A stretch of 64,000 nucleotides of DNA from Candidatus Obscuribacterales bacterium (lineage in GTDB: Bacteria; Cyanobacteriota; Vampirovibrionia; Obscuribacterales; Obscuribacteraceae): positions 1,184,001 through 1,248,000 of the forward strand of contig CBDDIJ010000002.1 of NCBI GenBank assembly GCA_965228855.1, in the 5' to 3' direction. Positions within the stretch are counted from its first letter, which is position 1. Every line of letters starts with the position of its first letter. Position numbers and translations under genes: made by a program. A model generated the notes under the pieces. That model ran no database searches. It was not told the origin of the DNA and saw only the letters and a list, made by a program, of their open reading frames with translations. Positions 1 to 64,000 of the stretch are shown in pieces.

Positions 1-1
1 G

Positions 2-70
2 GGCAAGTGTCACGATGAGAAGAAGCATGTGGCAAGTGCAGCCGGCGCAAATGAAACGAGCACCAAGTAG
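2..70 (+). CDS. 3' end of an upstream gene (partial, runs off the window)
   Basis: Open frame GKCHDEKKHVASAAGANETSTK* ending in TAG at 68-70, directly abutting the moeA ATG at 71. Confidence 0.5.
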   Translation, partial: GKCHDEKKHVASAAGANETSTK

Positions 71-1327
71 ATGTTGACTTACGCCGAGGCGCTCGAAAAG
101 GTTTTATCCACAGTCAGGCAGCTTCCCTCTGAAGACGTGGCTCTGGAGGACTTGTGCGACCGCTTCCTGTCCGCACCTGTAGAAGCTGCTTTTGATCTGC
201 CGCGATTCGACAATTCTGCGGTGGACGGTTTTGGAGTACTGCTTAGCGATGTGAGCAGGGCTTCTGAGTCTTCCGCGGCTCATCTGGTTTTGACCGACAC
301 CATACATGCCGGCGAGTCCGCGAGTGTGCCTGTGTTGGCGCGAGGTCAAACAGTCAAAATTTTGACAGGCGCTCCCGTGCCACCGTCTGTAGAGGCGGTA
401 ATAATGCGCGAATTTTGCGACGAGGAAAACGGTGCTGTCGCGGTTAAGACGCAGGCTACTGCCTCCGAGAATATCAGGCGTAAAGGCGATGAAGTGAAAC
501 AGGGTCAGGAAGTCCTTCCTGCCGGAGTACAAGTTACGCCGCCGGTGGTCGGATTGATTGCATCGTTTGGTCACGAGCGATTTTCAGTCACAAAACAACC
601 GCGCGTTGCAGTTGTCGTGACCGGTGATGAGCTTGTTAAACCGGGTGGGTCTTTGAAGGACGGTCAAATCTTCGAGTCGAATTCTTTCGCTCTGGCAGCC
701 GCCGTCAAAGCCATGGGCTTGCCGCGGTGCGTGACGATTCATGCGCTTGATAGCCGGGAGGCGACAACTAGCGCGTTTCAGCAAGCGATCGATCAAGCCG
801 ATGTGATTATCTCCGCAGGTGGAGTGTCTGTGGGCGAGCATGATTACGTCAAAGTGGCACTAGAGGAAGATTTGAGGGCGCAAACGGTTTTCTGGCGAAT
901 TGCGATTAAGCCCGGAAAGCCTGTTTATTTTGGGTTTATAGACCAGCAAATTGATGGCGAGGCGCGTCCACAGCGCAAGCTCATTTTTGGACTGCCTGGC
1001 AACCCCGTGAGCGCCCTTGTGACCTTTAATTTGTTCGTGAAGCCGGCGTTGCGAAAGATGCAAGGTGCCGCCGAGTCGGCTAAAAAGCCGTGGGCGGGTG
1101 TTCTCGAGTCCGATTTGAAGAAGAAACCCGGAAGAATGGATTTTGTTCGCGGTATACTAGGGTGCTCGCCTGCGGGTGCACTTCATGTGTCGCCGACGCG
1201 CGGGCAAGACTCGCACATGCTGAGCGGACTGGCTAAGGCTAATTGTTTGATTCAATTCCCGGCAGACTCCGAACGCATTGCGAAGGGGCAATGCATTCAG
1301 CTCGAGCTGCTGGATTGGCATTCTTGA
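71..1327 (+). CDS. moeA: Molybdopterin molybdotransferase MoeA (gephyrin-like)
   Basis: 418 aa with MoeA motifs DNSAVDGF, TGDEL, SAGGVSVGEHDYV, KPGKP, GLPGNPVS and C-terminal QDSHML. Confidence 0.95.
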   Translation: MLTYAEALEKVLSTVRQLPSEDVALEDLCDRFLSAPVEAAFDLPRFDNSAVDGFGVLLSDVSRASESSAAHLVLTDTIHAGESASVPVLARGQTVKILTGAPVPPSVEAVIMREFCDEENGAVAVKTQATASENIRRKGDEVKQGQEVLPAGVQVTPPVVGLIASFGHERFSVTKQPRVAVVVTGDELVKPGGSLKDGQIFESNSFALAAAVKAMGLPRCVTIHALDSREATTSAFQQAIDQADVIISAGGVSVGEHDYVKVALEEDLRAQTVFWRIAIKPGKPVYFGFIDQQIDGEARPQRKLIFGLPGNPVSALVTFNLFVKPALRKMQGAAESAKKPWAGVLESDLKKKPGRMDFVRGILGCSPAGALHVSPTRGQDSHMLSGLAKANCLIQFPADSERIAKGQCIQLELLDWHS

Positions 1328-1345
1328 AGGAGGAAACACAGGCTC

Positions 1346-2044
1346 ATGGTATCTGAGAAAGTCAGTATTTCAGTCGACGACGGATTCTTCGATGCCTACG
1401 TGTCATTGCCGCCCCAGGGAGATGGTCCCGGGCTGCTCCTGATTCAGGAAATCTTTGGCGTCAACCAGCACATGCGCGATGTTGCCGACCGGCTTGCTGC
1501 CGAAGGTTTTATCGTGATGGTGCCCGATTTGTTCTGGCGCATGAAACGCAATCTCGAACTCGGATACGAAGGCGCAGACTTCGATAAGGCGCTCGAGTAC
1601 TTCCAACAATTTGACGAGAAGCAGGGATTGGCTGACCTTAAAGAGGCAGCCTCGGCGCTTCGCGACCACAAAAAGTGCACCGGTCGAGTAGGCACGATTG
1701 GCTTTTGTCTCGGCGGAAAGCTCGCCTTCAGGCTGGCTTCTCAGTACAACATGAACGCGGCGGTCTCCTACTACCCTGTTTTCCTCGATAAGCACCTCGA
1801 AGAAGCAGAGCGCTTGCGCTGTGAAACCATAATTCACTTTGCCGCCCTGGACCATTTTGTACCGCTCGAAACATATGAGACCATCAAAGAAGGTCTCAAA
1901 CACAAGCAGAATATTCACATCTATCTTTATGAGGGCGTCGATCACGGCTTCAATTGCGACGCTCGCTCTGCATACAACAAGGAAGCTGCTGATCTGGCGT
2001 GGTCCAGAAGCCTTGAGATCTTCAACAAAGAGCTCAAGGGCTAG
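1346..2044 (+). CDS. Dienelactone hydrolase family protein
   Basis: QEIFGVN motif, nucleophile elbow GFCLGG, C-terminal HGF; AGGAGG RBS upstream. Confidence 0.93.
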   Translation: MVSEKVSISVDDGFFDAYVSLPPQGDGPGLLLIQEIFGVNQHMRDVADRLAAEGFIVMVPDLFWRMKRNLELGYEGADFDKALEYFQQFDEKQGLADLKEAASALRDHKKCTGRVGTIGFCLGGKLAFRLASQYNMNAAVSYYPVFLDKHLEEAERLRCETIIHFAALDHFVPLETYETIKEGLKHKQNIHIYLYEGVDHGFNCDARSAYNKEAADLAWSRSLEIFNKELKG

Positions 2045-2413
2045 CAAAAGTCCAGCTTTCCTCTCGGGCTCAAGGCTGGAATCGAAACAGCTGCAACGGT
2101 TTCGTAAAAAAGAGTACCGTATTGTAATCGGCGATGATATTCCGGCTTAATTTCAGGGCAGTATTTAGAAACCGCTGTTTCTGAGATTCATATACCAAAC
2201 CAATTTTGTCTTTAATGCGCAGGATTGGAGTGTGCGATGATGACTTGGCAGTGATTCGCTATCCACTCGTAATTCGCTCGGGACTGTTTGAAAATCAAGT
2301 TGCAGCTTTTTGGTGAAACCTATCGCCATCAAGCGTTCGACGCTCTAGAATAGTTCGATAATTTAGTACTCAACTGTTGACATGGTGTGCGGCTTCAATC
2401 GGGAGACTTCCGC

Positions 2414-3625
2414 GTGGCCAATGACGAATTTCCGGTCCTCACTCAGATTCTGCTCGGCAGCGGTCTGATTACAAGAGATGATCTCGAGGACTACAAAATG
2501 ATTGCCAAGGATTTAAAAATCCCGGTAACCCAGGCAATCATGAATTCGGGGCTGATAAACGCTAATAATTTGAAGACGGCGCAGGATGCGCTGGAGCTGG
2601 TCAACAAGCAGCAAATCACGCCTGACATCGCAATAAGGTCATTGCGAGTGGCGCTTCAGAAAAATCTTCCACTGGCAGCCGCAATCAAATCCGTCAAGGA
2701 TATGCACCAGAGAACTCAGGTTGTTGTTTCCGCCTCTAACGATCTCACGAATCTGTTGATGAAGGCGGAAATGCTTACTCAGCAGGAACTGGGAAGGCTG
2801 TTTGTCCGGTCGGTGGAATCCTCGTTGATGCTTGGCCAACTGCTCGTTCTCGAAGACTTGATTTCCACTGAAGGATTGCTTGCCGCACTGCATGCGGTGC
2901 TAATGAAGCGCGAGCAGGAACTGCCGGAAGCTGATGCTGTAAAGGGTCTTGTGCATTCCAACGCGCAAAAGATTTCCTTCGAGCAGGCGTTGTTCGAACT
3001 GGGGTTGTTTAAACATCCTGATGCAAAAACGACTCGGGTTGGCGAGTTGTGTTTGATGGCCGGCATAATCACAAGAGAAATTTTGGCTGAATGTCTGGAA
3101 GTTGAGTTGTTTAAGAAGAAACAGTTCGGTCAGATTTTGCTCGAACGCGGTCTGCTAAGCACCGAACAATTGGAAGCGGCGATTCAGCTCCAGTCTGCTA
3201 TTTCCAATGACACTTTGCAGCCGTATCAAGCAGCGAAGGCGCTGCACGCCGTCGTGAAAGAGGATAAGAACGTTTACGCGGCTATGGCCGATTTCCATGG
3301 CAAGAATAACGATGACAATACTCGGCTTGGGGACTTGCTCACGGAAGCCGGTATATGCGACAAGGAGAAACTCGAGTCTGTGGTGACTAAAAATCCCGAC
3401 AGTCCCATTCGAGTCGGAAGCACCCTGCTAAAGGCAGGAGTCATCGACGAAAGCACGTTGTACTCGGCTCTTCGGTTGCAGACCTCGTTGCGTCTTGGAT
3501 ACTTATCGCGTGAAAAAACAGTCGAACTCTTGAAGTACTGTAATGACAATAAAGCCTCAGTGGAAAAGGCTTTCCACGATAACCACACTTACGTTCCATC
3601 GCGAATGCAATGGACCTGGGTTTGA
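2414..3625 (+). CDS. Tandem MshEN-like repeat protein (candidate c-di-GMP receptor)
   Basis: Eight copies of an (R/K/x)(L/V/F)GxxLxxxGxIxxxxLxxxLxxQ-like motif, e.g. QFGQILLERGLLSTEQLEAAIQLQ, RLGDLLTEAGIC, RVGSTLLKAGVIDESTLYSALRLQ. Start moved from 2387 to GTG 2414 because GGAG lies at 2402-2405. Confidence 0.7.
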   Translation: MANDEFPVLTQILLGSGLITRDDLEDYKMIAKDLKIPVTQAIMNSGLINANNLKTAQDALELVNKQQITPDIAIRSLRVALQKNLPLAAAIKSVKDMHQRTQVVVSASNDLTNLLMKAEMLTQQELGRLFVRSVESSLMLGQLLVLEDLISTEGLLAALHAVLMKREQELPEADAVKGLVHSNAQKISFEQALFELGLFKHPDAKTTRVGELCLMAGIITREILAECLEVELFKKKQFGQILLERGLLSTEQLEAAIQLQSAISNDTLQPYQAAKALHAVVKEDKNVYAAMADFHGKNNDDNTRLGDLLTEAGICDKEKLESVVTKNPDSPIRVGSTLLKAGVIDESTLYSALRLQTSLRLGYLSREKTVELLKYCNDNKASVEKAFHDNHTYVPSRMQWTWV

Positions 3626-3962
3626 AAATTGCGCGAATAAAAATATCTCCGTTGTATATATGGCACCGGAGAATCCCATGAATTAAGCCTTTCGTGTAAG
3701 TGCTTGTGCTACATGGAATATGGCGAATTAATCAGAATTTGTTGATCGCGAACGATGAAATGATTATCTGCCGGGTAAGAAGTGTTTGGAAACCGGCAGA
3801 ATTCGATGTTCTCAGTTCTTGAAACTTCCTTCGAGCCTGAATATCGGGGGCGCTTCAACCGATAAGTTGGAGCGGAGATTTTGACTTCGCGTTTAAATAG
3901 ACGTATGTTTTGATTGCGGAGTTGACCATCGAAGCTACTAAGTGGAAGAAAGGTAAGGCTGA

Positions 3963-4325
3963 ATGACTGGTACGAAGAAGAAAGAGAAAGTGACGAAAGC
4001 AGCAACAACTAAAGCAGCAACGGGCGAGCGAAAAGAGCGCAAATTGCGGAAGAAGAATCCGATGTCGGATACCAGCACCAGGCTGGCCAGATATCGTAAT
4101 CTTGCGCAGGAGAATTTGCAGCGTCAGAAAGTTGAAGCCGCACAGCGCTGCCTAGAGAAAGCCGTCTACATAGCGGTGAAGACATACGGTCCGCAACATC
4201 TGGAAGTCGGGACCAACCTTCTTGAACTCGGATCTGTTCTATACCAGCGTGGACATGTGGAAGTTGCAGAACCTCTAATGGCCCGTGCGCATCGGATTCT
4301 GCAAGCGATGGCGCCTTCGGTTTAA
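3963..4325 (+). CDS. Small TPR-like protein with Lys-rich N-terminus
   Basis: AQRCLEKAVYIAVKTYGPQHLEVGTNLLELGSVLYQRGHVEVAEPLMARA resembles kinesin-light-chain-type TPR (TPR_10/12). Confidence 0.6.
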   Translation: MTGTKKKEKVTKAATTKAATGERKERKLRKKNPMSDTSTRLARYRNLAQENLQRQKVEAAQRCLEKAVYIAVKTYGPQHLEVGTNLLELGSVLYQRGHVEVAEPLMARAHRILQAMAPSV

Positions 4326-4356
4326 AGGCACCGCCGCTGCACATTGCAGTTCGATG

Positions 4357-7300
4357 TTAATAGACCGTCCATGTGAAGAAGTCCTTGCGCTCTGGGATTT
4401 CAGTATCCATGAACTCTAGCTTTGCATTGCGGACCTTGACGGTTTGCTTGCTTGCTTTCCTTTGATTATTGAACAACAGATCGTCGCTGAAAGGCGTGAG
4501 AACAGGTCTTGTGGTTACGCCGCCGTGTTCCAGAAGCTTCTTCGGAAACGAGTCGACGATCGTGATTTTCTTCCAGCCGCTGGCATCGACTGGCACGGAA
4601 TAGGGCTGCCAGGTTGGATTCCAGACATCGCCGTTACCCGTTTTGAACACCAGATTTGGATAGGCGATTACAGGACGTTTTTCAGTTTTTAATTCGCACG
4701 TAAACCTGATAGGATGCCTTGCGAGCTGGTCTTCGCTCACCGGTACGTCCTGTGGTGTAAAGTAGAAAGTGCTGGGGTCGCCACCGTGGACGGTGCGCTC
4801 TTCGCCTGCTTTTTGCTCGAAGATGACCAGTGTCGAGTCCGTCTTGTCAGTTGAATTAGTAGTGGTTTTGGGAGGCGTGGCCGATTCCTTTGAAACTGCC
4901 GCGTCCTTTGCCGATGCTGCTTCGTCGGCGGCGAGTTTGGCTGCTTTGTTAGCGTTTAGCGGTTGCACGAGCAATCGAATTCGCATTTTGCCCCATGGAG
5001 CGTTACCGTTTTCAACAAAACTCTTGCTGGTGAAACCCTTGATTGAGATCGTTTCCAATGGTCGTTGTTCGATGGGAACCCGGTAATCAGCGCCTTCGAC
5101 CGCGTAGTTCCAGCAGGTCGAGTTGATCGAGGGGAGAATGGTTTCACCGTCCATCTCTCCCGATGACGGCATGGCATAGTCACCATAGATGGTGATGACG
5201 CTCGTGTCGTGCGCGCTGCTTATGCGGATTGTGTTTTCCTGTCCAGGTTTTAAAAGCTTGGAAGGAAACGGCGCGATGTACCAGTGGCGTATGGCTCGGT
5301 AATCTTGATCCATCACTTTAGCCTGGACTGCGATTGACTGAACGATTGACTCGCTGTCCTTTTGCAGCATGGGTATCGGCAGCGCTTGTGTTCCAATTCT
5401 CGTACCGTTAACTTCGATATTCAATTGTGGAAGTGAATCTGGTGTGTGGATGTCCATCGCGACGTATGCGGTTGGACCCAGAATACCGGTCGCCTCAGGT
5501 AATTTGATTGTCTGGCATGCTGCCTGTTTGCCTGAAATATTTGTAGTCCACTCGCTCCAGAGGTGCGACGTAACGATGCTTCCTGCAAGACTGCAAGCGA
5601 CGGCTGCGAAACTTACTATGCTTGCGATCACTAGCGCCGGAGCCGGCTTTTGATTCGGTGCTGCTGCAACACTCGCGCCTTCTGTTTCATCTTTCAATGC
5701 GGCTAGGGTTGAAACCGTTGCGCTCGTGTGTTTCATCAATGCCAGCCAGACTGCTCCATATGCGCAGATCGCAGCCATTGCTACCAGCCATGGTGCAATC
5801 GTCAACCACCAACCCTGAGAGATCAAACTCGTTGGAACCGCTGACCACACGCGCAACTCGTTGATAATCGGGCAAAGCACGCAGAATGTTGCGACGATGA
5901 GGAAGAAGCGGTTCCGCTTGTGCCGTTCCTGTCCAAGCCAGAAGGAGAGCGACGCTCCAGCGGCCAGAATAATCAGCGGCATGGCGCTCATGGCGTAACG
6001 GGACAGTGCAATGAATGCCATGTAAACGAAGTGAGCGCTGACTGTAGCGATGATGAGCGAGGTGCCGAGCCATTCTCCTTTACTCAGTGCGCGCCGTCCG
6101 CGTGCGCAGGCTATAAATGCCCAGCTTGCTCCGAGAAAAATCATTAGTTGATGGAGCACGTTTTGCGCAGCTGGAGGTAGGCCGAGAGTCGGATATTTGC
6201 AATCGTTCCAGGGTGCTGACCAGAGGCGGCTGAGTTTTTTTGTCTGTAAAAGCAACCAATCTACAGGATGCGCTTTTGCGTTTTCAATGACCATGCCCGC
6301 AGCGACGCGCATGTCTTCCGGAAATGGAATTGTACTGGGATACGGGGTCCATCCGTCAGTGGTGGTCAGATTTCCCGATAGCAGGTTGAAAGCCGGCAAT
6401 CTATTTGTGGTCAAACGAGCCTGACCGAGCGCGGTTTTTGTATAAAGCAACCAGGGTGACGCGATCAGGGCAAACGCAATTGCGATTGACAAAACTGAAA
6501 CGATTGCAGCTTTTCTGGATCCAGGTTCCGCATCAGCCTTCGAGCGGCGCATACCGACGAATGATGCGACTGCGAGGAAAGGTAGGACAAATGGAAATGC
6601 TGATCGGGCAAGTACGGTTAAGCCAAGGATTGCACCAGTAGCGATACCGCTTACAATGCGGTTGGCAATCGCGGTGGCGGGGAGCATAAGCAGGCGGGCG
6701 AGGCTGTAGACGGACGCAGTGAGCATGAACGTGACGAAGTTTTCGCACATACACCAGTGTGTGTTTACTATTGCTGCTGGATAAATCGCGTAGAGCAAAC
6801 CGGCGATTGCACCTGGCAATGTGCCGAATAGAAGAAATCCAGCCAAACACAGAAGAATACACGTGGACGCGTCAACTGCTGAGTTCGCGATGCTGACCTT
6901 GAAGATTATGCGTTCCCATTGGAACGATTTTTGCTCTTCATATCCTGTGAGAGGTAACACGGCCGAGAGATAGAGTGGAAAGATCGGACCATCGGTGACG
7001 AGGCGGTCTACTAGCTTGTCCGAGTTGAATGCAACGTACATTCCGCTGTAGGATTTTGCGTCATCAGCGATGTTCTTCAGCAACTCTTGGGGCGAATGGC
7101 TCTGTCGCACCATTCTATTTATGGACGCGCCTGAGCGGAGGTAATTTTGCGAATCTTCGAGAAACCAGACACGGTGTTCCAGTCCGGCGTTATACGAATA
7201 TCTGATCGAAAACGCCAGCAGAAAAACAGAAACCACAATGAAAAGGCGATTGCGAAGTAGATTACGAATACTGTTTAAACGCTTCCTTTCGCGCTGAGAA

Positions 7301-7359
7301 TCACGAACGTGAGCGTCGTTCGGTTCGGACTTGCCGGATTCATTTATAGCGGATGCCAT
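4357..7359 (-). CDS. GT-C fold (PMT/ArnT-like) integral membrane glycosyltransferase with large C-terminal soluble domain
   Basis: 1000 aa; acidic ED after TM1 (FLEDSQNY), many TM helices, AIYP, PW and RY motifs typical of GT-C enzymes; clear paralog of 7591-10431. Confidence 0.7.
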   Translation of the reverse strand: MASAINESGKSEPNDAHVRDSQRERKRLNSIRNLLRNRLFIVVSVFLLAFSIRYSYNAGLEHRVWFLEDSQNYLRSGASINRMVRQSHSPQELLKNIADDAKSYSGMYVAFNSDKLVDRLVTDGPIFPLYLSAVLPLTGYEEQKSFQWERIIFKVSIANSAVDASTCILLCLAGFLLFGTLPGAIAGLLYAIYPAAIVNTHWCMCENFVTFMLTASVYSLARLLMLPATAIANRIVSGIATGAILGLTVLARSAFPFVLPFLAVASFVGMRRSKADAEPGSRKAAIVSVLSIAIAFALIASPWLLYTKTALGQARLTTNRLPAFNLLSGNLTTTDGWTPYPSTIPFPEDMRVAAGMVIENAKAHPVDWLLLQTKKLSRLWSAPWNDCKYPTLGLPPAAQNVLHQLMIFLGASWAFIACARGRRALSKGEWLGTSLIIATVSAHFVYMAFIALSRYAMSAMPLIILAAGASLSFWLGQERHKRNRFFLIVATFCVLCPIINELRVWSAVPTSLISQGWWLTIAPWLVAMAAICAYGAVWLALMKHTSATVSTLAALKDETEGASVAAAPNQKPAPALVIASIVSFAAVACSLAGSIVTSHLWSEWTTNISGKQAACQTIKLPEATGILGPTAYVAMDIHTPDSLPQLNIEVNGTRIGTQALPIPMLQKDSESIVQSIAVQAKVMDQDYRAIRHWYIAPFPSKLLKPGQENTIRISSAHDTSVITIYGDYAMPSSGEMDGETILPSINSTCWNYAVEGADYRVPIEQRPLETISIKGFTSKSFVENGNAPWGKMRIRLLVQPLNANKAAKLAADEAASAKDAAVSKESATPPKTTTNSTDKTDSTLVIFEQKAGEERTVHGGDPSTFYFTPQDVPVSEDQLARHPIRFTCELKTEKRPVIAYPNLVFKTGNGDVWNPTWQPYSVPVDASGWKKITIVDSFPKKLLEHGGVTTRPVLTPFSDDLLFNNQRKASKQTVKVRNAKLEFMDTEIPERKDFFTWTVY

Positions 7360-7590
7360 TTACGTCACCGAATTGAGGGCGGCCGGGAGTTCTGCAATTG
7401 CGCGGCAGTGTCCCGCAGCGGCTGTTTCGCGGCTGCCAAGGAATGATACTTGAGACGAGATCATGAAATGCTAGATGGACCTAATCTAGGCGTCTCTCCA
7501 ACTGTCGCAAAATAAAGTGGATTTAAACAAATTGCATCTCAGGCATCAGTTCGCGAGGCGTAGTAAATTGTTTGTGCGCGAAGACCACGG

Positions 7591-10431
7591 GTGTCTGCGT
7601 GCCTTGAAGAACCAACTGTGAAGGCACCTCAACTCGACACAAAATTTCTGCAGCGATTTGAAAAATTGTTGCCGCTTTTTGTCTTCTTGTTTTCGCTCGC
7701 CATAAGGCTTTTCTTCGACCTGAACAAATCGGATCAGCGTTTATGTAGTTTTGGTGACGGCTATTTCTTCCTGAAGACCGGACAGGAACTGGCTAAGGCT
7801 CTTGTGGGCTGCGCTAGCTTCTCCGACTTTCTTGTCAAACTGACCGTGCACACCTCTGAAGTCGCAGGCGGTGTAGCAACCTTCGGCTCAGGCGCGCTAG
7901 GGGATCGCCTTTTGCTGGACGGTCCGGTCTACACGAGCTTTCTTGCACTGGTGCATATTCTGTCGGGCATCGTCACAACAACTGATTATGCCAATAACTC
8001 TAGAATATTTTCAGTAGCGAATTCGATTATCGACGCGTTCTCTTGCGTGCTCGTGTTTCTCTGCGGTCGCATGGCTTTCGGTCGGAAAGCCGGCCTGATT
8101 GCAGCTTTGCTGCTCAGCATCTATCCTGCATCGGTTCTCAACACACGTTTGTGTTACGGCGAGCTGTTTACCTACTTCTTGTTTTTGCTCTGGTCTGCGC
8201 TAGCTCTTGGCTTGACCGGCTGTCTCGAGCGGGCAAAGCCGGTTTTGGGAATTGTGTACGCCACTATCCTTGGTGCTGTTTCGGTTTTGATTTTGCTAGC
8301 CAAATCACTTTTTGCTCCACTTCCTGTTATCGGTTTGCTGGTGCTTTTCGCGAAGAAGGAAACTCTCTCTAAACCCAAACTTCTGGGTTTAAACACTGCT
8401 GCGATAATTGCAGGTGCGGTGATCGTGATGGCGCCCTGGCTCTGGTTTACTCATGAGGTGACAGGAAAGTTTACTCCCTGGGTAAATCGTGCTCCCGGTT
8501 ACAATCTGTTCGTCGGAAATCAGCTATACACCGACGGTTGGCGTACCTGGCCGGCGCAAGACGGTATTCCTAACGAGGCGAGTGTAGCGTTAAAATCGCT
8601 TGGGCAGAACTTTAGCGAGGATCCGCTGCAGTTTTCCGCGCTACAGCTTCGCAAGGTATCCAGACTCTGGGGCGGTGTTTGGAACGACTTCCAGCATCGA
8701 TTTTTTGGAATTGCCTGGCAGGCTCAGAATGTTTTTCACAACATGATTCTTGCGTTTGCCGTCTTGGGCTTCATCGTGTCGCTCAAGGCATCTGAGGCGG
8801 TTCGACGGAACTCGATTGTTTTTGCTGCGTTCGCTGCGTTTCATTCGTTGTACGCAGGATTTGAACCGGTGGCTCGTTATGCAATCAGTGCGATGCCGTT
8901 TGCGTGCCTGCTTGCCGCGAATGGTCTTGCTGGTTTGACAAACCCGCTAAAAGACAGGCGCTTCTATGTGCTATTGATTTTCAGCATTGTATTTTTCACT
9001 GCTCTCGACAGGCACTTCAGCTTCATTCCGCAGCTGTTTGCGGTCCTGCCTACCGACATGTGGACTGCTATCGCACTGCTTGACGGGGCGATCTGGATAG
9101 CACTATGGATGGTGCTAGCCTTTCTACTTGTGCAGCTTATTGACGCTCCGACGAGATTTCAGAGAGGGCTGGTATGGACTTCCGCGATAACTCTGTCCAC
9201 AGTTTCAATAGCTAATCTGGTCTATGATCCGGCGCGAGCGGAGTGGTCTGCGGAGTTGAAACGTTCGGGCGAGGGAGTGAGCGCCGACATCATCTTGCCG
9301 AGTGATCTAAAGAACCCTCCGCCAATCGCTTATTTGCTTGTCGACATGCAATCGGTGATATCGGCTCCGCAAGTAACGGTTACTGTAAATGAAAAGATCG
9401 TGGGTGCACCGCTGCCGGTGCTACAGTTGATGAGAAACCGTTCTGATGCGTCTGAGATATTCGCTTTGCAAGGGCAGGCGATGATGGTCGACCCACGTTC
9501 TTATCGAAGCTGGTGGGCGTTTCCTGTCCCAATCACATACTTATCGCCAAGTTCGCCGAATAAGATTTCTATACTTGCGAAAGTCCAGGATGGGATTGCT
9601 TTCTCTCCCGTGAAAATTTTTGGAGCCTATCCGACGACCGAAGAGGAATTGGAATCAGTGAGGGAACATGCAGGAGCGCCCCAGGGTGTCCGCAGCATCT
9701 GCATGCCATCGATTAACAAGTTTTCGTGGGTCAAAGGATTCGTGACGATTGATAGAAGAGATCCGCGACCATATGAGGACTTGAAGGTTCGGGGCTTTGT
9801 GCGCAACTGCGAGTTGCACACCAGGCGCGGTGTGATGACTGCTGACTTGTCTGAGCGAGCAGGACGGCAGTTTGGAAGCTATCGAGTTCGATTGTACATG
9901 CCACCGAATACGACACCGGAGTTCGACCTGAATAAGTGGTCGGCTCAGTCGGAAAATTTGTTCGTCAAAAATGAAGAGTTGGTTATTTCCGGCGGCGACC
10001 CTTCCACGATGTCCCTGACTGCGGCTCCAATAGCGCTTCCCCCTTCGCTAACTTCAAGCGCCTTTTACTCCCTGGATTGCGAGCTTCAGAGAGTTAAACA
10101 GAAAAACATCGGTGCCATCACTGTGTCGTTGACTGCGCTGGATGAGCGCGGCGCCGAGCTGAAACACTCCTCGCCCTGGGCGCCTACGTCGTTGACATTG
10201 GGTTCGAAGGGGTGGCAAAAATTCTCTTTCACCGATCGAGTGCCCGAGACTTTTAAGAACGCGCATGATATCAAAGCCTCGATAATGATCTCACCGTTCG
10301 CGGCAGATCGCTTGTTTCTTCACAAGAAAAACGCACTTCGAGATTGTCTCAGAGTGCGTAATGTCAGCCTTGGTTTTTATGATCAGTATGCTCCACCTCT
10401 GTTTCCAATCGACGATGCTTATCTTTATTGA
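7591..10431 (+). CDS. GT-C fold (PMT/ArnT-like) integral membrane glycosyltransferase, paralog of the divergent gene
   Basis: 946 aa; shares DGP, ANSxxDA, IYP, PW, NRxPxxNLxxGNxxxTDGW, RLW..WND, RYA, GGDPST and PFxxDxLF motifs with 4357-7359. Confidence 0.7.
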   Translation: MSACLEEPTVKAPQLDTKFLQRFEKLLPLFVFLFSLAIRLFFDLNKSDQRLCSFGDGYFFLKTGQELAKALVGCASFSDFLVKLTVHTSEVAGGVATFGSGALGDRLLLDGPVYTSFLALVHILSGIVTTTDYANNSRIFSVANSIIDAFSCVLVFLCGRMAFGRKAGLIAALLLSIYPASVLNTRLCYGELFTYFLFLLWSALALGLTGCLERAKPVLGIVYATILGAVSVLILLAKSLFAPLPVIGLLVLFAKKETLSKPKLLGLNTAAIIAGAVIVMAPWLWFTHEVTGKFTPWVNRAPGYNLFVGNQLYTDGWRTWPAQDGIPNEASVALKSLGQNFSEDPLQFSALQLRKVSRLWGGVWNDFQHRFFGIAWQAQNVFHNMILAFAVLGFIVSLKASEAVRRNSIVFAAFAAFHSLYAGFEPVARYAISAMPFACLLAANGLAGLTNPLKDRRFYVLLIFSIVFFTALDRHFSFIPQLFAVLPTDMWTAIALLDGAIWIALWMVLAFLLVQLIDAPTRFQRGLVWTSAITLSTVSIANLVYDPARAEWSAELKRSGEGVSADIILPSDLKNPPPIAYLLVDMQSVISAPQVTVTVNEKIVGAPLPVLQLMRNRSDASEIFALQGQAMMVDPRSYRSWWAFPVPITYLSPSSPNKISILAKVQDGIAFSPVKIFGAYPTTEEELESVREHAGAPQGVRSICMPSINKFSWVKGFVTIDRRDPRPYEDLKVRGFVRNCELHTRRGVMTADLSERAGRQFGSYRVRLYMPPNTTPEFDLNKWSAQSENLFVKNEELVISGGDPSTMSLTAAPIALPPSLTSSAFYSLDCELQRVKQKNIGAITVSLTALDERGAELKHSSPWAPTSLTLGSKGWQKFSFTDRVPETFKNAHDIKASIMISPFAADRLFLHKKNALRDCLRVRNVSLGFYDQYAPPLFPIDDAYLY

Positions 10432-10437
10432 GCAATC

Positions 10438-10752
10438 TTAGTGTTGCGGGACCGGTGTGGGAGTCGGTCCTGCATTCGGCATAGGCAGCGGTGTTGGGAA
10501 TGGTTCAGGCGTAGGCAGAACGTTCACCTCGGTTGCAGGTGTGGCCGTGTGCGAGGGTGGTTGCGTGGTTGAACTAAATATGTTGAATAGAACCACAAGA
10601 AAGACGAAAACGGCGGTTATCGCAAGGATGCCGATCATTGGCGCTTCCATGCTTGTGCGTTTGTTTTTTTGAAACTCGACTTCTCTGTTGCGAACTTGCT
10701 CTTCCAGAGCTGAGTCGGGTGTGTGCATAAAGCTGGTGTCAGGACGTTGCAT
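10438..10752 (-). CDS. Small single-pass membrane protein with Pro/Thr-rich tail
   Basis: Hydrophobic stretch IGILAITAVFVFLVVLFNIF followed by PT repeats; AGGAG RBS upstream. Confidence 0.65.
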   Translation of the reverse strand: MQRPDTSFMHTPDSALEEQVRNREVEFQKNKRTSMEAPMIGILAITAVFVFLVVLFNIFSSTTQPPSHTATPATEVNVLPTPEPFPTPLPMPNAGPTPTPVPQH

Positions 10753-10897
10753 ATCTGCTCCTCGAATCTCGCTGGCGAGACTCAGTTGCCATCTGTAATT
10801 TGCTTGTTACGAGACGGAAGGTTTGTCCTGTGGTTCCAATTTGTGAGCAATGTCAGGTGAGTTTTTAACTTTGGGTTCTTCTCTCCAGAACGGCTCT

Positions 10898-11227
10898 CTA
10901 AGCCCAGTGCTGAGCGACGAACTCATGCTCCATTTGCACAAGTGCGATCGCATTTATAGTCTCCAGCACATCAGGATGGTTTGCACCGAACTCCGGACGT
11001 CTGATGCCCAGGGCTTTTACGAGCAGTTCCTCGGCGCGATCATGATTTTCCATGGCGAGGTTCAGCATTGCCAGCGCGTGCAAGTCTGCTGCCATCGCAG
11101 GATGCTCGGCGCCCACGCTACGCTCCTTGAGTGCGATTGCGCGACTGAGCAATTTTTCTGCTCGTTCGTAATCTCCGACTTCCTCGTAAAATTTCGCTTT
11201 GTGTTTGAGATCTAGAATTTCTTTCAT
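10898..11227 (-). CDS. Tetratricopeptide repeat protein
   Basis: Two TPR_12-like units (YERAEKLLSRAIALKERSVGAEHP; HDRAEELLVKALGIRRPEFGANHP); GAGG RBS. Confidence 0.8.
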   Translation of the reverse strand: MKEILDLKHKAKFYEEVGDYERAEKLLSRAIALKERSVGAEHPAMAADLHALAMLNLAMENHDRAEELLVKALGIRRPEFGANHPDVLETINAIALVQMEHEFVAQHWA

Positions 11228-11578
11228 TGCGATTTCCTCACCGTTAACAATCTCGGAATCGGAATTGAACAGGCGACGGCGAAGCCGCTCTGGTCGGTCC
11301 TATTCAACGAATCAGTTTTGATTGTGTAAATGATCACGCCACCATTGGCGTACCTGGCATCGTAGTCGCTTTGTGTTGTCCTTTGTGATGTGCCCAGGCT
11401 GTGCGACTGATGCTATTCCCAGGGTAACAACAGCTAGAGAAGATGAAAAGTAGGTTACCCACAGGCGAGCAAAGTTACGGGTGCGTAACTATTGTGGGTC
11501 CACTTGCTCTGGTGCGTTTTTCGTGAACTGTAGGGCTGTCAAGGATTGTATGAAAAAACAGCTGCTGTCAATATACTT

Positions 11579-11611
11579 GCAGAAAGTTGACTAAGTTGGT
11601 CAACTTTCTGC
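11579..11611. promoter_or_regulatory. Perfect 13-bp inverted repeat (operator-like)
   Basis: GCAGAAAGTTGAC-taagttg-GTCAACTTTCTGC, about 90 nt upstream of the methyltransferase start, with no poly-T tail. Confidence 0.45.
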
Positions 11612-11701
11612 GAATTAAATAAACTCGCCAAGTGACTGGCTTCCAGCGAAGGTGTTTCTGCTCGGGGGTGTTGCGTTGGCGTGGATTTTCAGGAGGCACT
11701 G

Positions 11702-13051
11702 ATGAATACTCTTGCAGCACAGGTTGTCGACTCACCCGGTTTGGACATAGACCCGCGAATTATTCGACGCATAGAGAACGCCGATCACGTTATTTTGAGT
11801 GGTGCTTCCAGTGCCGGAAAGTCGACGTTCCTGTACGCACTTCGAGAGTCGCATCCCGAGCAGTTTTCCGCCTATCAGCCAGTAATTCCGGCCAACTGGA
11901 TTAATGAGGGAATGCAGGACCTTCCGAGCAAGTCGCTGTTCCACATCAATATGCATCGTCCTATCTACGGCCGAATGCAATCGCGACCTGAGTATCTCTA
12001 TTCGAACGCGGCTGCGCCTGTGACTTGCCAAGAATACGCTTCGGAGCCGGTGTTCAAGCAGTTCTGCAAGGTTGCTCAAGGAAAGGTAATCGCGTTGATT
12101 TTGCTGACTCCGCAAGCGGAACTGGTCAAACGAATCACTGAACGCGCCGTTGTCGAGCCACGTTTCGAGGATAGCAGTAAACCGTACGATAATCGAACCT
12201 GGTCTTGGGTGGCGAAGCTTCAGGATATGAGCGAAACGCTTTCAAATTGGCTACGGCTATTGGAAGAAAAGCATATTGAGCCTGTCTTCGTAGATTCGCG
12301 GGACGGAAAGTTCGTTTTACTCGAAACCATTGAAGAGGCAAAACAGTCAGTCACGGATGGTCAGTTTCGATTGACCGAGGATGACATCAAACACATCTGG
12401 ACCAACGAACCATTCGAGTATCAGCGTATTTCGGACCTGGTCGAGGTAAATGCAAGCAATTTTGTTCAAGGAGATCGAACGTCAACCTCGCAAGAGATCT
12501 TCAAATCCGATTTTACTGATGCGAGCGTACTTGATGTTGGCTGCGCTGGTGGCTATTTCTGTTTTGAAGCCGAGAAGGCAGGCGCCTCAAAAGTTGTCGG
12601 TATCGAACTAAAAGATACTCGATACAGGCAAGCATTGTTGACCAAGCGAATAACTGGTTCAAACGTGCGGTTTGAGCAGACGAATTTGTATGATCTTGAT
12701 TCAAGCGAGAAGTTTGACGTAGTCTTTTTTCTAAATGTCATTCACCACCTGCGAGAACCGATGCGGGCTTTAGAATTGCTCAGCCGGATCACCGCTAAGC
12801 GTTTGTACCTGGAATTTCCAACGCTGACTGACCATAAGTTTTTGTCGACGATCAGCTTTGGATTTTGGAACAAGCTACTTAATCATCTACCGGTTATCGG
12901 AGTGAGTCTGGAAGATGAAGCGGGGCAGACTTTTGTGTTTTCGCAAAGCGCAATCGAGAGAATCCTCGTTCGAAATACCGCTGCTTTTTCTCGCGTTGAA
13001 TTCGTGCAATCGCATATTCCAAATCGGCTGATTGCTGTCTGTCATAAGTAA
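11702..13051 (+). CDS. P-loop domain fused to class I SAM-dependent methyltransferase (CmoB/DUF1698-like)
   Basis: N-terminal Walker A ILSGASSAGKST; C-terminal VLDVGCAGGYFCFEAEKAGASKVVGIE and FDVVFFLNVIHHL. Start moved to ATG 11702 (AGGAGG at 11691). Confidence 0.75.
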   Translation: MNTLAAQVVDSPGLDIDPRIIRRIENADHVILSGASSAGKSTFLYALRESHPEQFSAYQPVIPANWINEGMQDLPSKSLFHINMHRPIYGRMQSRPEYLYSNAAAPVTCQEYASEPVFKQFCKVAQGKVIALILLTPQAELVKRITERAVVEPRFEDSSKPYDNRTWSWVAKLQDMSETLSNWLRLLEEKHIEPVFVDSRDGKFVLLETIEEAKQSVTDGQFRLTEDDIKHIWTNEPFEYQRISDLVEVNASNFVQGDRTSTSQEIFKSDFTDASVLDVGCAGGYFCFEAEKAGASKVVGIELKDTRYRQALLTKRITGSNVRFEQTNLYDLDSSEKFDVVFFLNVIHHLREPMRALELLSRITAKRLYLEFPTLTDHKFLSTISFGFWNKLLNHLPVIGVSLEDEAGQTFVFSQSAIERILVRNTAAFSRVEFVQSHIPNRLIAVCHK

Positions 13052-13101
13052 ACTGCCAACCGCGCCGCCGGCGCCCTGCAGTCTGTTTAAAGCTCAACCT
13101 G

Positions 13102-13132
13102 AAAAAGGAGCAGGTTTATTAACCTGCTCCTT
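13102..13132 (-). terminator. Rho-independent terminator of the encapsulin operon
   Basis: 12-bp stem AAGGAGCAGGTT/AACCTGCTCCTT with 4-nt loop, running into a T tract on the minus strand, 37 nt after the encapsulin stop. Confidence 0.8.
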
Positions 13133-13169
13133 CACAAGCACTTTGACGGCGTGCGTCAAATCACGGAAT

Positions 13170-14021
13170 CTACTTGGAGTGGATTACGCAGATCGCGGTG
13201 GGACGCTTCACTCGCAGAACGAGAGACTCGTACACTCGGAATCTATAGTTCATATCGCTCGGTCCGAGATACGCAATTGAAAGGTCTTCGGCTACCGCGA
13301 TATCGAAGTTTTGCGAACCGGTTGAGAGCAGTGCGGCTGTTTTAGGTGGAACTTGTGGGCTCCAGAGTACGCCATCTGAGCATAGTTTCGATAGTTGCTC
13401 AAGTTCTAAAACCGGTGATTCTTTCACGGGCTTCAGCAACTGCTCGTACATATCGACCGACGTGAGCAGCACGTAGGGGAAGTGGTGCTCCGCATCGAGA
13501 AGCTTTTTGAGCGCGGCGTAGACATCGCGGACGGGGTCGCCGGCCTTGCTCCAGTCTCCGCCTTGAACGTTTTGCGAGCCTGGGCAGTTCAACAATCCGT
13601 GAATTCCCAGCTCTGCATTGCCGTTGAACAACAGTGCGTCTTCGGCATCACCGACCTGGTGCGCTGCGCGAACAGCGTTGGCGTTATCCAGCGGCGATCT
13701 TGTGTCCTGGCTGTATTTGACGTCGCGCCAGTGGAGGATGAAATCCTTGTAGATCAGAGGAACACGAACGTAGGTTTCCTTTTCGTGCGCGCCAATCGGG
13801 CTCGGATCTGGCTTGCCTTCGAGATCGATCTCAGCCGGTGAATCCTTTTTGATGGTTTCCAGAGACACAGTCTCTGTGCCGGCTCCAAGTGGACCGAACA
13901 ATGCCATTAGTTTGCGCGCTACCACTGTTCTACGGACTTCCATAACTGCTGCTTGCAGCATGGCATTCGCTTGCTCAGGAGAAAGCGGCAGCTCAGATAG
14001 TCTTTGATGACTCTTCCACAC
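13170..14021 (-). CDS. Family 1 encapsulin nanocompartment shell protein (Linocin M18 / HK97 fold)
   Basis: 283 aa; GPLGAG, PLIYKDFILHWRD, AEDALLFNG, GLLN, FDIAVAEDLSIAYLG, FRVYESLVLRVKRPTAIC all match the encapsulin consensus; AAGGAGGT RBS lies in the last codons of the upstream cargo gene. Confidence 0.95.
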   Translation of the reverse strand: MWKSHQRLSELPLSPEQANAMLQAAVMEVRRTVVARKLMALFGPLGAGTETVSLETIKKDSPAEIDLEGKPDPSPIGAHEKETYVRVPLIYKDFILHWRDVKYSQDTRSPLDNANAVRAAHQVGDAEDALLFNGNAELGIHGLLNCPGSQNVQGGDWSKAGDPVRDVYAALKKLLDAEHHFPYVLLTSVDMYEQLLKPVKESPVLELEQLSKLCSDGVLWSPQVPPKTAALLSTGSQNFDIAVAEDLSIAYLGPSDMNYRFRVYESLVLRVKRPTAICVIHSK

Positions 14022-14024
14022 GGT

Positions 14025-14615
14025 TTAACCTCCTTGGTTCCACAGTGGTCCAACTGTCCATTGGTTTGTTTCAGCTGGCTGATTTGGTTTTGTTTGATGA
14101 CTTTCGCGCGAACCGCTGTGACCGCCGTGAGCACCACCGGTGTGGGAGCTCTGACTGCCATGCGCGCCATGCGCGGCGTGTTCCCGGATACCGCCTCTAG
14201 CACCGTAACTGGTGCCGTCGGTTCCTTCTTGCAAGAACGTTGCTGCGGATGCAGCACTGCCTGCGGTACCAGGTTCTTGAGCATGCCCGGTCGGCGTGCC
14301 TAGTACCATAGTCTGCCATTCAGCATGTTCTTCCATAAAATGATGAAGCAGTTCTTGCTTCAGATCGAGAGGCATCGAAGCGTCGTTCATTACTCGCTGA
14401 AGAACGAAGCTGTGGTCGAGCATCTTCTGAGTCAACGCCGTGGGATTGACGTTGTGGAGTTCTTGAAGAGCGACAGTGTTCTCTTTCTCCTCAAGAATAA
14501 TGTGGTCAATGAGCCTTCCTCTTATGTCATCAGCGACTCCAGGTTCGCTTAGAAATCTATAGAAGGTCTCGGTATGGTCTGCGATGTTGTGCAGAATTTC
14601 TGCAATTTCCATCAT
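14025..14615 (-). CDS. Putative encapsulin cargo: hemerythrin/HHE-like helical domain, His/Gly-rich linker and C-terminal targeting peptide
   Basis: H14..H38xxxE42E43 and H68..H92xxxE96 repeated at a 54-aa offset; C-terminal WTVGPLW resembles the TVGSL cargo-loading peptide; stop is 3 nt from the shell start. Confidence 0.75.
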   Translation of the reverse strand: MMEIAEILHNIADHTETFYRFLSEPGVADDIRGRLIDHIILEEKENTVALQELHNVNPTALTQKMLDHSFVLQRVMNDASMPLDLKQELLHHFMEEHAEWQTMVLGTPTGHAQEPGTAGSAASAATFLQEGTDGTSYGARGGIREHAAHGAHGSQSSHTGGAHGGHSGSRESHQTKPNQPAETNQWTVGPLWNQGG

Positions 14616-15016
14616 CTACAGCTCCTGTACGAGAAAAGTGAATTCGAATTCGGTCGGTATGACGACTAGTTTACGTTACTGAACTCCGAGAGTTAACCAA
14701 GTTGCGGTTGCGGAAAATACACTCAAAAGTGCATCGGGCGGTCGTTCTCATTTTTGATGAGAACCGTTCGCATCTCTGCGACTGACTCACAAAAACACTC
14801 AAAGGTTCACCAGCGCGACTTCTTTGACCGTTTTGGCAATTCTGTCCTGCTGGCATTTTGCGAAGTGCGCTCCCAAAGTTTTCTCATTTTGAGATTGTTT
14901 CTGTTAAGCAAATGGACAAGGGGCGGATAATCGCTGTCTTGACTTCTGCGGAACCCGCCTTAAAAGTGTTGAGAATGGGAATATTAAAAGCACATTCTCA
15001 ATTAGAGGGAGCGATT

Positions 15017-15394
15017 ATGTTTGTTGGGAAGAAACGTACAAGAGAGCTTGATACAACTGACGAGTTTCAGAACGTCTGGTTTTCCGGCGCTCCTGCTGCC
15101 GAAAAGAAGGCTTCTCCTGTGAAGCAGAATATGGAAGCGATCAAGGCTTACGCTTATGAGGCTTTTGACCGGCTCGACCTCAATCACAACGGCTTTATCG
15201 AGACCGACGAGTTGTATGCGGCAATGGACAATCCGGAAACTCCGATGCGCGAAAAATCGTACATTCTCTTTCTGTTGACCAATCAAGCGGAAATCGCAGC
15301 ATCTGCGCAGGAAGGCGTAAGCGAGCAGCGCGATGGAATCTCTCGCATTGACTTGGATCTCTATTTTCGATTGGTGCTGTCGAGATTGAATTGA
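15017..15394 (+). CDS. EF-hand calcium-binding protein
   Basis: Canonical loop DLNHNGFIETDE plus a degenerate second loop (RDGISRIDL). Start moved from 14858 to ATG 15017 (GAGGGAG RBS). Confidence 0.75.
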   Translation: MFVGKKRTRELDTTDEFQNVWFSGAPAAEKKASPVKQNMEAIKAYAYEAFDRLDLNHNGFIETDELYAAMDNPETPMREKSYILFLLTNQAEIAASAQEGVSEQRDGISRIDLDLYFRLVLSRLN

Positions 15395-16008
15395 TGTTTC
15401 TCTGATCGCGTTGATCGTCGAGATTTAGTGCCTGAGCCAACATTTCTTATGTTGGCTCTTTGCGTTTTGAAGTCGCTCCATGGAACTTGCGATAGAAAAG
15501 TTACGCGAAGGTGTAGCAACTTTTCGCAATAAACCTATAAAGCTTTCTTCCAGAAACTAGACGAGGACTGGCGTTGATCGATCTGAGTAGAAAAGGCGAG
15601 AGTGGTTTCGTGATGATTTCGTGATTGCTCCTGTGCCTTTTACCCTTATATGTTTTTCGTTCGTTTTTCTTGCTGATACCACGAAACCGAGTAGTAGTCC
15701 GGCAGTTCGCTTGCCAAGCGCTAAAGAGGGAAAGCTATAAATTGTAACTTTCATTAACCGCAATTAACCGCCGTTTGACAAGTGCAGGACGGGAGTTCAA
15801 GGAATCACCCGGGTTACTTTCGCCGTACTGTCTAGGTTCTAGCGTTGAAAGGCTGTACTATTTGAGTCGCATATATGAAACCCCATGTATTGTTGTCAAA
15901 CAGTCGCCGGGGCTTCTGATATGTCGCGTCGCCCGGTAACCCTGGAGAACTGTTGCCTGGCCTGGTGATTACCGGAGTCCTCAAAAATCAATTTCGCATT
16001 TCTTATCG

Positions 16009-19000
16009 ATGGTGGAAAGAATGTCCGACAAATTAGACAAAATCGTAAATTTGCAGAACCGCACCGCACTGAGCATTTCGCTGGGTCTGGCATGCAGCAT
16101 TCCATTGGCTGCACCGGCAATGGCTCACCCTGATGCCGATCGACAAGCGTTGCGCGAACAAAGACTTTTAGAGCGCGCGGAGCGACGCGAAGTCAGACTG
16201 GAGAATCTGGCGCAACGTGGTGGCGCTAACTTCAACCTCAACTCTGGACGAGCAGTATTCTCAGCTGGCAGCCTGGGTAACTTCAATAATTTGACTATCA
16301 ACGTTGGTGGTCGCGATAAGGTCGTGGACCTCAATTCAAAACTGACCGCAGCTGAATTGGTTGCGGCTCAGCAGGTCTTGAACGGCGGTTCGCAGAGCAT
16401 CGTCATCGGACGTAACGGTGCAGCAGACGGCGGTACGATTTCTCTGAACACCGGCGTTCTCACCGGTCTGGAGCAATCAGTCGGTGGAAATATTTCATCG
16501 ATGACTGTCGCGCGAGGCGTCCAAGTAGTAGATAACAACAGTGGAATTGACCTGTCGGGTACGCTGAGAAACTTCGGAACGATCTCTGCAGCTAACGAAT
16601 TAAGCGGCGCAACCAACACCATCTCGGCTGACACCATTATCAATGGTCGTGGTGGTGCAATTGAATCTTATAGCGGTTCAGATCTCTTCGCCGCTGATGT
16701 GGCGCTCAACGCCGCTACATCTTTGACAAACAACGGATCGATTTCCAGTGCTGGAAATCTGACCATCACGGCTCCAGTGATAAGCAACGTCAGAGATGGA
16801 AGCGCTACTCCGACAATGACGGCTGGTCTCAATGTAAATTTGAATACCGCCAACCTGATAAATGATGGTTTGATCGCGGCGAACGCCGGTAACGTCAATG
16901 TCAACAATGCTGCCGGACTGACAGTAGCCGGCGCAGGGACACTGCAGGCGAGCGGTGACATTAACTTCGATACCACCAATTCCGATATCACCGTAGCTGG
17001 TGGCAACCTCCTTTCGCAAAACGTCAACTTCAACTCAGGTGTCGATGGCAAAGTCAATGCTTCCTTCGGTGAAGCGACAGGGACCATCAACGCTGAAGGG
17101 TGTGTGGTTCATCTTTATGCCGATTCATCCGCTCTAAATCTGGGTGACATCACCGCTTATGGTGACCCCATAATCACGAACACCGGAGACATTCACATCA
17201 CCGGTGCCATCGCTGCGACCAACGGTGCTCCTCTCACATTGATCGCCGGCGGCAACATCGTCAGTGATGCCGGCAACGTCGGATTGAACACCTCCAGCGC
17301 TGTGGGCGATGGTGGAGACTTGAGCCTGATCGCAGGTGCAACATTCAAAACAGATAAGAAGACCGGAAATATTGTTGTCTCCAAGAAGAGCAAGACCGGT
17401 GGTCTAATCGACCTTACCGGTGGCAACGGTGGCACTGGAGCGATAGCTTCGATCACCACCAGCTCGGCGACCGGAACGGCCGGCGACATTCAGATGGTGG
17501 CATTTGCCGCTAAGACTGTCGGTTCGGGTAGTGTCATTCTCCCGACCGGCGTCACCGTCACTGCGTTAGGCGCGACAGGCGACGGCTCGGTCACTATCAT
17601 CGGTAGCACCAAGGAAGGAACCGCGGTCGATGCGGGCAACATCGATGCCGGCTCGATCTTGATCGGTTCTGGAACTCCTGGATACCCGAAAGGTGGAGTT
17701 GCATTTGATCCGGTCACTGGTGCTCTATTGTCAGCACCATTCAGCATTAAGTCAGCAACTGCTGGAACGGTCAACATCAATGGCGCGGTTTTCGCAAGTG
17801 GTGATTTGAATGTCACTACCGGCGGTGCTCTTAATGTGATTGGCAGCTTGAATGCTGAATCAGAATCGGAAAATATGAACATCACCGCAGGTACAGTCAA
17901 TGTAGCTGCAGGTGGTTCGATCCTGAGCGATGACAACGAAGTTGTCACAATCAAAACATCGGATGCGTTCACTCTTGATGGAACCATCTCGGTTGGAACG
18001 TTGAACCTCACTGCTGATTCATTATTGATTAGCACGACTGGTGCGATGCTCGACAAGCTCGACAATGTCACGACCAAGGGTGCAATTCAAGTTGACGGAC
18101 AACTAGGAAGGCAACCTGGGGTCATTGATCCGACGCGGGCAACAACAACGCTTAACGTCACCGCAGGTGGTGCATTTGTAATCGGTGCCACTGGCAACGT
18201 ATCGGCTGACGGCTCGATAACTGGTTCTACTTTCCAGAATGATGGGTCGAGCGTAGGCAATTTGACCTACACGGCTACAAGCAAGAAGGCCGGCGGTTTT
18301 GTCAACAATGGATATATTGATGGACTCAATGTCACCGTAAATTCGACCTTCATTCAAAACGCGTCAGGTGCACAATTGCAGGCGACACTGCAGACGCTGC
18401 CTACCGACATTCCGACCTTGACGTTGAATACGACAAATATCGACAACCAGGGTCAAATCGGAGCAATCGGAGCATGGAAGGAAAGCCCGGGCGTTCTTTC
18501 CATCAACTCTACAAAGGGACTCACCATCACTGGCGTTGATGGCGGTTTCTTCACAGACTTCCAGAGCACGGTTTCGCTAACCGCAGCCGGCGATATCGTA
18601 ATTGGTGGCAATGACGGTGTGACTAACTCCAATCCGTTCTCCGCTATCGAAAACAATCCTGGACTGGGAGCATTCAACGTCGAAACGACCGGGGCGTTTG
18701 AAAGCACGATTTCGAACATCACCGTGCAAAGCGATGGCGAAGGTAACTACGGAACAATCAATATTGTTGCGAAGAGCATCGATTACAACGGCGTGGGCGC
18801 AGCGCCGGCCTACGACTTTATCGCGACCGGCGATGCTGAATCGACTGGAAAAGCTCCAGTCAGCATCGAAATCACCGGCAAGCAAGGGATCACTTTCGGA
18901 ACAGCTCCCGGCAATATAAATGTCGAGATATATGGTTTCGACAAGACAAACACGGCATCATTCATTACGCCGACCAATTTGAACGTCAATATGGCGAATC

Positions 19001-22000
19001 TGATTCTGCAAGGCGATCCTGGATCGGACGGCGCTGTTGGTCTGGTTCTGGAAGGAACTAAGAACCTGCTGATCAGCGGCAATGTTGTTGGTGGTGATAA
19101 CGTCACCATCACGACGGCGAACAAGAAAGGATTTGAAATCGGAGATGCGACGGTAGCCGGTCAGACTGGTATCGCCGCTGGTGAAGGTATTTCATCAACG
19201 GATACCCTCACTATCAACGCGCCTGGCAAAATCTCAATTAATCCGTCGTATCGGCTGTCTGCCACTAACGACGTGATCTTGAACAGCCCTGGCTTGATCG
19301 TTCAAAACGGTGGTGACATCATCCCGCTTGATCCGGCTGAGACACTGACCGTCACACTCAATGCCGGTGCTTCATCGAAAGCCGAATACAGCAACTTCAA
19401 CACGAACGGTTTGTTGTCAGCTGCAATTCTTCAATTGAATGCAACGGGAACGCTCACGTTGAATTCCGGGTCGAATCAGGTCCAAACCTATCTCTCGATA
19501 GGTATCGATCCGGATGGTCCTGGAAGTCTCGCTGGTGGTGGTTCATTCATCATCACAGCTGCAGATATCAAATATAGTTCCAAGGGCATCTTCTTCGATG
19601 CTTCGTCGGACGCGCCCGGAACTCCAAACGGAGGGACTGTAGAAATCACCTTGACCTCGACCAAGACGAAGAAGATTGGTCTCGGGAACGGAGCCATTCG
19701 AGCTGACGTTGCTTCTGAAATTGGCTACTTCGCTCCAGAGGGTGCAGGCACTTTCCGCCTGAGCCAGGCTGGAGCTATTCAGGCTACGGACGTACTCACC
19801 GGAGCGATTGACTTTGGTTATTCCGGTGCCTTCGAACTGACGTCGACGGGTTCGACAGTTTCAGCCTCCGAAGTATCGGGCTTCTTCGGTACTTTGTTCG
19901 CACTTCAAAGTAACAGCACGACCGCGCTTCTGGCTCAAGGGGCCGGAAAGAACGGTGTACAGGATGACAATTTCGTCGTGTTTGGTGGCAATATTGTCTT
20001 CGAAAACACTGGCGCTGTCGTCACCAACGGAGCCATCCTTGCCGGTACCGAACTTAACTTGACCTCAAATACCGAACTGGACTTGAGGCAAAATACTGGA
20101 GCGGGTTCGTTCTTCACGAATGGCTTCAACTTCTATGCATTTGCCAATCCTGACGGTGGTGGTGTCATTAATATGACGGCACCTAAGATCACAGTCAGCA
20201 ATCAGACTGGCGTGACGGTCGGAGCCGAGAATGGTATCACTGCTGCAGTGATAAATATCACGACGACCGATACCTCTAATGCTGGTAACATCACCATCGA
20301 TGCGCCATCCACCGGCGGTGCATTCTACTTGGATGTTGCCGACGGGGCTGCCGGAATCGGCGGCACGATTAACGTGACAGCAGGCAATATTCTCCGCGTC
20401 AACGGTGCTGGTCTCAATTTCGGACTGGATCCAGTAGCAGCCAAAGGCTCCGTTTTGTCGCTGACCTCAGGTCAAGCTACCGATACATATAAAGGTGGAA
20501 ACCTGGTGTTCAATAACCCCTCAGCAGCTGGGTTAGCTGGGCTGGGCTTCGGAACGGTCACGTTTAACAGCGGCAGCAGTTCTACGTTCTCGTTAAACGG
20601 AGTCAATGCAAATACAGGTAATGGTCTCTCTGATGGAGCACTAGCCGCCGGTCATATCATCATCTCGCCTAGAGGTGGTAACGGAGTGATCGACACAACC
20701 GACTACGCGCTCATCACGAACAATCTTGAGTTGCTAGCCACCACCATCAACTTCGATAATCAAACGATTAGCGTAGTTTCGGATGGCGCGGCCATTGGCA
20801 CAGGTAATATAAGTGGCAACGGCGGCTCAATCACAATTACCTCATCTGATTTGCGCTTCAGCAATCAGGGCGGGGTTCTTCTGCAAGCGCAAGCAAATCC
20901 TGCTATCGCAGGTTCTGTCGGCGGCACTATCGATATCACTGATTCAAGCACCCGCGTACTGGAGCTCGGTGCCGATGGATTCAGTTTCGACGTGAGCAAC
21001 TCCGGTGTAGGAGTGGGTCAGAAGGGTGGTTCGGTTTCTGTAAGCAAGACAAACAACGACCTGTTGGTGGATGGAAATGCTTTCACTTACGGCACTAATG
21101 TTGGCGGACTGCTTGACCTCAGTTCATCAGCCAACCTGTTGATCTCCAACGGTAGTGCACTGAACGGATACTTCCTCGATAAGGTGACACTGGAAAGCAC
21201 GGGTGGTGACCAGCCGTTCCAGTTCGGTGGTGCAACCGACAATGGATTCGCAGACATTGCTTCTGTGTTTACAGCCAGAGAAGTCGAAATCAACAGTACG
21301 GGAACCAACGCTGGAATTGACACCAGTGCAGGCACCGTATTTGCCTACATCCTGACGTTGAATACGTCGGGCAACGTCAACTTCCTCTCCGGTGGCGGCG
21401 TAACGGCACTCGCTAATCCGCTCAACGACAACGGAGGCTCAATCTACATTACCGCCGCTGGCTTGACCCAGTCCGGTGGCAGTGCTGGATATACATTGAC
21501 GGCAGCAGCTGGTGGCGCAGGTGGAGCGGGCGGTTTGATTGATATCACGCTCACAGGTACGAACGACCTGAACATCGGTACCGGTGATTTGAGCCTTGAT
21601 GTTTCAAACGATGGGGTCGGCTCGGCCGGCGGAATCGTCCACGTGAAGAACAACGGCAACGTCAATCTCGACTTTGCTGCTGTTGATTTCGGAAGCAACT
21701 TCGGAGGGCAAGGACCGGATGTAAATGTTCAAGCCAACGGGATTCTGCACGTTGAGAATGCTTCGTTGATTGCGAACATCGGTCTTGGTGGCGGACAGTT
21801 ATCGAACGCTCAAGTGATCGGAACAATCGCTCAAGACAACTTCCAGGTCATTACGATCACGAACCCGGCTCTGCCTGGTGGCTTCCTCAACATCATGTAT
21901 ACGAACCAGTCTACTGATACGGTTCAGTCAATCGCTGATGCCTTTGCAGAGTTGATTAACAGCAACCTGGAACTCCAGAATCTTGGAGTGTCGGCGATTG

Positions 22001-24318
22001 TTGATGAGAACGCTCAACTGACTCTGAGATCGACTACGTCTGGAACCACTTACAGCGTTTCATACAATCCAGATCCTGATTTCCACCTGGAAAACGGAGA
22101 CCCGATTCTTGCGATCAACCTATCGACGTTCACGACTGGTTTGACGCTAGGCTCTAAGAGCTCGCAAGCATTCGTTCTCGGTGGTGCCGCAGCTGGTGCT
22201 AACGGTATCGCTGATAACGGTTTGACGCTCGATATCGGAGCAATCAACATAAGTAACGTCGGTCTGATTCAGACTGCCACCATCGGCGGCCCCGCTAAGA
22301 TTGGTGTCACAGACAGTATCACCGTTACCGACGCGAGACTTGCGGATGGTTTCGTAACCGTGAGCTACACCTATGTTGATGGCGATTCTCGTGATGTGAT
22401 GGCTACCAACCTCGCCAACGCTATCAATGCGAATGTCGAACTGCAAGCAATTGGAGTTACGGCTTCTTCCGCGAGCGACGTAATCAATCTGTCTGCCATT
22501 GCAAGCACCACATCATTCAGCGCCGAAGCTGGCAAGACTTCAAAAGTTACGCTTGCGACGTCTGCTGAAGGCGGCAACATCGAGCAAGGAACTCTGGTGA
22601 GCCTTGGTGGTGCTTCGACCATCGGACCGGTCGCGTTGAATGCTAGCGGAGCAGTCGGTACTGCTACCGAAGCGATCCTCATCGCCTCAGGTGCAGGTGC
22701 GGTCAACGTCAGCGCCGGTCTCGACGCGAACGTTGAAATCGGCAATACGGTAAACACGATCAACACGACGGTCGGTGGAACCGCAAACATCCTCGTGACA
22801 GGCGGAGATGTAGGCGCAGTCAGTGGCTCTGCCGGCACTTTGAATTTCGAGTACGCCGGTGGAGTCGGTAACACGGCCACTGTCGGTCTCGCATCGTTCC
22901 AGACCACCAACGGTGATCTGAACTTCATCTCGAATGCTGAATCTTTGAATGTAAGTGGAACCGTCGGCTCAAGCTTCGGCAACATTCTCATTCAGAACTT
23001 GAGCACTTTGGGCTCAGCTAATATCGACATTGCAGCAAGCACGAAGATTCTCGGTTCTGGTGCAGTGACTGCGTTGAACCAGGGTAACGTCACGATCGTT
23101 ATCGGTGCCGCACCGCCGGCTTTCGTACCGGTTGACGGAGTTGCTCCGGCAGGCGTAACCATCAGAGAGACAGCGGGCGGGCAAGTCACCTTCGGTGCTG
23201 CCGTATCTAACCCGTTAGGTTCGATAACCTCCGATGTTTCTGCAACCTTCGAAGCGCTAGGACGTAACCTCGTATTCAACACCGGCTCGCTCGGCGCGAC
23301 TGCCATCACAGTTGGTGCTGATGCCATCATCACTGCTGACCCGCCGTCGGCAGGTGGTAGCTCGGTAGCCCAGATCCTGGCTAACATCGCTGCTGCTAAC
23401 GGCAGAACGACCGCCTCCGGCTCGCAATCCGGTGCTTCAGCTGCTCCTGCAGCGACTGGCAGCAGCGCTCGTGGTGCTGGTCTCGGCGGCTTCGAGTTGA
23501 CGTCAGCGGTTTCGAATCCAGTCACGACTGGTACTTCGATGCCATCGAACAACGCAGAGGCAACCACTGCAACCAATGTTCTCAACTCATTCAGCACGAT
23601 CAGCAACAACGCTGCTCCACTGGCTGGTTTGAACAGTGGAGCAATCCAATTCACGACTACCAGTTCTGCAACGTCTCGCGACATGCTCGGAACGTCATTC
23701 GGAATGGGAATTGCAGGTGCGCAAGAACAAGGTCTGACGGTGGACAGCGTCAAGCGCTCCAACGCCAACCTCTTGCTCGGTGAAGTGTCGAACGTGGAAC
23801 GTCGCAGTTTGAACCGCGGACCGCTGCTCGTTTCGCCAGTGAAGGACATGATTGTCGATACGCCTCATGGTTCGGTAAGCGTCGCAGCGAAATCGCTGTC
23901 GCTCCTTATCGTCAATGAGAACGGAGTCGCAATCTACAACTTGCACGATCACCACAAGCATGCCGTCAAGGTCCACAGAAGCGGACATACCGTTTCTGTT
24001 GCTCCTGGTACTTCAGCGATGATCTACGGTTCTAACTCCGGAGCATTCGAGGAAGTCAACCCGGCGGAGTTCATCCGCTACCGCGGTTTGCAAACTTCAA
24101 TGTTGAAGGATGCGAAACTCTATCGTGCTGAATTCGATGTGATTTCTCTGCTTGGCGCACTCCCTGCGTTTAAAGAGATGATGCAATCGGAGAGCGAAGA
24201 GACTCGCAAGGACATGAAGAACGTGCTGAAGACTGCAGCTATCTTGATGCAGTTGAGTGCAAACGGTCAGCCCTTCAAGTTCTACGCGAAGCCGCAAGTA
24301 ACTGCTATGTCGAAGTAA
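16009..24318 (+). CDS. Giant secreted beta-strand-repeat (filamentous-haemagglutinin-like) exoprotein, 2769 aa
   Basis: Sec-type signal ending AAPAMA; long Gly/Asn/Thr/Ala-rich beta-helix-like repeats (GGxIxIT, NxGxI); Ser/Ala/Thr linker; distinct ~190-aa C-terminal domain. Confidence 0.85.
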   Translation: MVERMSDKLDKIVNLQNRTALSISLGLACSIPLAAPAMAHPDADRQALREQRLLERAERREVRLENLAQRGGANFNLNSGRAVFSAGSLGNFNNLTINVGGRDKVVDLNSKLTAAELVAAQQVLNGGSQSIVIGRNGAADGGTISLNTGVLTGLEQSVGGNISSMTVARGVQVVDNNSGIDLSGTLRNFGTISAANELSGATNTISADTIINGRGGAIESYSGSDLFAADVALNAATSLTNNGSISSAGNLTITAPVISNVRDGSATPTMTAGLNVNLNTANLINDGLIAANAGNVNVNNAAGLTVAGAGTLQASGDINFDTTNSDITVAGGNLLSQNVNFNSGVDGKVNASFGEATGTINAEGCVVHLYADSSALNLGDITAYGDPIITNTGDIHITGAIAATNGAPLTLIAGGNIVSDAGNVGLNTSSAVGDGGDLSLIAGATFKTDKKTGNIVVSKKSKTGGLIDLTGGNGGTGAIASITTSSATGTAGDIQMVAFAAKTVGSGSVILPTGVTVTALGATGDGSVTIIGSTKEGTAVDAGNIDAGSILIGSGTPGYPKGGVAFDPVTGALLSAPFSIKSATAGTVNINGAVFASGDLNVTTGGALNVIGSLNAESESENMNITAGTVNVAAGGSILSDDNEVVTIKTSDAFTLDGTISVGTLNLTADSLLISTTGAMLDKLDNVTTKGAIQVDGQLGRQPGVIDPTRATTTLNVTAGGAFVIGATGNVSADGSITGSTFQNDGSSVGNLTYTATSKKAGGFVNNGYIDGLNVTVNSTFIQNASGAQLQATLQTLPTDIPTLTLNTTNIDNQGQIGAIGAWKESPGVLSINSTKGLTITGVDGGFFTDFQSTVSLTAAGDIVIGGNDGVTNSNPFSAIENNPGLGAFNVETTGAFESTISNITVQSDGEGNYGTINIVAKSIDYNGVGAAPAYDFIATGDAESTGKAPVSIEITGKQGITFGTAPGNINVEIYGFDKTNTASFITPTNLNVNMANLILQGDPGSDGAVGLVLEGTKNLLISGNVVGGDNVTITTANKKGFEIGDATVAGQTGIAAGEGISSTDTLTINAPGKISINPSYRLSATNDVILNSPGLIVQNGGDIIPLDPAETLTVTLNAGASSKAEYSNFNTNGLLSAAILQLNATGTLTLNSGSNQVQTYLSIGIDPDGPGSLAGGGSFIITAADIKYSSKGIFFDASSDAPGTPNGGTVEITLTSTKTKKIGLGNGAIRADVASEIGYFAPEGAGTFRLSQAGAIQATDVLTGAIDFGYSGAFELTSTGSTVSASEVSGFFGTLFALQSNSTTALLAQGAGKNGVQDDNFVVFGGNIVFENTGAVVTNGAILAGTELNLTSNTELDLRQNTGAGSFFTNGFNFYAFANPDGGGVINMTAPKITVSNQTGVTVGAENGITAAVINITTTDTSNAGNITIDAPSTGGAFYLDVADGAAGIGGTINVTAGNILRVNGAGLNFGLDPVAAKGSVLSLTSGQATDTYKGGNLVFNNPSAAGLAGLGFGTVTFNSGSSSTFSLNGVNANTGNGLSDGALAAGHIIISPRGGNGVIDTTDYALITNNLELLATTINFDNQTISVVSDGAAIGTGNISGNGGSITITSSDLRFSNQGGVLLQAQANPAIAGSVGGTIDITDSSTRVLELGADGFSFDVSNSGVGVGQKGGSVSVSKTNNDLLVDGNAFTYGTNVGGLLDLSSSANLLISNGSALNGYFLDKVTLESTGGDQPFQFGGATDNGFADIASVFTAREVEINSTGTNAGIDTSAGTVFAYILTLNTSGNVNFLSGGGVTALANPLNDNGGSIYITAAGLTQSGGSAGYTLTAAAGGAGGAGGLIDITLTGTNDLNIGTGDLSLDVSNDGVGSAGGIVHVKNNGNVNLDFAAVDFGSNFGGQGPDVNVQANGILHVENASLIANIGLGGGQLSNAQVIGTIAQDNFQVITITNPALPGGFLNIMYTNQSTDTVQSIADAFAELINSNLELQNLGVSAIVDENAQLTLRSTTSGTTYSVSYNPDPDFHLENGDPILAINLSTFTTGLTLGSKSSQAFVLGGAAAGANGIADNGLTLDIGAINISNVGLIQTATIGGPAKIGVTDSITVTDARLADGFVTVSYTYVDGDSRDVMATNLANAINANVELQAIGVTASSASDVINLSAIASTTSFSAEAGKTSKVTLATSAEGGNIEQGTLVSLGGASTIGPVALNASGAVGTATEAILIASGAGAVNVSAGLDANVEIGNTVNTINTTVGGTANILVTGGDVGAVSGSAGTLNFEYAGGVGNTATVGLASFQTTNGDLNFISNAESLNVSGTVGSSFGNILIQNLSTLGSANIDIAASTKILGSGAVTALNQGNVTIVIGAAPPAFVPVDGVAPAGVTIRETAGGQVTFGAAVSNPLGSITSDVSATFEALGRNLVFNTGSLGATAITVGADAIITADPPSAGGSSVAQILANIAAANGRTTASGSQSGASAAPAATGSSARGAGLGGFELTSAVSNPVTTGTSMPSNNAEATTATNVLNSFSTISNNAAPLAGLNSGAIQFTTTSSATSRDMLGTSFGMGIAGAQEQGLTVDSVKRSNANLLLGEVSNVERRSLNRGPLLVSPVKDMIVDTPHGSVSVAAKSLSLLIVNENGVAIYNLHDHHKHAVKVHRSGHTVSVAPGTSAMIYGSNSGAFEEVNPAEFIRYRGLQTSMLKDAKLYRAEFDVISLLGALPAFKEMMQSESEETRKDMKNVLKTAAILMQLSANGQPFKFYAKPQVTAMSK
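21808..22500 (+). repeat. Two copies of a ~90-aa inserted domain inside the giant exoprotein
   Basis: ITITNPALPGGFLNIMYTNQSTDTVQSIADAFAELINSNLELQNLGVSA versus ITVTDARLADGFVTVSYTYVDGDSRDVMATNLANAINANVELQAIGVTA. Confidence 0.75.
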
Positions 24319-24348
24319 ATCGATAAGGCAGACTGGATAGGTAAATGG

Positions 24349-24374
24349 AAAGCCAGGCGTGATGCCTGGCTTTT
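24349..24374 (+). terminator. Rho-independent terminator after the giant exoprotein
   Basis: AAAGCCAGGC-gtgat-GCCTGGCTTT followed by T, 30 nt after the stop. Confidence 0.8.
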
Positions 24375-24418
24375 CTGTGTCTTGGAGCTGTTTCTCTCGA
24401 TGGCCGGTGGTAGCAAGC

Positions 24419-24595
24419 TCAGTTTGGCAGGTCGGTGTCGAGATAGATTTCGTCGGATGAAATCTTGAGGGCGCCGCCTGGAAAGCTCTGTAGTTCTAAT
24501 TCGAACGATGAGGAAAAATAATCGGTGATCCAGTTGCTATCAACATTCCTGTGGACTGAGATGTGCCGACGATCTTGTGAAACAATAACGCACAA
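24419..24595 (-). pseudogene. Remnant resembling the C-terminus of a Uma2-family (PD-(D/E)XK) endonuclease
   Basis: Own translation: LCVIVSQDRRHISVHRNVDSNWITDYFSSSFELELQSFPGGALKISSDEIYLDTDLPN*; resembles the Uma2 tail (xxlVsQd.r.vevyr...W.....l.L.S.....l.ldeIY); an in-frame TGA lies 3 codons upstream, so the N-terminal part is missing. Confidence 0.5.
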
Positions 24596-24774
24596 TCTTG
24601 TTCAAAGCGCTTTGCCTCAGAACATTTGGATTTGCAGGCGTTTGGCAAGAGGATTTGTCGAAAAGGCGGTTGGTTTGTTAACGAGTAGCGCGGGCACCTG
24701 AAGTGGTGTCCGCGCCGTAGTGTTTGCGACGGGTGACTGCGAGCTTTTACGTCGAAGCTGAAGTACCGATTCAG

Positions 24775-25677
24775 TTATTTATTGCTGATGAATTCAGGTA
24801 TCTGTAGTTCGCGCAGGTCCGAAAGTAGGTCTCTACCGGTTGGCTGCCAGTCGAGTTCTTCGCGGGTTATGTCACTAGATGCGGTGCTATCCATTCCGGC
24901 GAACATCGCCATCAGTCCGAAGTATTTCGCCGCCTCTTCTTCTGAAATCGAAACGGCTGGAATGCCAAGCCGTTTCGCGAAGGTCTGGGTAATATCCTTC
25001 AGCGGAACGCCACTTTCCGCGATGGCGTGATAGCGTGCGCCGGCGCGGTGTTTTTCGAGCGCCAGGCGATAGAGGCGCGCGCAGTCGTCGACGTGGACAG
25101 CGGGGTAGCGATTGCTTCCGTCGCCAATGTACGCTGCGCTGCCCTTCTGCTGAGCGATTGCGATGAGGAAGGTGACTAGACCTTGTTTGGAACGGTCGTG
25201 AACCTGAGGGAGGCGGACGACCGATGCATTTATGCCTCGTTCAAAAAGCGCCTGGGCTGTGTGTTCCGATGCTCGTGGGTAGGTTGGTGAAACCGGTGGT
25301 GGCATGTCGTGTTCCGTCACTTCGCGATTTTTTCCGAAGAGGCCGATTCCGGATGTTACGATGATTGGCTTTTGGGTGCCTTCGAGCGCAGCGCCAAGGG
25401 TTTCGATTGCAATGGCGTCGGTTTTGCAACCGTTTGCGAAATCTGAAAAGTCATGGATGAAAGCCAGGTGTATAACGGCGTCGCATTCGGCCGCGCCTTT
25501 GGTTAAACTGTCGAGCTGTGTCAACGAGCCGCGCAAAACTTCGCCGCCGGCGTTTTCGATTAATTTTGCCGATGTGTCTGATCGTGCCAGACCCAACACC
25601 GTGTGTCCGTTTTCGACTAACTCTTTCGTAAGAGCTAAACCAATGAAACCGCTCGCACCTGTAATGAATACCCGCAT
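24775..25677 (-). CDS. Atypical SDR / NAD-dependent epimerase-dehydratase family oxidoreductase
   Basis: N-terminal VFITGASGFIG Rossmann motif, VIHLAFIHDF, VHVDD; GGAG RBS. Confidence 0.9.
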   Translation of the reverse strand: MRVFITGASGFIGLALTKELVENGHTVLGLARSDTSAKLIENAGGEVLRGSLTQLDSLTKGAAECDAVIHLAFIHDFSDFANGCKTDAIAIETLGAALEGTQKPIIVTSGIGLFGKNREVTEHDMPPPVSPTYPRASEHTAQALFERGINASVVRLPQVHDRSKQGLVTFLIAIAQQKGSAAYIGDGSNRYPAVHVDDCARLYRLALEKHRAGARYHAIAESGVPLKDITQTFAKRLGIPAVSISEEEAAKYFGLMAMFAGMDSTASSDITREELDWQPTGRDLLSDLRELQIPEFISNK

Positions 25678-25772
25678 TTTAAATTCTCCTTTCCACCGCG
25701 CGGCTGCAAACGCCCAAGGGGCGTCGATTTAAGAGCCGCAGCTGTTTTACTCTGTTATTCTCGCGCGTGGTA

Positions 25773-25824
25773 TTATCCAGGTAAAGTAGTGGATTTATAC
25801 TGGTATAACGAGTACCAGGGTATT
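25773..25824. promoter_or_regulatory. Putative operator of the divergent XRE/MmyB regulator
   Basis: Perfect inverted repeat CTGGTA-N7-TACCAG (25800-25818) plus a related half-site 22 bp upstream (TTATCCAGGTAAA vs TTATACTGGTATA), between the divergent SDR and regulator genes. Confidence 0.5.
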
Positions 25825-25851
25825 GGTGGTTCCCAGTGGGCGGGTTGTGAG

Positions 25852-26718
25852 ATGGGTGAGAACGAGTTAGGTGCTTATCTTCGGGATAGGCGGACGAAGT
25901 TGGAGCCGGCTGCGCTTGGGTTTTCGACGAAGCGGCGGCGGACTGCCGGGCTGAGGCGCGAAGAGGTCGCGCAGCGGGCTAGCATAAGTGCGACCTGGTA
26001 TACGTGGCTTGAGCAGGGGCGCGGTGGTTCACCATCAACTGATGTTCTGGAGCGAATCGCTCTGGCTTTGATGATGACGGAAGCGGAGCGCGAGCACTTG
26101 TTCCTCTTAGCTCTCGGTCATCCTCCGGCGTTGAAGACCCAGGTCGAAACCGGCATTACGCCTAGATTACAGAGACTACTTGATTCGATGGAGGGAACTC
26201 CTGCGATGATCAAAACTTGTACCTGGGATATCGTGGCATGGAATAAAGCCGCATCAGCTGTGTTTTTCAAATACGAGGCGCTTCCACCTGAACAGCGAAA
26301 TACTTTGCGACTCATGTTTCTCAGTCCTGATGTTCGTGCTGCGCAAGCTGACTGGGAGAGCGTTGCCCGGTATGTCGTCGAGACATTTCGCGCCGATGTC
26401 ACGCGCGCAGGTTACGATGTGACGGAGCTAGTCTCGGAGCTCAGCAGCCTGAGCCCTGATTTTAAGCGCATCTGGAACGAGCACAATGTTCGAACGCATG
26501 GCGAGGCGATGAAGACATTGTTTCATCCGGTGGTTGGAAAGCTTCAATTAGACGTTTCATCGTTCATCGTAGATGGGCGTCCTGACCTGAGCATGGCGAT
26601 CTATGTTCCAGTCACTCAGGGAGATAAAGACAAAATAGCTTCTTTATTGCAGCAGACTCGAAAAGTTTCGGACTCCGAATATCAGGGACAGACTTTATCC
26701 AGTCAGCTTTCTAGTTAA
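25852..26718 (+). CDS. XRE-family HTH transcriptional regulator with MmyB-like ligand-binding domain
   Basis: LGAYLRDRR...RRRTAGLRREEVAQRASISATWYTWLEQGRG, WDIVAWNKAA, HPVVGKL. Start moved to ATG 25852. Confidence 0.92.
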   Translation: MGENELGAYLRDRRTKLEPAALGFSTKRRRTAGLRREEVAQRASISATWYTWLEQGRGGSPSTDVLERIALALMMTEAEREHLFLLALGHPPALKTQVETGITPRLQRLLDSMEGTPAMIKTCTWDIVAWNKAASAVFFKYEALPPEQRNTLRLMFLSPDVRAAQADWESVARYVVETFRADVTRAGYDVTELVSELSSLSPDFKRIWNEHNVRTHGEAMKTLFHPVVGKLQLDVSSFIVDGRPDLSMAIYVPVTQGDKDKIASLLQQTRKVSDSEYQGQTLSSQLSS

Positions 26719-26961
26719 AGGCGCGCTTGCTCAGGGTATTAACGGAAGTGATTGAGTTCTTCATTTTGTGCTTGAGGAACTCAATCGTGTCTACGAGAGA
26801 ATGACGGAATTCTCAAAAAGTGGCAATGCCTCATAGACACGAGACACCTGTGCAGAGCTTCAAACACCGTATTCGCCCTATGCACCAGGGTTTTGCGTTT
26901 GCTGCGTTATGAAGGCATATAGTAGAGGTTTTTTATATGGTAGGGGGTTTTTTCTGGGGGG

Positions 26962-28032
26962 TTAGGGGCGGAGGAAGTGGCGCAGGTGGTCGACTTCTTC
27001 GTTGAATGCGGTTTTGAAGGCTCTGTCTTTGGGTTTCGAGCGGACGAAACCTGTTTCAATTTCGAATGTTCCTGATTGGGTTGAGACATTTGCCCAGCCG
27101 ATTATGTCGTCTTGCCAGAGCAGTGGCATCGCATAATAGCCCATCTTTCGCTTCGGCGGCGGGGTGTAGGCTTCAAAGCGGTACGACCAATTCCACAGAT
27201 GTTCGAAACGTTTGCGATCCCACACAAGCGGATCGAACGGAGCCAATATTCGCACCGTCTGTGGTGCGGTGCCGGCACCCATCACATCCGACGGCCAGAC
27301 ATAGCTGATGCCGTCTATTTGGGCTTGAACTAGCGCACCGTTTGCGATCAGTTCCTTTACGATTGTTTGCCGTCCAGTTAGAGTCGGAGCGGAAAATCGC
27401 AAGTGAGTTATCGCTGCCCGCAGGCTCGATTCCGGCAAGGGACTCAGAATCTTTGTAATAAGCAGCACAAGTCTTTGGAGTCTCACCTCAGGGGTCAGCG
27501 ACTGTTCGATCTTGCTTGCCGGTCCGTAAACTTTAATGCCCTCTTCGCGGCGTGTGATTCTGAGCAGACCTCGGTAATGCAATTCTTCCAGTATGCGAGT
27601 GGAAACTTTTGAATATCCACCCCATGCATTTATCTCGCGTGCTTCACCGAGATGTGGTTTCAGATCCCTGGGATGCAGTTCACCGGCTTCAAGAGCCAGG
27701 TTTAAAACTACTTGCTCCTGTTTCGACATTCTTGCTTCGTGACGTGGATGAAGCAGTGTCCAGTTCTGCCTTGATAAAAAACCATAGGCATAGAGTAAAT
27801 CTTCTTCGATATCAAGCTTGGAGTAGCGCTTTTCAAGGTCGCCTGCACGGTAGTTTTTGACACGATGACGCAGAATCAAATCCTGGGCACGAGCGGGAGA
27901 CCTAATGGGATCGGCTTGCACGAAGCCCATGGTATCAATGGCCGACTGTAGTGAAACGGGCTTGAATAGCGAATTGCCAATCGCCATTGCTCGAAGGTCT
28001 TTTGTGCTCGCAGGCGGTTTTGACATATTCAA
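26962..28032 (-). CDS. YcaQ/AlkZ-like (HTH_42) DNA crosslink-repair glycosylase
   Basis: QxD motif (FVQADPI), PFDPLVWDR, FEAYTPPPKRKMGYY; true start may be ATG 28026. Confidence 0.85.
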   Translation of the reverse strand: MNMSKPPASTKDLRAMAIGNSLFKPVSLQSAIDTMGFVQADPIRSPARAQDLILRHRVKNYRAGDLEKRYSKLDIEEDLLYAYGFLSRQNWTLLHPRHEARMSKQEQVVLNLALEAGELHPRDLKPHLGEAREINAWGGYSKVSTRILEELHYRGLLRITRREEGIKVYGPASKIEQSLTPEVRLQRLVLLITKILSPLPESSLRAAITHLRFSAPTLTGRQTIVKELIANGALVQAQIDGISYVWPSDVMGAGTAPQTVRILAPFDPLVWDRKRFEHLWNWSYRFEAYTPPPKRKMGYYAMPLLWQDDIIGWANVSTQSGTFEIETGFVRSKPKDRAFKTAFNEEVDHLRHFLRP

Positions 28033-28055
28033 CTGCGTGTTGGTGAGCAGAAAAC

Positions 28056-28883
28056 TTATTTTGAAGTTTGGCTGGCTGCGGCTTCACTGCCTGCGGCGCG
28101 TCGGAATTTGACTCGGTCCAGCCCGTACGTTTTCGTGCTTTCTTGTAGTTTCGAATCAACGGCAATTCGATCATCGAAGACGAAACATTCGCCGTTGTAA
28201 TGCGCGCCGCCCACTTCTTCGAAGTACCGCAGAATGCCGCCGTCAAGCTGGTAGACGTTCTTCAATCCCAGGTCCTGCATGTAGATTGCCGCCTTCTCGC
28301 AGCGAATGCCACCAGTGCAAAAGGAAACAAACGTCTTGTCCTGCTTGTCACCGAATGCGGTGCTAACCTTATCGGGGAATTCGCTGAATTTCTGAATTCT
28401 GAATTCAACTGCACCTGCGAATGTTCCGATATCGACTTCGAAGTCGTTGCGCGTATCGAGCATGATGATTTCGCGACCGTCGTCATCGTGACCTTGATCG
28501 AGCCACTTCTTTAACGTTTTCGGTTCGACGAACGGCGCGCGTTTTTCCTCTGGTTTAATAAGCGGATGACGCATAGTGATAATTTCTTTGGCAACGCGAA
28601 CAACCATGCGTTTGAACGGCTGGCCATCGCAGATGCTTTCCTTTATAACTATGTCTGCGAAGCGACCATCAAACAGCGCGTCATCTCGCAAATAGTTCAA
28701 AAACTCATCAATTTGTTCTCGGGAACCCGCCAGAAAAAGATTTATCCCTTCTTCGGCGAATATGATCGTTCCCTTCAGTTTCAATTCGTTGCAACGAGCG
28801 TTAACCGGCTCGATCCAGTCTGCCGGGCGGGGGATGCCAACGAATTTATATGCTGCGATGTTTATGCATTCCATGCGGCACAT
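28056..28883 (-). CDS. TrhO/UPF0176-type rhodanese-domain protein (tRNA U34 hydroxylase-like)
   Basis: [46 protein letters not shown] motifs. Confidence 0.85.
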
Positions 28884-28987
28884 TATATATCCACGGCGGC
28901 GCTATCTCAATGTTCGTCCGAGTTTCGGCTTGAAGATCGAATGGAGACCGGTGTCAAAAGTAAAGCGTGAAGCGGTTTTTGCAAAAT

Positions 28988-29025
28988 CTTTATACCGATT
29001 ACAGCTTTCTTTACGATGCCTATAC
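28988..29025 (+). promoter_or_regulatory. Candidate KdpE-binding direct repeats upstream of the kdp operon
   Basis: TTTATA (28989), ATTACA, TTTACG (29010), CCTATA at roughly helical spacing; resembles the E. coli KdpE half-sites TTTATA/TTTACA. Confidence 0.4.
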
Positions 29026-29060
29026 AGCTGAGGCGATTCAATAGCTAATCGGAGGTCCTC

Positions 29061-29153
29061 ATGCACGACTTGGCTGCGCTACTTGTTTTAACTCTTCTAG
29101 TCGCTTCAGCGTTCGTTCTTCTGCGCCTCTGTGAGAAGTTGTTCACTTCCTAG
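29061..29153 (+). CDS. 30-aa hydrophobic peptide upstream of kdpF (KdpZ-like)
   Basis: Own translation MHDLAALLVLTLLVASAFVLLRLCEKLFTS*; GGAGG RBS at 29051; below the ORF-track cutoff. Confidence 0.75.
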   Translation: MHDLAALLVLTLLVASAFVLLRLCEKLFTS

Positions 29154-29168
29154 CTGAGGTCGCAAACC

Positions 29169-29261
29169 ATGTCGCTGGTGATGAGCCTGGCTGCTGTTAC
29201 GGCGGCGGTCCTGATGATTTATTTATTGGTTGCCCTTTTGAAACCAGAGATTTTCGCATGA
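29169..29261 (+). CDS. kdpF: K+-transporting ATPase subunit F
   Basis: Own translation [30 protein letters not shown], with the KdpF signature YLxxALxxPExF; ATGA overlap with kdpA. Confidence 0.9.
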   Translation: MSLVMSLAAVTAAVLMIYLLVALLKPEIFA

Positions 29262-31024
29262 CTGGAGACGGTATCTTTCAGTTGCTTTTGTACCTTGTAG
29301 TGCTAAACCTTCTGGCACTGCCGCTCGGGCGCTATATGGCGCGAGTATTTTCCGACGAGCCAACCTGGTTGTCTCCGCTGCTTGTGCCGGTGGAGGGGCT
29401 GATCTACAAGATTTGCCGAATCAATCACACTCAAGACATGGGCTGGAAGCTCTATGCTGCTTCAATGCTCACATTCAATGGTCTTGGACTATTCGCGGTC
29501 TACTTGATTCAGAGAATGCAGAACGTTTTGCCTTTGAATCCGCAAAATCTAGGAGCCGTCTCGCCAGATAGTTCCTTGAACACTGCCATTAGTTTTGTCA
29601 GTAACACAAACTGGCAGGGTTACGGCGGTGAAGTGACGATGTCTTACTTTACCCAGATGATTGGTTTAAACGTTCAGAACTTCGTTTCTGCTGCTACAGG
29701 AATTGCTTGTTTAATCGCCCTCGTGCGAGGTCTGGTCCGGCAGGAAAGTCTGGGGATCGGCAACTTCTGGAGCGATATGGTCAGGGCTACTCTGTACGTT
29801 CTCCTGCCGTTGTCTTTGTTGGTAAGTATTTTGCTCTCGTCTCAAGGCGTCGTACAAACATTTCAGCCTTATGCCTCTTATCGTACGGTTGAGGAAGTCA
29901 AATCCACGAAGCCTTCCAGCGAGCCCCATCTTATAGCGCTAGGTCCGGCTGCATCGCAGATTGCGATCAAACAACTGGGCACCAATGGCGGTGGCTTCTT
30001 CAATGTCAATTCGAGCCATCCTCTCGAGAATCCTAATCCGCTTACTAACTTCGTGGAGTGCATAAGCATTTTGCTTATCTCTGCCGCACTCTGCCATACG
30101 TTCGGAAAGATGGTTAACGATTCACGGCAGGGGTGGGCGGTACTAGCCGCGATGTCGGTGATATTTCTTGCAAGTCTTGCCATCTGTTTTACTTCCGAAA
30201 GTTCTCTGAGTCCGGCACTCTCTGCTCTGGGAGTTGATGCGACTTCGTCTACCATGCAGCCGGGCGGCAACATGGAAGGCAAAGAGACTCGGTTTGGAAT
30301 TGCCAACTCCGCTTTGTGGGCGACGGCTACTACAGCGGCTTCAAACGGTTCCGTCAATTCAATGCATGATTCATACAATCCTATCGGTGGTCTTGTTCCC
30401 ATGCTTCTCATGCAACTGGGCGAGGTCATTTATGGCGGCGTCGGTTCCGGCTTATACGGCATGCTTGTGTTTGCAATCATTACGGTGTTCATAGCCGGTT
30501 TGATGGTGGGCAGAACGCCGGAATATCTAGGCAAGAAGATCGAGGCGTTCGAAGTAAAAATGAGTTCGCTTGTGATTTTGTTTCCACCGGCGGTAGTTCT
30601 CATTGGAACTGCCATAGCGGTTTCGCTTGAGGTCGGCAGAAGCAGTGTTTTAAACTCAGGACCGCACGGTTTCAGCGAGATTCTGTATGCATTCTCCTCA
30701 GCGGGAAATAACAATGGGAGCGCATTTGCAGGATTAAACGCCAACACTCCTTTCTACAACTACGCCCTTGGTATCGCCATGTTCATCGCTCGATATTGGC
30801 TAGTGGTGCCTGTGATCGCGATTGCCGGTTCGCTCGCCCGAAAGAAGAGGTCGCCGGAAAGTTTAGGCACTATGCCGACCCACAATGCTCTGTTTGTCTC
30901 GCTCCTCACCGGCGTCGTTCTGATTTTTGGAGCCCTTACATTTGTTCCTTCGCTGGCTCTGGGCCCGATCGTGGAGCATTTGATGATGGTGTCCGACCTG
31001 TCCCAAGGAGTATCAGCAAAATGA
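29258..31024 (+). CDS. kdpA: K+-transporting ATPase subunit A
   Basis: [50 protein letters not shown] selectivity-filter motifs. Confidence 0.98.
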
Positions 31025-33087
31025 GTGTCAAGGCGCGCCCTCTCTTCGACCCCCCATTAGTCAGGCAAGCTCTGTTTGACTCAGTTCGAAAACTCGATCC
31101 GAGAATTCAGATTCGCAATCCCGTCATGTTCGTAGTCGAGCTGGGCAGTGTATTTACACTATTGCTCTACGTTTTGAGCCTGGGAGGACAATCCGATGAG
31201 CCCAGCGGCTTCATATTGTCGATTTCGATCTGGCTATGGTTCACTGTCATCTTCGCCAACTTCTCCGAGGCTATGGCTGAGGGGCGCGGTAAAGCTCAGG
31301 CTCAGTCGCTGAAGCACGCGCGGCAAGAAGTTACTGCAAAGAAGATGTCCGAGGCGAAGTACGGTGCTAACTTCGAACTCACTCCGGGCGGTAGCTTGCG
31401 AAAAGGAGACGTTGTTCTGGTTGAGGCCGGCGACATTGTGCCATGCGATGGTGAGGTGGTCGAAGGCGTCGCGTCTGTGGACGAAAGCGCGATTACCGGA
31501 GAGAGCGCTCCTGTGATCCGCGAAAGCGGCGGCGACAGAAGTGCCGTCACGGGCGGTACCAAGGTGCTTTCCGATTGGCTCGTTGTTCGAATCTCGGCAG
31601 ATCCCGGTGAAACCTTCCTGGACCGCATGATTCAAATGGTTGAAGGTGCAAAACGTCAGAAGACGCCTAATGAAATTGCCCTCAACATTTTGCTTGCCGC
31701 GCTGACCCTGGTGTTTCTCCTCGTGACAGTGACCCTTTATCCATATTCCGCGTACAGTGTTGCTGCAGCAGGTAAAGGCACCGTTATCAGTATCACTGTA
31801 TTAATCGCGCTCCTAGTTTGCCTCATTCCGACCACTATCGGTGGTTTGCTTTCTGCTATCGGAATTGCCGGTATGGACCGGCTGATTAAAGCCAACGTTA
31901 TTGCCATGTCCGGTCGTGCTGTCGAGGCGGCAGGAGATGTTGACGTCTTGCTTCTGGACAAGACCGGGACAATCACGCTGGGTAACCGGCAGGCTACTGA
32001 GTTTGTAGCCGCTGCTGGGGTGTCTGAGCGTGACCTGGCAGATGCGGCGCAGTTGTCCTCGTTGGCGGATGAGACGCCGGAAGGACGGAGCATCGTCGTT
32101 CTGGCGAAGGAGAAATTTCAAATGCGGGAGCGCAATATGCTTCCGCTGCACGCCACCTTCGTGCCGTTTAGCGCTCAAACGCGCATGAGTGGGGTGGACT
32201 TCGACGGCAAAGAAATTCGCAAAGGTTCGCTGGACGCGATCAACAAGTACATCGAAGGACTGGGCGCAAAGCTTCCGCAATCTGTACGAGACCAGGCGGA
32301 TGAGATTGCCAGGCATGGTGCAACACCGCTGGTGGTGGCGCAAAATGATCGCGTTCTGGGTGTCGTTAAATTGAAGGATATTGTAAAAGGCGGTATCAAG
32401 GAGCGATTTGCCGAACTGCGCTCTATGGGAATCAAGACCGTGATGATAACCGGTGATAATCCTCTGACTGCGGCGGCCATCGCCGCGGAGGCGGGAGTTG
32501 ATGATTTCCTGGCTCAGGCGACGCCGGAGGACAAGCTGCAGTTGATTCGAGAAACGCAGGCGAATGGCAGATTGGTCGCCATGACCGGAGACGGAACCAA
32601 CGATGCCCCGGCTCTTGCTCAGGCAGATGTCGCGGTGGCGATGAATACCGGCACGCAGGCGGCGAAAGAAGCTGGAAATATGGTCGATCTTGATTCCAAC
32701 CCTACCAAGCTAATCGAAATTGTTGAGATTGGAAAACAGCTGCTGATGACGCGAGGAGCGCTAACGACTTTCAGTATCGCCAATGATGTAGCCAAATATT
32801 TTGCAATTATTCCGGCGGCCTTCGCGAGTACCTTTCCTGTTCTAAACAGCCTCAATGTGATGCATTTAGCCAGCCCTCGCAGTGCAATTTTGTCGGCGGT
32901 AATCTTCAACGCCATAATTATTTTGATGTTACTGCCACTTGCTTTGCGAGGCGTTCCCTACAAGCCCGTGGGTGCTGCGGTCTTGCTTCGCGATAACCTG
33001 GTTGTTTACGGAATTGGTGGCTTAGTGGTGCCATTTATCGGCATCAAGATAGTCGACTTGTGTCTTGAAGTTTTGCACCTGGTTTAG
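31021..33087 (+). CDS. kdpB: K+-transporting P-type ATPase subunit B
   Basis: [26 protein letters not shown]. Start moved from 30796 to ATG 31021, which overlaps the kdpA stop (ATGA). Confidence 0.98.
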
Positions 33088-33133
33088 TTTTGCCTTGAGT
33101 CGTGACGGTACAATGAGCTTGTGAGTCGAACAT

Positions 33134-33739
33134 ATGAGAGACCTAGTAATCCAATCCCTTCTTCTGTATTTTGTTCTGACAATACTCACCGGAGTAATTT
33201 ATCCCGGAGCTGTCACGATGGTAGCGCAACTCGCATGGCCGCAAGCGGCAAATGGCAGTTTAATCAAAGATGAAACGAGTGGCGGAACGATTGGTTCTTC
33301 CTTGCTCGGTCAGGAGTTTACCTCCGATCAGTACTTCTGGGGGCGTTTGTCTGCGACGACTCCGCCTTATAATGCCGCCGCCTCTTCTGGTTCTAACTTC
33401 GGGCCTTTGAACAATTCTCTTCTCAAGAACGCGCAGACGCGCATTGACGCCTTGAAAGGCGGAGTCAACCAGGCTTCCCGTGTGCCGGTCGATCTGGTAA
33501 CCTGCTCAGGAAGTGGTTTGGATCCGCACATCAGTCCGGCTTCAGCTTTCTTTCAGAGCGAGCGAGTTGCAGCAGCGCGTGGACTGACAAAGCATGAGGT
33601 GGATGAGCTGATTAAACAGAACACGGAGGGCAAGCAATTTGCTATTTTCGGTGAATCCAGGGTCAATGTGCTGCAGCTCAATCTCGCACTGGACCGTCTC
33701 AACCATCCGCCTGATTCGACCCTGATGCCAAACCGATGA
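33134..33739 (+). CDS. kdpC: K+-transporting ATPase subunit C
   Basis: N-terminal TM, QAANGSL, GSSLLGQ, YFWGR, SGSGLDPHISP, VNVLQLNLALD. Confidence 0.97.
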   Translation: MRDLVIQSLLLYFVLTILTGVIYPGAVTMVAQLAWPQAANGSLIKDETSGGTIGSSLLGQEFTSDQYFWGRLSATTPPYNAAASSGSNFGPLNNSLLKNAQTRIDALKGGVNQASRVPVDLVTCSGSGLDPHISPASAFFQSERVAAARGLTKHEVDELIKQNTEGKQFAIFGESRVNVLQLNLALDRLNHPPDSTLMPNR

Positions 33740-36444
33740 TGTCAGACAGTCGACGAGATCCGGACGCTTTTCTCGCTCTTTACAGGGAGGAGCAGGCTCG
33801 TCAGACGCAAGGAAGGCTGAAGATTTTTTTTGGCTATGCTCCGGGTGTCGGCAAGACATATGGGATGCTTGAGGACGCGCGCAAGCTGTTGAATGAAAAC
33901 GTCGATGTTGTTGTCGGCATAGTGGAAACTCATGGCCGAGAGGCAACCAGAGCGCTTCTAGACGATCTTGAGATTATTCCTCCGCGTCTGGTTGAATACA
34001 AAGGCGCGGTCCTTGCAGAGCTAGATATCGATGCTATTTTGACGCGAAAACCGCAAGTCGTTCTAGTAGACGAGGCTGCGCACACGAATGCGCCCGGTTG
34101 CCGACACGAGAAGCGCTGGCAAGATATACAGGAGTTGCTCGCCAACGGAATTGATGTATTCACGACCTTAAACACCCAGCATGTCGAGACTCTCAACGAC
34201 CGTGTCGCTCAAATTACCAATATCGAAGTCAGAGAACGTGTGCCGGATTCTTTCATCGAGGAAGCGTTCGAAATCGAACTCGTTGATCTGCCGGTGGATG
34301 AACTTGTACAGCGGCTGCGCGAAGGCAAAGTTTACATTCACGAGCAAGCGTCCACTGCCCTTGAGCATTTTTTCCGCAAAGGCAATCTGATTGCCCTGCG
34401 CGAGATTGCGCTTCTGTTCGTTGCTCAGCGAGTGGATGCTCAAATGGAGCGTTATCGAGAGGCGCATAGAATCGGCTCTGTCTGGCCGGCAGCCGAGCGC
34501 ATACTCGTATGTGTGAGTCCAAGTCCGCTTTCCGTCAAGCTGGTTCGGGGCGCGAAGCGCATGGCGACGGCGTTGCGCGCGGAGTGGTTGGTTGCATATG
34601 TTCAGACTCCAAGGCAAGCTCACCAGTCTGATGCCGATAAGTCTAGAGTCATTCAAACGCTGAGACTGGCAGAACAACTGGGTGCGGAGATAATCGAGCT
34701 GACCGGCGACAACATCGCTGATGAGTTGATTGGCTGCGCGCGTAAGAATAATGTTTCCAAAATCATTATTGGCAAACCGGCTCTGCCCCGCTGGAAGGAG
34801 CTTCTTTTCGGCTCCGTTGTAGACGACACAATTCGAAAGAGTGGCGCCATTGATGTTTATGTAATCACAGGCGAAGAAGGCATGCCATCGCAGGCAGTGG
34901 CGTTTGCCTGGAAGCGCACCACAAAAAGTTCTCACTACTGGACGGCGACTTTTATCGTAGCTATTTGTAGCGGGTTGGCATACCTGCTGTCGCACTATCT
35001 CGAGCCCACCAATTTGGTCATGATCTACCTGTTGGGAGTATTTTTCGTTGCACTGAGATTAGGGCGTGGTCCGAGTATTCTCGCATCGATTTTAAGTGTT
35101 GCAGTTTTCGACTATTGTTTCGTTCCACCCTTTCTCACATTTGCTGTCAGTGACAGTCAATATGTACTTACCTTTTTCGTCATGTTGATGGTTGCGCTCT
35201 CAATAAGCACTCTGGCTACGCGAGTCAAGCAGCAGGCAGAGTTTTCTTCCTTGAAGGAGCGTCGAACAGCTGCGCTTTACTCTTTGAGCAAGGAACTCGC
35301 ATCTACGGATGATCCAGCCAAACTTCTGCAAATCGGTGCTGACCACCTGGCAGACGTTTTCAGCGCAAAGGTTTCGATTCTGACGCCCGATGAGCAAGGA
35401 CAGCTAGCGATTCCTGATTCTAAGGCAGACGATCGTGCTCTGGAGATTTCCGACCTGGCTTTTGCGCAATGGGTTTTTCATAACAGGCAAATGGCGGGCG
35501 TGGGCACGAATACTTTGCCGGGCGCCGACGCGCTCTATTTGCCCCTTGCCGCAACAGAAAGGACCATTGGAGTAGTAGGTATCAAGCCTGATGCGCTTGA
35601 TAGCTTTTCTAGACCGGAACAGATTCAGCTTTTGCAGACATTCGTCAATCAGCTTGCGCAGGCTTGCGAGAGAGCTTATCTATCGGAAGAGAACAAGCGC
35701 GCCCAGGTTCAAATGAAAACAGAGCAGTTGAGAAGTTCTCTTCTAAGCTCGGTTTCGCATGATCTTCGCACTCCGCTTGCCACCATAACCGGTGCGGCAA
35801 GCAGTATAATGGAAGCGCCTGAAACTCTCAGCATGGAAGCTTGCAAGGAGCGCGCTGCCGAGATTTTTCATGAATCCGTCCGACTCAACAGATTGGTAAT
35901 CAATCTGCTGGAAATGACAAAATTGCAGGCTGGAACGCTCACCGTCAAGCGCGAATGGTGTCCGGTCGATGAGATAGTCGGCGCAGCCGTAAGTTGTATG
36001 GACGACAAGTTGGAGTCTCGCAAACTTGCAATTGAGATTGCCGACCCGGCAATGGTCGTCCCTGTCGACGCGACGCTCGTACAGCAGATGCTCGTCAACT
36101 TGCTCGATAACGCTATAAAATACTCACCGGTCGATTCACCACTAGCAATCAGCGCAAAACGGGTCGGCGAGAATTTGCTAGTATCTGTTTCCGACCGTGG
36201 TCCGGGTATTCCGATTGAGCGCAGAAAGTTGATATTCGAGAAATTCTATAGAGATAATCCCGGAGAGTCTTTCGGCGCCGGCCTCGGTCTGGCGATATGC
36301 AATGGCATAGTGCAAGCCCATGGTGGCGAAATATGGGTTGAAGACAACCCAGGCGGCGGCTCGATTTTTCGCGTCAGTTTGCCGGTTGAATCGGTCGATT
36401 TACCGATGCTGGATCCTCTCAAGTTTACGGAAACATCGCTATGA
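33736..36444 (+). CDS. kdpD: Sensor histidine kinase KdpD
   Basis: GRLKIFFGYAPGVGKT, Usp domain, 4 TM, GAF, SHDLRTPL H-box, intact N/G boxes. Confidence 0.97.
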   Translation: MMSDSRRDPDAFLALYREEQARQTQGRLKIFFGYAPGVGKTYGMLEDARKLLNENVDVVVGIVETHGREATRALLDDLEIIPPRLVEYKGAVLAELDIDAILTRKPQVVLVDEAAHTNAPGCRHEKRWQDIQELLANGIDVFTTLNTQHVETLNDRVAQITNIEVRERVPDSFIEEAFEIELVDLPVDELVQRLREGKVYIHEQASTALEHFFRKGNLIALREIALLFVAQRVDAQMERYREAHRIGSVWPAAERILVCVSPSPLSVKLVRGAKRMATALRAEWLVAYVQTPRQAHQSDADKSRVIQTLRLAEQLGAEIIELTGDNIADELIGCARKNNVSKIIIGKPALPRWKELLFGSVVDDTIRKSGAIDVYVITGEEGMPSQAVAFAWKRTTKSSHYWTATFIVAICSGLAYLLSHYLEPTNLVMIYLLGVFFVALRLGRGPSILASILSVAVFDYCFVPPFLTFAVSDSQYVLTFFVMLMVALSISTLATRVKQQAEFSSLKERRTAALYSLSKELASTDDPAKLLQIGADHLADVFSAKVSILTPDEQGQLAIPDSKADDRALEISDLAFAQWVFHNRQMAGVGTNTLPGADALYLPLAATERTIGVVGIKPDALDSFSRPEQIQLLQTFVNQLAQACERAYLSEENKRAQVQMKTEQLRSSLLSSVSHDLRTPLATITGAASSIMEAPETLSMEACKERAAEIFHESVRLNRLVINLLEMTKLQAGTLTVKREWCPVDEIVGAAVSCMDDKLESRKLAIEIADPAMVVPVDATLVQQMLVNLLDNAIKYSPVDSPLAISAKRVGENLLVSVSDRGPGIPIERRKLIFEKFYRDNPGESFGAGLGLAICNGIVQAHGGEIWVEDNPGGGSIFRVSLPVESVDLPMLDPLKFTETSL

Positions 36445-37148
36445 CTCAGCCCGCCAGTAATGCCGCAGTCGTACTCGTAATAGAAGATGAGGCGCCTATT
36501 AGGCGCTTTTTGAAGGTGTCTTTGACAGAGCACGGTTTCGTTTTCAAAGAATCTCTGACGGGTAACGATGGGATTAACAAGGCGGCATTGGAGAGTCCCG
36601 ACTTGATTATTCTCGACCTCGGATTGCCGGACATGGATGGGCTTGAAGTGACCAGGCGCATACGGGAATGGTCGACGGTGCCGATTATAGTGCTGTCGGC
36701 GCGTGGCAGCGACAAGGACAAAGTCAACGTTCTGGACGCCGGTGCGGATGACTATTTGACCAAACCATTTAGCGTTCCTGAACTTCTAGCGCGTGTTCGT
36801 GTCGCCTTGCGCCATGCCGCCATGATCGCTCCGGAGCCGGATGGCGCCATATTCTCAGTCGGAAACATTCGAGTCGATCTGGTCAAGCGGCAGGTTTTCG
36901 TAGGCGATGTCGAGGTTCACCTTACTCCTATCGAGTACCGATTGCTTGTTGCCATGATTCAACATGCAGGAAAAGTGGTTACACACAATCAGCTTCTCCG
37001 CCAGATCTGGGGCGAAGGATATGGCGAAGAAAGCCATTACGTGCGAGTCTTTATGGCGCAGTTGCGGCGAAAAGTTGAAGAAGATCCGGCTAGACCAAAG
37101 TATTTAATTACCGAACCTGGAGTCGGATACAGGCTGAAGGTAGAATGA
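36441..37148 (+). CDS. kdpE: Response regulator KdpE (OmpR family)
   Basis: IEDE, LDLGLPDMDG, GADDYLTKPF, LRRKVEEDPARPKYLITEPGVGY; ATGA overlap with kdpD. Confidence 0.96.
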   Translation: MTQPASNAAVVLVIEDEAPIRRFLKVSLTEHGFVFKESLTGNDGINKAALESPDLIILDLGLPDMDGLEVTRRIREWSTVPIIVLSARGSDKDKVNVLDAGADDYLTKPFSVPELLARVRVALRHAAMIAPEPDGAIFSVGNIRVDLVKRQVFVGDVEVHLTPIEYRLLVAMIQHAGKVVTHNQLLRQIWGEGYGEESHYVRVFMAQLRRKVEEDPARPKYLITEPGVGYRLKVE

Positions 37149-37178
37149 GTTCGATTATCTGGTTTCGCTTTGCGGACT

Positions 37179-38333
37179 CTATAACTGTTTGGGAATCGCC
37201 GAGTTTGCGATGAAACGTTTATCGCCGTTCGTCACCATCTCAAGTTCCAAAAGCATGCGCTTCATTTTGACGACTTCGGCTAGAAGCTGATCGAGCATAA
37301 CCGTTCTCACGGTTAAGGATGAGATGGTAAGTCCCTTGCGTTGAGATACGCTGGCGGTTATCACGTCGAGTTGTTTCTTTGAGTTTCTATCTGTGAATCC
37401 TGGAATATTTGAATCGGCAATCCATCGATCGATTAGCTGGTCGAGCCGCTTCTTCGAGTTTGGAATGTCGGCCGGGACGCTGTTAAGATAGTCCCAAACC
37501 GACTTTGGATATTCGATCTCGCTGTTAGTCTGGTATTTGAAAATTTTTGCAAGCATGTTTGGTTCGACTTCAGAATCTTTTTTCTTGCCGTTGATGAGTT
37601 TGAAAGTGTACATCGAAGCGGCTGAGGGAACCATTCCGGCTGGAATTCCTACAATGCCCGCAGGGACGTTGTAAATTGCATGTTTATACGTCGGAATCAC
37701 GAATGCTTCTGTCACCGCCCATAGTGCACCGTTGCTGATGAACGCGAATGCGTTGGTTTTAGCAATCGCTTTGTCTCGATCCTCTTTGAACTTTGTGAGA
37801 ATCTCATTGTAGAGTTCTCTTTCGGCGCTAATTTCAGCTATAGTCGCATCAATTTCGAGACCGGTCTTTTGAATAAGCATTCGAGCTCTCTGTCTTGTTT
37901 CGAGCAAATCTTGTTTGTTGGTGAGCGATTCGATTGAAACAATACCGGAGTTTGACGCTGCCTTATCGCTAATCAACTGAATTTGCTCCATCAACGGAGT
38001 CAACCCTATATTGTCGGCGAGCTGCATCGTGTTGGCCGATAGACCGGTGGAGGTGATGACAACGCCGGTTCGTAAGATTTGACTCGGCAACAGTTTGGTA
38101 TTAGCGGTCGACTCTTTGGTACTGCCGGTGGTGCTAGTCGGTGCCGACTGGGCGATTGCTTTCTTCTGATTAAAATTCTGCTTTTGCGGATCAAGCCACG
38201 TATGTGTCATCAGATAATTCGCGCCGACAGTGCTTGAATCTGCCGCCCGTGCCGGCGAACCGAAACACACGAGCGCAGCGGCGAGCAGTCCGGTAAAAAT
38301 AAACTTTGTTTCCATCTCGATTTTGCCTTCCAT
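37179..38333 (-). CDS. Secreted helical protein of unknown function (paralog 1 of 3)
   Basis: Signal peptide; shares QILxTG, NGALWAVxE, IPxYKH, GxVPSxASMYT, EPNMLAKxF, IEYP with 38347-39396 and 44065-45165. Confidence 0.8.
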   Translation of the reverse strand: MEGKIEMETKFIFTGLLAAALVCFGSPARAADSSTVGANYLMTHTWLDPQKQNFNQKKAIAQSAPTSTTGSTKESTANTKLLPSQILRTGVVITSTGLSANTMQLADNIGLTPLMEQIQLISDKAASNSGIVSIESLTNKQDLLETRQRARMLIQKTGLEIDATIAEISAERELYNEILTKFKEDRDKAIAKTNAFAFISNGALWAVTEAFVIPTYKHAIYNVPAGIVGIPAGMVPSAASMYTFKLINGKKKDSEVEPNMLAKIFKYQTNSEIEYPKSVWDYLNSVPADIPNSKKRLDQLIDRWIADSNIPGFTDRNSKKQLDVITASVSQRKGLTISSLTVRTVMLDQLLAEVVKMKRMLLELEMVTNGDKRFIANSAIPKQL

Positions 38334-38346
38334 GTCTAACGACTTA

Positions 38347-39396
38347 TCACCGCAACTTCGGCTGCTCGCTGGAGTTTTCCCCGCTGGAGATTAGTTGCTT
38401 CTCGCTTTGCGCGGCCATTGCCAGTTCCAGTAAGAGTCGCTTCATTTTGCCGATCTCGGCTTCGAGCTGTTGAAGCATGACGGTGCGTGCTGTGAGCGTG
38501 CCGATCGACAGTCCTTTGCGTTGGGCGAAACTGGCCGTCAGTACATCAAGTTGCTTCTTCGACTGTCGGTCGGTAAACGCGGGCATATTTGCGTCTGTGA
38601 TCCAGCGGTCGACTATCTGGTCGATTCGCTTTTTGCCATTTGTCTCAGTTGCCGGCACCTGATGGAGGAATTCCCAAACTGTCCGGGGATATTCGATTTC
38701 CGGATTTGTTGGATAGTCGAAGAGTTTAGCCAGCATATTGGGCTCTACTTCCGAGGTCATCTTTTTTCCGTTCATCTGCTTGAACGTGTACATCGAGGCA
38801 ATGGAGGGTACTACACCTGCCGGAATTCCTATGATGCCGGAAGGGATGGCAAACCTAGCGTGCTTGTAGGCGGGAATTGCCAGCGCCTCGCATACCGCCC
38901 AGAGTGCACCATTGGCTATAAATCCGGCCGCATTCGTTCTTGCCACGGCTTTGTCTCTGTCACTCGTAAACGTGTTGAGAATTTCTTGATAAACTTCCTG
39001 CTCCGCGTTTATCTCAGCAATCGTGAAGTCGATTTCCAGGTTGGTGCGCTGGATTATCATTGCGATCTTTTCGTTTAATTCATATAGTTCTTGCCTTGCA
39101 GATAGTAGCTCCAGGCTGTTTTGTTCTCCCATCGTCGAAATTCGCGACCGCAAGTTTTGACTTTGTTCAAGAAGCGGAGTCAACAGGATTGTGTCAGCGA
39201 GCTGCATACTGTTGGGACTGATCCCGGGCGCCGTCAAATTTATACCAGTCTTCAAAATCTGGGTGGGGAATTGCGATGTGTTGGCTCCAGCCTCTCCTTT
39301 GGGCACCTGAGCGATTGCAGGCTGGTTGGTTTCGGCGTGAGCCGCGTGCAAGGACAGGCTCAATAGGATGGAAAAAAGGGCGACTTGACTTTTCAT
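38347..39396 (-). CDS. Secreted helical protein of unknown function (paralog 2 of 3)
   Basis: Signal peptide ending AAHA; same conserved blocks; 13 nt upstream of paralog 1. Confidence 0.8.
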   Translation of the reverse strand: MKSQVALFSILLSLSLHAAHAETNQPAIAQVPKGEAGANTSQFPTQILKTGINLTAPGISPNSMQLADTILLTPLLEQSQNLRSRISTMGEQNSLELLSARQELYELNEKIAMIIQRTNLEIDFTIAEINAEQEVYQEILNTFTSDRDKAVARTNAAGFIANGALWAVCEALAIPAYKHARFAIPSGIIGIPAGVVPSIASMYTFKQMNGKKMTSEVEPNMLAKLFDYPTNPEIEYPRTVWEFLHQVPATETNGKKRIDQIVDRWITDANMPAFTDRQSKKQLDVLTASFAQRKGLSIGTLTARTVMLQQLEAEIGKMKRLLLELAMAAQSEKQLISSGENSSEQPKLR

Positions 39397-39717
39397 TGGA
39401 ATCTCTCTTTGACCAGAGACGCAAATGCTATCAGTCGAGAGGTTGTAAAAGGGTCAAGAAACTGGGCTGACCGTATAAAGAAGTCATCAAGAATTTGTTT
39501 TAGCGAGCACCTGTACCGGTTTTTCTCGTGGAGGCTCGGTTGGTATCGTATATGGTGCCGGTTGTGGACGTTGATCTTGAACAGCGACGGTTTGCCGTTC
39601 ACAGTGAGCATTTGCGAGGGTATTGTCCCGTCCCATGAGTCTTATCAGTCGCCCGCCTGAAAAAATGGTACCGACGAAATTCTGGGCATAATGCGCGTGT
39701 CACTAATATTATTAGTT

Positions 39718-41637
39718 ATGTCGGAAACAGAAAAAGCGTTCGGATTCAAAGAGTGGTTTCTTGCTGGTGCCAAGCCAGGAAGCGCCCAGGTGCAGCACCA
39801 GGACGAGTGGTGGCGGGTCATGTGTTTGACCGGGGTCGACTATTTCTCGACTCTGGGATACCAGCCTGGTATCGCCTTTCTTGCTGCCGGTGTTTTGTCG
39901 CCCTTTGCCACGATTATCCTCGTTCTCGTCACACTCTTCGGCGCTTTGCCTACGTATTGCATCGTCGCGCGGGAGAGTCCGCACGGACAGGGAAGCGTGG
40001 CGATGCTCGAGAAGATGCTGCCTGGCTGGATCGGTAAGACGATGGTGCTTGCGCTTCTAGGATTCGCGGCGACGGCGTTCATCATCACTATCACGCTTTC
40101 TGCGGCGGATGCGACCGCTCATATCGTCGAAAACCCGATCATTCCCGAGACCTGGCGGCATCATCGCGTCGAGGTCACGATTGTTTTAATCGCCGCGCTT
40201 GGCGCCCTGTTCTTGAAAGGCTTTCACGAAGCGATTGGCGTCTCTCTCATAATAGTGGTCGCCTATCTCGGTTTAAACGCAATCGTTTTAGGACGATCGG
40301 CGTATGAACTCGCTTTCGTGCAGAGTCATCTGATGGGCGAGTGGTACGCATCGATGTTTAAACAGTACAGTTCGCCGGCGGTTATTTTTGGAATTTCACT
40401 ATTGATGTTTCCCAAACTCGCTTTAGGATTATCCGGGTTTGAAACTGGTGTAGCAGTTTTGCCTCTCGTCAAGGGCGATTCCACAGATACCGAGGAAGAG
40501 CCCACAGGTCGTATTCGCAATGGAAAAAAACTGCTCGTAGCTGCCGGTGCGATTATGAGTTTCTTCCTGATTCCGAGCAGTATCGTGACGACGATGCTGA
40601 TACCGGCCAATGAGTTTCAAGAGGGCGGCGAAGCTAACGGTCGTGCTTTAGCTTATCTTGCCCATGAATATCTCGGTCCGCAATTTGGCACCGTATATGA
40701 TGTCAGTACGATCAGTATTCTATGGTTTGCTGGCGCATCCGCTATCGCCGGTCTATTGAGTTTAGTTCCGAAATACTTGCCGCGATACGGCATGGCGCCG
40801 AGCTGGGCTGCTGCGATTAGACCGCTGGTGGTGTTCTTCGTATCGGTCGCGTTCGGTGTCACCTGCATGTTTAAAGCAGGAGTTGATGAGCAAGCCGGAG
40901 CTTACGCGACAGGCGTTTTAGTACTGATCACATCGGCAGCAATTGCGGCGACTATTTCGATCTGGCCCACAGCGCGCCGCTCTGTCCGGATTTACTTTTC
41001 AGTAATTTGCTTTATATTCGTCTACACCTGCTTCGCAAATATGTCCGAGCGACCGGAAGGAGTTCAGATAGCTTTGTTTTTCATTGCCAGCGTTCTCGTG
41101 GCGAGTGTCTTGTCGAGAGCGATGCGGGCGACCGAGTTGCGCGTGGAGCGTGTGACTTTTGATGACACTGCTCAAGCTTTCTTCCACGAAGCGCTCACTA
41201 CATACATGGGCGAGATTCGAATTCTGGCTCACAAAGCCGGAATGAAAGATTTCCGTGAGGATGAAGCACGTTCGAGATTCGTCCACAGCATTCAGCCTAA
41301 CGAAGGCAATTTTATTTTGCTGGAAGTAAAACTTTCCGATGCGTCCGAGTTTTCCGAGGACTTGCTGGAGGTGACCGGGCACGTCGAGAACGGTTATCGT
41401 ATCCTTAGATGCTCGAATCCGGCTGTTCCTAACGCAATTGCGGCAATTCTACTCGAGATCAGGGATTTAACTCAGAAAATTCCGAACGCCTATTTTACCT
41501 GGACGGAGGGTCACCCTGTGGCTTACGCCATCAAATACATTTTTCTCGGTGAGGGGGAAACAGCTACGCTGACTCGCGAAATCTTGCGAGTGGCAGAGCC
41601 GTATGAAGAACGACGACCGATTATCCACGTCGGTTAG
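39718..41637 (+). CDS. APC-superfamily transporter, KimA/KUP-like candidate K+ importer
   Basis: About 12 [41 protein letters not shown]; cytoplasmic C-terminal domain. Start at ATG 39718 or 39691. Confidence 0.8.
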
Positions 41638-41649
41638 CGAGGTTGAACA

Positions 41650-42423
41650 GTGGCCGAAATTGAGAAAGAAAACCAGGATCCAGACGGAAAACAAAAGCCG
41701 CCGTCCAGTAACGCGAAAAAGAAGAAGGCCAAAACCAAGAGCGATGTTGTCGAAAAGACTTCATCGTCGAAACCAATAGAAGCTGTAATTGTGGAACCCG
41801 ACTCTGCCGAACCTCAAGCAATGGCTCAGGAAGAGACGGCGGCTGACCGTCTGGAGAAACCCAAAATCGAATTGCCTCCACATCCGCCACCGGCGCCGGA
41901 AGTTACAGTGGCGGTCGAAGAAGGGACAATCGTGGAAGTGGTTCAGCGTGAGCATAACCTTTCGCAGACAGCGCCACCATATACGATGCCGAGACCGCAT
42001 CGAGACTGTCCTGACGCCTCACCATGTGAAGATGACCAGCCTGCACCGGAGCCGGCCTATGAGGACGAAGCGCGAAAGGACGTGATCACTTCTGTTCAAA
42101 ACATGTTGAGGCCCCATGAAGGGTTTCTCACGCGCGCACAGTTGGTGCAGGCGTCGCGAGAGTTGCGGCGTGTTACCCCTTATAACTTCGAAGCCTGGCG
42201 CTTGCACGCGGATGTACTTTTGAATGCGCTCAAGCAGCTTGAAACGCGGCAAATACAGCCAGATGAGAATTTCAGAATTTTGACTATTCCATTGCGCGAG
42301 GCCGAAGTTCGAGATGCAGCCGAGGCTGCTTTGAGGCAATGTGCCCATTACGCGGAGAGTGAAGAAAAGCGCATCGCCTTGATTGACGAAGCAAACAGCG
42401 TGCGCCGGAAAACTTGGTTTTAA
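41650..42423 (+). CDS. Protein with disordered acidic/Pro-rich N-terminus and a PknG-like C-terminal helical (TPR) domain; no kinase domain
   Basis: C-terminus ILTIPLREAEVRDAAEAALRQCAHYAESEEKRIALIDEANSVRRKTWF follows the actinobacterial PknG tail pattern (R.g.E..LR.lA..A.....R..LvD.AN.vRp.t.f). Confidence 0.7.
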   Translation: MAEIEKENQDPDGKQKPPSSNAKKKKAKTKSDVVEKTSSSKPIEAVIVEPDSAEPQAMAQEETAADRLEKPKIELPPHPPPAPEVTVAVEEGTIVEVVQREHNLSQTAPPYTMPRPHRDCPDASPCEDDQPAPEPAYEDEARKDVITSVQNMLRPHEGFLTRAQLVQASRELRRVTPYNFEAWRLHADVLLNALKQLETRQIQPDENFRILTIPLREAEVRDAAEAALRQCAHYAESEEKRIALIDEANSVRRKTWF

Positions 42424-42438
42424 CAGGGGTGAAGAACC

Positions 42439-43851
42439 GTGGTCAGCGACACTAAGCGAGAACCAGTTACATCAATGGTGCTTTCAGTCTTCAGGGACGT
42501 CACACCAGCGCGCCTCCGTCTGTTTCTAATCGGGAATTGCGGTCTGGCGATTCTTTTTGCTGTGCTCGCTAACAATACGGTTGCGGATCACAGACATGCG
42601 CTGGATACGGTTGGTCGCTTTGCGGCGCCATCGGTAGTGGCGGCTCACCAGATTCAGTCCGGCATTATGCTTATGGATCGCGGCTTGACGGATGAATTGA
42701 TGTCGGACGATGATGAGATTGAGGGATTGATGGCCGCAGATTTCGATCGCGGCAGAATAATCGCCAGTCGAAATCTAATTCTAGCAGCGAAAAATATCAC
42801 TTACGGTGATTCTGAGCAGAAGCCGATCGAGGCTATGCAGCTCGGATTGGGCCGGTTTTTGATGCACGCCCAGAAGGCGAGAGACCTGGACTCCTCCGGA
42901 TCGAGCGAAGATGCTCGCGAGGTCTATAGAACCGCATACGATACCGTGAGCAAAGACCTTGTGCCCAATGCCAGAGCACTGTTGCAAGCGAACGTCGATG
43001 CTTTAGAAGAAACATACGCCAATGAGAAAGCTCGATCGGCGTTGATCTGTGGGCTCGTTTTGTTGCTCGGAATATTTTTGATATGTGGTCTTACGACTGC
43101 GCACATTTACATGAGCGGTAAATTTCGCCGGCGCGTAAATCTGCCTCTACTCATCGCCATTTTCTTGACGGTGGCATTTGTTCAGCACTTGTACTCAGAG
43201 GTCAGGCAGAGCGCAGAGAGCCTCAAAAATGCCAAGGAAGATTCGTACGATTCGATTCTGGCAATTATGACCGCGCGAAGCGGAATTTATTCAGCGAATG
43301 CTGCACAAAGCAGATTTATGTACGATCGCGAAAACGCCGCTGATTACGAGAAAGAATTTCAAAGTGAAGTCGATACAATTGCTAAATTTACTCCCGGACA
43401 CAACTTTGCGTCAGCCATCGCTGTTGCCCAGAAAGAGCTCTCAGATGACACTCAGAGGATTAATATCCCCGGGCTCAGCGGGGCATTGGCTGTGGAATTC
43501 GCCAATCTTGAATACGATGGCGAGGCGAAGTCTGCGCTGGAAAGTCTTCTTGCGATGAATGATTTTTTGCTAACCGACCAGCGCATGCGCAAACTTGCTA
43601 TGGAAGGCAAAGAAGACGATGCAAGGCAGGTCTGTTTAGGTTATGAGCCCACGCGTTTGAAATTTGCTTTCACCAGGCTGGATGACAGCCTCAACCGCGG
43701 ATTGAAAATCAATCAGGAGCATTTCGAGCAGTTGATTGTCGATGCCAATAGCGACCTCGTCGGTTTGGCGGCTTTGTCGCAGCTGTTCGCGCTGGTGATA
43801 GTAGTTTTGGTTTATACAGGTGTCACACCGAGGCTCCGGGAGTATCTCTAA
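42439..43851 (+). CDS. GlnX-like membrane protein (two four-helix sensor domains, 4 TM)
   Basis: TM, helical domain (AAPSVVAAHQI), TM, RRRVNLPLLIA, TM, second helical domain, TM, ending GVTPRLREYL, the layout and terminal PRLxEY motif of actinobacterial GlnX. Confidence 0.7.
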   Translation: MVSDTKREPVTSMVLSVFRDVTPARLRLFLIGNCGLAILFAVLANNTVADHRHALDTVGRFAAPSVVAAHQIQSGIMLMDRGLTDELMSDDDEIEGLMAADFDRGRIIASRNLILAAKNITYGDSEQKPIEAMQLGLGRFLMHAQKARDLDSSGSSEDAREVYRTAYDTVSKDLVPNARALLQANVDALEETYANEKARSALICGLVLLLGIFLICGLTTAHIYMSGKFRRRVNLPLLIAIFLTVAFVQHLYSEVRQSAESLKNAKEDSYDSILAIMTARSGIYSANAAQSRFMYDRENAADYEKEFQSEVDTIAKFTPGHNFASAIAVAQKELSDDTQRINIPGLSGALAVEFANLEYDGEAKSALESLLAMNDFLLTDQRMRKLAMEGKEDDARQVCLGYEPTRLKFAFTRLDDSLNRGLKINQEHFEQLIVDANSDLVGLAALSQLFALVIVVLVYTGVTPRLREYL

Positions 43852-44064
43852 ATCACGGACGTTCGCTGATGGTTGGACGGGATGGGCTGGATAAGCAGAT
43901 TCTCAGTTTGCGCCAGTGTTTAGCAATCAACTCTCGCTTCGCGGTGTTTCGAGGCGAGGTGCGAGAGTGCTGTCTTTCAACAAATGTTATCGTCGTGCGA
44001 TAGGTGTTAAGATCCAGGCGCTCAGGTGTTTTCTTTTGAATTTTAGATAAAGTCGCTCTTCGGA

Positions 44065-45165
44065 TTGATGAAAACGGAATCTTTAAATACCGCCAGAAAG
44101 GCGCTCATTGCTGTGGGTACCGCACTGATTTGTCTGACTGCGTGCGGCGGGTCCGAAGCAGTTGCCCAGAATATAGTTCAAAAGCTTGTGCAGCGTGAGA
44201 GCAGCTCCAACACCGTTTCCGAACCTAAGCAGATGTTGCGAACTGGTGTCGATTTGAGCGAATCAGGGCTATCGGTCAATTCGATTCAGCTGGCGGCTTC
44301 ACTGGGACTATTGCCAATACTCAAGGATATCGAGGTTCTCCGGCAGCGAGTTGCAGGCATGCCGAATGATGGAAGTCTGGACCGTCTAAATGTCCGGCAA
44401 GATCTGACCGAGGCGACTCAAAAGGCGATGTTAATAGTACAAAAAACCAATCTTGATGCCGATTTCACGATTGCGGAAATTCAAGCAGAGCAGATGGTTT
44501 ATACCGAAATTTTAGATTCGTACTATGATGATCGAGACCGCGCGCTTGCGAGAACAAACGCCTTGAGCTTTATGAGCAATGGTGCGCTATGGGCGGTTTG
44601 CGAGGGCCTGGCGATTCCTACTTACAAGCACTCACAGTACGCAATTTCATCGGGCATCACCGGTATTCTGGCAGGAATTGTGCCTTCCATCGCCTCGATG
44701 TACACTCTCAAACAGGTTAACGGGAAGAAGAAAATGTCCGAGGCCGAGCCTAATATGCTCGCCAAGCTCTTCGACTATCCGACTAACATCGATATCGACT
44801 ATCCAAAATCAATTTGGGAATTTCTCAACGAGGTGCCGGCGAACGAACCAGGCAAGAAGACGCGCCGAGAACAATTGATCGACGGCTGGGTGGCGGACGC
44901 TAACATTCACACATTTAACGACAGAAATTCAAAACGCCAGCTCGATATTATTACGGCGAGCGCTCCTCACAAAAAGGGCCTCACGATTGAAACTTTAGAA
45001 GTGCGCACTGTAATGCTTCAGAAGCTGACCGGCGAAATCATGAAAATGAAACGTATGTTGCTCGAACTCGACATGGCTATCATCGGGGAGAAGCAATGCG
45101 TGGCATACGACGAAGGAAAGCGCAAGCACGTCAGCAGCACTGCCCCTGGTGGCAAGTTGCAATAG
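44065..45165 (+). CDS. Secreted or lipoprotein helical protein of unknown function (paralog 3 of 3)
   Basis: Signal peptide with possible lipobox LTAC; same conserved blocks as 37179-39396. Confidence 0.8.
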   Translation: MMKTESLNTARKALIAVGTALICLTACGGSEAVAQNIVQKLVQRESSSNTVSEPKQMLRTGVDLSESGLSVNSIQLAASLGLLPILKDIEVLRQRVAGMPNDGSLDRLNVRQDLTEATQKAMLIVQKTNLDADFTIAEIQAEQMVYTEILDSYYDDRDRALARTNALSFMSNGALWAVCEGLAIPTYKHSQYAISSGITGILAGIVPSIASMYTLKQVNGKKKMSEAEPNMLAKLFDYPTNIDIDYPKSIWEFLNEVPANEPGKKTRREQLIDGWVADANIHTFNDRNSKRQLDIITASAPHKKGLTIETLEVRTVMLQKLTGEIMKMKRMLLELDMAIIGEKQCVAYDEGKRKHVSSTAPGGKLQ

Positions 45166-45173
45166 CGCGGTGT

Positions 45174-45329
45174 CTAGCGAATCTTCGCTCTCTCGTGTCT
45201 ACTTGGGTGGTTCTTAATCGTGGACGGATGCAAATCATGTTCCATCCAGTGTTCTATCAGTCCATCTATGAGCCTGCCCATCAGGTACGCGAAGGGAAGG
45301 TACAGTAACAGAATCAAGTAAACATCCAT
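45174..45329 (-). CDS. Small (51 aa) membrane protein
   Basis: MDVYLILLLYLPFAYLMGRLIDGLIEHWMEHDLHP...; strong GGGAGGT RBS just upstream of ATG 45329. Confidence 0.6.
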   Translation of the reverse strand: MDVYLILLLYLPFAYLMGRLIDGLIEHWMEHDLHPSTIKNHPSRHERAKIR

Positions 45330-45454
45330 GGCACACCTCCCTCTACGCCTTGTCCTCTCATTAGACGACAATCCGTGTACGGGTGGTGTCAAAACGAAAC
45401 GGCTGTGCATCAAGATAAGATTAAGATCTGACACAGCCCTTCCGGTCGGTCCAG

Positions 45455-46357
45455 CTAATTCTGTCCGACCCAATTCTCTTTAGCTGTTTTGTCCCAGCGA
45501 TCGCGAATCTTCGCGAATTTGCTCTTACTGATTTCGCCGGACGCGAGCAGATTTGCGTTGGTTTTCCATCTGCCGGGCTTGGCTGTACCTACGATTGCCG
45601 TATGGACACCAGGAGCGGCGAGTGTGAATTTCAGCGCAACCTCGACTGCATGCTCGGTGTCTCCGTTTACAAAATCGTATTTCAGCTCCTGAAGCCGCTC
45701 CCAGTATTCCTGGTGATAGCTGTTGTCAGGTTTGGCTTTGTAGCGCCAGGCGACATTGGCAATCGGTCGTTTAGCGATCACGCCCATACCGCGCGCCATT
45801 GCTTTGGGCAGTGTCAGCTCGAGCGCCTCCTGGTCTGCGATATTCACTGATGTTTGTAAGGTGTCGAATTCGCCGCTCTCTATGGCATAAACAGCAGCAG
45901 TCGAATCGCCGCTGTAGCCGACGAAGCGTGTTTTGCCTTTTGCCTTTGCATCTTGCAATGCGCGAATCACATCGCCTTTTCTCAGAATGTCTTCCCCGCA
46001 GCTATGCAGCTGAACGAGATCAAGGCATTCGACTTTCAAGCGCTTCAAGCTTTGTTCGATGGACGCGGTAACTTCCTCGTAAGTCCAGGCCGGTATCGAA
46101 GGGTCTTTCCCGTGTCCCGCCTTGGTAAACAGATAAAAGTCATCCCGGCGGTGCGAAACGGTTTTTCCTATCAGTTCTTCGCTCCCCAGGTAACATTCGG
46201 CGGTGTCGATAATGTTTAACCCCTGGTCGAGTGCTGCCATGAGCAGGCGCTCGACCTTGTCCGCCGATGCATCTTCAAAACCGATTTCAGCGCCGCCGAA
46301 GCCCAGCACGCTGACTTCCATGCCGGTATTTCCGAGCATACGTTTTTCCATGGACAT
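45455..46357 (-). CDS. Aldo/keto reductase
   Basis: LGNTGMEVSVLGFGG, DTAECY, FTK, DLVQLH catalytic tetrad motifs. Start moved to ATG 46357 (GAGGT RBS). Confidence 0.93.
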   Translation of the reverse strand: MSMEKRMLGNTGMEVSVLGFGGAEIGFEDASADKVERLLMAALDQGLNIIDTAECYLGSEELIGKTVSHRRDDFYLFTKAGHGKDPSIPAWTYEEVTASIEQSLKRLKVECLDLVQLHSCGEDILRKGDVIRALQDAKAKGKTRFVGYSGDSTAAVYAIESGEFDTLQTSVNIADQEALELTLPKAMARGMGVIAKRPIANVAWRYKAKPDNSYHQEYWERLQELKYDFVNGDTEHAVEVALKFTLAAPGVHTAIVGTAKPGRWKTNANLLASGEISKSKFAKIRDRWDKTAKENWVGQN

Positions 46358-46505
46358 TAAAAACAACCTCGCGGCTTGAAGGGGATCCAGCAATTCACGA
46401 ACGATATACTCTTGGAAAACGCCTGACAATAGTTCTCTAACTTCGGAGGCGAGTGTTCATGAGTGCTAAAATCTACTATTCTTCGACCTCAATAAAGGCA
46501 GTACT

Positions 46506-47078
46506 GTGAATTCCAGGCTTTTCGCGGCGTTGCTTCTATTGGTTTTAACCGGGACAAATGATTGTTTCGCGAAAGAAACCGATAGCAGCTCCGGAGCAAT
46601 TTCGAGCGATGCTTCCTCCACAGGCACTGTCAGCAATGCTGTCGGCAAGAAATTGCGGAAAGTGTCCTTCCCAAAGGATAACTTCTCTGTTCTGATGCCG
46701 GGCGACTTTACCACTGTGGAGAAAGCCGGTGTTCGGACCTACACGTGTGCGGACTATCCCCATGGGCTGATCACTGCGATTTGCGCGACCTCCTCTGAGA
46801 ATTCGCCTTTTACTCCTGCAGTTTTAAAAGAGCTTGTAGAGAAGCTTACTCCTAATAAGAAACAGGTCGACAGAGAATCTACCGTCAAAGTGAAAGGTAT
46901 CGAGGGCACGCAATGGGACATAACCAATAACGGTGATGCCCCGCAGGACGGCTGTCAGGTGCGGGGCTTTATCGTGGGGCGCCGGTTGTACATTTTGATG
47001 GTTTACGGGACAAAACCATGGATCGAATCTGATGCTATTAAGCAGTTCATGGATTCCCTGGAAGTCGCGAGCGAATAG
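46506..47078 (+). CDS. Secreted protein with PsbP/DcrB-like domain
   Basis: Signal peptide; FSVLMPG ... KGIEG ... GRRLYILMV ... QFMDSLEV; same domain ends the next two genes. Confidence 0.65.
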   Translation: MNSRLFAALLLLVLTGTNDCFAKETDSSSGAISSDASSTGTVSNAVGKKLRKVSFPKDNFSVLMPGDFTTVEKAGVRTYTCADYPHGLITAICATSSENSPFTPAVLKELVEKLTPNKKQVDRESTVKVKGIEGTQWDITNNGDAPQDGCQVRGFIVGRRLYILMVYGTKPWIESDAIKQFMDSLEVASE

Positions 47079-47090
47079 GAAAAGTCTGAG

Positions 47091-48719
47091 TTGGCTGCAA
47101 TAAGTTTTAGCAAGTTTGGTCTGATACTGTCCGCGGTGCTATTGTCGCTGCAGCTGAATGTGCTGCCTGCGCTTGCCGCCGACGACCCGATTGGAACTGG
47201 AGATGAACCTGCGGCTTCCGCAGGCGAGACTGATGTTAAGGGCTCCTCCACGAATGACACGACATCATCCGAAGCCGGCGATCAAACTGCACCTGCTGCG
47301 AAACCAACATTCCTCTGGAAAGCAACCAAGGGTGGTGACACTATTTATCTTCTTGGTACCATTCACGGTGCCATGTCTCAGTTTTATCCCTTGCCGAGCG
47401 CAATCGATCAGGCTCTCGACGAGTCAAAGCATCTGATGGTGGAGATAGCGATCGATAAGGTCGATCCGTCCAGAGTCGCGAAAACGATTCACGAGCTTGG
47501 TCAATACACGCCGCCGGATCATCTGTCGAAGCATCTAACACCGGAAACCAAGAAAGTTTTCGAGCAGTTTCTCAACTGGTCGGGCGGCACCTGGGAAATG
47601 TATGAAAAATACAAGCCCTTTTATGCGGCGAGCATGGCATCGCAGTCGAAAAGGTGGGTAACGGAGTCGACAAAGTTTCGTTCTTCCCTTGGTCTGGACC
47701 TTTACTTCCTCGCTCGTGCACGCGAAGCCGGTAAGGCGATTTCTGATCTGGAGACCGTCGAGCAGCAACTGCATATCGATGCAGATCTGTCGGAAGCCGC
47801 GCAGGATAGATTGCTTCGGACGTCGATATTGCACATGAGTGAAGTCGAATCACAACTCAAAGGCTATCTCGATGCCTGGAAAGCAGGTGACACCGAGAAG
47901 ATGGAGGCTCTCGCCAAGGCGCGGACAAAAGATTATCCAGAACTACGCGAATACGAAAAAGCGTTGCTGGACGATCGCAACATTGGAATGATGAACAAGA
48001 TAAAGCTACTGACGAAGACCAAGCCTGGTCCTCATTTTGTAGCTGTCGGAGCGGCGCATCTCGTGGGCCCGGCCGGATTGGTGTCGCTGTTTGAGAAAGA
48101 CGGATTCAAAGTTGAACGTGTCTCCTCTGACGCAATGAGTAGCACGAAGCCCGCGGTTACGAAGCTCGATAACAAGCTTTATCAGGAACGTTTCAAGATT
48201 TGGTTCCCGGTAGAGCCGCGTCGTTTGTCCGAGAAAGATACAGTTCGATACGAAGCTTACGAGCCGCCCAACGGTGCGTATCTGGTTTGCGTTTTTACTT
48301 CGCCGACCGAGCCCCGCGATTGGCCGGTGCCACCACCACTGATGCTGGATAAGCTGGTTACAATTTTTAAGCCAGATCCGGGTACGCGCAAGTCTTTCGC
48401 GCTCCAGGGCTATCCTGGACGGGAGATTGAGTGCTCTGGTCCCGCGTTGTCCCAGAAGCCTGGCGGGTCCGCGAAGACTAGCTCGGGGCACGGTTCTCCG
48501 GCGGGATCTGCCAGTGAGAAAAAGAGTGGCATGCCAGGCCAGGGATTTGGTTTAGGAGCTGCATTTTCAAAGGTCCAGGCGAAAGATGTAAAGGCAAAAA
48601 TTCGCGTTTATCTTGCCGGAAGAAGGTTCTTTTTGTTATGCGCTGTAGGCGGTAAGCCGTTCCTTGCCTCTGATAATGTCTCGAAGTTTTTCGATTCACT
48701 GGAGCTTCTCTCCAATTGA
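47091..48719 (+). CDS. TraB/GumN (Tiki) family metalloprotein with C-terminal PsbP-like domain
   Basis: Signal peptide; LWKA, YLLGTIH, MVEI, GLD, LET, DRN, VAVGAAHL, the full Tiki/TraB metal-ligand set. Confidence 0.9.
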   Translation: MAAISFSKFGLILSAVLLSLQLNVLPALAADDPIGTGDEPAASAGETDVKGSSTNDTTSSEAGDQTAPAAKPTFLWKATKGGDTIYLLGTIHGAMSQFYPLPSAIDQALDESKHLMVEIAIDKVDPSRVAKTIHELGQYTPPDHLSKHLTPETKKVFEQFLNWSGGTWEMYEKYKPFYAASMASQSKRWVTESTKFRSSLGLDLYFLARAREAGKAISDLETVEQQLHIDADLSEAAQDRLLRTSILHMSEVESQLKGYLDAWKAGDTEKMEALAKARTKDYPELREYEKALLDDRNIGMMNKIKLLTKTKPGPHFVAVGAAHLVGPAGLVSLFEKDGFKVERVSSDAMSSTKPAVTKLDNKLYQERFKIWFPVEPRRLSEKDTVRYEAYEPPNGAYLVCVFTSPTEPRDWPVPPPLMLDKLVTIFKPDPGTRKSFALQGYPGREIECSGPALSQKPGGSAKTSSGHGSPAGSASEKKSGMPGQGFGLGAAFSKVQAKDVKAKIRVYLAGRRFFLLCAVGGKPFLASDNVSKFFDSLELLSN

Positions 48720-48750
48720 TAAAATACTTGAACACTACTGGAAGAGATTG

Positions 48751-50934
48751 ATGCTTTTGCGCAGGGCTGTATCGGTAATTTGTCTGTCGCTCATGATTGT
48801 GAGCGCATCCGGTTGCCCATGTCTGGATTCTCAGTCCGCCGTGCAAGCAGCGACCGAGTTCTCATCGGAAGCAGCGTTATTGGACGACGTTCATACCAGG
48901 CTTTCAGCTCTTATTCGTGAGTGCTATCCAAAAACCAAGGTAGTTAAAACAGGAAATAAACTTCGTATCGAGTACAAAGTTCGACCGTTCATTACGGTCG
49001 GCAATAAGACTGAGATGGCGCCGGACTTCGGAGGTCTGGCATGTGACATCGAGTTGCGACCTGGGAAATATTCCGGAAGGACTCGTCTGCCGCAACAGTA
49101 CAACGAATACAATTTCTATTCCGTCATTTTGATGGCTCCGTATTCAAAGACGCTCAATGCGCACCTTTACACCAAGCTGCTCTATCCATCGGATACGCCG
49201 CAGGAGTTTCAAGATCGATTCAAGGACTTGATGAATGAGTACGATGATGTCGCGATGGAAGTTTCCAAACCGCCTCCGACCTCTCCCGTGAGCGCGAGTG
49301 TAGCCCCTCCTGCGGCGGATCAACCAGCACCGGCTGTCGAGGAGCCTGCGTCGAACCAAGTCCCCAAATCTAGACAGATCTTCTGGAAGGCGCAACGCGG
49401 TGATGATGTTGCATACATTGTCGGCACGATACCGTTCCGCCAGACAAGCGGCAAAGCGCTTACGATGGCGCCCGAAATCAAGGATGCGTATAAGAACGCG
49501 AAGTCGGTAATCGTAGATTCGATAAACTTGACGACAAGCTTGCCTTATTCCGATAAGAGAATTCGATATGAAAACGGAGACAAGCTGTCCAAGCACCTCT
49601 CGCCTGAATCGACCAGGGCTATGAAACAGTATCTGGAATGGTCCGGTGAAACCATGGAGATGTATGAGTTTTGGAAGCCATGGCTAGCAACAGTAGCATT
49701 CGAGAATTCGGCGTTTCGACTCAACGGCTTCGAGCGTGTAGATTGGCAGCGGTTTATAGCTGAGAGAGCAAAAAAGGATTCGAAGCTCGTTCATGAAATG
49801 GAGTCGGCGGACGAGAAAGTAAAACTGTTCGAAAGTTTACCTGCTGAGACGCAAGATAAGCTACTCACCCTATCCATCAAGGAATTGATGAAATTTGATA
49901 CGGCACAGCAGGAGATTGAGTCCGCCTGGCGTTCAGGTGATGTTGAGAAATTAGAGCAAGCGGAAAATCGAGAGCTCGTTGGAGATGCGCCACTAAAGGC
50001 AGTATTCGATGAATTGAAATCTGCTCGTGTCAGTCGGCTCACTGAAGAAATTCAAACGTCACTGAAAAATGGGTCTCCGATTTTCGTCGCCGCGGACGCG
50101 CGAAATCTGCTTGGTGACGGCGGTTTGATAAGTCGGCTGACTGAGAAGGGTTTTTCTGTAACCCAGGGAAGTAGTGACACCGTCAGGTCACCTTCCGGAA
50201 CATCGCCTTCAGTGTCATCGCAGAAAGAACTGCCGATGCCGTCTTTCGGTGGTGCGCGCTTATCGCGTTATACGTATCCGGAAGGCAAGTTCAGCGTGTT
50301 GCTCCCGGGAAAACCCGACACCCGCTACACGACGAAAACCGGAATGCGGCAAGTGGAGTACATCTATCAGGATAATCAAGGCGCATACTGTGTCGGTTAC
50401 ATCATATTGCCTGGCGTTCCTCAAGCGGCTGCTATTCCATCGGCGCTCGATGCAACTGCAAACGGTTTAAAAGCGTCGTATAGAACGGTAGAGTCAAAAG
50501 AGGGTCCGGTAAGCCTTCAGGGTTATCCGGGTCGATTCATAAACATCACCAAGATTAAAGATAAGAGCGACTGGGGCGTCAACATTCGCATGTACGTTGT
50601 GGGAAAAATGTTGTACATTCTCGCCGCAGAAGGCACTCCGGCCTGGTTGCGTTCGCCGGCTGTTCAACAAGTGAGCAGCTCATTGACAGTTGTAACTCCC
50701 GAGGAAGAAGCGCGGGCGAAGCTGAGAAGCAGTCCGACACCCTCGTGGCCGGCGACCGCGAAGCCACCTGTTGCGAATTCCTCCACTCCGACAGTGATTC
50801 CTCCAGTATTTGATCCGAATGCTAAAAACCGAGGCGAGGTGGTTTCCCCTCGCAAGAAGAACTGGGGATCAGATCCTTACGGACCTGTGTCTCCGTATCA
50901 ACGAAGTCGCCATACATGGGGAGGTAATAATTGA
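48751..50934 (+). CDS. Degenerate TraB/GumN-family protein with extra N-terminal domain and C-terminal PsbP-like domain
   Basis: Paralogous blocks FWKA, LSKHLSPE, WSGETMEMYE, LQGYPGR, but GTIP, SARV and AADARNL replace GTIH, DRN and VGAAHL. Start moved to ATG 48751. Confidence 0.75.
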   Translation: MLLRRAVSVICLSLMIVSASGCPCLDSQSAVQAATEFSSEAALLDDVHTRLSALIRECYPKTKVVKTGNKLRIEYKVRPFITVGNKTEMAPDFGGLACDIELRPGKYSGRTRLPQQYNEYNFYSVILMAPYSKTLNAHLYTKLLYPSDTPQEFQDRFKDLMNEYDDVAMEVSKPPPTSPVSASVAPPAADQPAPAVEEPASNQVPKSRQIFWKAQRGDDVAYIVGTIPFRQTSGKALTMAPEIKDAYKNAKSVIVDSINLTTSLPYSDKRIRYENGDKLSKHLSPESTRAMKQYLEWSGETMEMYEFWKPWLATVAFENSAFRLNGFERVDWQRFIAERAKKDSKLVHEMESADEKVKLFESLPAETQDKLLTLSIKELMKFDTAQQEIESAWRSGDVEKLEQAENRELVGDAPLKAVFDELKSARVSRLTEEIQTSLKNGSPIFVAADARNLLGDGGLISRLTEKGFSVTQGSSDTVRSPSGTSPSVSSQKELPMPSFGGARLSRYTYPEGKFSVLLPGKPDTRYTTKTGMRQVEYIYQDNQGAYCVGYIILPGVPQAAAIPSALDATANGLKASYRTVESKEGPVSLQGYPGRFINITKIKDKSDWGVNIRMYVVGKMLYILAAEGTPAWLRSPAVQQVSSSLTVVTPEEEARAKLRSSPTPSWPATAKPPVANSSTPTVIPPVFDPNAKNRGEVVSPRKKNWGSDPYGPVSPYQRSRHTWGGNN

Positions 50935-52514
50935 GTTCTATGCGTAACCCTCGTTTTACTCGCTTCGGATTGAAGAACCGACTTCTGATCGCGTCACTGT
51001 TTTTCTTTACACAAGGCGGATTCTCTGCGGCTCTTGCCGATGAACTGGCCTGGCAAACTTATAACGACGCCGGAGAATCTTTTGTAAAACAGCAAAAGTT
51101 CTCGGAAGCAGAGGAGATACTCGCATTGGCTGTCAGTGCGGCTCGCGATATGAATTCGAACGAGAGATTGCGCACCAGTTTAACTCTCCTTGTGCAGGTT
51201 TTTGAAAAACTAAATCAGGCTGAGAAGGCTGAAGCTGTGCGCAAGGAATTGCAAGCTCTCGGTGGTCCTGTGCCGGTTGCAGTTGCCCCATCTTCGTCCG
51301 AGAGCACCGGCTCACCTGTTGCAGTTTACCCCCCATCTTCAGAAATTTCTACCGAACCCGTTTCGGAAACTCCCGAGTCTGTGTCTGATGCCTCGTTGCC
51401 TGCGTCCGCGACTGAAACGTCTACAAAGTCGAAATCACCTGACAGCAGCATGCAGGAGGTAAAAACTGAAGACGGGGATGTCGATAAGTTGATTCAACAA
51501 CTGTCGAGTGAACGTGAGGGCTTGCGACAGTCAGATGGTGCTGGCGCCTCGAATTCAACGTCAGGCTCACGATCTGACCGGATAGCTTCGACACTACCGC
51601 CGGTGGCAGCATCGGGAACTACAATTTCTGCAACAGAAGTGAAACAGTTGACGGGACCTTTTGATTTTTCAATTTCAATCTGTTTTGCTCCGAATTCCAA
51701 TTATGCAGCGTCGAGTGGCGGCGACCAGATCGCGCGGTACTGGGACATTTCTTCCGGTAAGGAAATTTCGCAGTGCGCCGGTCACAAGGGAAACGTAAAT
51801 TCGGTTTCGTTTTCCAGGGATGGTCTGAGAATAGTTACCGGAGGCGATGACCAGACTGTTCGCATATTCGCTGCCGGTAGCGGTCAGCAAGAGAAGCTAA
51901 TGGAGGGGCACAAGAATACTGTTCTATGCGCTGCCTTCTCGCAGGACATGAGGCGCGTTGCCTCCGGTTCCTTTGATGGCGCGATTATTATTTGGGATGC
52001 GGAAACCGGCTCCAGGGTAGGAACTCTGGAAGGGCACACCCGACCGGTGAGAAGCGTTATGTTCTCACCATCCGGTGATAAGCTGGTCTCCGCGAGCGAC
52101 GACCATACATTAATCATTTGGGATGCGAACTCGTTGAAGCCTTTGAATACGCTGAAGGGGCACACTGACTATGTCCTCAGTCTAGATATCTCGCCGGATG
52201 GTAATCGAATAATCAGCGGTGGCCGCGATCTCAAGGTTCGCTTGTGGGATATGAACAACGGCAGCGAACTGCAGGTCATGGAAGGTCATAAAAATTGGGT
52301 TCAGCGAGTGCGTTTTATGAATAGTGGTAACCAGGCCATGACCGGAAGTCTGGACAAAACTGTGCGAATCTGGGATGTTTCATCCGGTGCATTGCAAACC
52401 ACCGTTGAAGGTTTTGAGTGGGGACTGTGGGCCGAGGACTTTGCTCCTGATTCCAGGCAAGTCTTGACGGGAAGCAATGATAAAACCATCCGAGTTTGGT
52501 CGCTGCCAAACTAG
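50931..52514 (+). CDS. Secreted WD40-repeat protein with N-terminal TPR-like helices
   Basis: Signal peptide, TPR-like helix pair, Ser/Thr/Pro linker, seven GH...WD repeats. Confidence 0.9.
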   Translation: MSSMRNPRFTRFGLKNRLLIASLFFFTQGGFSAALADELAWQTYNDAGESFVKQQKFSEAEEILALAVSAARDMNSNERLRTSLTLLVQVFEKLNQAEKAEAVRKELQALGGPVPVAVAPSSSESTGSPVAVYPPSSEISTEPVSETPESVSDASLPASATETSTKSKSPDSSMQEVKTEDGDVDKLIQQLSSEREGLRQSDGAGASNSTSGSRSDRIASTLPPVAASGTTISATEVKQLTGPFDFSISICFAPNSNYAASSGGDQIARYWDISSGKEISQCAGHKGNVNSVSFSRDGLRIVTGGDDQTVRIFAAGSGQQEKLMEGHKNTVLCAAFSQDMRRVASGSFDGAIIIWDAETGSRVGTLEGHTRPVRSVMFSPSGDKLVSASDDHTLIIWDANSLKPLNTLKGHTDYVLSLDISPDGNRIISGGRDLKVRLWDMNNGSELQVMEGHKNWVQRVRFMNSGNQAMTGSLDKTVRIWDVSSGALQTTVEGFEWGLWAEDFAPDSRQVLTGSNDKTIRVWSLPN

Positions 52515-52527
52515 CAAGCAGGGCATC

Positions 52528-52959
52528 ATGTTTCCAACAAATTTAGAGGCGATCAATATTCTTGTAGCAGGTAAAAGTCAGGCAAACGTTGACCTGGCGA
52601 AGGCTGCTTACCAGGGAATGGACTATCAAGTAATTCCTGCGCCGGGAACGTCACTTGCTTTGTTTCTCGCGCAGAAGAATTACCCCGATTTGATCATTTG
52701 CGATGGCACACTCACTGACGGAGATGGAATCACGTTTCTAAGTGAGCTCAAGGCTGATCCGGAGTTGGCGGAGATTCCGTTTGTATTTTTAGTGGATAAA
52801 CTGCATGGCGGTTTAGATGAAAACCTTGCCATCACATCCGGTGCCGTCAATGTTTTCTATCATCCTATAGAAGCTGCCTGGCTGAAGGAATGCACGGTGC
52901 CGATCATTACCCACCGTTCTCAAACCAAAGAAAAGCGAGCTGAACAAACGCCTGAGTAG
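52528..52959 (+). CDS. Atypical single-domain response regulator receiver
   Basis: PDLIICD, DGDG, IPFVFL, GA fold motifs, but acidic pocket, Thr/Ser and Lys are replaced. Start moved to ATG 52528. Confidence 0.7.
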   Translation: MFPTNLEAINILVAGKSQANVDLAKAAYQGMDYQVIPAPGTSLALFLAQKNYPDLIICDGTLTDGDGITFLSELKADPELAEIPFVFLVDKLHGGLDENLAITSGAVNVFYHPIEAAWLKECTVPIITHRSQTKEKRAEQTPE

Positions 52960-52987
52960 CAGGCCCGAAGAAAGTCCTTCTCATTGC

Positions 52988-53071
52988 AAACGAAAAGCGC
53001 CCGGCTTCCGCAAACCGAGCGCCCATCGTTGTTTTGCCCAATCCTGCATTCGGCTTCCGCAAACCGAATGC
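52988..53071 (-). terminator. Tandem hairpins with identical apex; the distal one is a Rho-independent terminator
   Basis: Minus strand GCATT-CGGTTTGCGGAAGCCG-AATGC and GCGCT-CGGTTTGCGGAAGCCG-GGCGC followed by TTTTCGTTT, downstream of the 53096-54721 gene. Confidence 0.7.
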
Positions 53072-53095
53072 TCTTCCTTGTGGCCCACTAAAACC

Positions 53096-54721
53096 CTATT
53101 TTTGTTGTTCCGGTTTCACGTACATCGTATACAGCTCATTGGCTTTAGCTGCTTGGCGCAAGCTTTCCATTGATATGGTGCTGTTTGCTACTTCTCGTGT
53201 GTTGCGAATTGTGCCGCGAGGACCGTAGTTGTCTTGTACGGTGTAGGTTCCTCTCAGGCGTCTGACATCCTGGCTGTCCCAGTTGTTGATCAGGTCTTGA
53301 ATATAAGCTCTGTTTTGCGGTGTGAATTGACCGCTGCCGACGTCTCCGTTGCGCGAACGCCAGTCGTATTCTTCAACGTAGCGTTTCAGATCCTTCTTGC
53401 TGACTTCACCGTCGATATCACCCTTGATACCATCGAGTACATTGAAAAGTGAGTCGTTGGGATGGCCGCTTCCGGTTTCGAACATCGGCGCCATGATGTC
53501 TCTCGAGTGAGCGGTGGCGAGGTCCTGGGTGTAGCGAGCCTGCCGTCCGGCTTCGTTGGTCTCGAATGTCGATTGCGCGTTGCGAACATTTCTGTCCAGA
53601 TCTTTTTGATTTACGACTTTTCCGTTTCCTGACAGAGTATCGAATTCATCTTGAATCTGGTGCAGTTTATGGAAACTGTCTTTGTTTCTGGTTGTGCGGA
53701 TACCGAGGTCGGTTTCACCGCGATTGACCGCATCATCGCCGGTGATGTCATAGCGTTTGAGGTTGTTGCGCCCCCAACCGCTCAAGTCGGCTGCCGATGC
53801 GATTCTTTCAGCTTCAGCGTCGCGAGCCATTTTGTCTTCGAGGCGAGGATCGGATACCGCTTTACTGAAGTGTTTCGGAGGTGTAACTTCGAGAACCATC
53901 TCGGAACGTACTGTCGGAGCTTCTTTGCGTGGTGCCAGTTTTGCGTCTACAAAGCGACCGAACAGTTGTTCTTGTCCGACACCGCCGGCTTGAGCGAGAC
54001 TCTCCATGCTCAGTGTGCTGTTGGTGACTTCACGATCGTCGGACGTAGTCCAGTGTCCACGGAGGTTCTTAACTTCAGGACTGTTCCAGTTATCCAGTAA
54101 GTTCTGAACGACTTGACGCGATTTTTCGTTGAACTGTCCCGAATTGACATCGCCGTAGCGTGCGCGGCGGTCGTATTCATCCATATACTTTTCGAGGTCA
54201 CGCTTGCTGATTTCTCCATCCGGCTTGCGGTCTCTCATCGTATCCAGTACGCGGAATAGCGAACCGTTGGGGTTGCCGTCCGGGGTGGCAAACAGTGGTT
54301 TCATCATGCCACGAGCGTGGGCTTGTTGTTGTTCGAGCATCTCTTGCTGCCGGCGCGCCATCTCGTTTTCCTGAGCTTGCTTTACTTCGCTCTCGAAGTT
54401 TCTTTGCAGGTCTTTGACAGAGATCGCGTCCTTTCTTCCCTTGAGGTGAGGGAACTGTTCTTCCATGAGCGTGAGCATCTCACGGTCCTGTTTTGATCCG
54501 CTTGTGCGCAGTCCGAGGTCGATCTCTCCGAGATTGACGCGGTCGTCTCCTGAAACATCGAAGCGGTTGAGATTGTTTGTGCCCCAGTTAAGCAACTTGC
54601 CTGCCTGGTCAACTCTGGCGTCGTCTTGAAGTCTAGCTAGTGTGCGCGGATCGGAATTTTGGGCATCAGGTTTGCCGGCGTCGGGTTTAACCCGGACGTC
54701 AAAGTCTTCATATCCAGACAT
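53096..54721 (-). CDS. Internally duplicated protein with EF-hand-like loops
   Basis: Two ~260-aa repeats (WGTNNLNRFDVSGDDRVNLGEIDLGLRT / WGRNNLKRYDITGDDAVNRGETDLGIRT; DGEISKRDL / DGEVSKKDL); AGGAG RBS. Confidence 0.75.
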   Translation of the reverse strand: MSGYEDFDVRVKPDAGKPDAQNSDPRTLARLQDDARVDQAGKLLNWGTNNLNRFDVSGDDRVNLGEIDLGLRTSGSKQDREMLTLMEEQFPHLKGRKDAISVKDLQRNFESEVKQAQENEMARRQQEMLEQQQAHARGMMKPLFATPDGNPNGSLFRVLDTMRDRKPDGEISKRDLEKYMDEYDRRARYGDVNSGQFNEKSRQVVQNLLDNWNSPEVKNLRGHWTTSDDREVTNSTLSMESLAQAGGVGQEQLFGRFVDAKLAPRKEAPTVRSEMVLEVTPPKHFSKAVSDPRLEDKMARDAEAERIASAADLSGWGRNNLKRYDITGDDAVNRGETDLGIRTTRNKDSFHKLHQIQDEFDTLSGNGKVVNQKDLDRNVRNAQSTFETNEAGRQARYTQDLATAHSRDIMAPMFETGSGHPNDSLFNVLDGIKGDIDGEVSKKDLKRYVEEYDWRSRNGDVGSGQFTPQNRAYIQDLINNWDSQDVRRLRGTYTVQDNYGPRGTIRNTREVANSTISMESLRQAAKANELYTMYVKPEQQK

Positions 54722-54927
54722 GGTGTCTCTATCTCCTAAAATAGAATCAGCACGCCGAGAGCGGATCGGTCGCGTGATATTGAGTGGATGTGAGCAGCGA
54801 TAAATTGCTTAAGTGCAGAGCGTACTGAGTATTATGCAAACTGCCTGGCCGCTTGTCAGCAGGGAAAATACGTATTCACAAAAAAGATCCATTTGGTTTT
54901 TGTGAAAACTATGGATATTGTTGAGTT

Positions 54928-56886
54928 TTAGGGCTTTTCCCCCGGTTTTGAGACTTGATTTGAGGACGAAACCAACTGCGCTTCTGTTCGCCTTATGAGG
55001 TCACGCAGGTCAGACGGTTTGAGAGGCGGTTGGTGCGGGCGAGAGGCGTTCTCCGAGCGATACTTTGATATTTGAGCCAGGGCGGAACCTGTTGCTCCGC
55101 CATCGGGAGCAATCTGCTTGTAGCGCTCCAGGTCTTTAGCGGCGTCCTCGAATTTGCCTAAGCAGAAATAGGCGATTCCTCTTATAAAGTACGGTTTGGA
55201 TTTGTCCGGCTCCTTTTCGATTTGGCGTGTGGCAACCATGATGCAATCCAGGAGTTCCTGGGCGCTCAAGCGCTGATACTTTCCGTCTGGGGTTGCGACA
55301 GCTTTTGCAATGTTCGTTTTTCGCCGAGGCGACAAGGGCTTGGACGCGCGCGCCGCCGGTGAAGAGAGTTTTGTTACTCGCAGCGTTTTTCTGGAGTCTG
55401 CATCGTCGCGGGTCGATAGAGATCGTGTTGCGGAAACTATCGTCAATTTAGGTGACGGCGACCTTGTTCTCAGCTGTCTGGTCAACACCCGAACACCTCG
55501 ATCCGGAGCGGTTTTTCTTGCATCATAAGTGCCGTTCTTCAAAAAGATAAAAGCAAGTTCTGGAGCGAGTCTAATCGCTTCATCCAGATGGCTGTTCGCG
55601 GTCTGGTCGCCGAGTTCGTTAAGAGTGGCTCCCAGATTGAATTCGGCTATTGCGAGTGAATCCGGACTGGCTGAAGCTTTGTATCTGAAAGATTCCTCGA
55701 GCGCTTTTTTTGCCTCAGGAAACCGGCGCGCTCGACGAAGCGCCGCCCCCAGAGCTTGATAGCCATATGGACTGGATGGCGCAAGCGCGTATGCTTTTCG
55801 TGCGTCTTTGATTGAGTCGTCGAAGCGTCCAACGCGGGACAAGGCTGCCGAGCGATTTATATACGCGTCAACGTAGTCGGGATTGAGCTGTATCAGAAGA
55901 TCGAAGTCGCGTATTGCTTCAAAGGGGCGGTCTATGTCGAGGTTGGCTATGGCTCGCGCATTGAGTGCTTCTGCGGATCGCGGCTCCATGAGGAACGCTC
56001 GCGTAGCATCGGCGAGTTCTAAATCTGTTTTTTTCAACAATGCATAGATCTTTGACCTTACGCGATACCCACCGGCGAAAGTCGGGTCTAGCAAGACGGC
56101 CACGTTTGCGTAATTCAGCGCGTCCTGGTGTTTGCCAATGGCGCTGAGGTTTTCTGCGTAGCTTTTAAGTGCAAGAACATCGCGTGGAAATGCTGTAAGT
56201 AGTTCGACATCTGCGGCTAGAGCTTCGTCTGTCCGTTTGTTCTCCTGAAGTTTTTCGATCTTCTCGCTCAGCGAATCCAGTAATTTCTGACGGGCTGCTA
56301 GAAGCGTTTTCCCTTTGGTTAGAAACTGTTGCGATTCTATTCCTTTTCCGTGATCCTGGTAGTATGCCGCTTTGGCGAGGTAGGCGTCGGGGACGTTGGC
56401 GTTTAAACTCAAAGCGCGGTCAATTTCATCCAACCCTTCTTTGGGCCGTTTCATCAGCAAGTACAAACGGCCGAGCGTATTGTGCAGGTGCGCGTGCTCC
56501 GGGCACAGCGCCAGCGCGCGCTTCAGGTCGGCCAGGGCCGCTGTTTGCTGTTTTAAGTGAAAACGGCTGAGCGCTCTAATTTCCAGAGCCTCTGCATAGA
56601 GCCGTTTCTGCAAGTCACTACATTTAGTATCAGCGCGCAGCAAGGGTATAACTTTCGAACAGCTTTGAACCGGCTCTTTATCCAGTCTCTTTAAGAGCTC
56701 AGACATTCGCGCATCGGCTTGCTTGAAAAATCCGGTTTCTTGCAAATAAATACCGTAGCCGAAATCTGTTAGATCCTGAAACAACATATCGTCTGAAGTC
56801 GCCGCTGCTGCCGGCTTACACGCAGACGAAAAAACAACTAGCGTTGTAGCGATAGATTGAAAGACTCGTTTGGAAAACGAATTCAA
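54928..56886 (-). CDS. Exported tetratricopeptide repeat protein
   Basis: Signal-like N-terminus; multiple TPR units (e.g. AIRDFDLLIQLNPDYVDAYINRSAAL); 1 nt downstream of the TetR gene. Confidence 0.85.
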   Translation of the reverse strand: MNSFSKRVFQSIATTLVVFSSACKPAAAATSDDMLFQDLTDFGYGIYLQETGFFKQADARMSELLKRLDKEPVQSCSKVIPLLRADTKCSDLQKRLYAEALEIRALSRFHLKQQTAALADLKRALALCPEHAHLHNTLGRLYLLMKRPKEGLDEIDRALSLNANVPDAYLAKAAYYQDHGKGIESQQFLTKGKTLLAARQKLLDSLSEKIEKLQENKRTDEALAADVELLTAFPRDVLALKSYAENLSAIGKHQDALNYANVAVLLDPTFAGGYRVRSKIYALLKKTDLELADATRAFLMEPRSAEALNARAIANLDIDRPFEAIRDFDLLIQLNPDYVDAYINRSAALSRVGRFDDSIKDARKAYALAPSSPYGYQALGAALRRARRFPEAKKALEESFRYKASASPDSLAIAEFNLGATLNELGDQTANSHLDEAIRLAPELAFIFLKNGTYDARKTAPDRGVRVLTRQLRTRSPSPKLTIVSATRSLSTRDDADSRKTLRVTKLSSPAARASKPLSPRRKTNIAKAVATPDGKYQRLSAQELLDCIMVATRQIEKEPDKSKPYFIRGIAYFCLGKFEDAAKDLERYKQIAPDGGATGSALAQISKYRSENASRPHQPPLKPSDLRDLIRRTEAQLVSSSNQVSKPGEKP

Positions 56887-56887
56887 A

Positions 56888-57508
56888 TCAGGCTTTCAGA
56901 ACGTTGTTGAACATCACTTCAATAAACATATCGAGCGGTCCGCAGCACTTGGTAGTCTTAGCGCGCATCATCGCCCCTTCCCAGCCGGAAAGAAACAGTT
57001 CCGCCATCGAATGAGGCGAAAATGACTTGTTGATTTCTCCGCGGTTTTGACCCTCTTCAATACAGCTTGCGAACAGATCTCTCCACTTGGACATTACTTG
57101 ACCGAGTGCCTGGCGCAAAGATTCGCTCTGATCCGCCATCTCCTGAGAGAGGTTTCCAACCAGGCACCCGCGTCTACACTCATTGGAATAGAACTTCTCT
57201 TTCGATTGCTCGCAGTGTTGGCGCAGTCGCTCGAGCGGTGACACTTCGGGATTGCGCAGTGTACGAAGTAGATTAGCCGTGTTCGCCTGATCAAAATGAG
57301 CGATGATCTGCAAGGCAAAATCTTCTTTGCTATCGAAATAGTGATAGAACGAGCCTTTTGGCACGCCGATCCGGGAAAGAACTTCCTGAATTCCGGTGTT
57401 CGTGTAACCTTTCTCGATCATCACATCCATGCCGGTTTCGAGGAGGGCGGTTTTGGTGTCCTGTTTCGTAGATGCTCTTGGTGTCATTGGTTGCTGAACT
57501 TGGCTCAT
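56888..57508 (-). CDS. TetR-family repressor, NemR/AcuR-like
   Basis: KGYTNTGIQEVL..IGVPKGSFYHYFDSKE HTH; GCLVGNLSQEMA and WEGAMMRAK typical of the NemR subgroup; several Cys. Confidence 0.9.
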   Translation of the reverse strand: MSQVQQPMTPRASTKQDTKTALLETGMDVMIEKGYTNTGIQEVLSRIGVPKGSFYHYFDSKEDFALQIIAHFDQANTANLLRTLRNPEVSPLERLRQHCEQSKEKFYSNECRRGCLVGNLSQEMADQSESLRQALGQVMSKWRDLFASCIEEGQNRGEINKSFSPHSMAELFLSGWEGAMMRAKTTKCCGPLDMFIEVMFNNVLKA

Positions 57509-57545
57509 AGTTAAGACTCACTTTCTATATTAACATATTCCCAAC

Positions 57546-57560
57546 TAGACCGGTCGTATA
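57546..57560. promoter_or_regulatory. TetR operator copy 1
   Basis: TAGACCGGTCGTATA, 37 nt upstream of the TetR start. Confidence 0.7.
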
Positions 57561-57724
57561 TCGTCGCTGACCATTTGTTTGACTGTGGCGTGTGCAGCAC
57601 GTCTTCGCATTGTTTTAGCGAGGAACTCATCTGCGAAAAGCCAGAGGACGATGCCGCTCAGTAGTATTTCCCAGAAATTTTCGAATAACATGGCAGTTTC
57701 TCCAGTAGTGGTGGTTTTGTTGAC

Positions 57725-57958
57725 TCAGGCGACTTGATCCTTGTAATTAGACCGGTCGACTAATTTAGAGACAAAAAATTTGGGACCAAATTTCATTTCC
57801 AGGCTGTGCTTCTTTGCGTAGGCGGTTTCGGACGCGATTTGCCTGCTGCGCAGCTGGCGCTTCCAGATTTGTCCAAGAATAGCAGGGCATTCAGTTTTGC
57901 CCGAATCGTCGCCGTCGCATTCGATGATCTGTAGAGGGAGTTGTTCGTCATTAAACAT
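57725..57958 (-). CDS. Small hypothetical protein (77 aa) upstream of the TetR gene
   Basis: ATG 57958 with GAGGT RBS and a sigma70-like promoter upstream; no recognisable domain. Confidence 0.45.
   Translation of the reverse strand: MFNDEQLPLQIIECDGDDSGKTECPAILGQIWKRQLRSRQIASETAYAKKHSLEMKFGPKFFVSKLVDRSNYKDQVA
57748..57762. promoter_or_regulatory. TetR operator copy 2
   Basis: TAGACCGGTCGACTA within AATTAG...CTAATT palindromic flanks. Confidence 0.65.
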
Positions 57959-57994
57959 TGGAGTTACCTCTTGAGTGGTGGCGTTGACATCACT

Positions 57995-58024
57995 AGAATA
58001 GACCGGTCGTCTACTAATTGTCAA
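57995..58024 (-). promoter_or_regulatory. Sigma70-like promoter overlapped by TetR operator copy 3
   Basis: Minus strand TTGACA (58024-58019), 18 nt, TATTCT (58000-57995); operator TAGAC-CGGTC-GTCTA (57999-58013) fills the spacer. Confidence 0.75.
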
Positions 58025-58240
58025 CCCACCCCGTTAATGTTTTCGATGATCGCTGGAAACCGCTCTCAATAACCAACGGAAAGTAAGGCAGTCTTAGCGA
58101 AATCGGGTGATGGTTTAACTAGTCCTTTCAAATGCGGGAAACATATTTCGCGTAACTTTTGTCTTCTGGCTACGTATGTGGAGGCGGCAGGTGTGGTTGA
58201 ATTGTCTGCTGCTCAGCAGGAGCGTTTTAAGGAGGTCACG

Positions 58241-58915
58241 ATGTTAGGTTCAGTTCGTAACGCATTTATAGGTACGGTAGCTTTCGGCGTCATGGTCGGT
58301 TCGCCGACTGTAGTTCAAGCGGCTGATTACACGCTTGACCCTTATCATTCAAAAGCTGAATTCTCAGTTCGCCACATGATGATTTCCAACGTGAGCGGTG
58401 AATTCGCCAAAGTCACGGGAACCGCTCAGTACGACGGAAAGGATGTGAAGTCTATCAAAGTCGATGCGACTATCGACGCGAACTCGATAGACACCGGTAA
58501 TGAAGACCGCGATAAGCACTTGCGCAACAAGGATTTTTTCGATACCGAAAAGTATCCGACCATCAAGTTCGTTTCGAAGTCTGCTAAGCCAGCGGGCAAA
58601 GGTCAATTTAAACTGACAGGCGATCTCACCATGCATGGTGTCACGAAGCCGGTTACGCTTGATGTGGAAGGACCGACTCCTGAGATAAACGATAAGCATG
58701 GCAACATGAAGCTTGGCGCGGAAGCCAAGACTGTTATCAACCGCAAGGATTTTGGAATCAGCTATGGTGGCTTGATGGATAATGGCGGCGCTGCTGTTTC
58801 AGACGAAGTCAAGATCACGCTGAACATCGAACTCTCCCGTCCGGCGGAAAAGAAAGCAGAGGGCAGCGATAAGAAAACGGAAGGCGCAGATAAGAAAGCT
58901 CAAGCTACTAAGTAG
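58241..58915 (+). CDS. YceI family lipid/polyisoprenoid-binding protein
   Basis: Signal peptide; DPYHSKAEFSVRHMMISNVSGEF, TGNEDRDKHL, GDLTMHGVTKPV, INRKDFGI; AAGGAGG RBS fixes the start at 58241. Confidence 0.95.
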   Translation: MLGSVRNAFIGTVAFGVMVGSPTVVQAADYTLDPYHSKAEFSVRHMMISNVSGEFAKVTGTAQYDGKDVKSIKVDATIDANSIDTGNEDRDKHLRNKDFFDTEKYPTIKFVSKSAKPAGKGQFKLTGDLTMHGVTKPVTLDVEGPTPEINDKHGNMKLGAEAKTVINRKDFGISYGGLMDNGGAAVSDEVKITLNIELSRPAEKKAEGSDKKTEGADKKAQATK

Positions 58916-58941
58916 ATGATCGATCTAAACAGCGAAAGTTG

Positions 58942-58973
58942 AAGAAAGCGCGCTCGCATGGGCGCGCTTTCTT
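58942..58973. terminator. Bidirectional Rho-independent terminator
   Basis: AAGAAAGCGCGC...GCGCGCTTTCTT 12-bp stem between the convergent YceI and kinase genes. Confidence 0.85.
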
Positions 58974-58990
58974 GTAGGAACGTTCTCGAC

Positions 58991-61195
58991 TTACGCGGGT
59001 AACGTGATTGCAAAACCGTCTCTGCCGTCTCTTGATTCAATCCGGAGAGTCCCACGATGACCTTCAACTGTTGCTCTTGCCAGTGCAAGACTCAACCCAC
59101 TGACCGTCCATGTGTCGTGCTGAGCAAGGTCGACGATTGCGTATCTCTTCAAGCATGTCTCTCTTGTCTGCTCGGGGATGATGCATCCGGGTGTGGTAAT
59201 GAAAAGGGAAACACGTCCGGGAGTGCGTTCCACATTGACCAAAACATCACTCGAATGATCGCTGAAGCGGAGTATTGCCAGCGCGAAGCTGACTATGGCA
59301 AGAACCAGTCTCTCGACATCGGCTCGAAATGGCATATGCGCACCCGGTGTATCGCAAGTGATGGTGCGGTTTTTATCGGGGCACATCTCGTTCAAACTAT
59401 CATTCGCTAGTGAGACCAGTTTCAACGCGGTCGTTTCTTGCGTTTCGAATGCGAATGCGCCCGACTCAATTTTTTCCAGGTCAAGGAAGTCGTTGATAAG
59501 GCAAACGAGCTTGCCTACTTTGTTTTCAGCTTGGACAAGCGTTTCGAATTCAACCTGCTCCTCGGCAGTTTTAGACTTTTCTTTCCGGTCCTCCATCTGC
59601 GCTGCCATCATGCCGAGAGTGCCATGAAGTGATGTTAGTGGAGAACGCAAATCGTGGCTGATCATGGAGATGAAGTCACGTTTTACGTTTTCAATCTCGC
59701 GCCTCGTCGTGATGTCTTGGAGAACGGCAAGAAAATATTCTTTGTCATGATTGGAGTATCGGTTTGCCATAAAAGACACCGCCAGCGGTGACTTGTCTTT
59801 TCGATATGACTGCAGCTCAAGTGGATGTGTTGCCGCCGCTTTGACGATGGCAGCGTCATCTGCGCCTCCTGTGGAGCTGCCGGTAAACAGGATGCTAAAC
59901 TCTCGACCGAGCAATTCATTGGCATGATACTGAAACATTTTTGTTGTAGTCGGATTTGCGGAGGTGATCTGAAATGCGTTGTTTAGCGATAGCACTGAAA
60001 GCGGCAAGCTATCAATTATTTTTCTGAATCTCTCTTCGCTTTCGCGCATCAACCGCCGAACCCGATTTCTTTCAGTAATGTCGTGCGCGATCAAGACTGC
60101 CGAGCTGTGATCTTCTCCCGGCTGGGCTGACCATAACAAGTCCAGATGCTCGCCATCTTTTTTGCGAATTGTGTTTTCAAAGGAAACCGATTGCCCCTGA
60201 TAGAAAAGCAGGTCGATTGCTTCCAGCGTTCGCTCAGTACTTTCCGTTTGAGTGAGTGAGCTAAGACGTCTTCCAATCAGGTCATCAGGACTGTATCCCC
60301 AGAGTCCACTGCTTGTCTGATTCACCTCTATAAAGACACCTTTGTCGTTCAAAGAACAGATGAACTCGGCTGCGTTTTCCAGAATCGTTCGTTCCTTACT
60401 TTTATAGTCGTCCAGAATGTGTCCGAGATCGCGAATGGCGTTGTCGAGCTGGGCAATTTCGTCATCGCCGGTGATTGGCGCAGCAAGCGGTTTTCCCATT
60501 GCAAGATTGACGGTATTGTCGGCGACGATTTTGAGACGCTTAGTCACTTGCACGAATACGTATCGGAAAAGCAAGAGTGCAATTCCTAGATTGATCGATA
60601 CGCCAATCGCCAGGGTGAACACAATCATTCCAACTGATTGGGTCTTGAGTTCATCACTGGCGGCCTGTTCAGTCCGTGAGAATTTGACTAGAAGTTTTTC
60701 AAGTCGTTCTGTAGTTGAATTCGACGCTTCTTGAAGTTTATACAGCAGGAAATAATGTTCACGAGACTCGGTGAGTTTGTTCCTCAGCTTTTGCATGAGG
60801 TCAACTCCCTCTTGATAGTTGTCGAGGAGATCTTCAAAGTCTTTTTTAACTTCGGGGTAGTCTCGAAAGTCACGTTTCAACTGCGTGAATTCCCTCGGAT
60901 AGCCGGCCGCGATATCCGTAAAACCCTGTGTGTATTTCTGCGGACTTCGTTGATGCGAGTGGGTCGTCACATTTTCCAGAACTTCAAGTGTCATGCTCTG
61001 GGTAAGATTCGACAATCGACTGAGTCTTCCGACGATGTTTTTAGCGCGCTTGACCTTTTCCATCTGCGAGAATGTGTCGTTGATCATCAAGCCGAGATAG
61101 CCTGCGAAAGCCGTTTGCAGCAGTGCGATTGTGCCGCAGAGAATCAGCATTCTTCTGCTGAGATTCGAAGTGGGTTTTCGCTCCGCGATGCTCAT
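58991..61195 (-). CDS. Membrane PAS sensor kinase-like protein with intact H-box and degenerate ATPase domain
   Basis: 2 TM, periplasmic helical sensor, HAMP, 2 PAS, SHDLRSPL; N, G1, F and G2 boxes read SFALAILRF, TPGCII, CLKRY, VSGLSL. Confidence 0.85.
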   Translation of the reverse strand: MSIAERKPTSNLSRRMLILCGTIALLQTAFAGYLGLMINDTFSQMEKVKRAKNIVGRLSRLSNLTQSMTLEVLENVTTHSHQRSPQKYTQGFTDIAAGYPREFTQLKRDFRDYPEVKKDFEDLLDNYQEGVDLMQKLRNKLTESREHYFLLYKLQEASNSTTERLEKLLVKFSRTEQAASDELKTQSVGMIVFTLAIGVSINLGIALLLFRYVFVQVTKRLKIVADNTVNLAMGKPLAAPITGDDEIAQLDNAIRDLGHILDDYKSKERTILENAAEFICSLNDKGVFIEVNQTSSGLWGYSPDDLIGRRLSSLTQTESTERTLEAIDLLFYQGQSVSFENTIRKKDGEHLDLLWSAQPGEDHSSAVLIAHDITERNRVRRLMRESEERFRKIIDSLPLSVLSLNNAFQITSANPTTTKMFQYHANELLGREFSILFTGSSTGGADDAAIVKAAATHPLELQSYRKDKSPLAVSFMANRYSNHDKEYFLAVLQDITTRREIENVKRDFISMISHDLRSPLTSLHGTLGMMAAQMEDRKEKSKTAEEQVEFETLVQAENKVGKLVCLINDFLDLEKIESGAFAFETQETTALKLVSLANDSLNEMCPDKNRTITCDTPGAHMPFRADVERLVLAIVSFALAILRFSDHSSDVLVNVERTPGRVSLFITTPGCIIPEQTRETCLKRYAIVDLAQHDTWTVSGLSLALARATVEGHRGTLRIESRDGRDGFAITLPA

Positions 61196-63378
61196 TTGGG
61201 ATTCTCATTCGACGGTTTATGCAGGGGAACTGTAAACCAGAAGCGGCTGCCGGAGCCCTCTTCGCTCTCCACTCCGATTGAGCCTCCATGCGCTTCAACA
61301 ATCGATTTGCAAATTGATAAACCTAAGCCGGTGCCTTTGCCACGCCGCCCATCGGCGGCTGACGTCTGAATGTATTGTTCAAAGATCGAGGCGCGCATAC
61401 TCTCCGGAATGCCTCTTCCTTTATCAATGATGCTGAATTCGACATGCTCCGCATACTCTTTGACCTTGAGCGAAACAGTTGAGTATCGGGGAGAAAATTT
61501 GATTGCGTTGCCGGTCAAGTTTACAATCACCTGCACGAGCCGTTCCTGGTCACCAAATATGGTGCTTGTCGATTCTTCGTGCTCCAGGGAGATTCCCTGT
61601 TGTTCGGCGTGGTCACTGATAGCTTCGACGGCGCCTCTCATCACGTCGTGAACTAGCACCGGTTTTAACGAACCTACCAGTCGACCTGCACCCAGCTTCT
61701 GGATGCTTAGTAGTTCATCGATCAGTCTCAACAAGCGTTCGATATTAGTGCAAACCCGAGCGAGTCTATCCAGCTTTTTCGATTCGAGGTTGTTTCTCTG
61801 CAGGAGAGCAGAGACTCTCATCCGAGTGTCGTTGAGCGGTTCGCGCAAGTTGCGACCGAGGATGTTGACGAAATCCGCTTTCATCGTTTCCAGCTTCACT
61901 CGTTCGCTTACATCGTCCAGAACAAGTAGGCGATCGCTGCTCTCCTGTTCTTCCAGGTTCGCGGAGGTTATTTCAACAGGTAGATTGTGACCGTCAGGTA
62001 GTTTCAACGAGCAGCGAGTTGTCAGTTTGGTCGGCTTTGATTCAAGAGCTTGTAGAAGATCTTCGCCAACACCGTCTTCGGCTTCCAGCACCGATAGCAC
62101 CGGTCTGAGGGTCAAGTCCTGACGATTTCGCCCAGTCATCCTTTCAGCTGTGGCATTGACCGATTGAATGAAACCATCTCGATTTATCGCGATCAATCCA
62201 ACCGGAATGTTTTCGGTAGCGTTGCGAACCTGCTCTTCCTGTGCGGCTAGCAGAGCCTCCATATTTTTCAGCTCAGTCATGTTGTGAACGAAGCAGAACA
62301 GCGACTCGGCCGTTGTCGACCAATAGACGGACCAGGTTGTATCTATGTGTTCCTCAGTGCCGGTTAAAACGAACGCTTCGAAATTTGATCGCTTACCGGA
62401 AGACATCAGTTGTTTAACTTCTGCAGATACTCTTTCTGCGTCTTCAGAGCGCAAGATTGAGCTGAAGTGTTTTCCGATCAGATAATCAGGTTCGTAATGC
62501 CATTGCGATCTGACAGAGGGGCTCAGCGATGTGAACATTCCATCCGAGTCGAGTTGGCAGATCACTTCCGAAGCATTTTCAACCAAAGCTGCTTCGTTAC
62601 GCCGTGCTGATTGAATTGCAGTTGTCATTTCGTGGAAAAGAGAGTCGATCATACCGATTTCATCGGTGTATGGAATGCGCTCATTCAGAGGTTCTTCTCT
62701 GGAAAATCGGTCGACATTGTCTGAGAGCGTCGCTACTCTCCCGGTGATTCTTTTGACTAAAACCATCGCGACGAAAACAGCACCAAAGAGATTTACGAGG
62801 GCAGCTGTGATGAGAACTACCTGTGCGTCGCTGAGTGCTTTCACTGTATCGGAGGGTTTTGATTGTTCGGTATTGCGGTATCGCTTGATCAATTCTTGAG
62901 ATAGTCGCGTGACGTTTGACGACAAACGGAACATAGTTTTATTGAACGTCTCAAACCCTTCCGGCGATTGACGGAATGTGGACTGCTGAGAATCGTAGTA
63001 ATTACAAGTTGCCGAAGCCGCGCGTTCTAACTCGTCAAGTTTGCGCTGTGATTCGGGATCGTTTTGCACCAGATCTTTAAGGCGAGTGATTTCGCGGTTT
63101 AGCTGACCCAGAAATCCGTGATAATCGGTTGAACTTTCGACGAATTGAAGTAATTCCGGTGGCGACGCGGAGCGAATCATAGCGATGCCTATCTTCTGCG
63201 AGATGTTGGCGAGATTATTGAGACCGACGGCTACTTCGCGGTCGTGTTGCTCCTGATCGAGTAGGTCTTTGGTTTTAAAAAGCAATCCTGCAAGCGTTCC
63301 AATGAACAAAAACTCGACGGCGAGTAACAGGCAAATGCCTATTAAACCTTGCTTCGTAATCGTGATTCTTCTGAGCAT
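61192..63378 (-). CDS. Membrane PAS sensor kinase-like protein with intact ATPase domain but no phosphoacceptor His
   Basis: Same architecture; NLTGNAIKFS, DKGRGIP, IFEQY, GTGLGL intact; H-box reads GRNLREPL; 4-nt ATGA overlap with the downstream kinase. Confidence 0.85.
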   Translation of the reverse strand: MLRRITITKQGLIGICLLLAVEFLFIGTLAGLLFKTKDLLDQEQHDREVAVGLNNLANISQKIGIAMIRSASPPELLQFVESSTDYHGFLGQLNREITRLKDLVQNDPESQRKLDELERAASATCNYYDSQQSTFRQSPEGFETFNKTMFRLSSNVTRLSQELIKRYRNTEQSKPSDTVKALSDAQVVLITAALVNLFGAVFVAMVLVKRITGRVATLSDNVDRFSREEPLNERIPYTDEIGMIDSLFHEMTTAIQSARRNEAALVENASEVICQLDSDGMFTSLSPSVRSQWHYEPDYLIGKHFSSILRSEDAERVSAEVKQLMSSGKRSNFEAFVLTGTEEHIDTTWSVYWSTTAESLFCFVHNMTELKNMEALLAAQEEQVRNATENIPVGLIAINRDGFIQSVNATAERMTGRNRQDLTLRPVLSVLEAEDGVGEDLLQALESKPTKLTTRCSLKLPDGHNLPVEITSANLEEQESSDRLLVLDDVSERVKLETMKADFVNILGRNLREPLNDTRMRVSALLQRNNLESKKLDRLARVCTNIERLLRLIDELLSIQKLGAGRLVGSLKPVLVHDVMRGAVEAISDHAEQQGISLEHEESTSTIFGDQERLVQVIVNLTGNAIKFSPRYSTVSLKVKEYAEHVEFSIIDKGRGIPESMRASIFEQYIQTSAADGRRGKGTGLGLSICKSIVEAHGGSIGVESEEGSGSRFWFTVPLHKPSNENPK

Positions 63379-63577
63379 CTAATCCGTTATATCGGTCTTT
63401 CTGCACGATGCGAAACTGTGGGAAAGCACAGAGAATTTGCCTGAGTAAACAATATCACAAGTATCGTCCGGAAATGCCCATCGGATGGCGTTTTCTGGAA
63501 CACGAATATTGTCGAAAAATCGTCCAAGCTCGATAGATACCCTTGGGTTCGTTTGCGGGTGAAGTTTCGCAGTTACT

Positions 63578-64000
63578 ATGGTGAAGAGCATGGGCATGAC
63601 AACAGGTTTAGACGTTCCGACTCCGATGGGCGGAGAAGATGGAGATAAGCAAAATCCCTGGGTGAATGAGGTTTTCTCTGCGCCGAAACCGGAACCGAAG
63701 CAAGCTGAACAGGCATCTACCCAAGCTGCAGGGGAAACTGCTGACGGCAAGAAAAACTTGTCGGGTCAACCCGAGGCACAGGAGCCTGTAGACGTTTCGA
63801 GAGCCGGTGCCGACGCGCCTGTTTCAAAGAATGAGAACGCGACAGCCGTCGAGGAACGGGCGGATAAAAGTGCGCAGTATGTCTCGCCGGATATGGGTCC
63901 TAAAGTTGATGGTCTGATTTCCGTCGAGCAGAATACTGTCAGAAAAGATGTTCTCGAAAAACTAAAAGGAGAAAAATCGAACGCAGCGAGAATCGAGCTT
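63578..64000 (+). CDS. 5' part of a hypothetical protein (runs off the window)
   Basis: Own translation MVKSMGMTTGLDVPTPMGGEDGDKQNPWVNEVFS... is open for 141 codons to the window end; absent from the ORF track because it has no stop here. Confidence 0.6.
   Translation, partial: MVKSMGMTTGLDVPTPMGGEDGDKQNPWVNEVFSAPKPEPKQAEQASTQAAGETADGKKNLSGQPEAQEPVDVSRAGADAPVSKNENATAVEERADKSAQYVSPDMGPKVDGLISVEQNTVRKDVLEKLKGEKSNAARIEL

Follow-up and report, generated by a model that had tools for sequence, protein, structure and literature searches.

Reciprocal losses in two overlapping sensor kinase genes of an Obscuribacterales bacterium suggest a probable heterodimeric histidine kinase

Textbooks present sensor kinases as homodimers, the duplicates of which have to cease cross-dimerising. 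The window, a 64,000-nucleotide stretch of DNA from a bacterium of the order Obscuribacterales, contains two adjacent paralogous kinase genes, termed here A and B, of which A lacks the phospho-accepting His and B lacks the ATP site. This arrangement raises the question of whether the genes are two decaying kinases or complementary parts of a single one. The features on which the analysis rests are listed below.

61192..63378, minus strand: gene A, 728 aa; TM helix, four-helix periplasmic sensor, TM helix, HAMP-like segment, two PAS domains, His-less DHp, intact CA
58991..61195, minus strand: gene B, 734 aa; architecture as in gene A, with intact H-box and ATPase-dead CA
61192..61195, minus strand: ATGA stop/start overlap of genes A and B
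61852..61854, minus strand: CGC codon, Arg509 of A (GRNLREPL) where the phospho-His is expected; the next residue is Asn510, not an acidic general base
61735..61737, minus strand: Arg548 of A, in DHp helix 2 (H+41 of intact family members), invariant in the A-type alignment
61219..61554, minus strand: intact CA of A, with Asn620 and Asn624 (N box), DKGRG (G1), Phe666 and GTGLGL (G2)
59654..59656, minus strand: CAC codon, His514 of B in MISHDLRSPLT; His, acidic +1 (Asp515) and Arg +3 kept in 11/11 orthologues
58997..59320, minus strand: CA of B, decayed yet folded, without the N-box Asn, G1 Asp, F-box Phe and G2 glycines

Both reading frames were open over their full length. The sequence-only reading had described two paralogous kinase genes coupled by ATGA and bearing reciprocal losses, and the frames, codons and Pfam scores confirmed this description. 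The domain order that it gave (TM-sensor-TM-HAMP-PAS-PAS-DHp-CA) was borne out for the TM helices, placed by hydropathy at residues 12-30 and 187-205 of A and 16-34 and 191-209 of B, and for the PAS domains, of which Pfam detected two in each protein. The HAMP segments were read from the sequence; a Pfam call was absent in both proteins and present in a paralogous pair. In B, one further hydrophobic window (627-645) corresponded to the decayed N-box helix. The ATGA overlap suggests translational coupling of the two genes, and a -4 overlap recurs at most paralogous and orthologous pairs. No receiver gene adjoins A/B, the nearest being 6 kb away, in agreement with the earlier remark that a cognate regulator is not adjacent. 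A scan for promoters and terminators gave no excess over shuffles.

Against Pfam, A scored 103 bits with HATPase_c (cut-off 26.4) and 22.7 with HisKA (below the 26.9 cut-off), and B scored 44.3 with HisKA and 26.9 with HATPase_c (at the cut-off). The acidic residue that follows the phospho-His position in HisKA proteins is missing from A (Arg509-Asn510), and the N, G1, F and G2 boxes of PF02518 are all present; B has the His and acidic +1 of a canonical HisKA kinase and lacks the N/G1/F/G2 set. In the AlphaFold2 model of B the CA sheet was retained, with pLDDT <50 in the lid (residues 686-697), and the rebuilt lid segment (about 59069-59158) was strongly conserved among orthologues. The best NCBIfam matches were PnpS, WalK and PhoR, each below its own cut-off, and Foldseek searches with AlphaFold2 models returned ordinary kinases (WalK, VicK, HK853). 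By fold and profile, A and B descend from HisKA kinases of the WalK/PhoR type. A is predicted to be the phosphoryl donor subunit, and B the phospho-acceptor and regulator-docking subunit. Arg509 as a substitute phospho-acceptor was rejected, because the residue at the His position of A-type subunits varies across pairs (R, Q, E, T, S, N, D, I, A, Y).

Reciprocal losses could stem from neutral decay after duplication or from an assembly error. The sequence was the same in independent contigs: a contig of run X3 matched the whole stretch with 0 differences, although it may be the source of the same DNA, and pieces of run X4 spanned both key codons (Arg of A and His of B), also with 0 differences. 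The losses are therefore not an assembly error, a possibility that the sequence-only reading had raised. That reading had also named intact orthologues as evidence against itself; instead, the reciprocal losses persist in 13 A and 11 B orthologues. In A orthologues, Arg occupied the His position in 12/13 and His in 1/13 (P0028), and an acidic +1 was found in 0/13. P0028, the one that regains His, is without the acidic +1, and the L088 A orthologue has His back (CAC), without an acidic +1; both returns count against the heterodimer reading. In B orthologues the Asn, Asp, Phe and Gly motifs of the CA were gone in 11/11. When compared with L086, dN/dS was 0.00-0.26 across all 12 domains (0.05 for the CA of B); when compared with L087-L089, DHp and CA were 63-78% identical, with synonymous sites near-saturated. 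An in-frame stop at codon 319 of B in L089, where A is intact, counts against the heterodimer and is what decay would leave, but it stands against the low dN/dS, the orthologue conservation and the recurrence of the reciprocal state in more than 50 pairs. On these three grounds decay or assembly error was ruled out, and we consider it extremely improbable.

The same arrangement was found repeatedly in the source genome, which holds eight adjacent complementary pairs. All eight His-bearing ATPase-dead kinases adjoin a His-less ATPase-intact kinase, and 8/9 of the His-less ATPase-intact kinases are in adjacent pairs. When labels were shuffled among the 42 family genes, 0/200,000 shuffles reached eight pairs, a figure that overstates the case because four pairs share one ancestor. 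Paired genes were alike in domain architecture and length (8/8 pairs), and OmpR-type regulators lay within 1 kb of 3/8 paralogous pairs. The genome has 149 ORFs that contain a receiver.

Related genomes, which the sequence-only reading had proposed to search for adjacent or fused reciprocal pairs, contained both kinds. In a survey of 107 genomes of the order Obscuribacterales, the double-PAS class comprised 18 ATPase-dead loci in 8 genomes, with a visible partner at 17 and a His-less one at 16. A His-less partner accompanied 14/14 ATPase-dead loci of the no-PAS class, and 22/22 visible partners at the 23 loci of the single-PAS class were His-less. Each of the three pair classes spans several genera, and the sequences within a class are kin rather than independent observations. 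Two exceptions, which count against obligate pairing, were seen: one B (L192) retained the N-box Asn and G1 Asp, and at L148 a His-less kinase is paired with an intact kinase. Across the survey, His, acidic +1 and Arg +3 of the H-box were present in 59/59 B-type segments. In 16 fusion proteins (801-1005 aa), 15 of them complete, a His-bearing half with a dead CA precedes a His-less half with an intact CA. Eleven fusion loci, a set overlapping the 16 proteins, occurred in 10/107 genomes, with receiver matches beside 5/11. In one genome (G012) there were 63 HisKA matches, of which a selection of 20 regions was examined. A kinase profile search of 3 genomes, in which the best 150 of 264 matches were considered and degenerate copies were missed, was left out of the counts. 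In a class-wide search at E 1e-200, a threshold too strict to indicate absence, A-type matches were found in 3/151 genomes, all of the genus of the window.

The key residues and the degree to which they are conserved were observed directly, as were the pairing and the fusions, and we consider it probable that A and B form an obligate heterodimer in which the CA of A phosphorylates His514 of B in trans. A would supply the ATP-binding domain and B the histidine, together likely making one membrane sensor histidine kinase. In the proposed sequence of events, translational coupling would yield A and B chains in equal amounts, and these would share one TM-HAMP-PAS-PAS-DHp coiled coil. The four-helix bundle would have a single catalytic face, formed by helix 1 of B (His, Asp +1, Arg +3) and by helix 2 and the CA of A (Arg548, Asn620, Asn624). 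Both sensor domains would feed this single site; the AND logic proposed in the sequence-only reading was not adopted as a conclusion, and a single ligand pocket where the two sensors meet would be another way for them to act. Phospho-B would hand its phosphate to a regulator of the OmpR type, which for the window pair would be encoded away from the locus, and the dead CA of B would be retained in a structural or regulatory role. The pairs probably go back to tandem duplications whose products could still cross-dimerise before they lost opposite halves.

The helix-2 Arg (H+41) was present in 52/52 A-type subunits, 6/59 B-type subunits and 47/65 intact kinases, with the same pattern in all four classes counted. 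Its retention on A-type subunits and rarity on B-type ones suggests one composite active face, and we infer a catalytic-face role for this Arg. The residues retained by each side agree with the CpxA Michaelis complex (PMC3904827). An acidic +1 kept in the A-type subunits of two classes (31/33) counts against the heterodimer. Taken with the reciprocal losses, the eight pairs, the fusions and purifying selection, the helix-2 signature leaves the earlier proposal of complementary halves of one kinase well supported by comparison.

The same complementarity of sequence would be expected if A and B formed separate homodimers, with A2 phosphorylating B2 transiently or in a dimer of dimers, as CheA4 does CheA3. 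The A-B complex model scored 0.34 against 0.00 for the best of 3 controls, which lends the heterodimer weak support and could result from resemblance to kinase dimers of solved structure; the weakness of the score also suits separate homodimers. Contact agreement was at least 73% and partner pLDDT at least 73. The mark for such scores was reached by 116/157 solved and 2/215 mismatched pairs, and at scores ≤0.60 it includes 18/157 solved pairs and both mismatches. However, the helix-2 face residues present in A have been lost from B, as expected if B helix 1 is flanked by A helix 2; the matched architecture and length in all eight pairs fit a shared coiled-coil requirement; and the head-to-tail fusions, which carry four TM helices, suit a one-chain pseudo-dimer. 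We regard separate homodimers as improbable, slightly more so than the alternative that follows.

The handedness of the bundle bears on that second alternative. Among solved structures, those of WalK/YycG, HK853 and VicK came closest to an intact family member, and their DHp loops are of similar length, whereas the helix-2 pattern leans towards the trans type of CpxA and EnvZ. HK853 is reportedly a cis-acting kinase. VicK autophosphorylates in cis (PMC3904827). With a cis-acting kinase among the nearest solved relatives, trans geometry of A-B cannot be assumed, and if the handedness is cis the A-B dimer could not autophosphorylate. Our literature search found no paper on which chain supplies the helix-2 face in HK853; an approach to assaying cis versus trans autophosphorylation is available (PMC5956149). 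A and B might then form a complex that is no autokinase, in which A is a DivL-like allosteric pseudokinase with a regulatory ATP site and the His of B is loaded by another kinase or serves as a phosphatase or relay site. Besides VicK, this alternative is favoured by Ser or Thr at H+4 of B in three classes and by the numerous intact paralogues in the source genome, which could supply phosphate. Yet A keeps all catalytic CA residues, among them the Asn responsible for polarising the acidic base; the helix-2 Arg is on A, not B; fusions hold both halves in one chain; and H+4 is Ala in 10/11 fused B halves, unlike a phosphatase (motif as in PMC3591291). This alternative is unlikely, and the obligate heterodimer remains the preferred reading.

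Heterodimers with one composite site are known: in adenylyl cyclase C1/C2, soluble guanylyl cyclase and ABC exporters with one degenerate site, duplicates lost opposite halves of a two-fold site, although their folds are unrelated and the likeness is an analogy only. Rv0600c and Rv0601c of M. tuberculosis reportedly have ATP-only and His-only roles and are said to be fragments of one kinase, whereas A and B are two full-length paralogous receptors. DivL is a pseudokinase with Tyr at the His position. The partners of DivL and in GacS/RetS are complete kinases, whereas neither A nor B is complete; unlike the DivL type, the His position varies here and the partner is ATPase-dead rather than intact. 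DivL, other single pseudokinases and the GacS/RetS heterodimer (PMC12189002, PMC12675982) exemplify an incomplete kinase acting via a partner kinase, and Rv0600c-Rv0601c-TcrA is described as two kinase genes with one regulator (PMC3544749).

The claim of the sequence-only reading that no natural pair had been characterised proved outdated, given FasB/FasC (PMC12675982) and CheA3/CheA4 (PMC3591291). For FasB/FasC of group A Streptococcus, which act with FasA, complementarity was shown by genetics and two-hybrid assays, the latter detecting heterodimers and no homodimers; His246 of FasC is required and its kinase domain dispensable, and the FasB kinase domain was proposed to phosphorylate FasC (PMC12675982). 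FasB retains DHp histidines H241 and H284, and the study leaves room for cis phosphorylation and reports no in vitro kinase assay (PMC12675982). As with FasB/FasC, adjacent kinase genes give the His from one product and the CA from the other, for A/B at the sequence level only. The Fas operon encodes sensors of the six-TM type along with a ComE-like regulator, whereas A and B have two TM helices each and no regulator at the locus; furthermore, both A/B losses are fixed in the sequence of two-TM HisKA kinases of WalK/PhoR type, and the design has OmpR-type partners, eight copies per genome and fused forms. In Rhodobacter sphaeroides the CheA3/CheA4 split was proven biochemically, since neither protein labels alone and the mixture does (PMC3591291). 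These are class II kinases (CheA, HPt) that lost whole domains and do not carry sensors on both parts, as is the further split by domain loss, Hik36/Hik43 of Synechocystis (PMC7656254), whereas A and B are two full-length receptors with residue-level losses and a predicted common DHp bundle. HPt/P1 and CA/P4 are not divided between A and B: both keep DHp and CA folds, and no HPt or CheW domain was found. A literature search covering few subscription papers and no supplements found nothing on such pairs in Obscuribacterales.

How often the design arose was approached with a 55-row tree, built without the CA-dead rows and without 19 others that were distant or near-duplicates. The 15 His-less rows required 5 changes (bootstrap 4-6) and grouped together in 0/200 trees, and a single His-less clade was not rejected by the AU test (p 0.235). 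An earlier tree that grouped all dead-CA rows was set aside on long-branch warnings. It is conceivable, though we advance it tentatively, that in Obscuribacterales homodimeric kinases like WalK and PhoR gave rise, on more than one occasion, to a family of receptors that have a single catalytic face and are either obligate heterodimers or single-chain pseudo-dimers. Every stage of this path would then still be represented in the genomes, from young duplicates that are intact, through older intact pairs already showing asymmetry at helix 2 and pairs that are half-degenerate, to reciprocal pairs and to fusions. A cis-acting ancestor would have required every pair to switch bundle handedness.

Dozens of individually incomplete duplicates have been retained by selection, which suggests that signalling by heterodimers alone is a regular design across the whole order; annotation pipelines count such genes either as two kinases or as dead. 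With natural one-site dimers and single-chain fusions the kinase halves could be set independently, and such proteins bear on (i) half-of-sites asymmetry, (ii) the determinants of cis versus trans phosphorylation and (iii) the origin of heteromers from homomers. If this evolutionary proposal is true, A and B subunits of different paralogous pairs might also combine with one another, giving combinatorial two-input sensors. On the input side, the sensor of A resembled CHASE3/4HB_MCP/TarH clusters (0.92-0.94 in an Atlas feature search, a lead only).

The two paralogous sensor kinase genes were re-read from the sequence: both frames are open, they overlap at ATGA, and each gene shows the motif changes that the sequence-only reading had described.

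61192-63378 (-), gene A, 728 aa, His-less with an intact ATP-binding (CA) domain
58991-61195 (-), gene B, 734 aa, His-bearing with a dead CA domain
59069-59158 (-), rebuilt lid of B's dead CA domain

In Pfam searches A gave 103 bits for HATPase_c, with HisKA below the cut-off, and B gave 44.3 bits for HisKA, with HATPase_c merely at the cut-off. Each protein carries two PAS domains and a helical periplasmic domain flanked by two TM helices, for which likeness to CHASE3/4HB/TarH sensors offers a lead. The contig from sequencing run X3, possibly the source of the window DNA, showed 0 differences over the entire window, and pieces from run X4 covered both key codons (61852-61854 in A, 59654-59656 in B) with 0 differences.

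The phospho position is Arg in 12 of 13 A homologues (57-96% identity) and His in one; an acidic residue at +1, counted from the phospho-His, occurs in none, and the N and G2 boxes are kept in all 13. MISHDLRSPLT is kept and the ATP motifs are lost in 11 of 11 B homologues. Against the related locus L086, dN/dS was 0.00-0.26 across 12 domains (0.00 in A's DHp, the helical domain of the phospho position, and 0.05 in B's dead CA). In comparisons with L087-L089, identity in DHp and CA stays at 63-78% although synonymous sites have almost saturated. There were two exceptions: L088 carries CAC at A's phospho position, a single base from CGC, with Asn as the next residue, and B of L089 contains one stop. 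Intact orthologues had been proposed as the sign of mere decay; with the losses kept in nearly all homologues at low dN/dS, the reciprocal losses in A and B are not decay. The rebuilt lid is nearly invariant in 11 orthologues, exceeding its surroundings, a pattern that hints at a new binding role.

The window's genome has 108 kinase-core matches in a profile search. Eight adjacent pairs join a His-less, ATPase-intact gene (A-type) to a His-bearing, ATPase-dead gene (B-type), with A-type first in six and B-type first in two. All eight ATPase-dead His-bearing genes are paired, as are eight of the nine His-less ATPase-intact genes; the exception is a cytosolic kinase from a different subfamily. 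Partners agree in architecture (two PAS domains in 4 pairs, one in 2, none in 2). The same genome (G000) has unpaired pseudokinases:

G000:C5:110976-112541, His replaced by Gln, CA intact
G000:C2:1273485-1275920, His-less, CA dead
G000:C3:378835-379503, His-less DHp-like helix plus receiver, no CA

B-type queries were run against 107 genomes of the order. The double-PAS class comprised 18 loci in 8 genomes and 4 genera (partner visible in 17, His-less in 16), and the no-PAS class had a His-less partner at 14/14 loci. For the single-PAS class, 30 of 58 matches were fetched; they gave 23 loci with His-less partners in 22/22 visible cases, and 7 remaining loci with intact kinases and no kinase neighbour within 1.5 kb. 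Twenty regions read in another genome, G012, added two more split pairs. The search of relatives for adjacent or fused reciprocal pairs, suggested from the sequence alone, returned pairs in several classes as well as fusions, and A/B-type pairing is real, conserved and widespread in the order. The residue replacing the His is highly variable, so that its role as another phospho-acceptor was ruled out.

Among the fusions, the protein encoded at L137 (964 aa, four TM helices) starts with a sensor, a His-bearing DHp and a dead CA; after a linker come a second sensor, a His-less DHp and an intact CA. This layout is common to 16 proteins (41-100% identity, one truncated) and, in an overlapping set, occurs at 11 loci in 10 of the 107 genomes. 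In an AlphaFold2 model of the fusion (pLDDT 72, pTM 0.53) the first half retains the CA fold without lid. One further open frame joins intact cores and may represent a state from which the degenerate fusions arose:

L201:1477-4473 (-), 998 aa, two tandem membrane kinase units, both complete and intact

In the Michaelis complex of CpxA (PMC3904827), DHp helix 1 contributes the phospho-His together with its acidic +1 neighbour and Arg+3, and CA contributes a G2 Leu, the F-box Phe and a pair of N-box Asn. Counting distinct, located segments, a rule that dropped 2 of the 11 fused A halves, His, acid and Arg+3 are kept in 59/59 B-type segments; A-type segments retain His in 1/53 and Arg+3 in 10/53, always keep the structural Leu+2 and Pro+5, and keep the acidic +1 in two classes. 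The helix 2 pattern is opposite, with Arg +41 in 52/52 A-type, 6/59 B-type and 47/65 intact segments; this position shares its helical register with residues 294 and 297 of HK853, both among rewired specificity residues according to PDB titles. One working face would then take helix 1 from B, and helix 2 and CA from A, and the simplest reading of these kept residues would be a trans heterodimer. A PAS-DHp-CA complex model with ATP and Mg scored 0.34, and the highest of its 3 controls 0.00; this weakly favors the heterodimer, and the score may mirror likeness to solved dimers.

Two rival explanations dispense with heterodimer autophosphorylation. The chief objection to the heterodimer comes from solved structures: those closest to an intact family member are WalK/YycG, HK853 and VicK, and VicK autophosphorylates in cis (PMC3904827). 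If the pairs kept this handedness, A's CA would face A's own absent His, and A and B would form a complex that is no autokinase; the comparative pattern is difficult to reconcile with cis handedness, and we consider this unlikely. Slightly less likely still is that an A homodimer phosphorylates a B homodimer. A and B are probably an obligate heterodimeric kinase; the suggestion that it acts as an AND-gate over two sensors is a hypothesis.

The closest characterised system is FasB/FasC of group A Streptococcus. In PMC12675982 two-hybrid heterodimers are described, the FasC His is needed and its kinase domain dispensable, and no kinase assay is reported; FasB retains histidines, whereas A lacks the phospho-His. 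CheA3/CheA4, which belongs to a different kinase class, has been proven to be a split kinase (PMC3591291). The predicted heterodimer would work like both and belongs to neither family. No description of such Obscuribacterales pairs was found in the literature searched, mostly outside subscription journals.

OmpR-type regulators lie 0, 26 and 731 bases from three of the eight pairs and are the likely output of A/B-type pairs. Beside A/B itself, the reported absence of a regulator was borne out within 6 kb. The nearest receiver scores 27.2 bits in Pfam, short of the 30.2-bit cut-off, and has an atypical acidic pocket:

52477-52959 (+), stand-alone receiver-like protein

In the tree all four double-PAS pairs group in a single clade (support 100/99) and other classes are placed elsewhere; a single origin of all His-less genes was not rejected (p 0.235). 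The helix-2 Arg is present in both genes of young intact tandem pairs (3/3) and in gene 1 only of an older intact lineage (4/4); in L168, a fifth older intact pair, neither gene has it and the G1 box of gene 2 is decayed. L148 pairs a His-less gene with an intact one. The young pairs, the older asymmetric pairs and L148, few and picked post hoc, are candidate intermediates. Long-conserved, intact-looking pairs with helix-2 Arg asymmetry may already be heterodimers:

G000:C2:2414976-2418676 and G000:C3:2881627-2885222 (L008, L009), in the window's genome
L162, L163 and L168, further loci

Other features adjoin the pair or lie nearby:

63578-64000 (+), running on to L012:15306, 2575-aa ORF divergent from A and adjoining it
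about 58942-58973, G+C-rich hairpin between B and a convergent YceI gene
53096-54721 (-), 541-aa protein

The first 141 aa of the ORF had no Pfam match and the first 407 aa no NCBIfam match; its C-terminal part looks like helical repeats. The hairpin is a possible two-way terminator, absent from the list of a consensus terminator scan. By eye, the 541-aa protein is built from two halves that resemble each other and carry acidic motifs like those of EF-hands.
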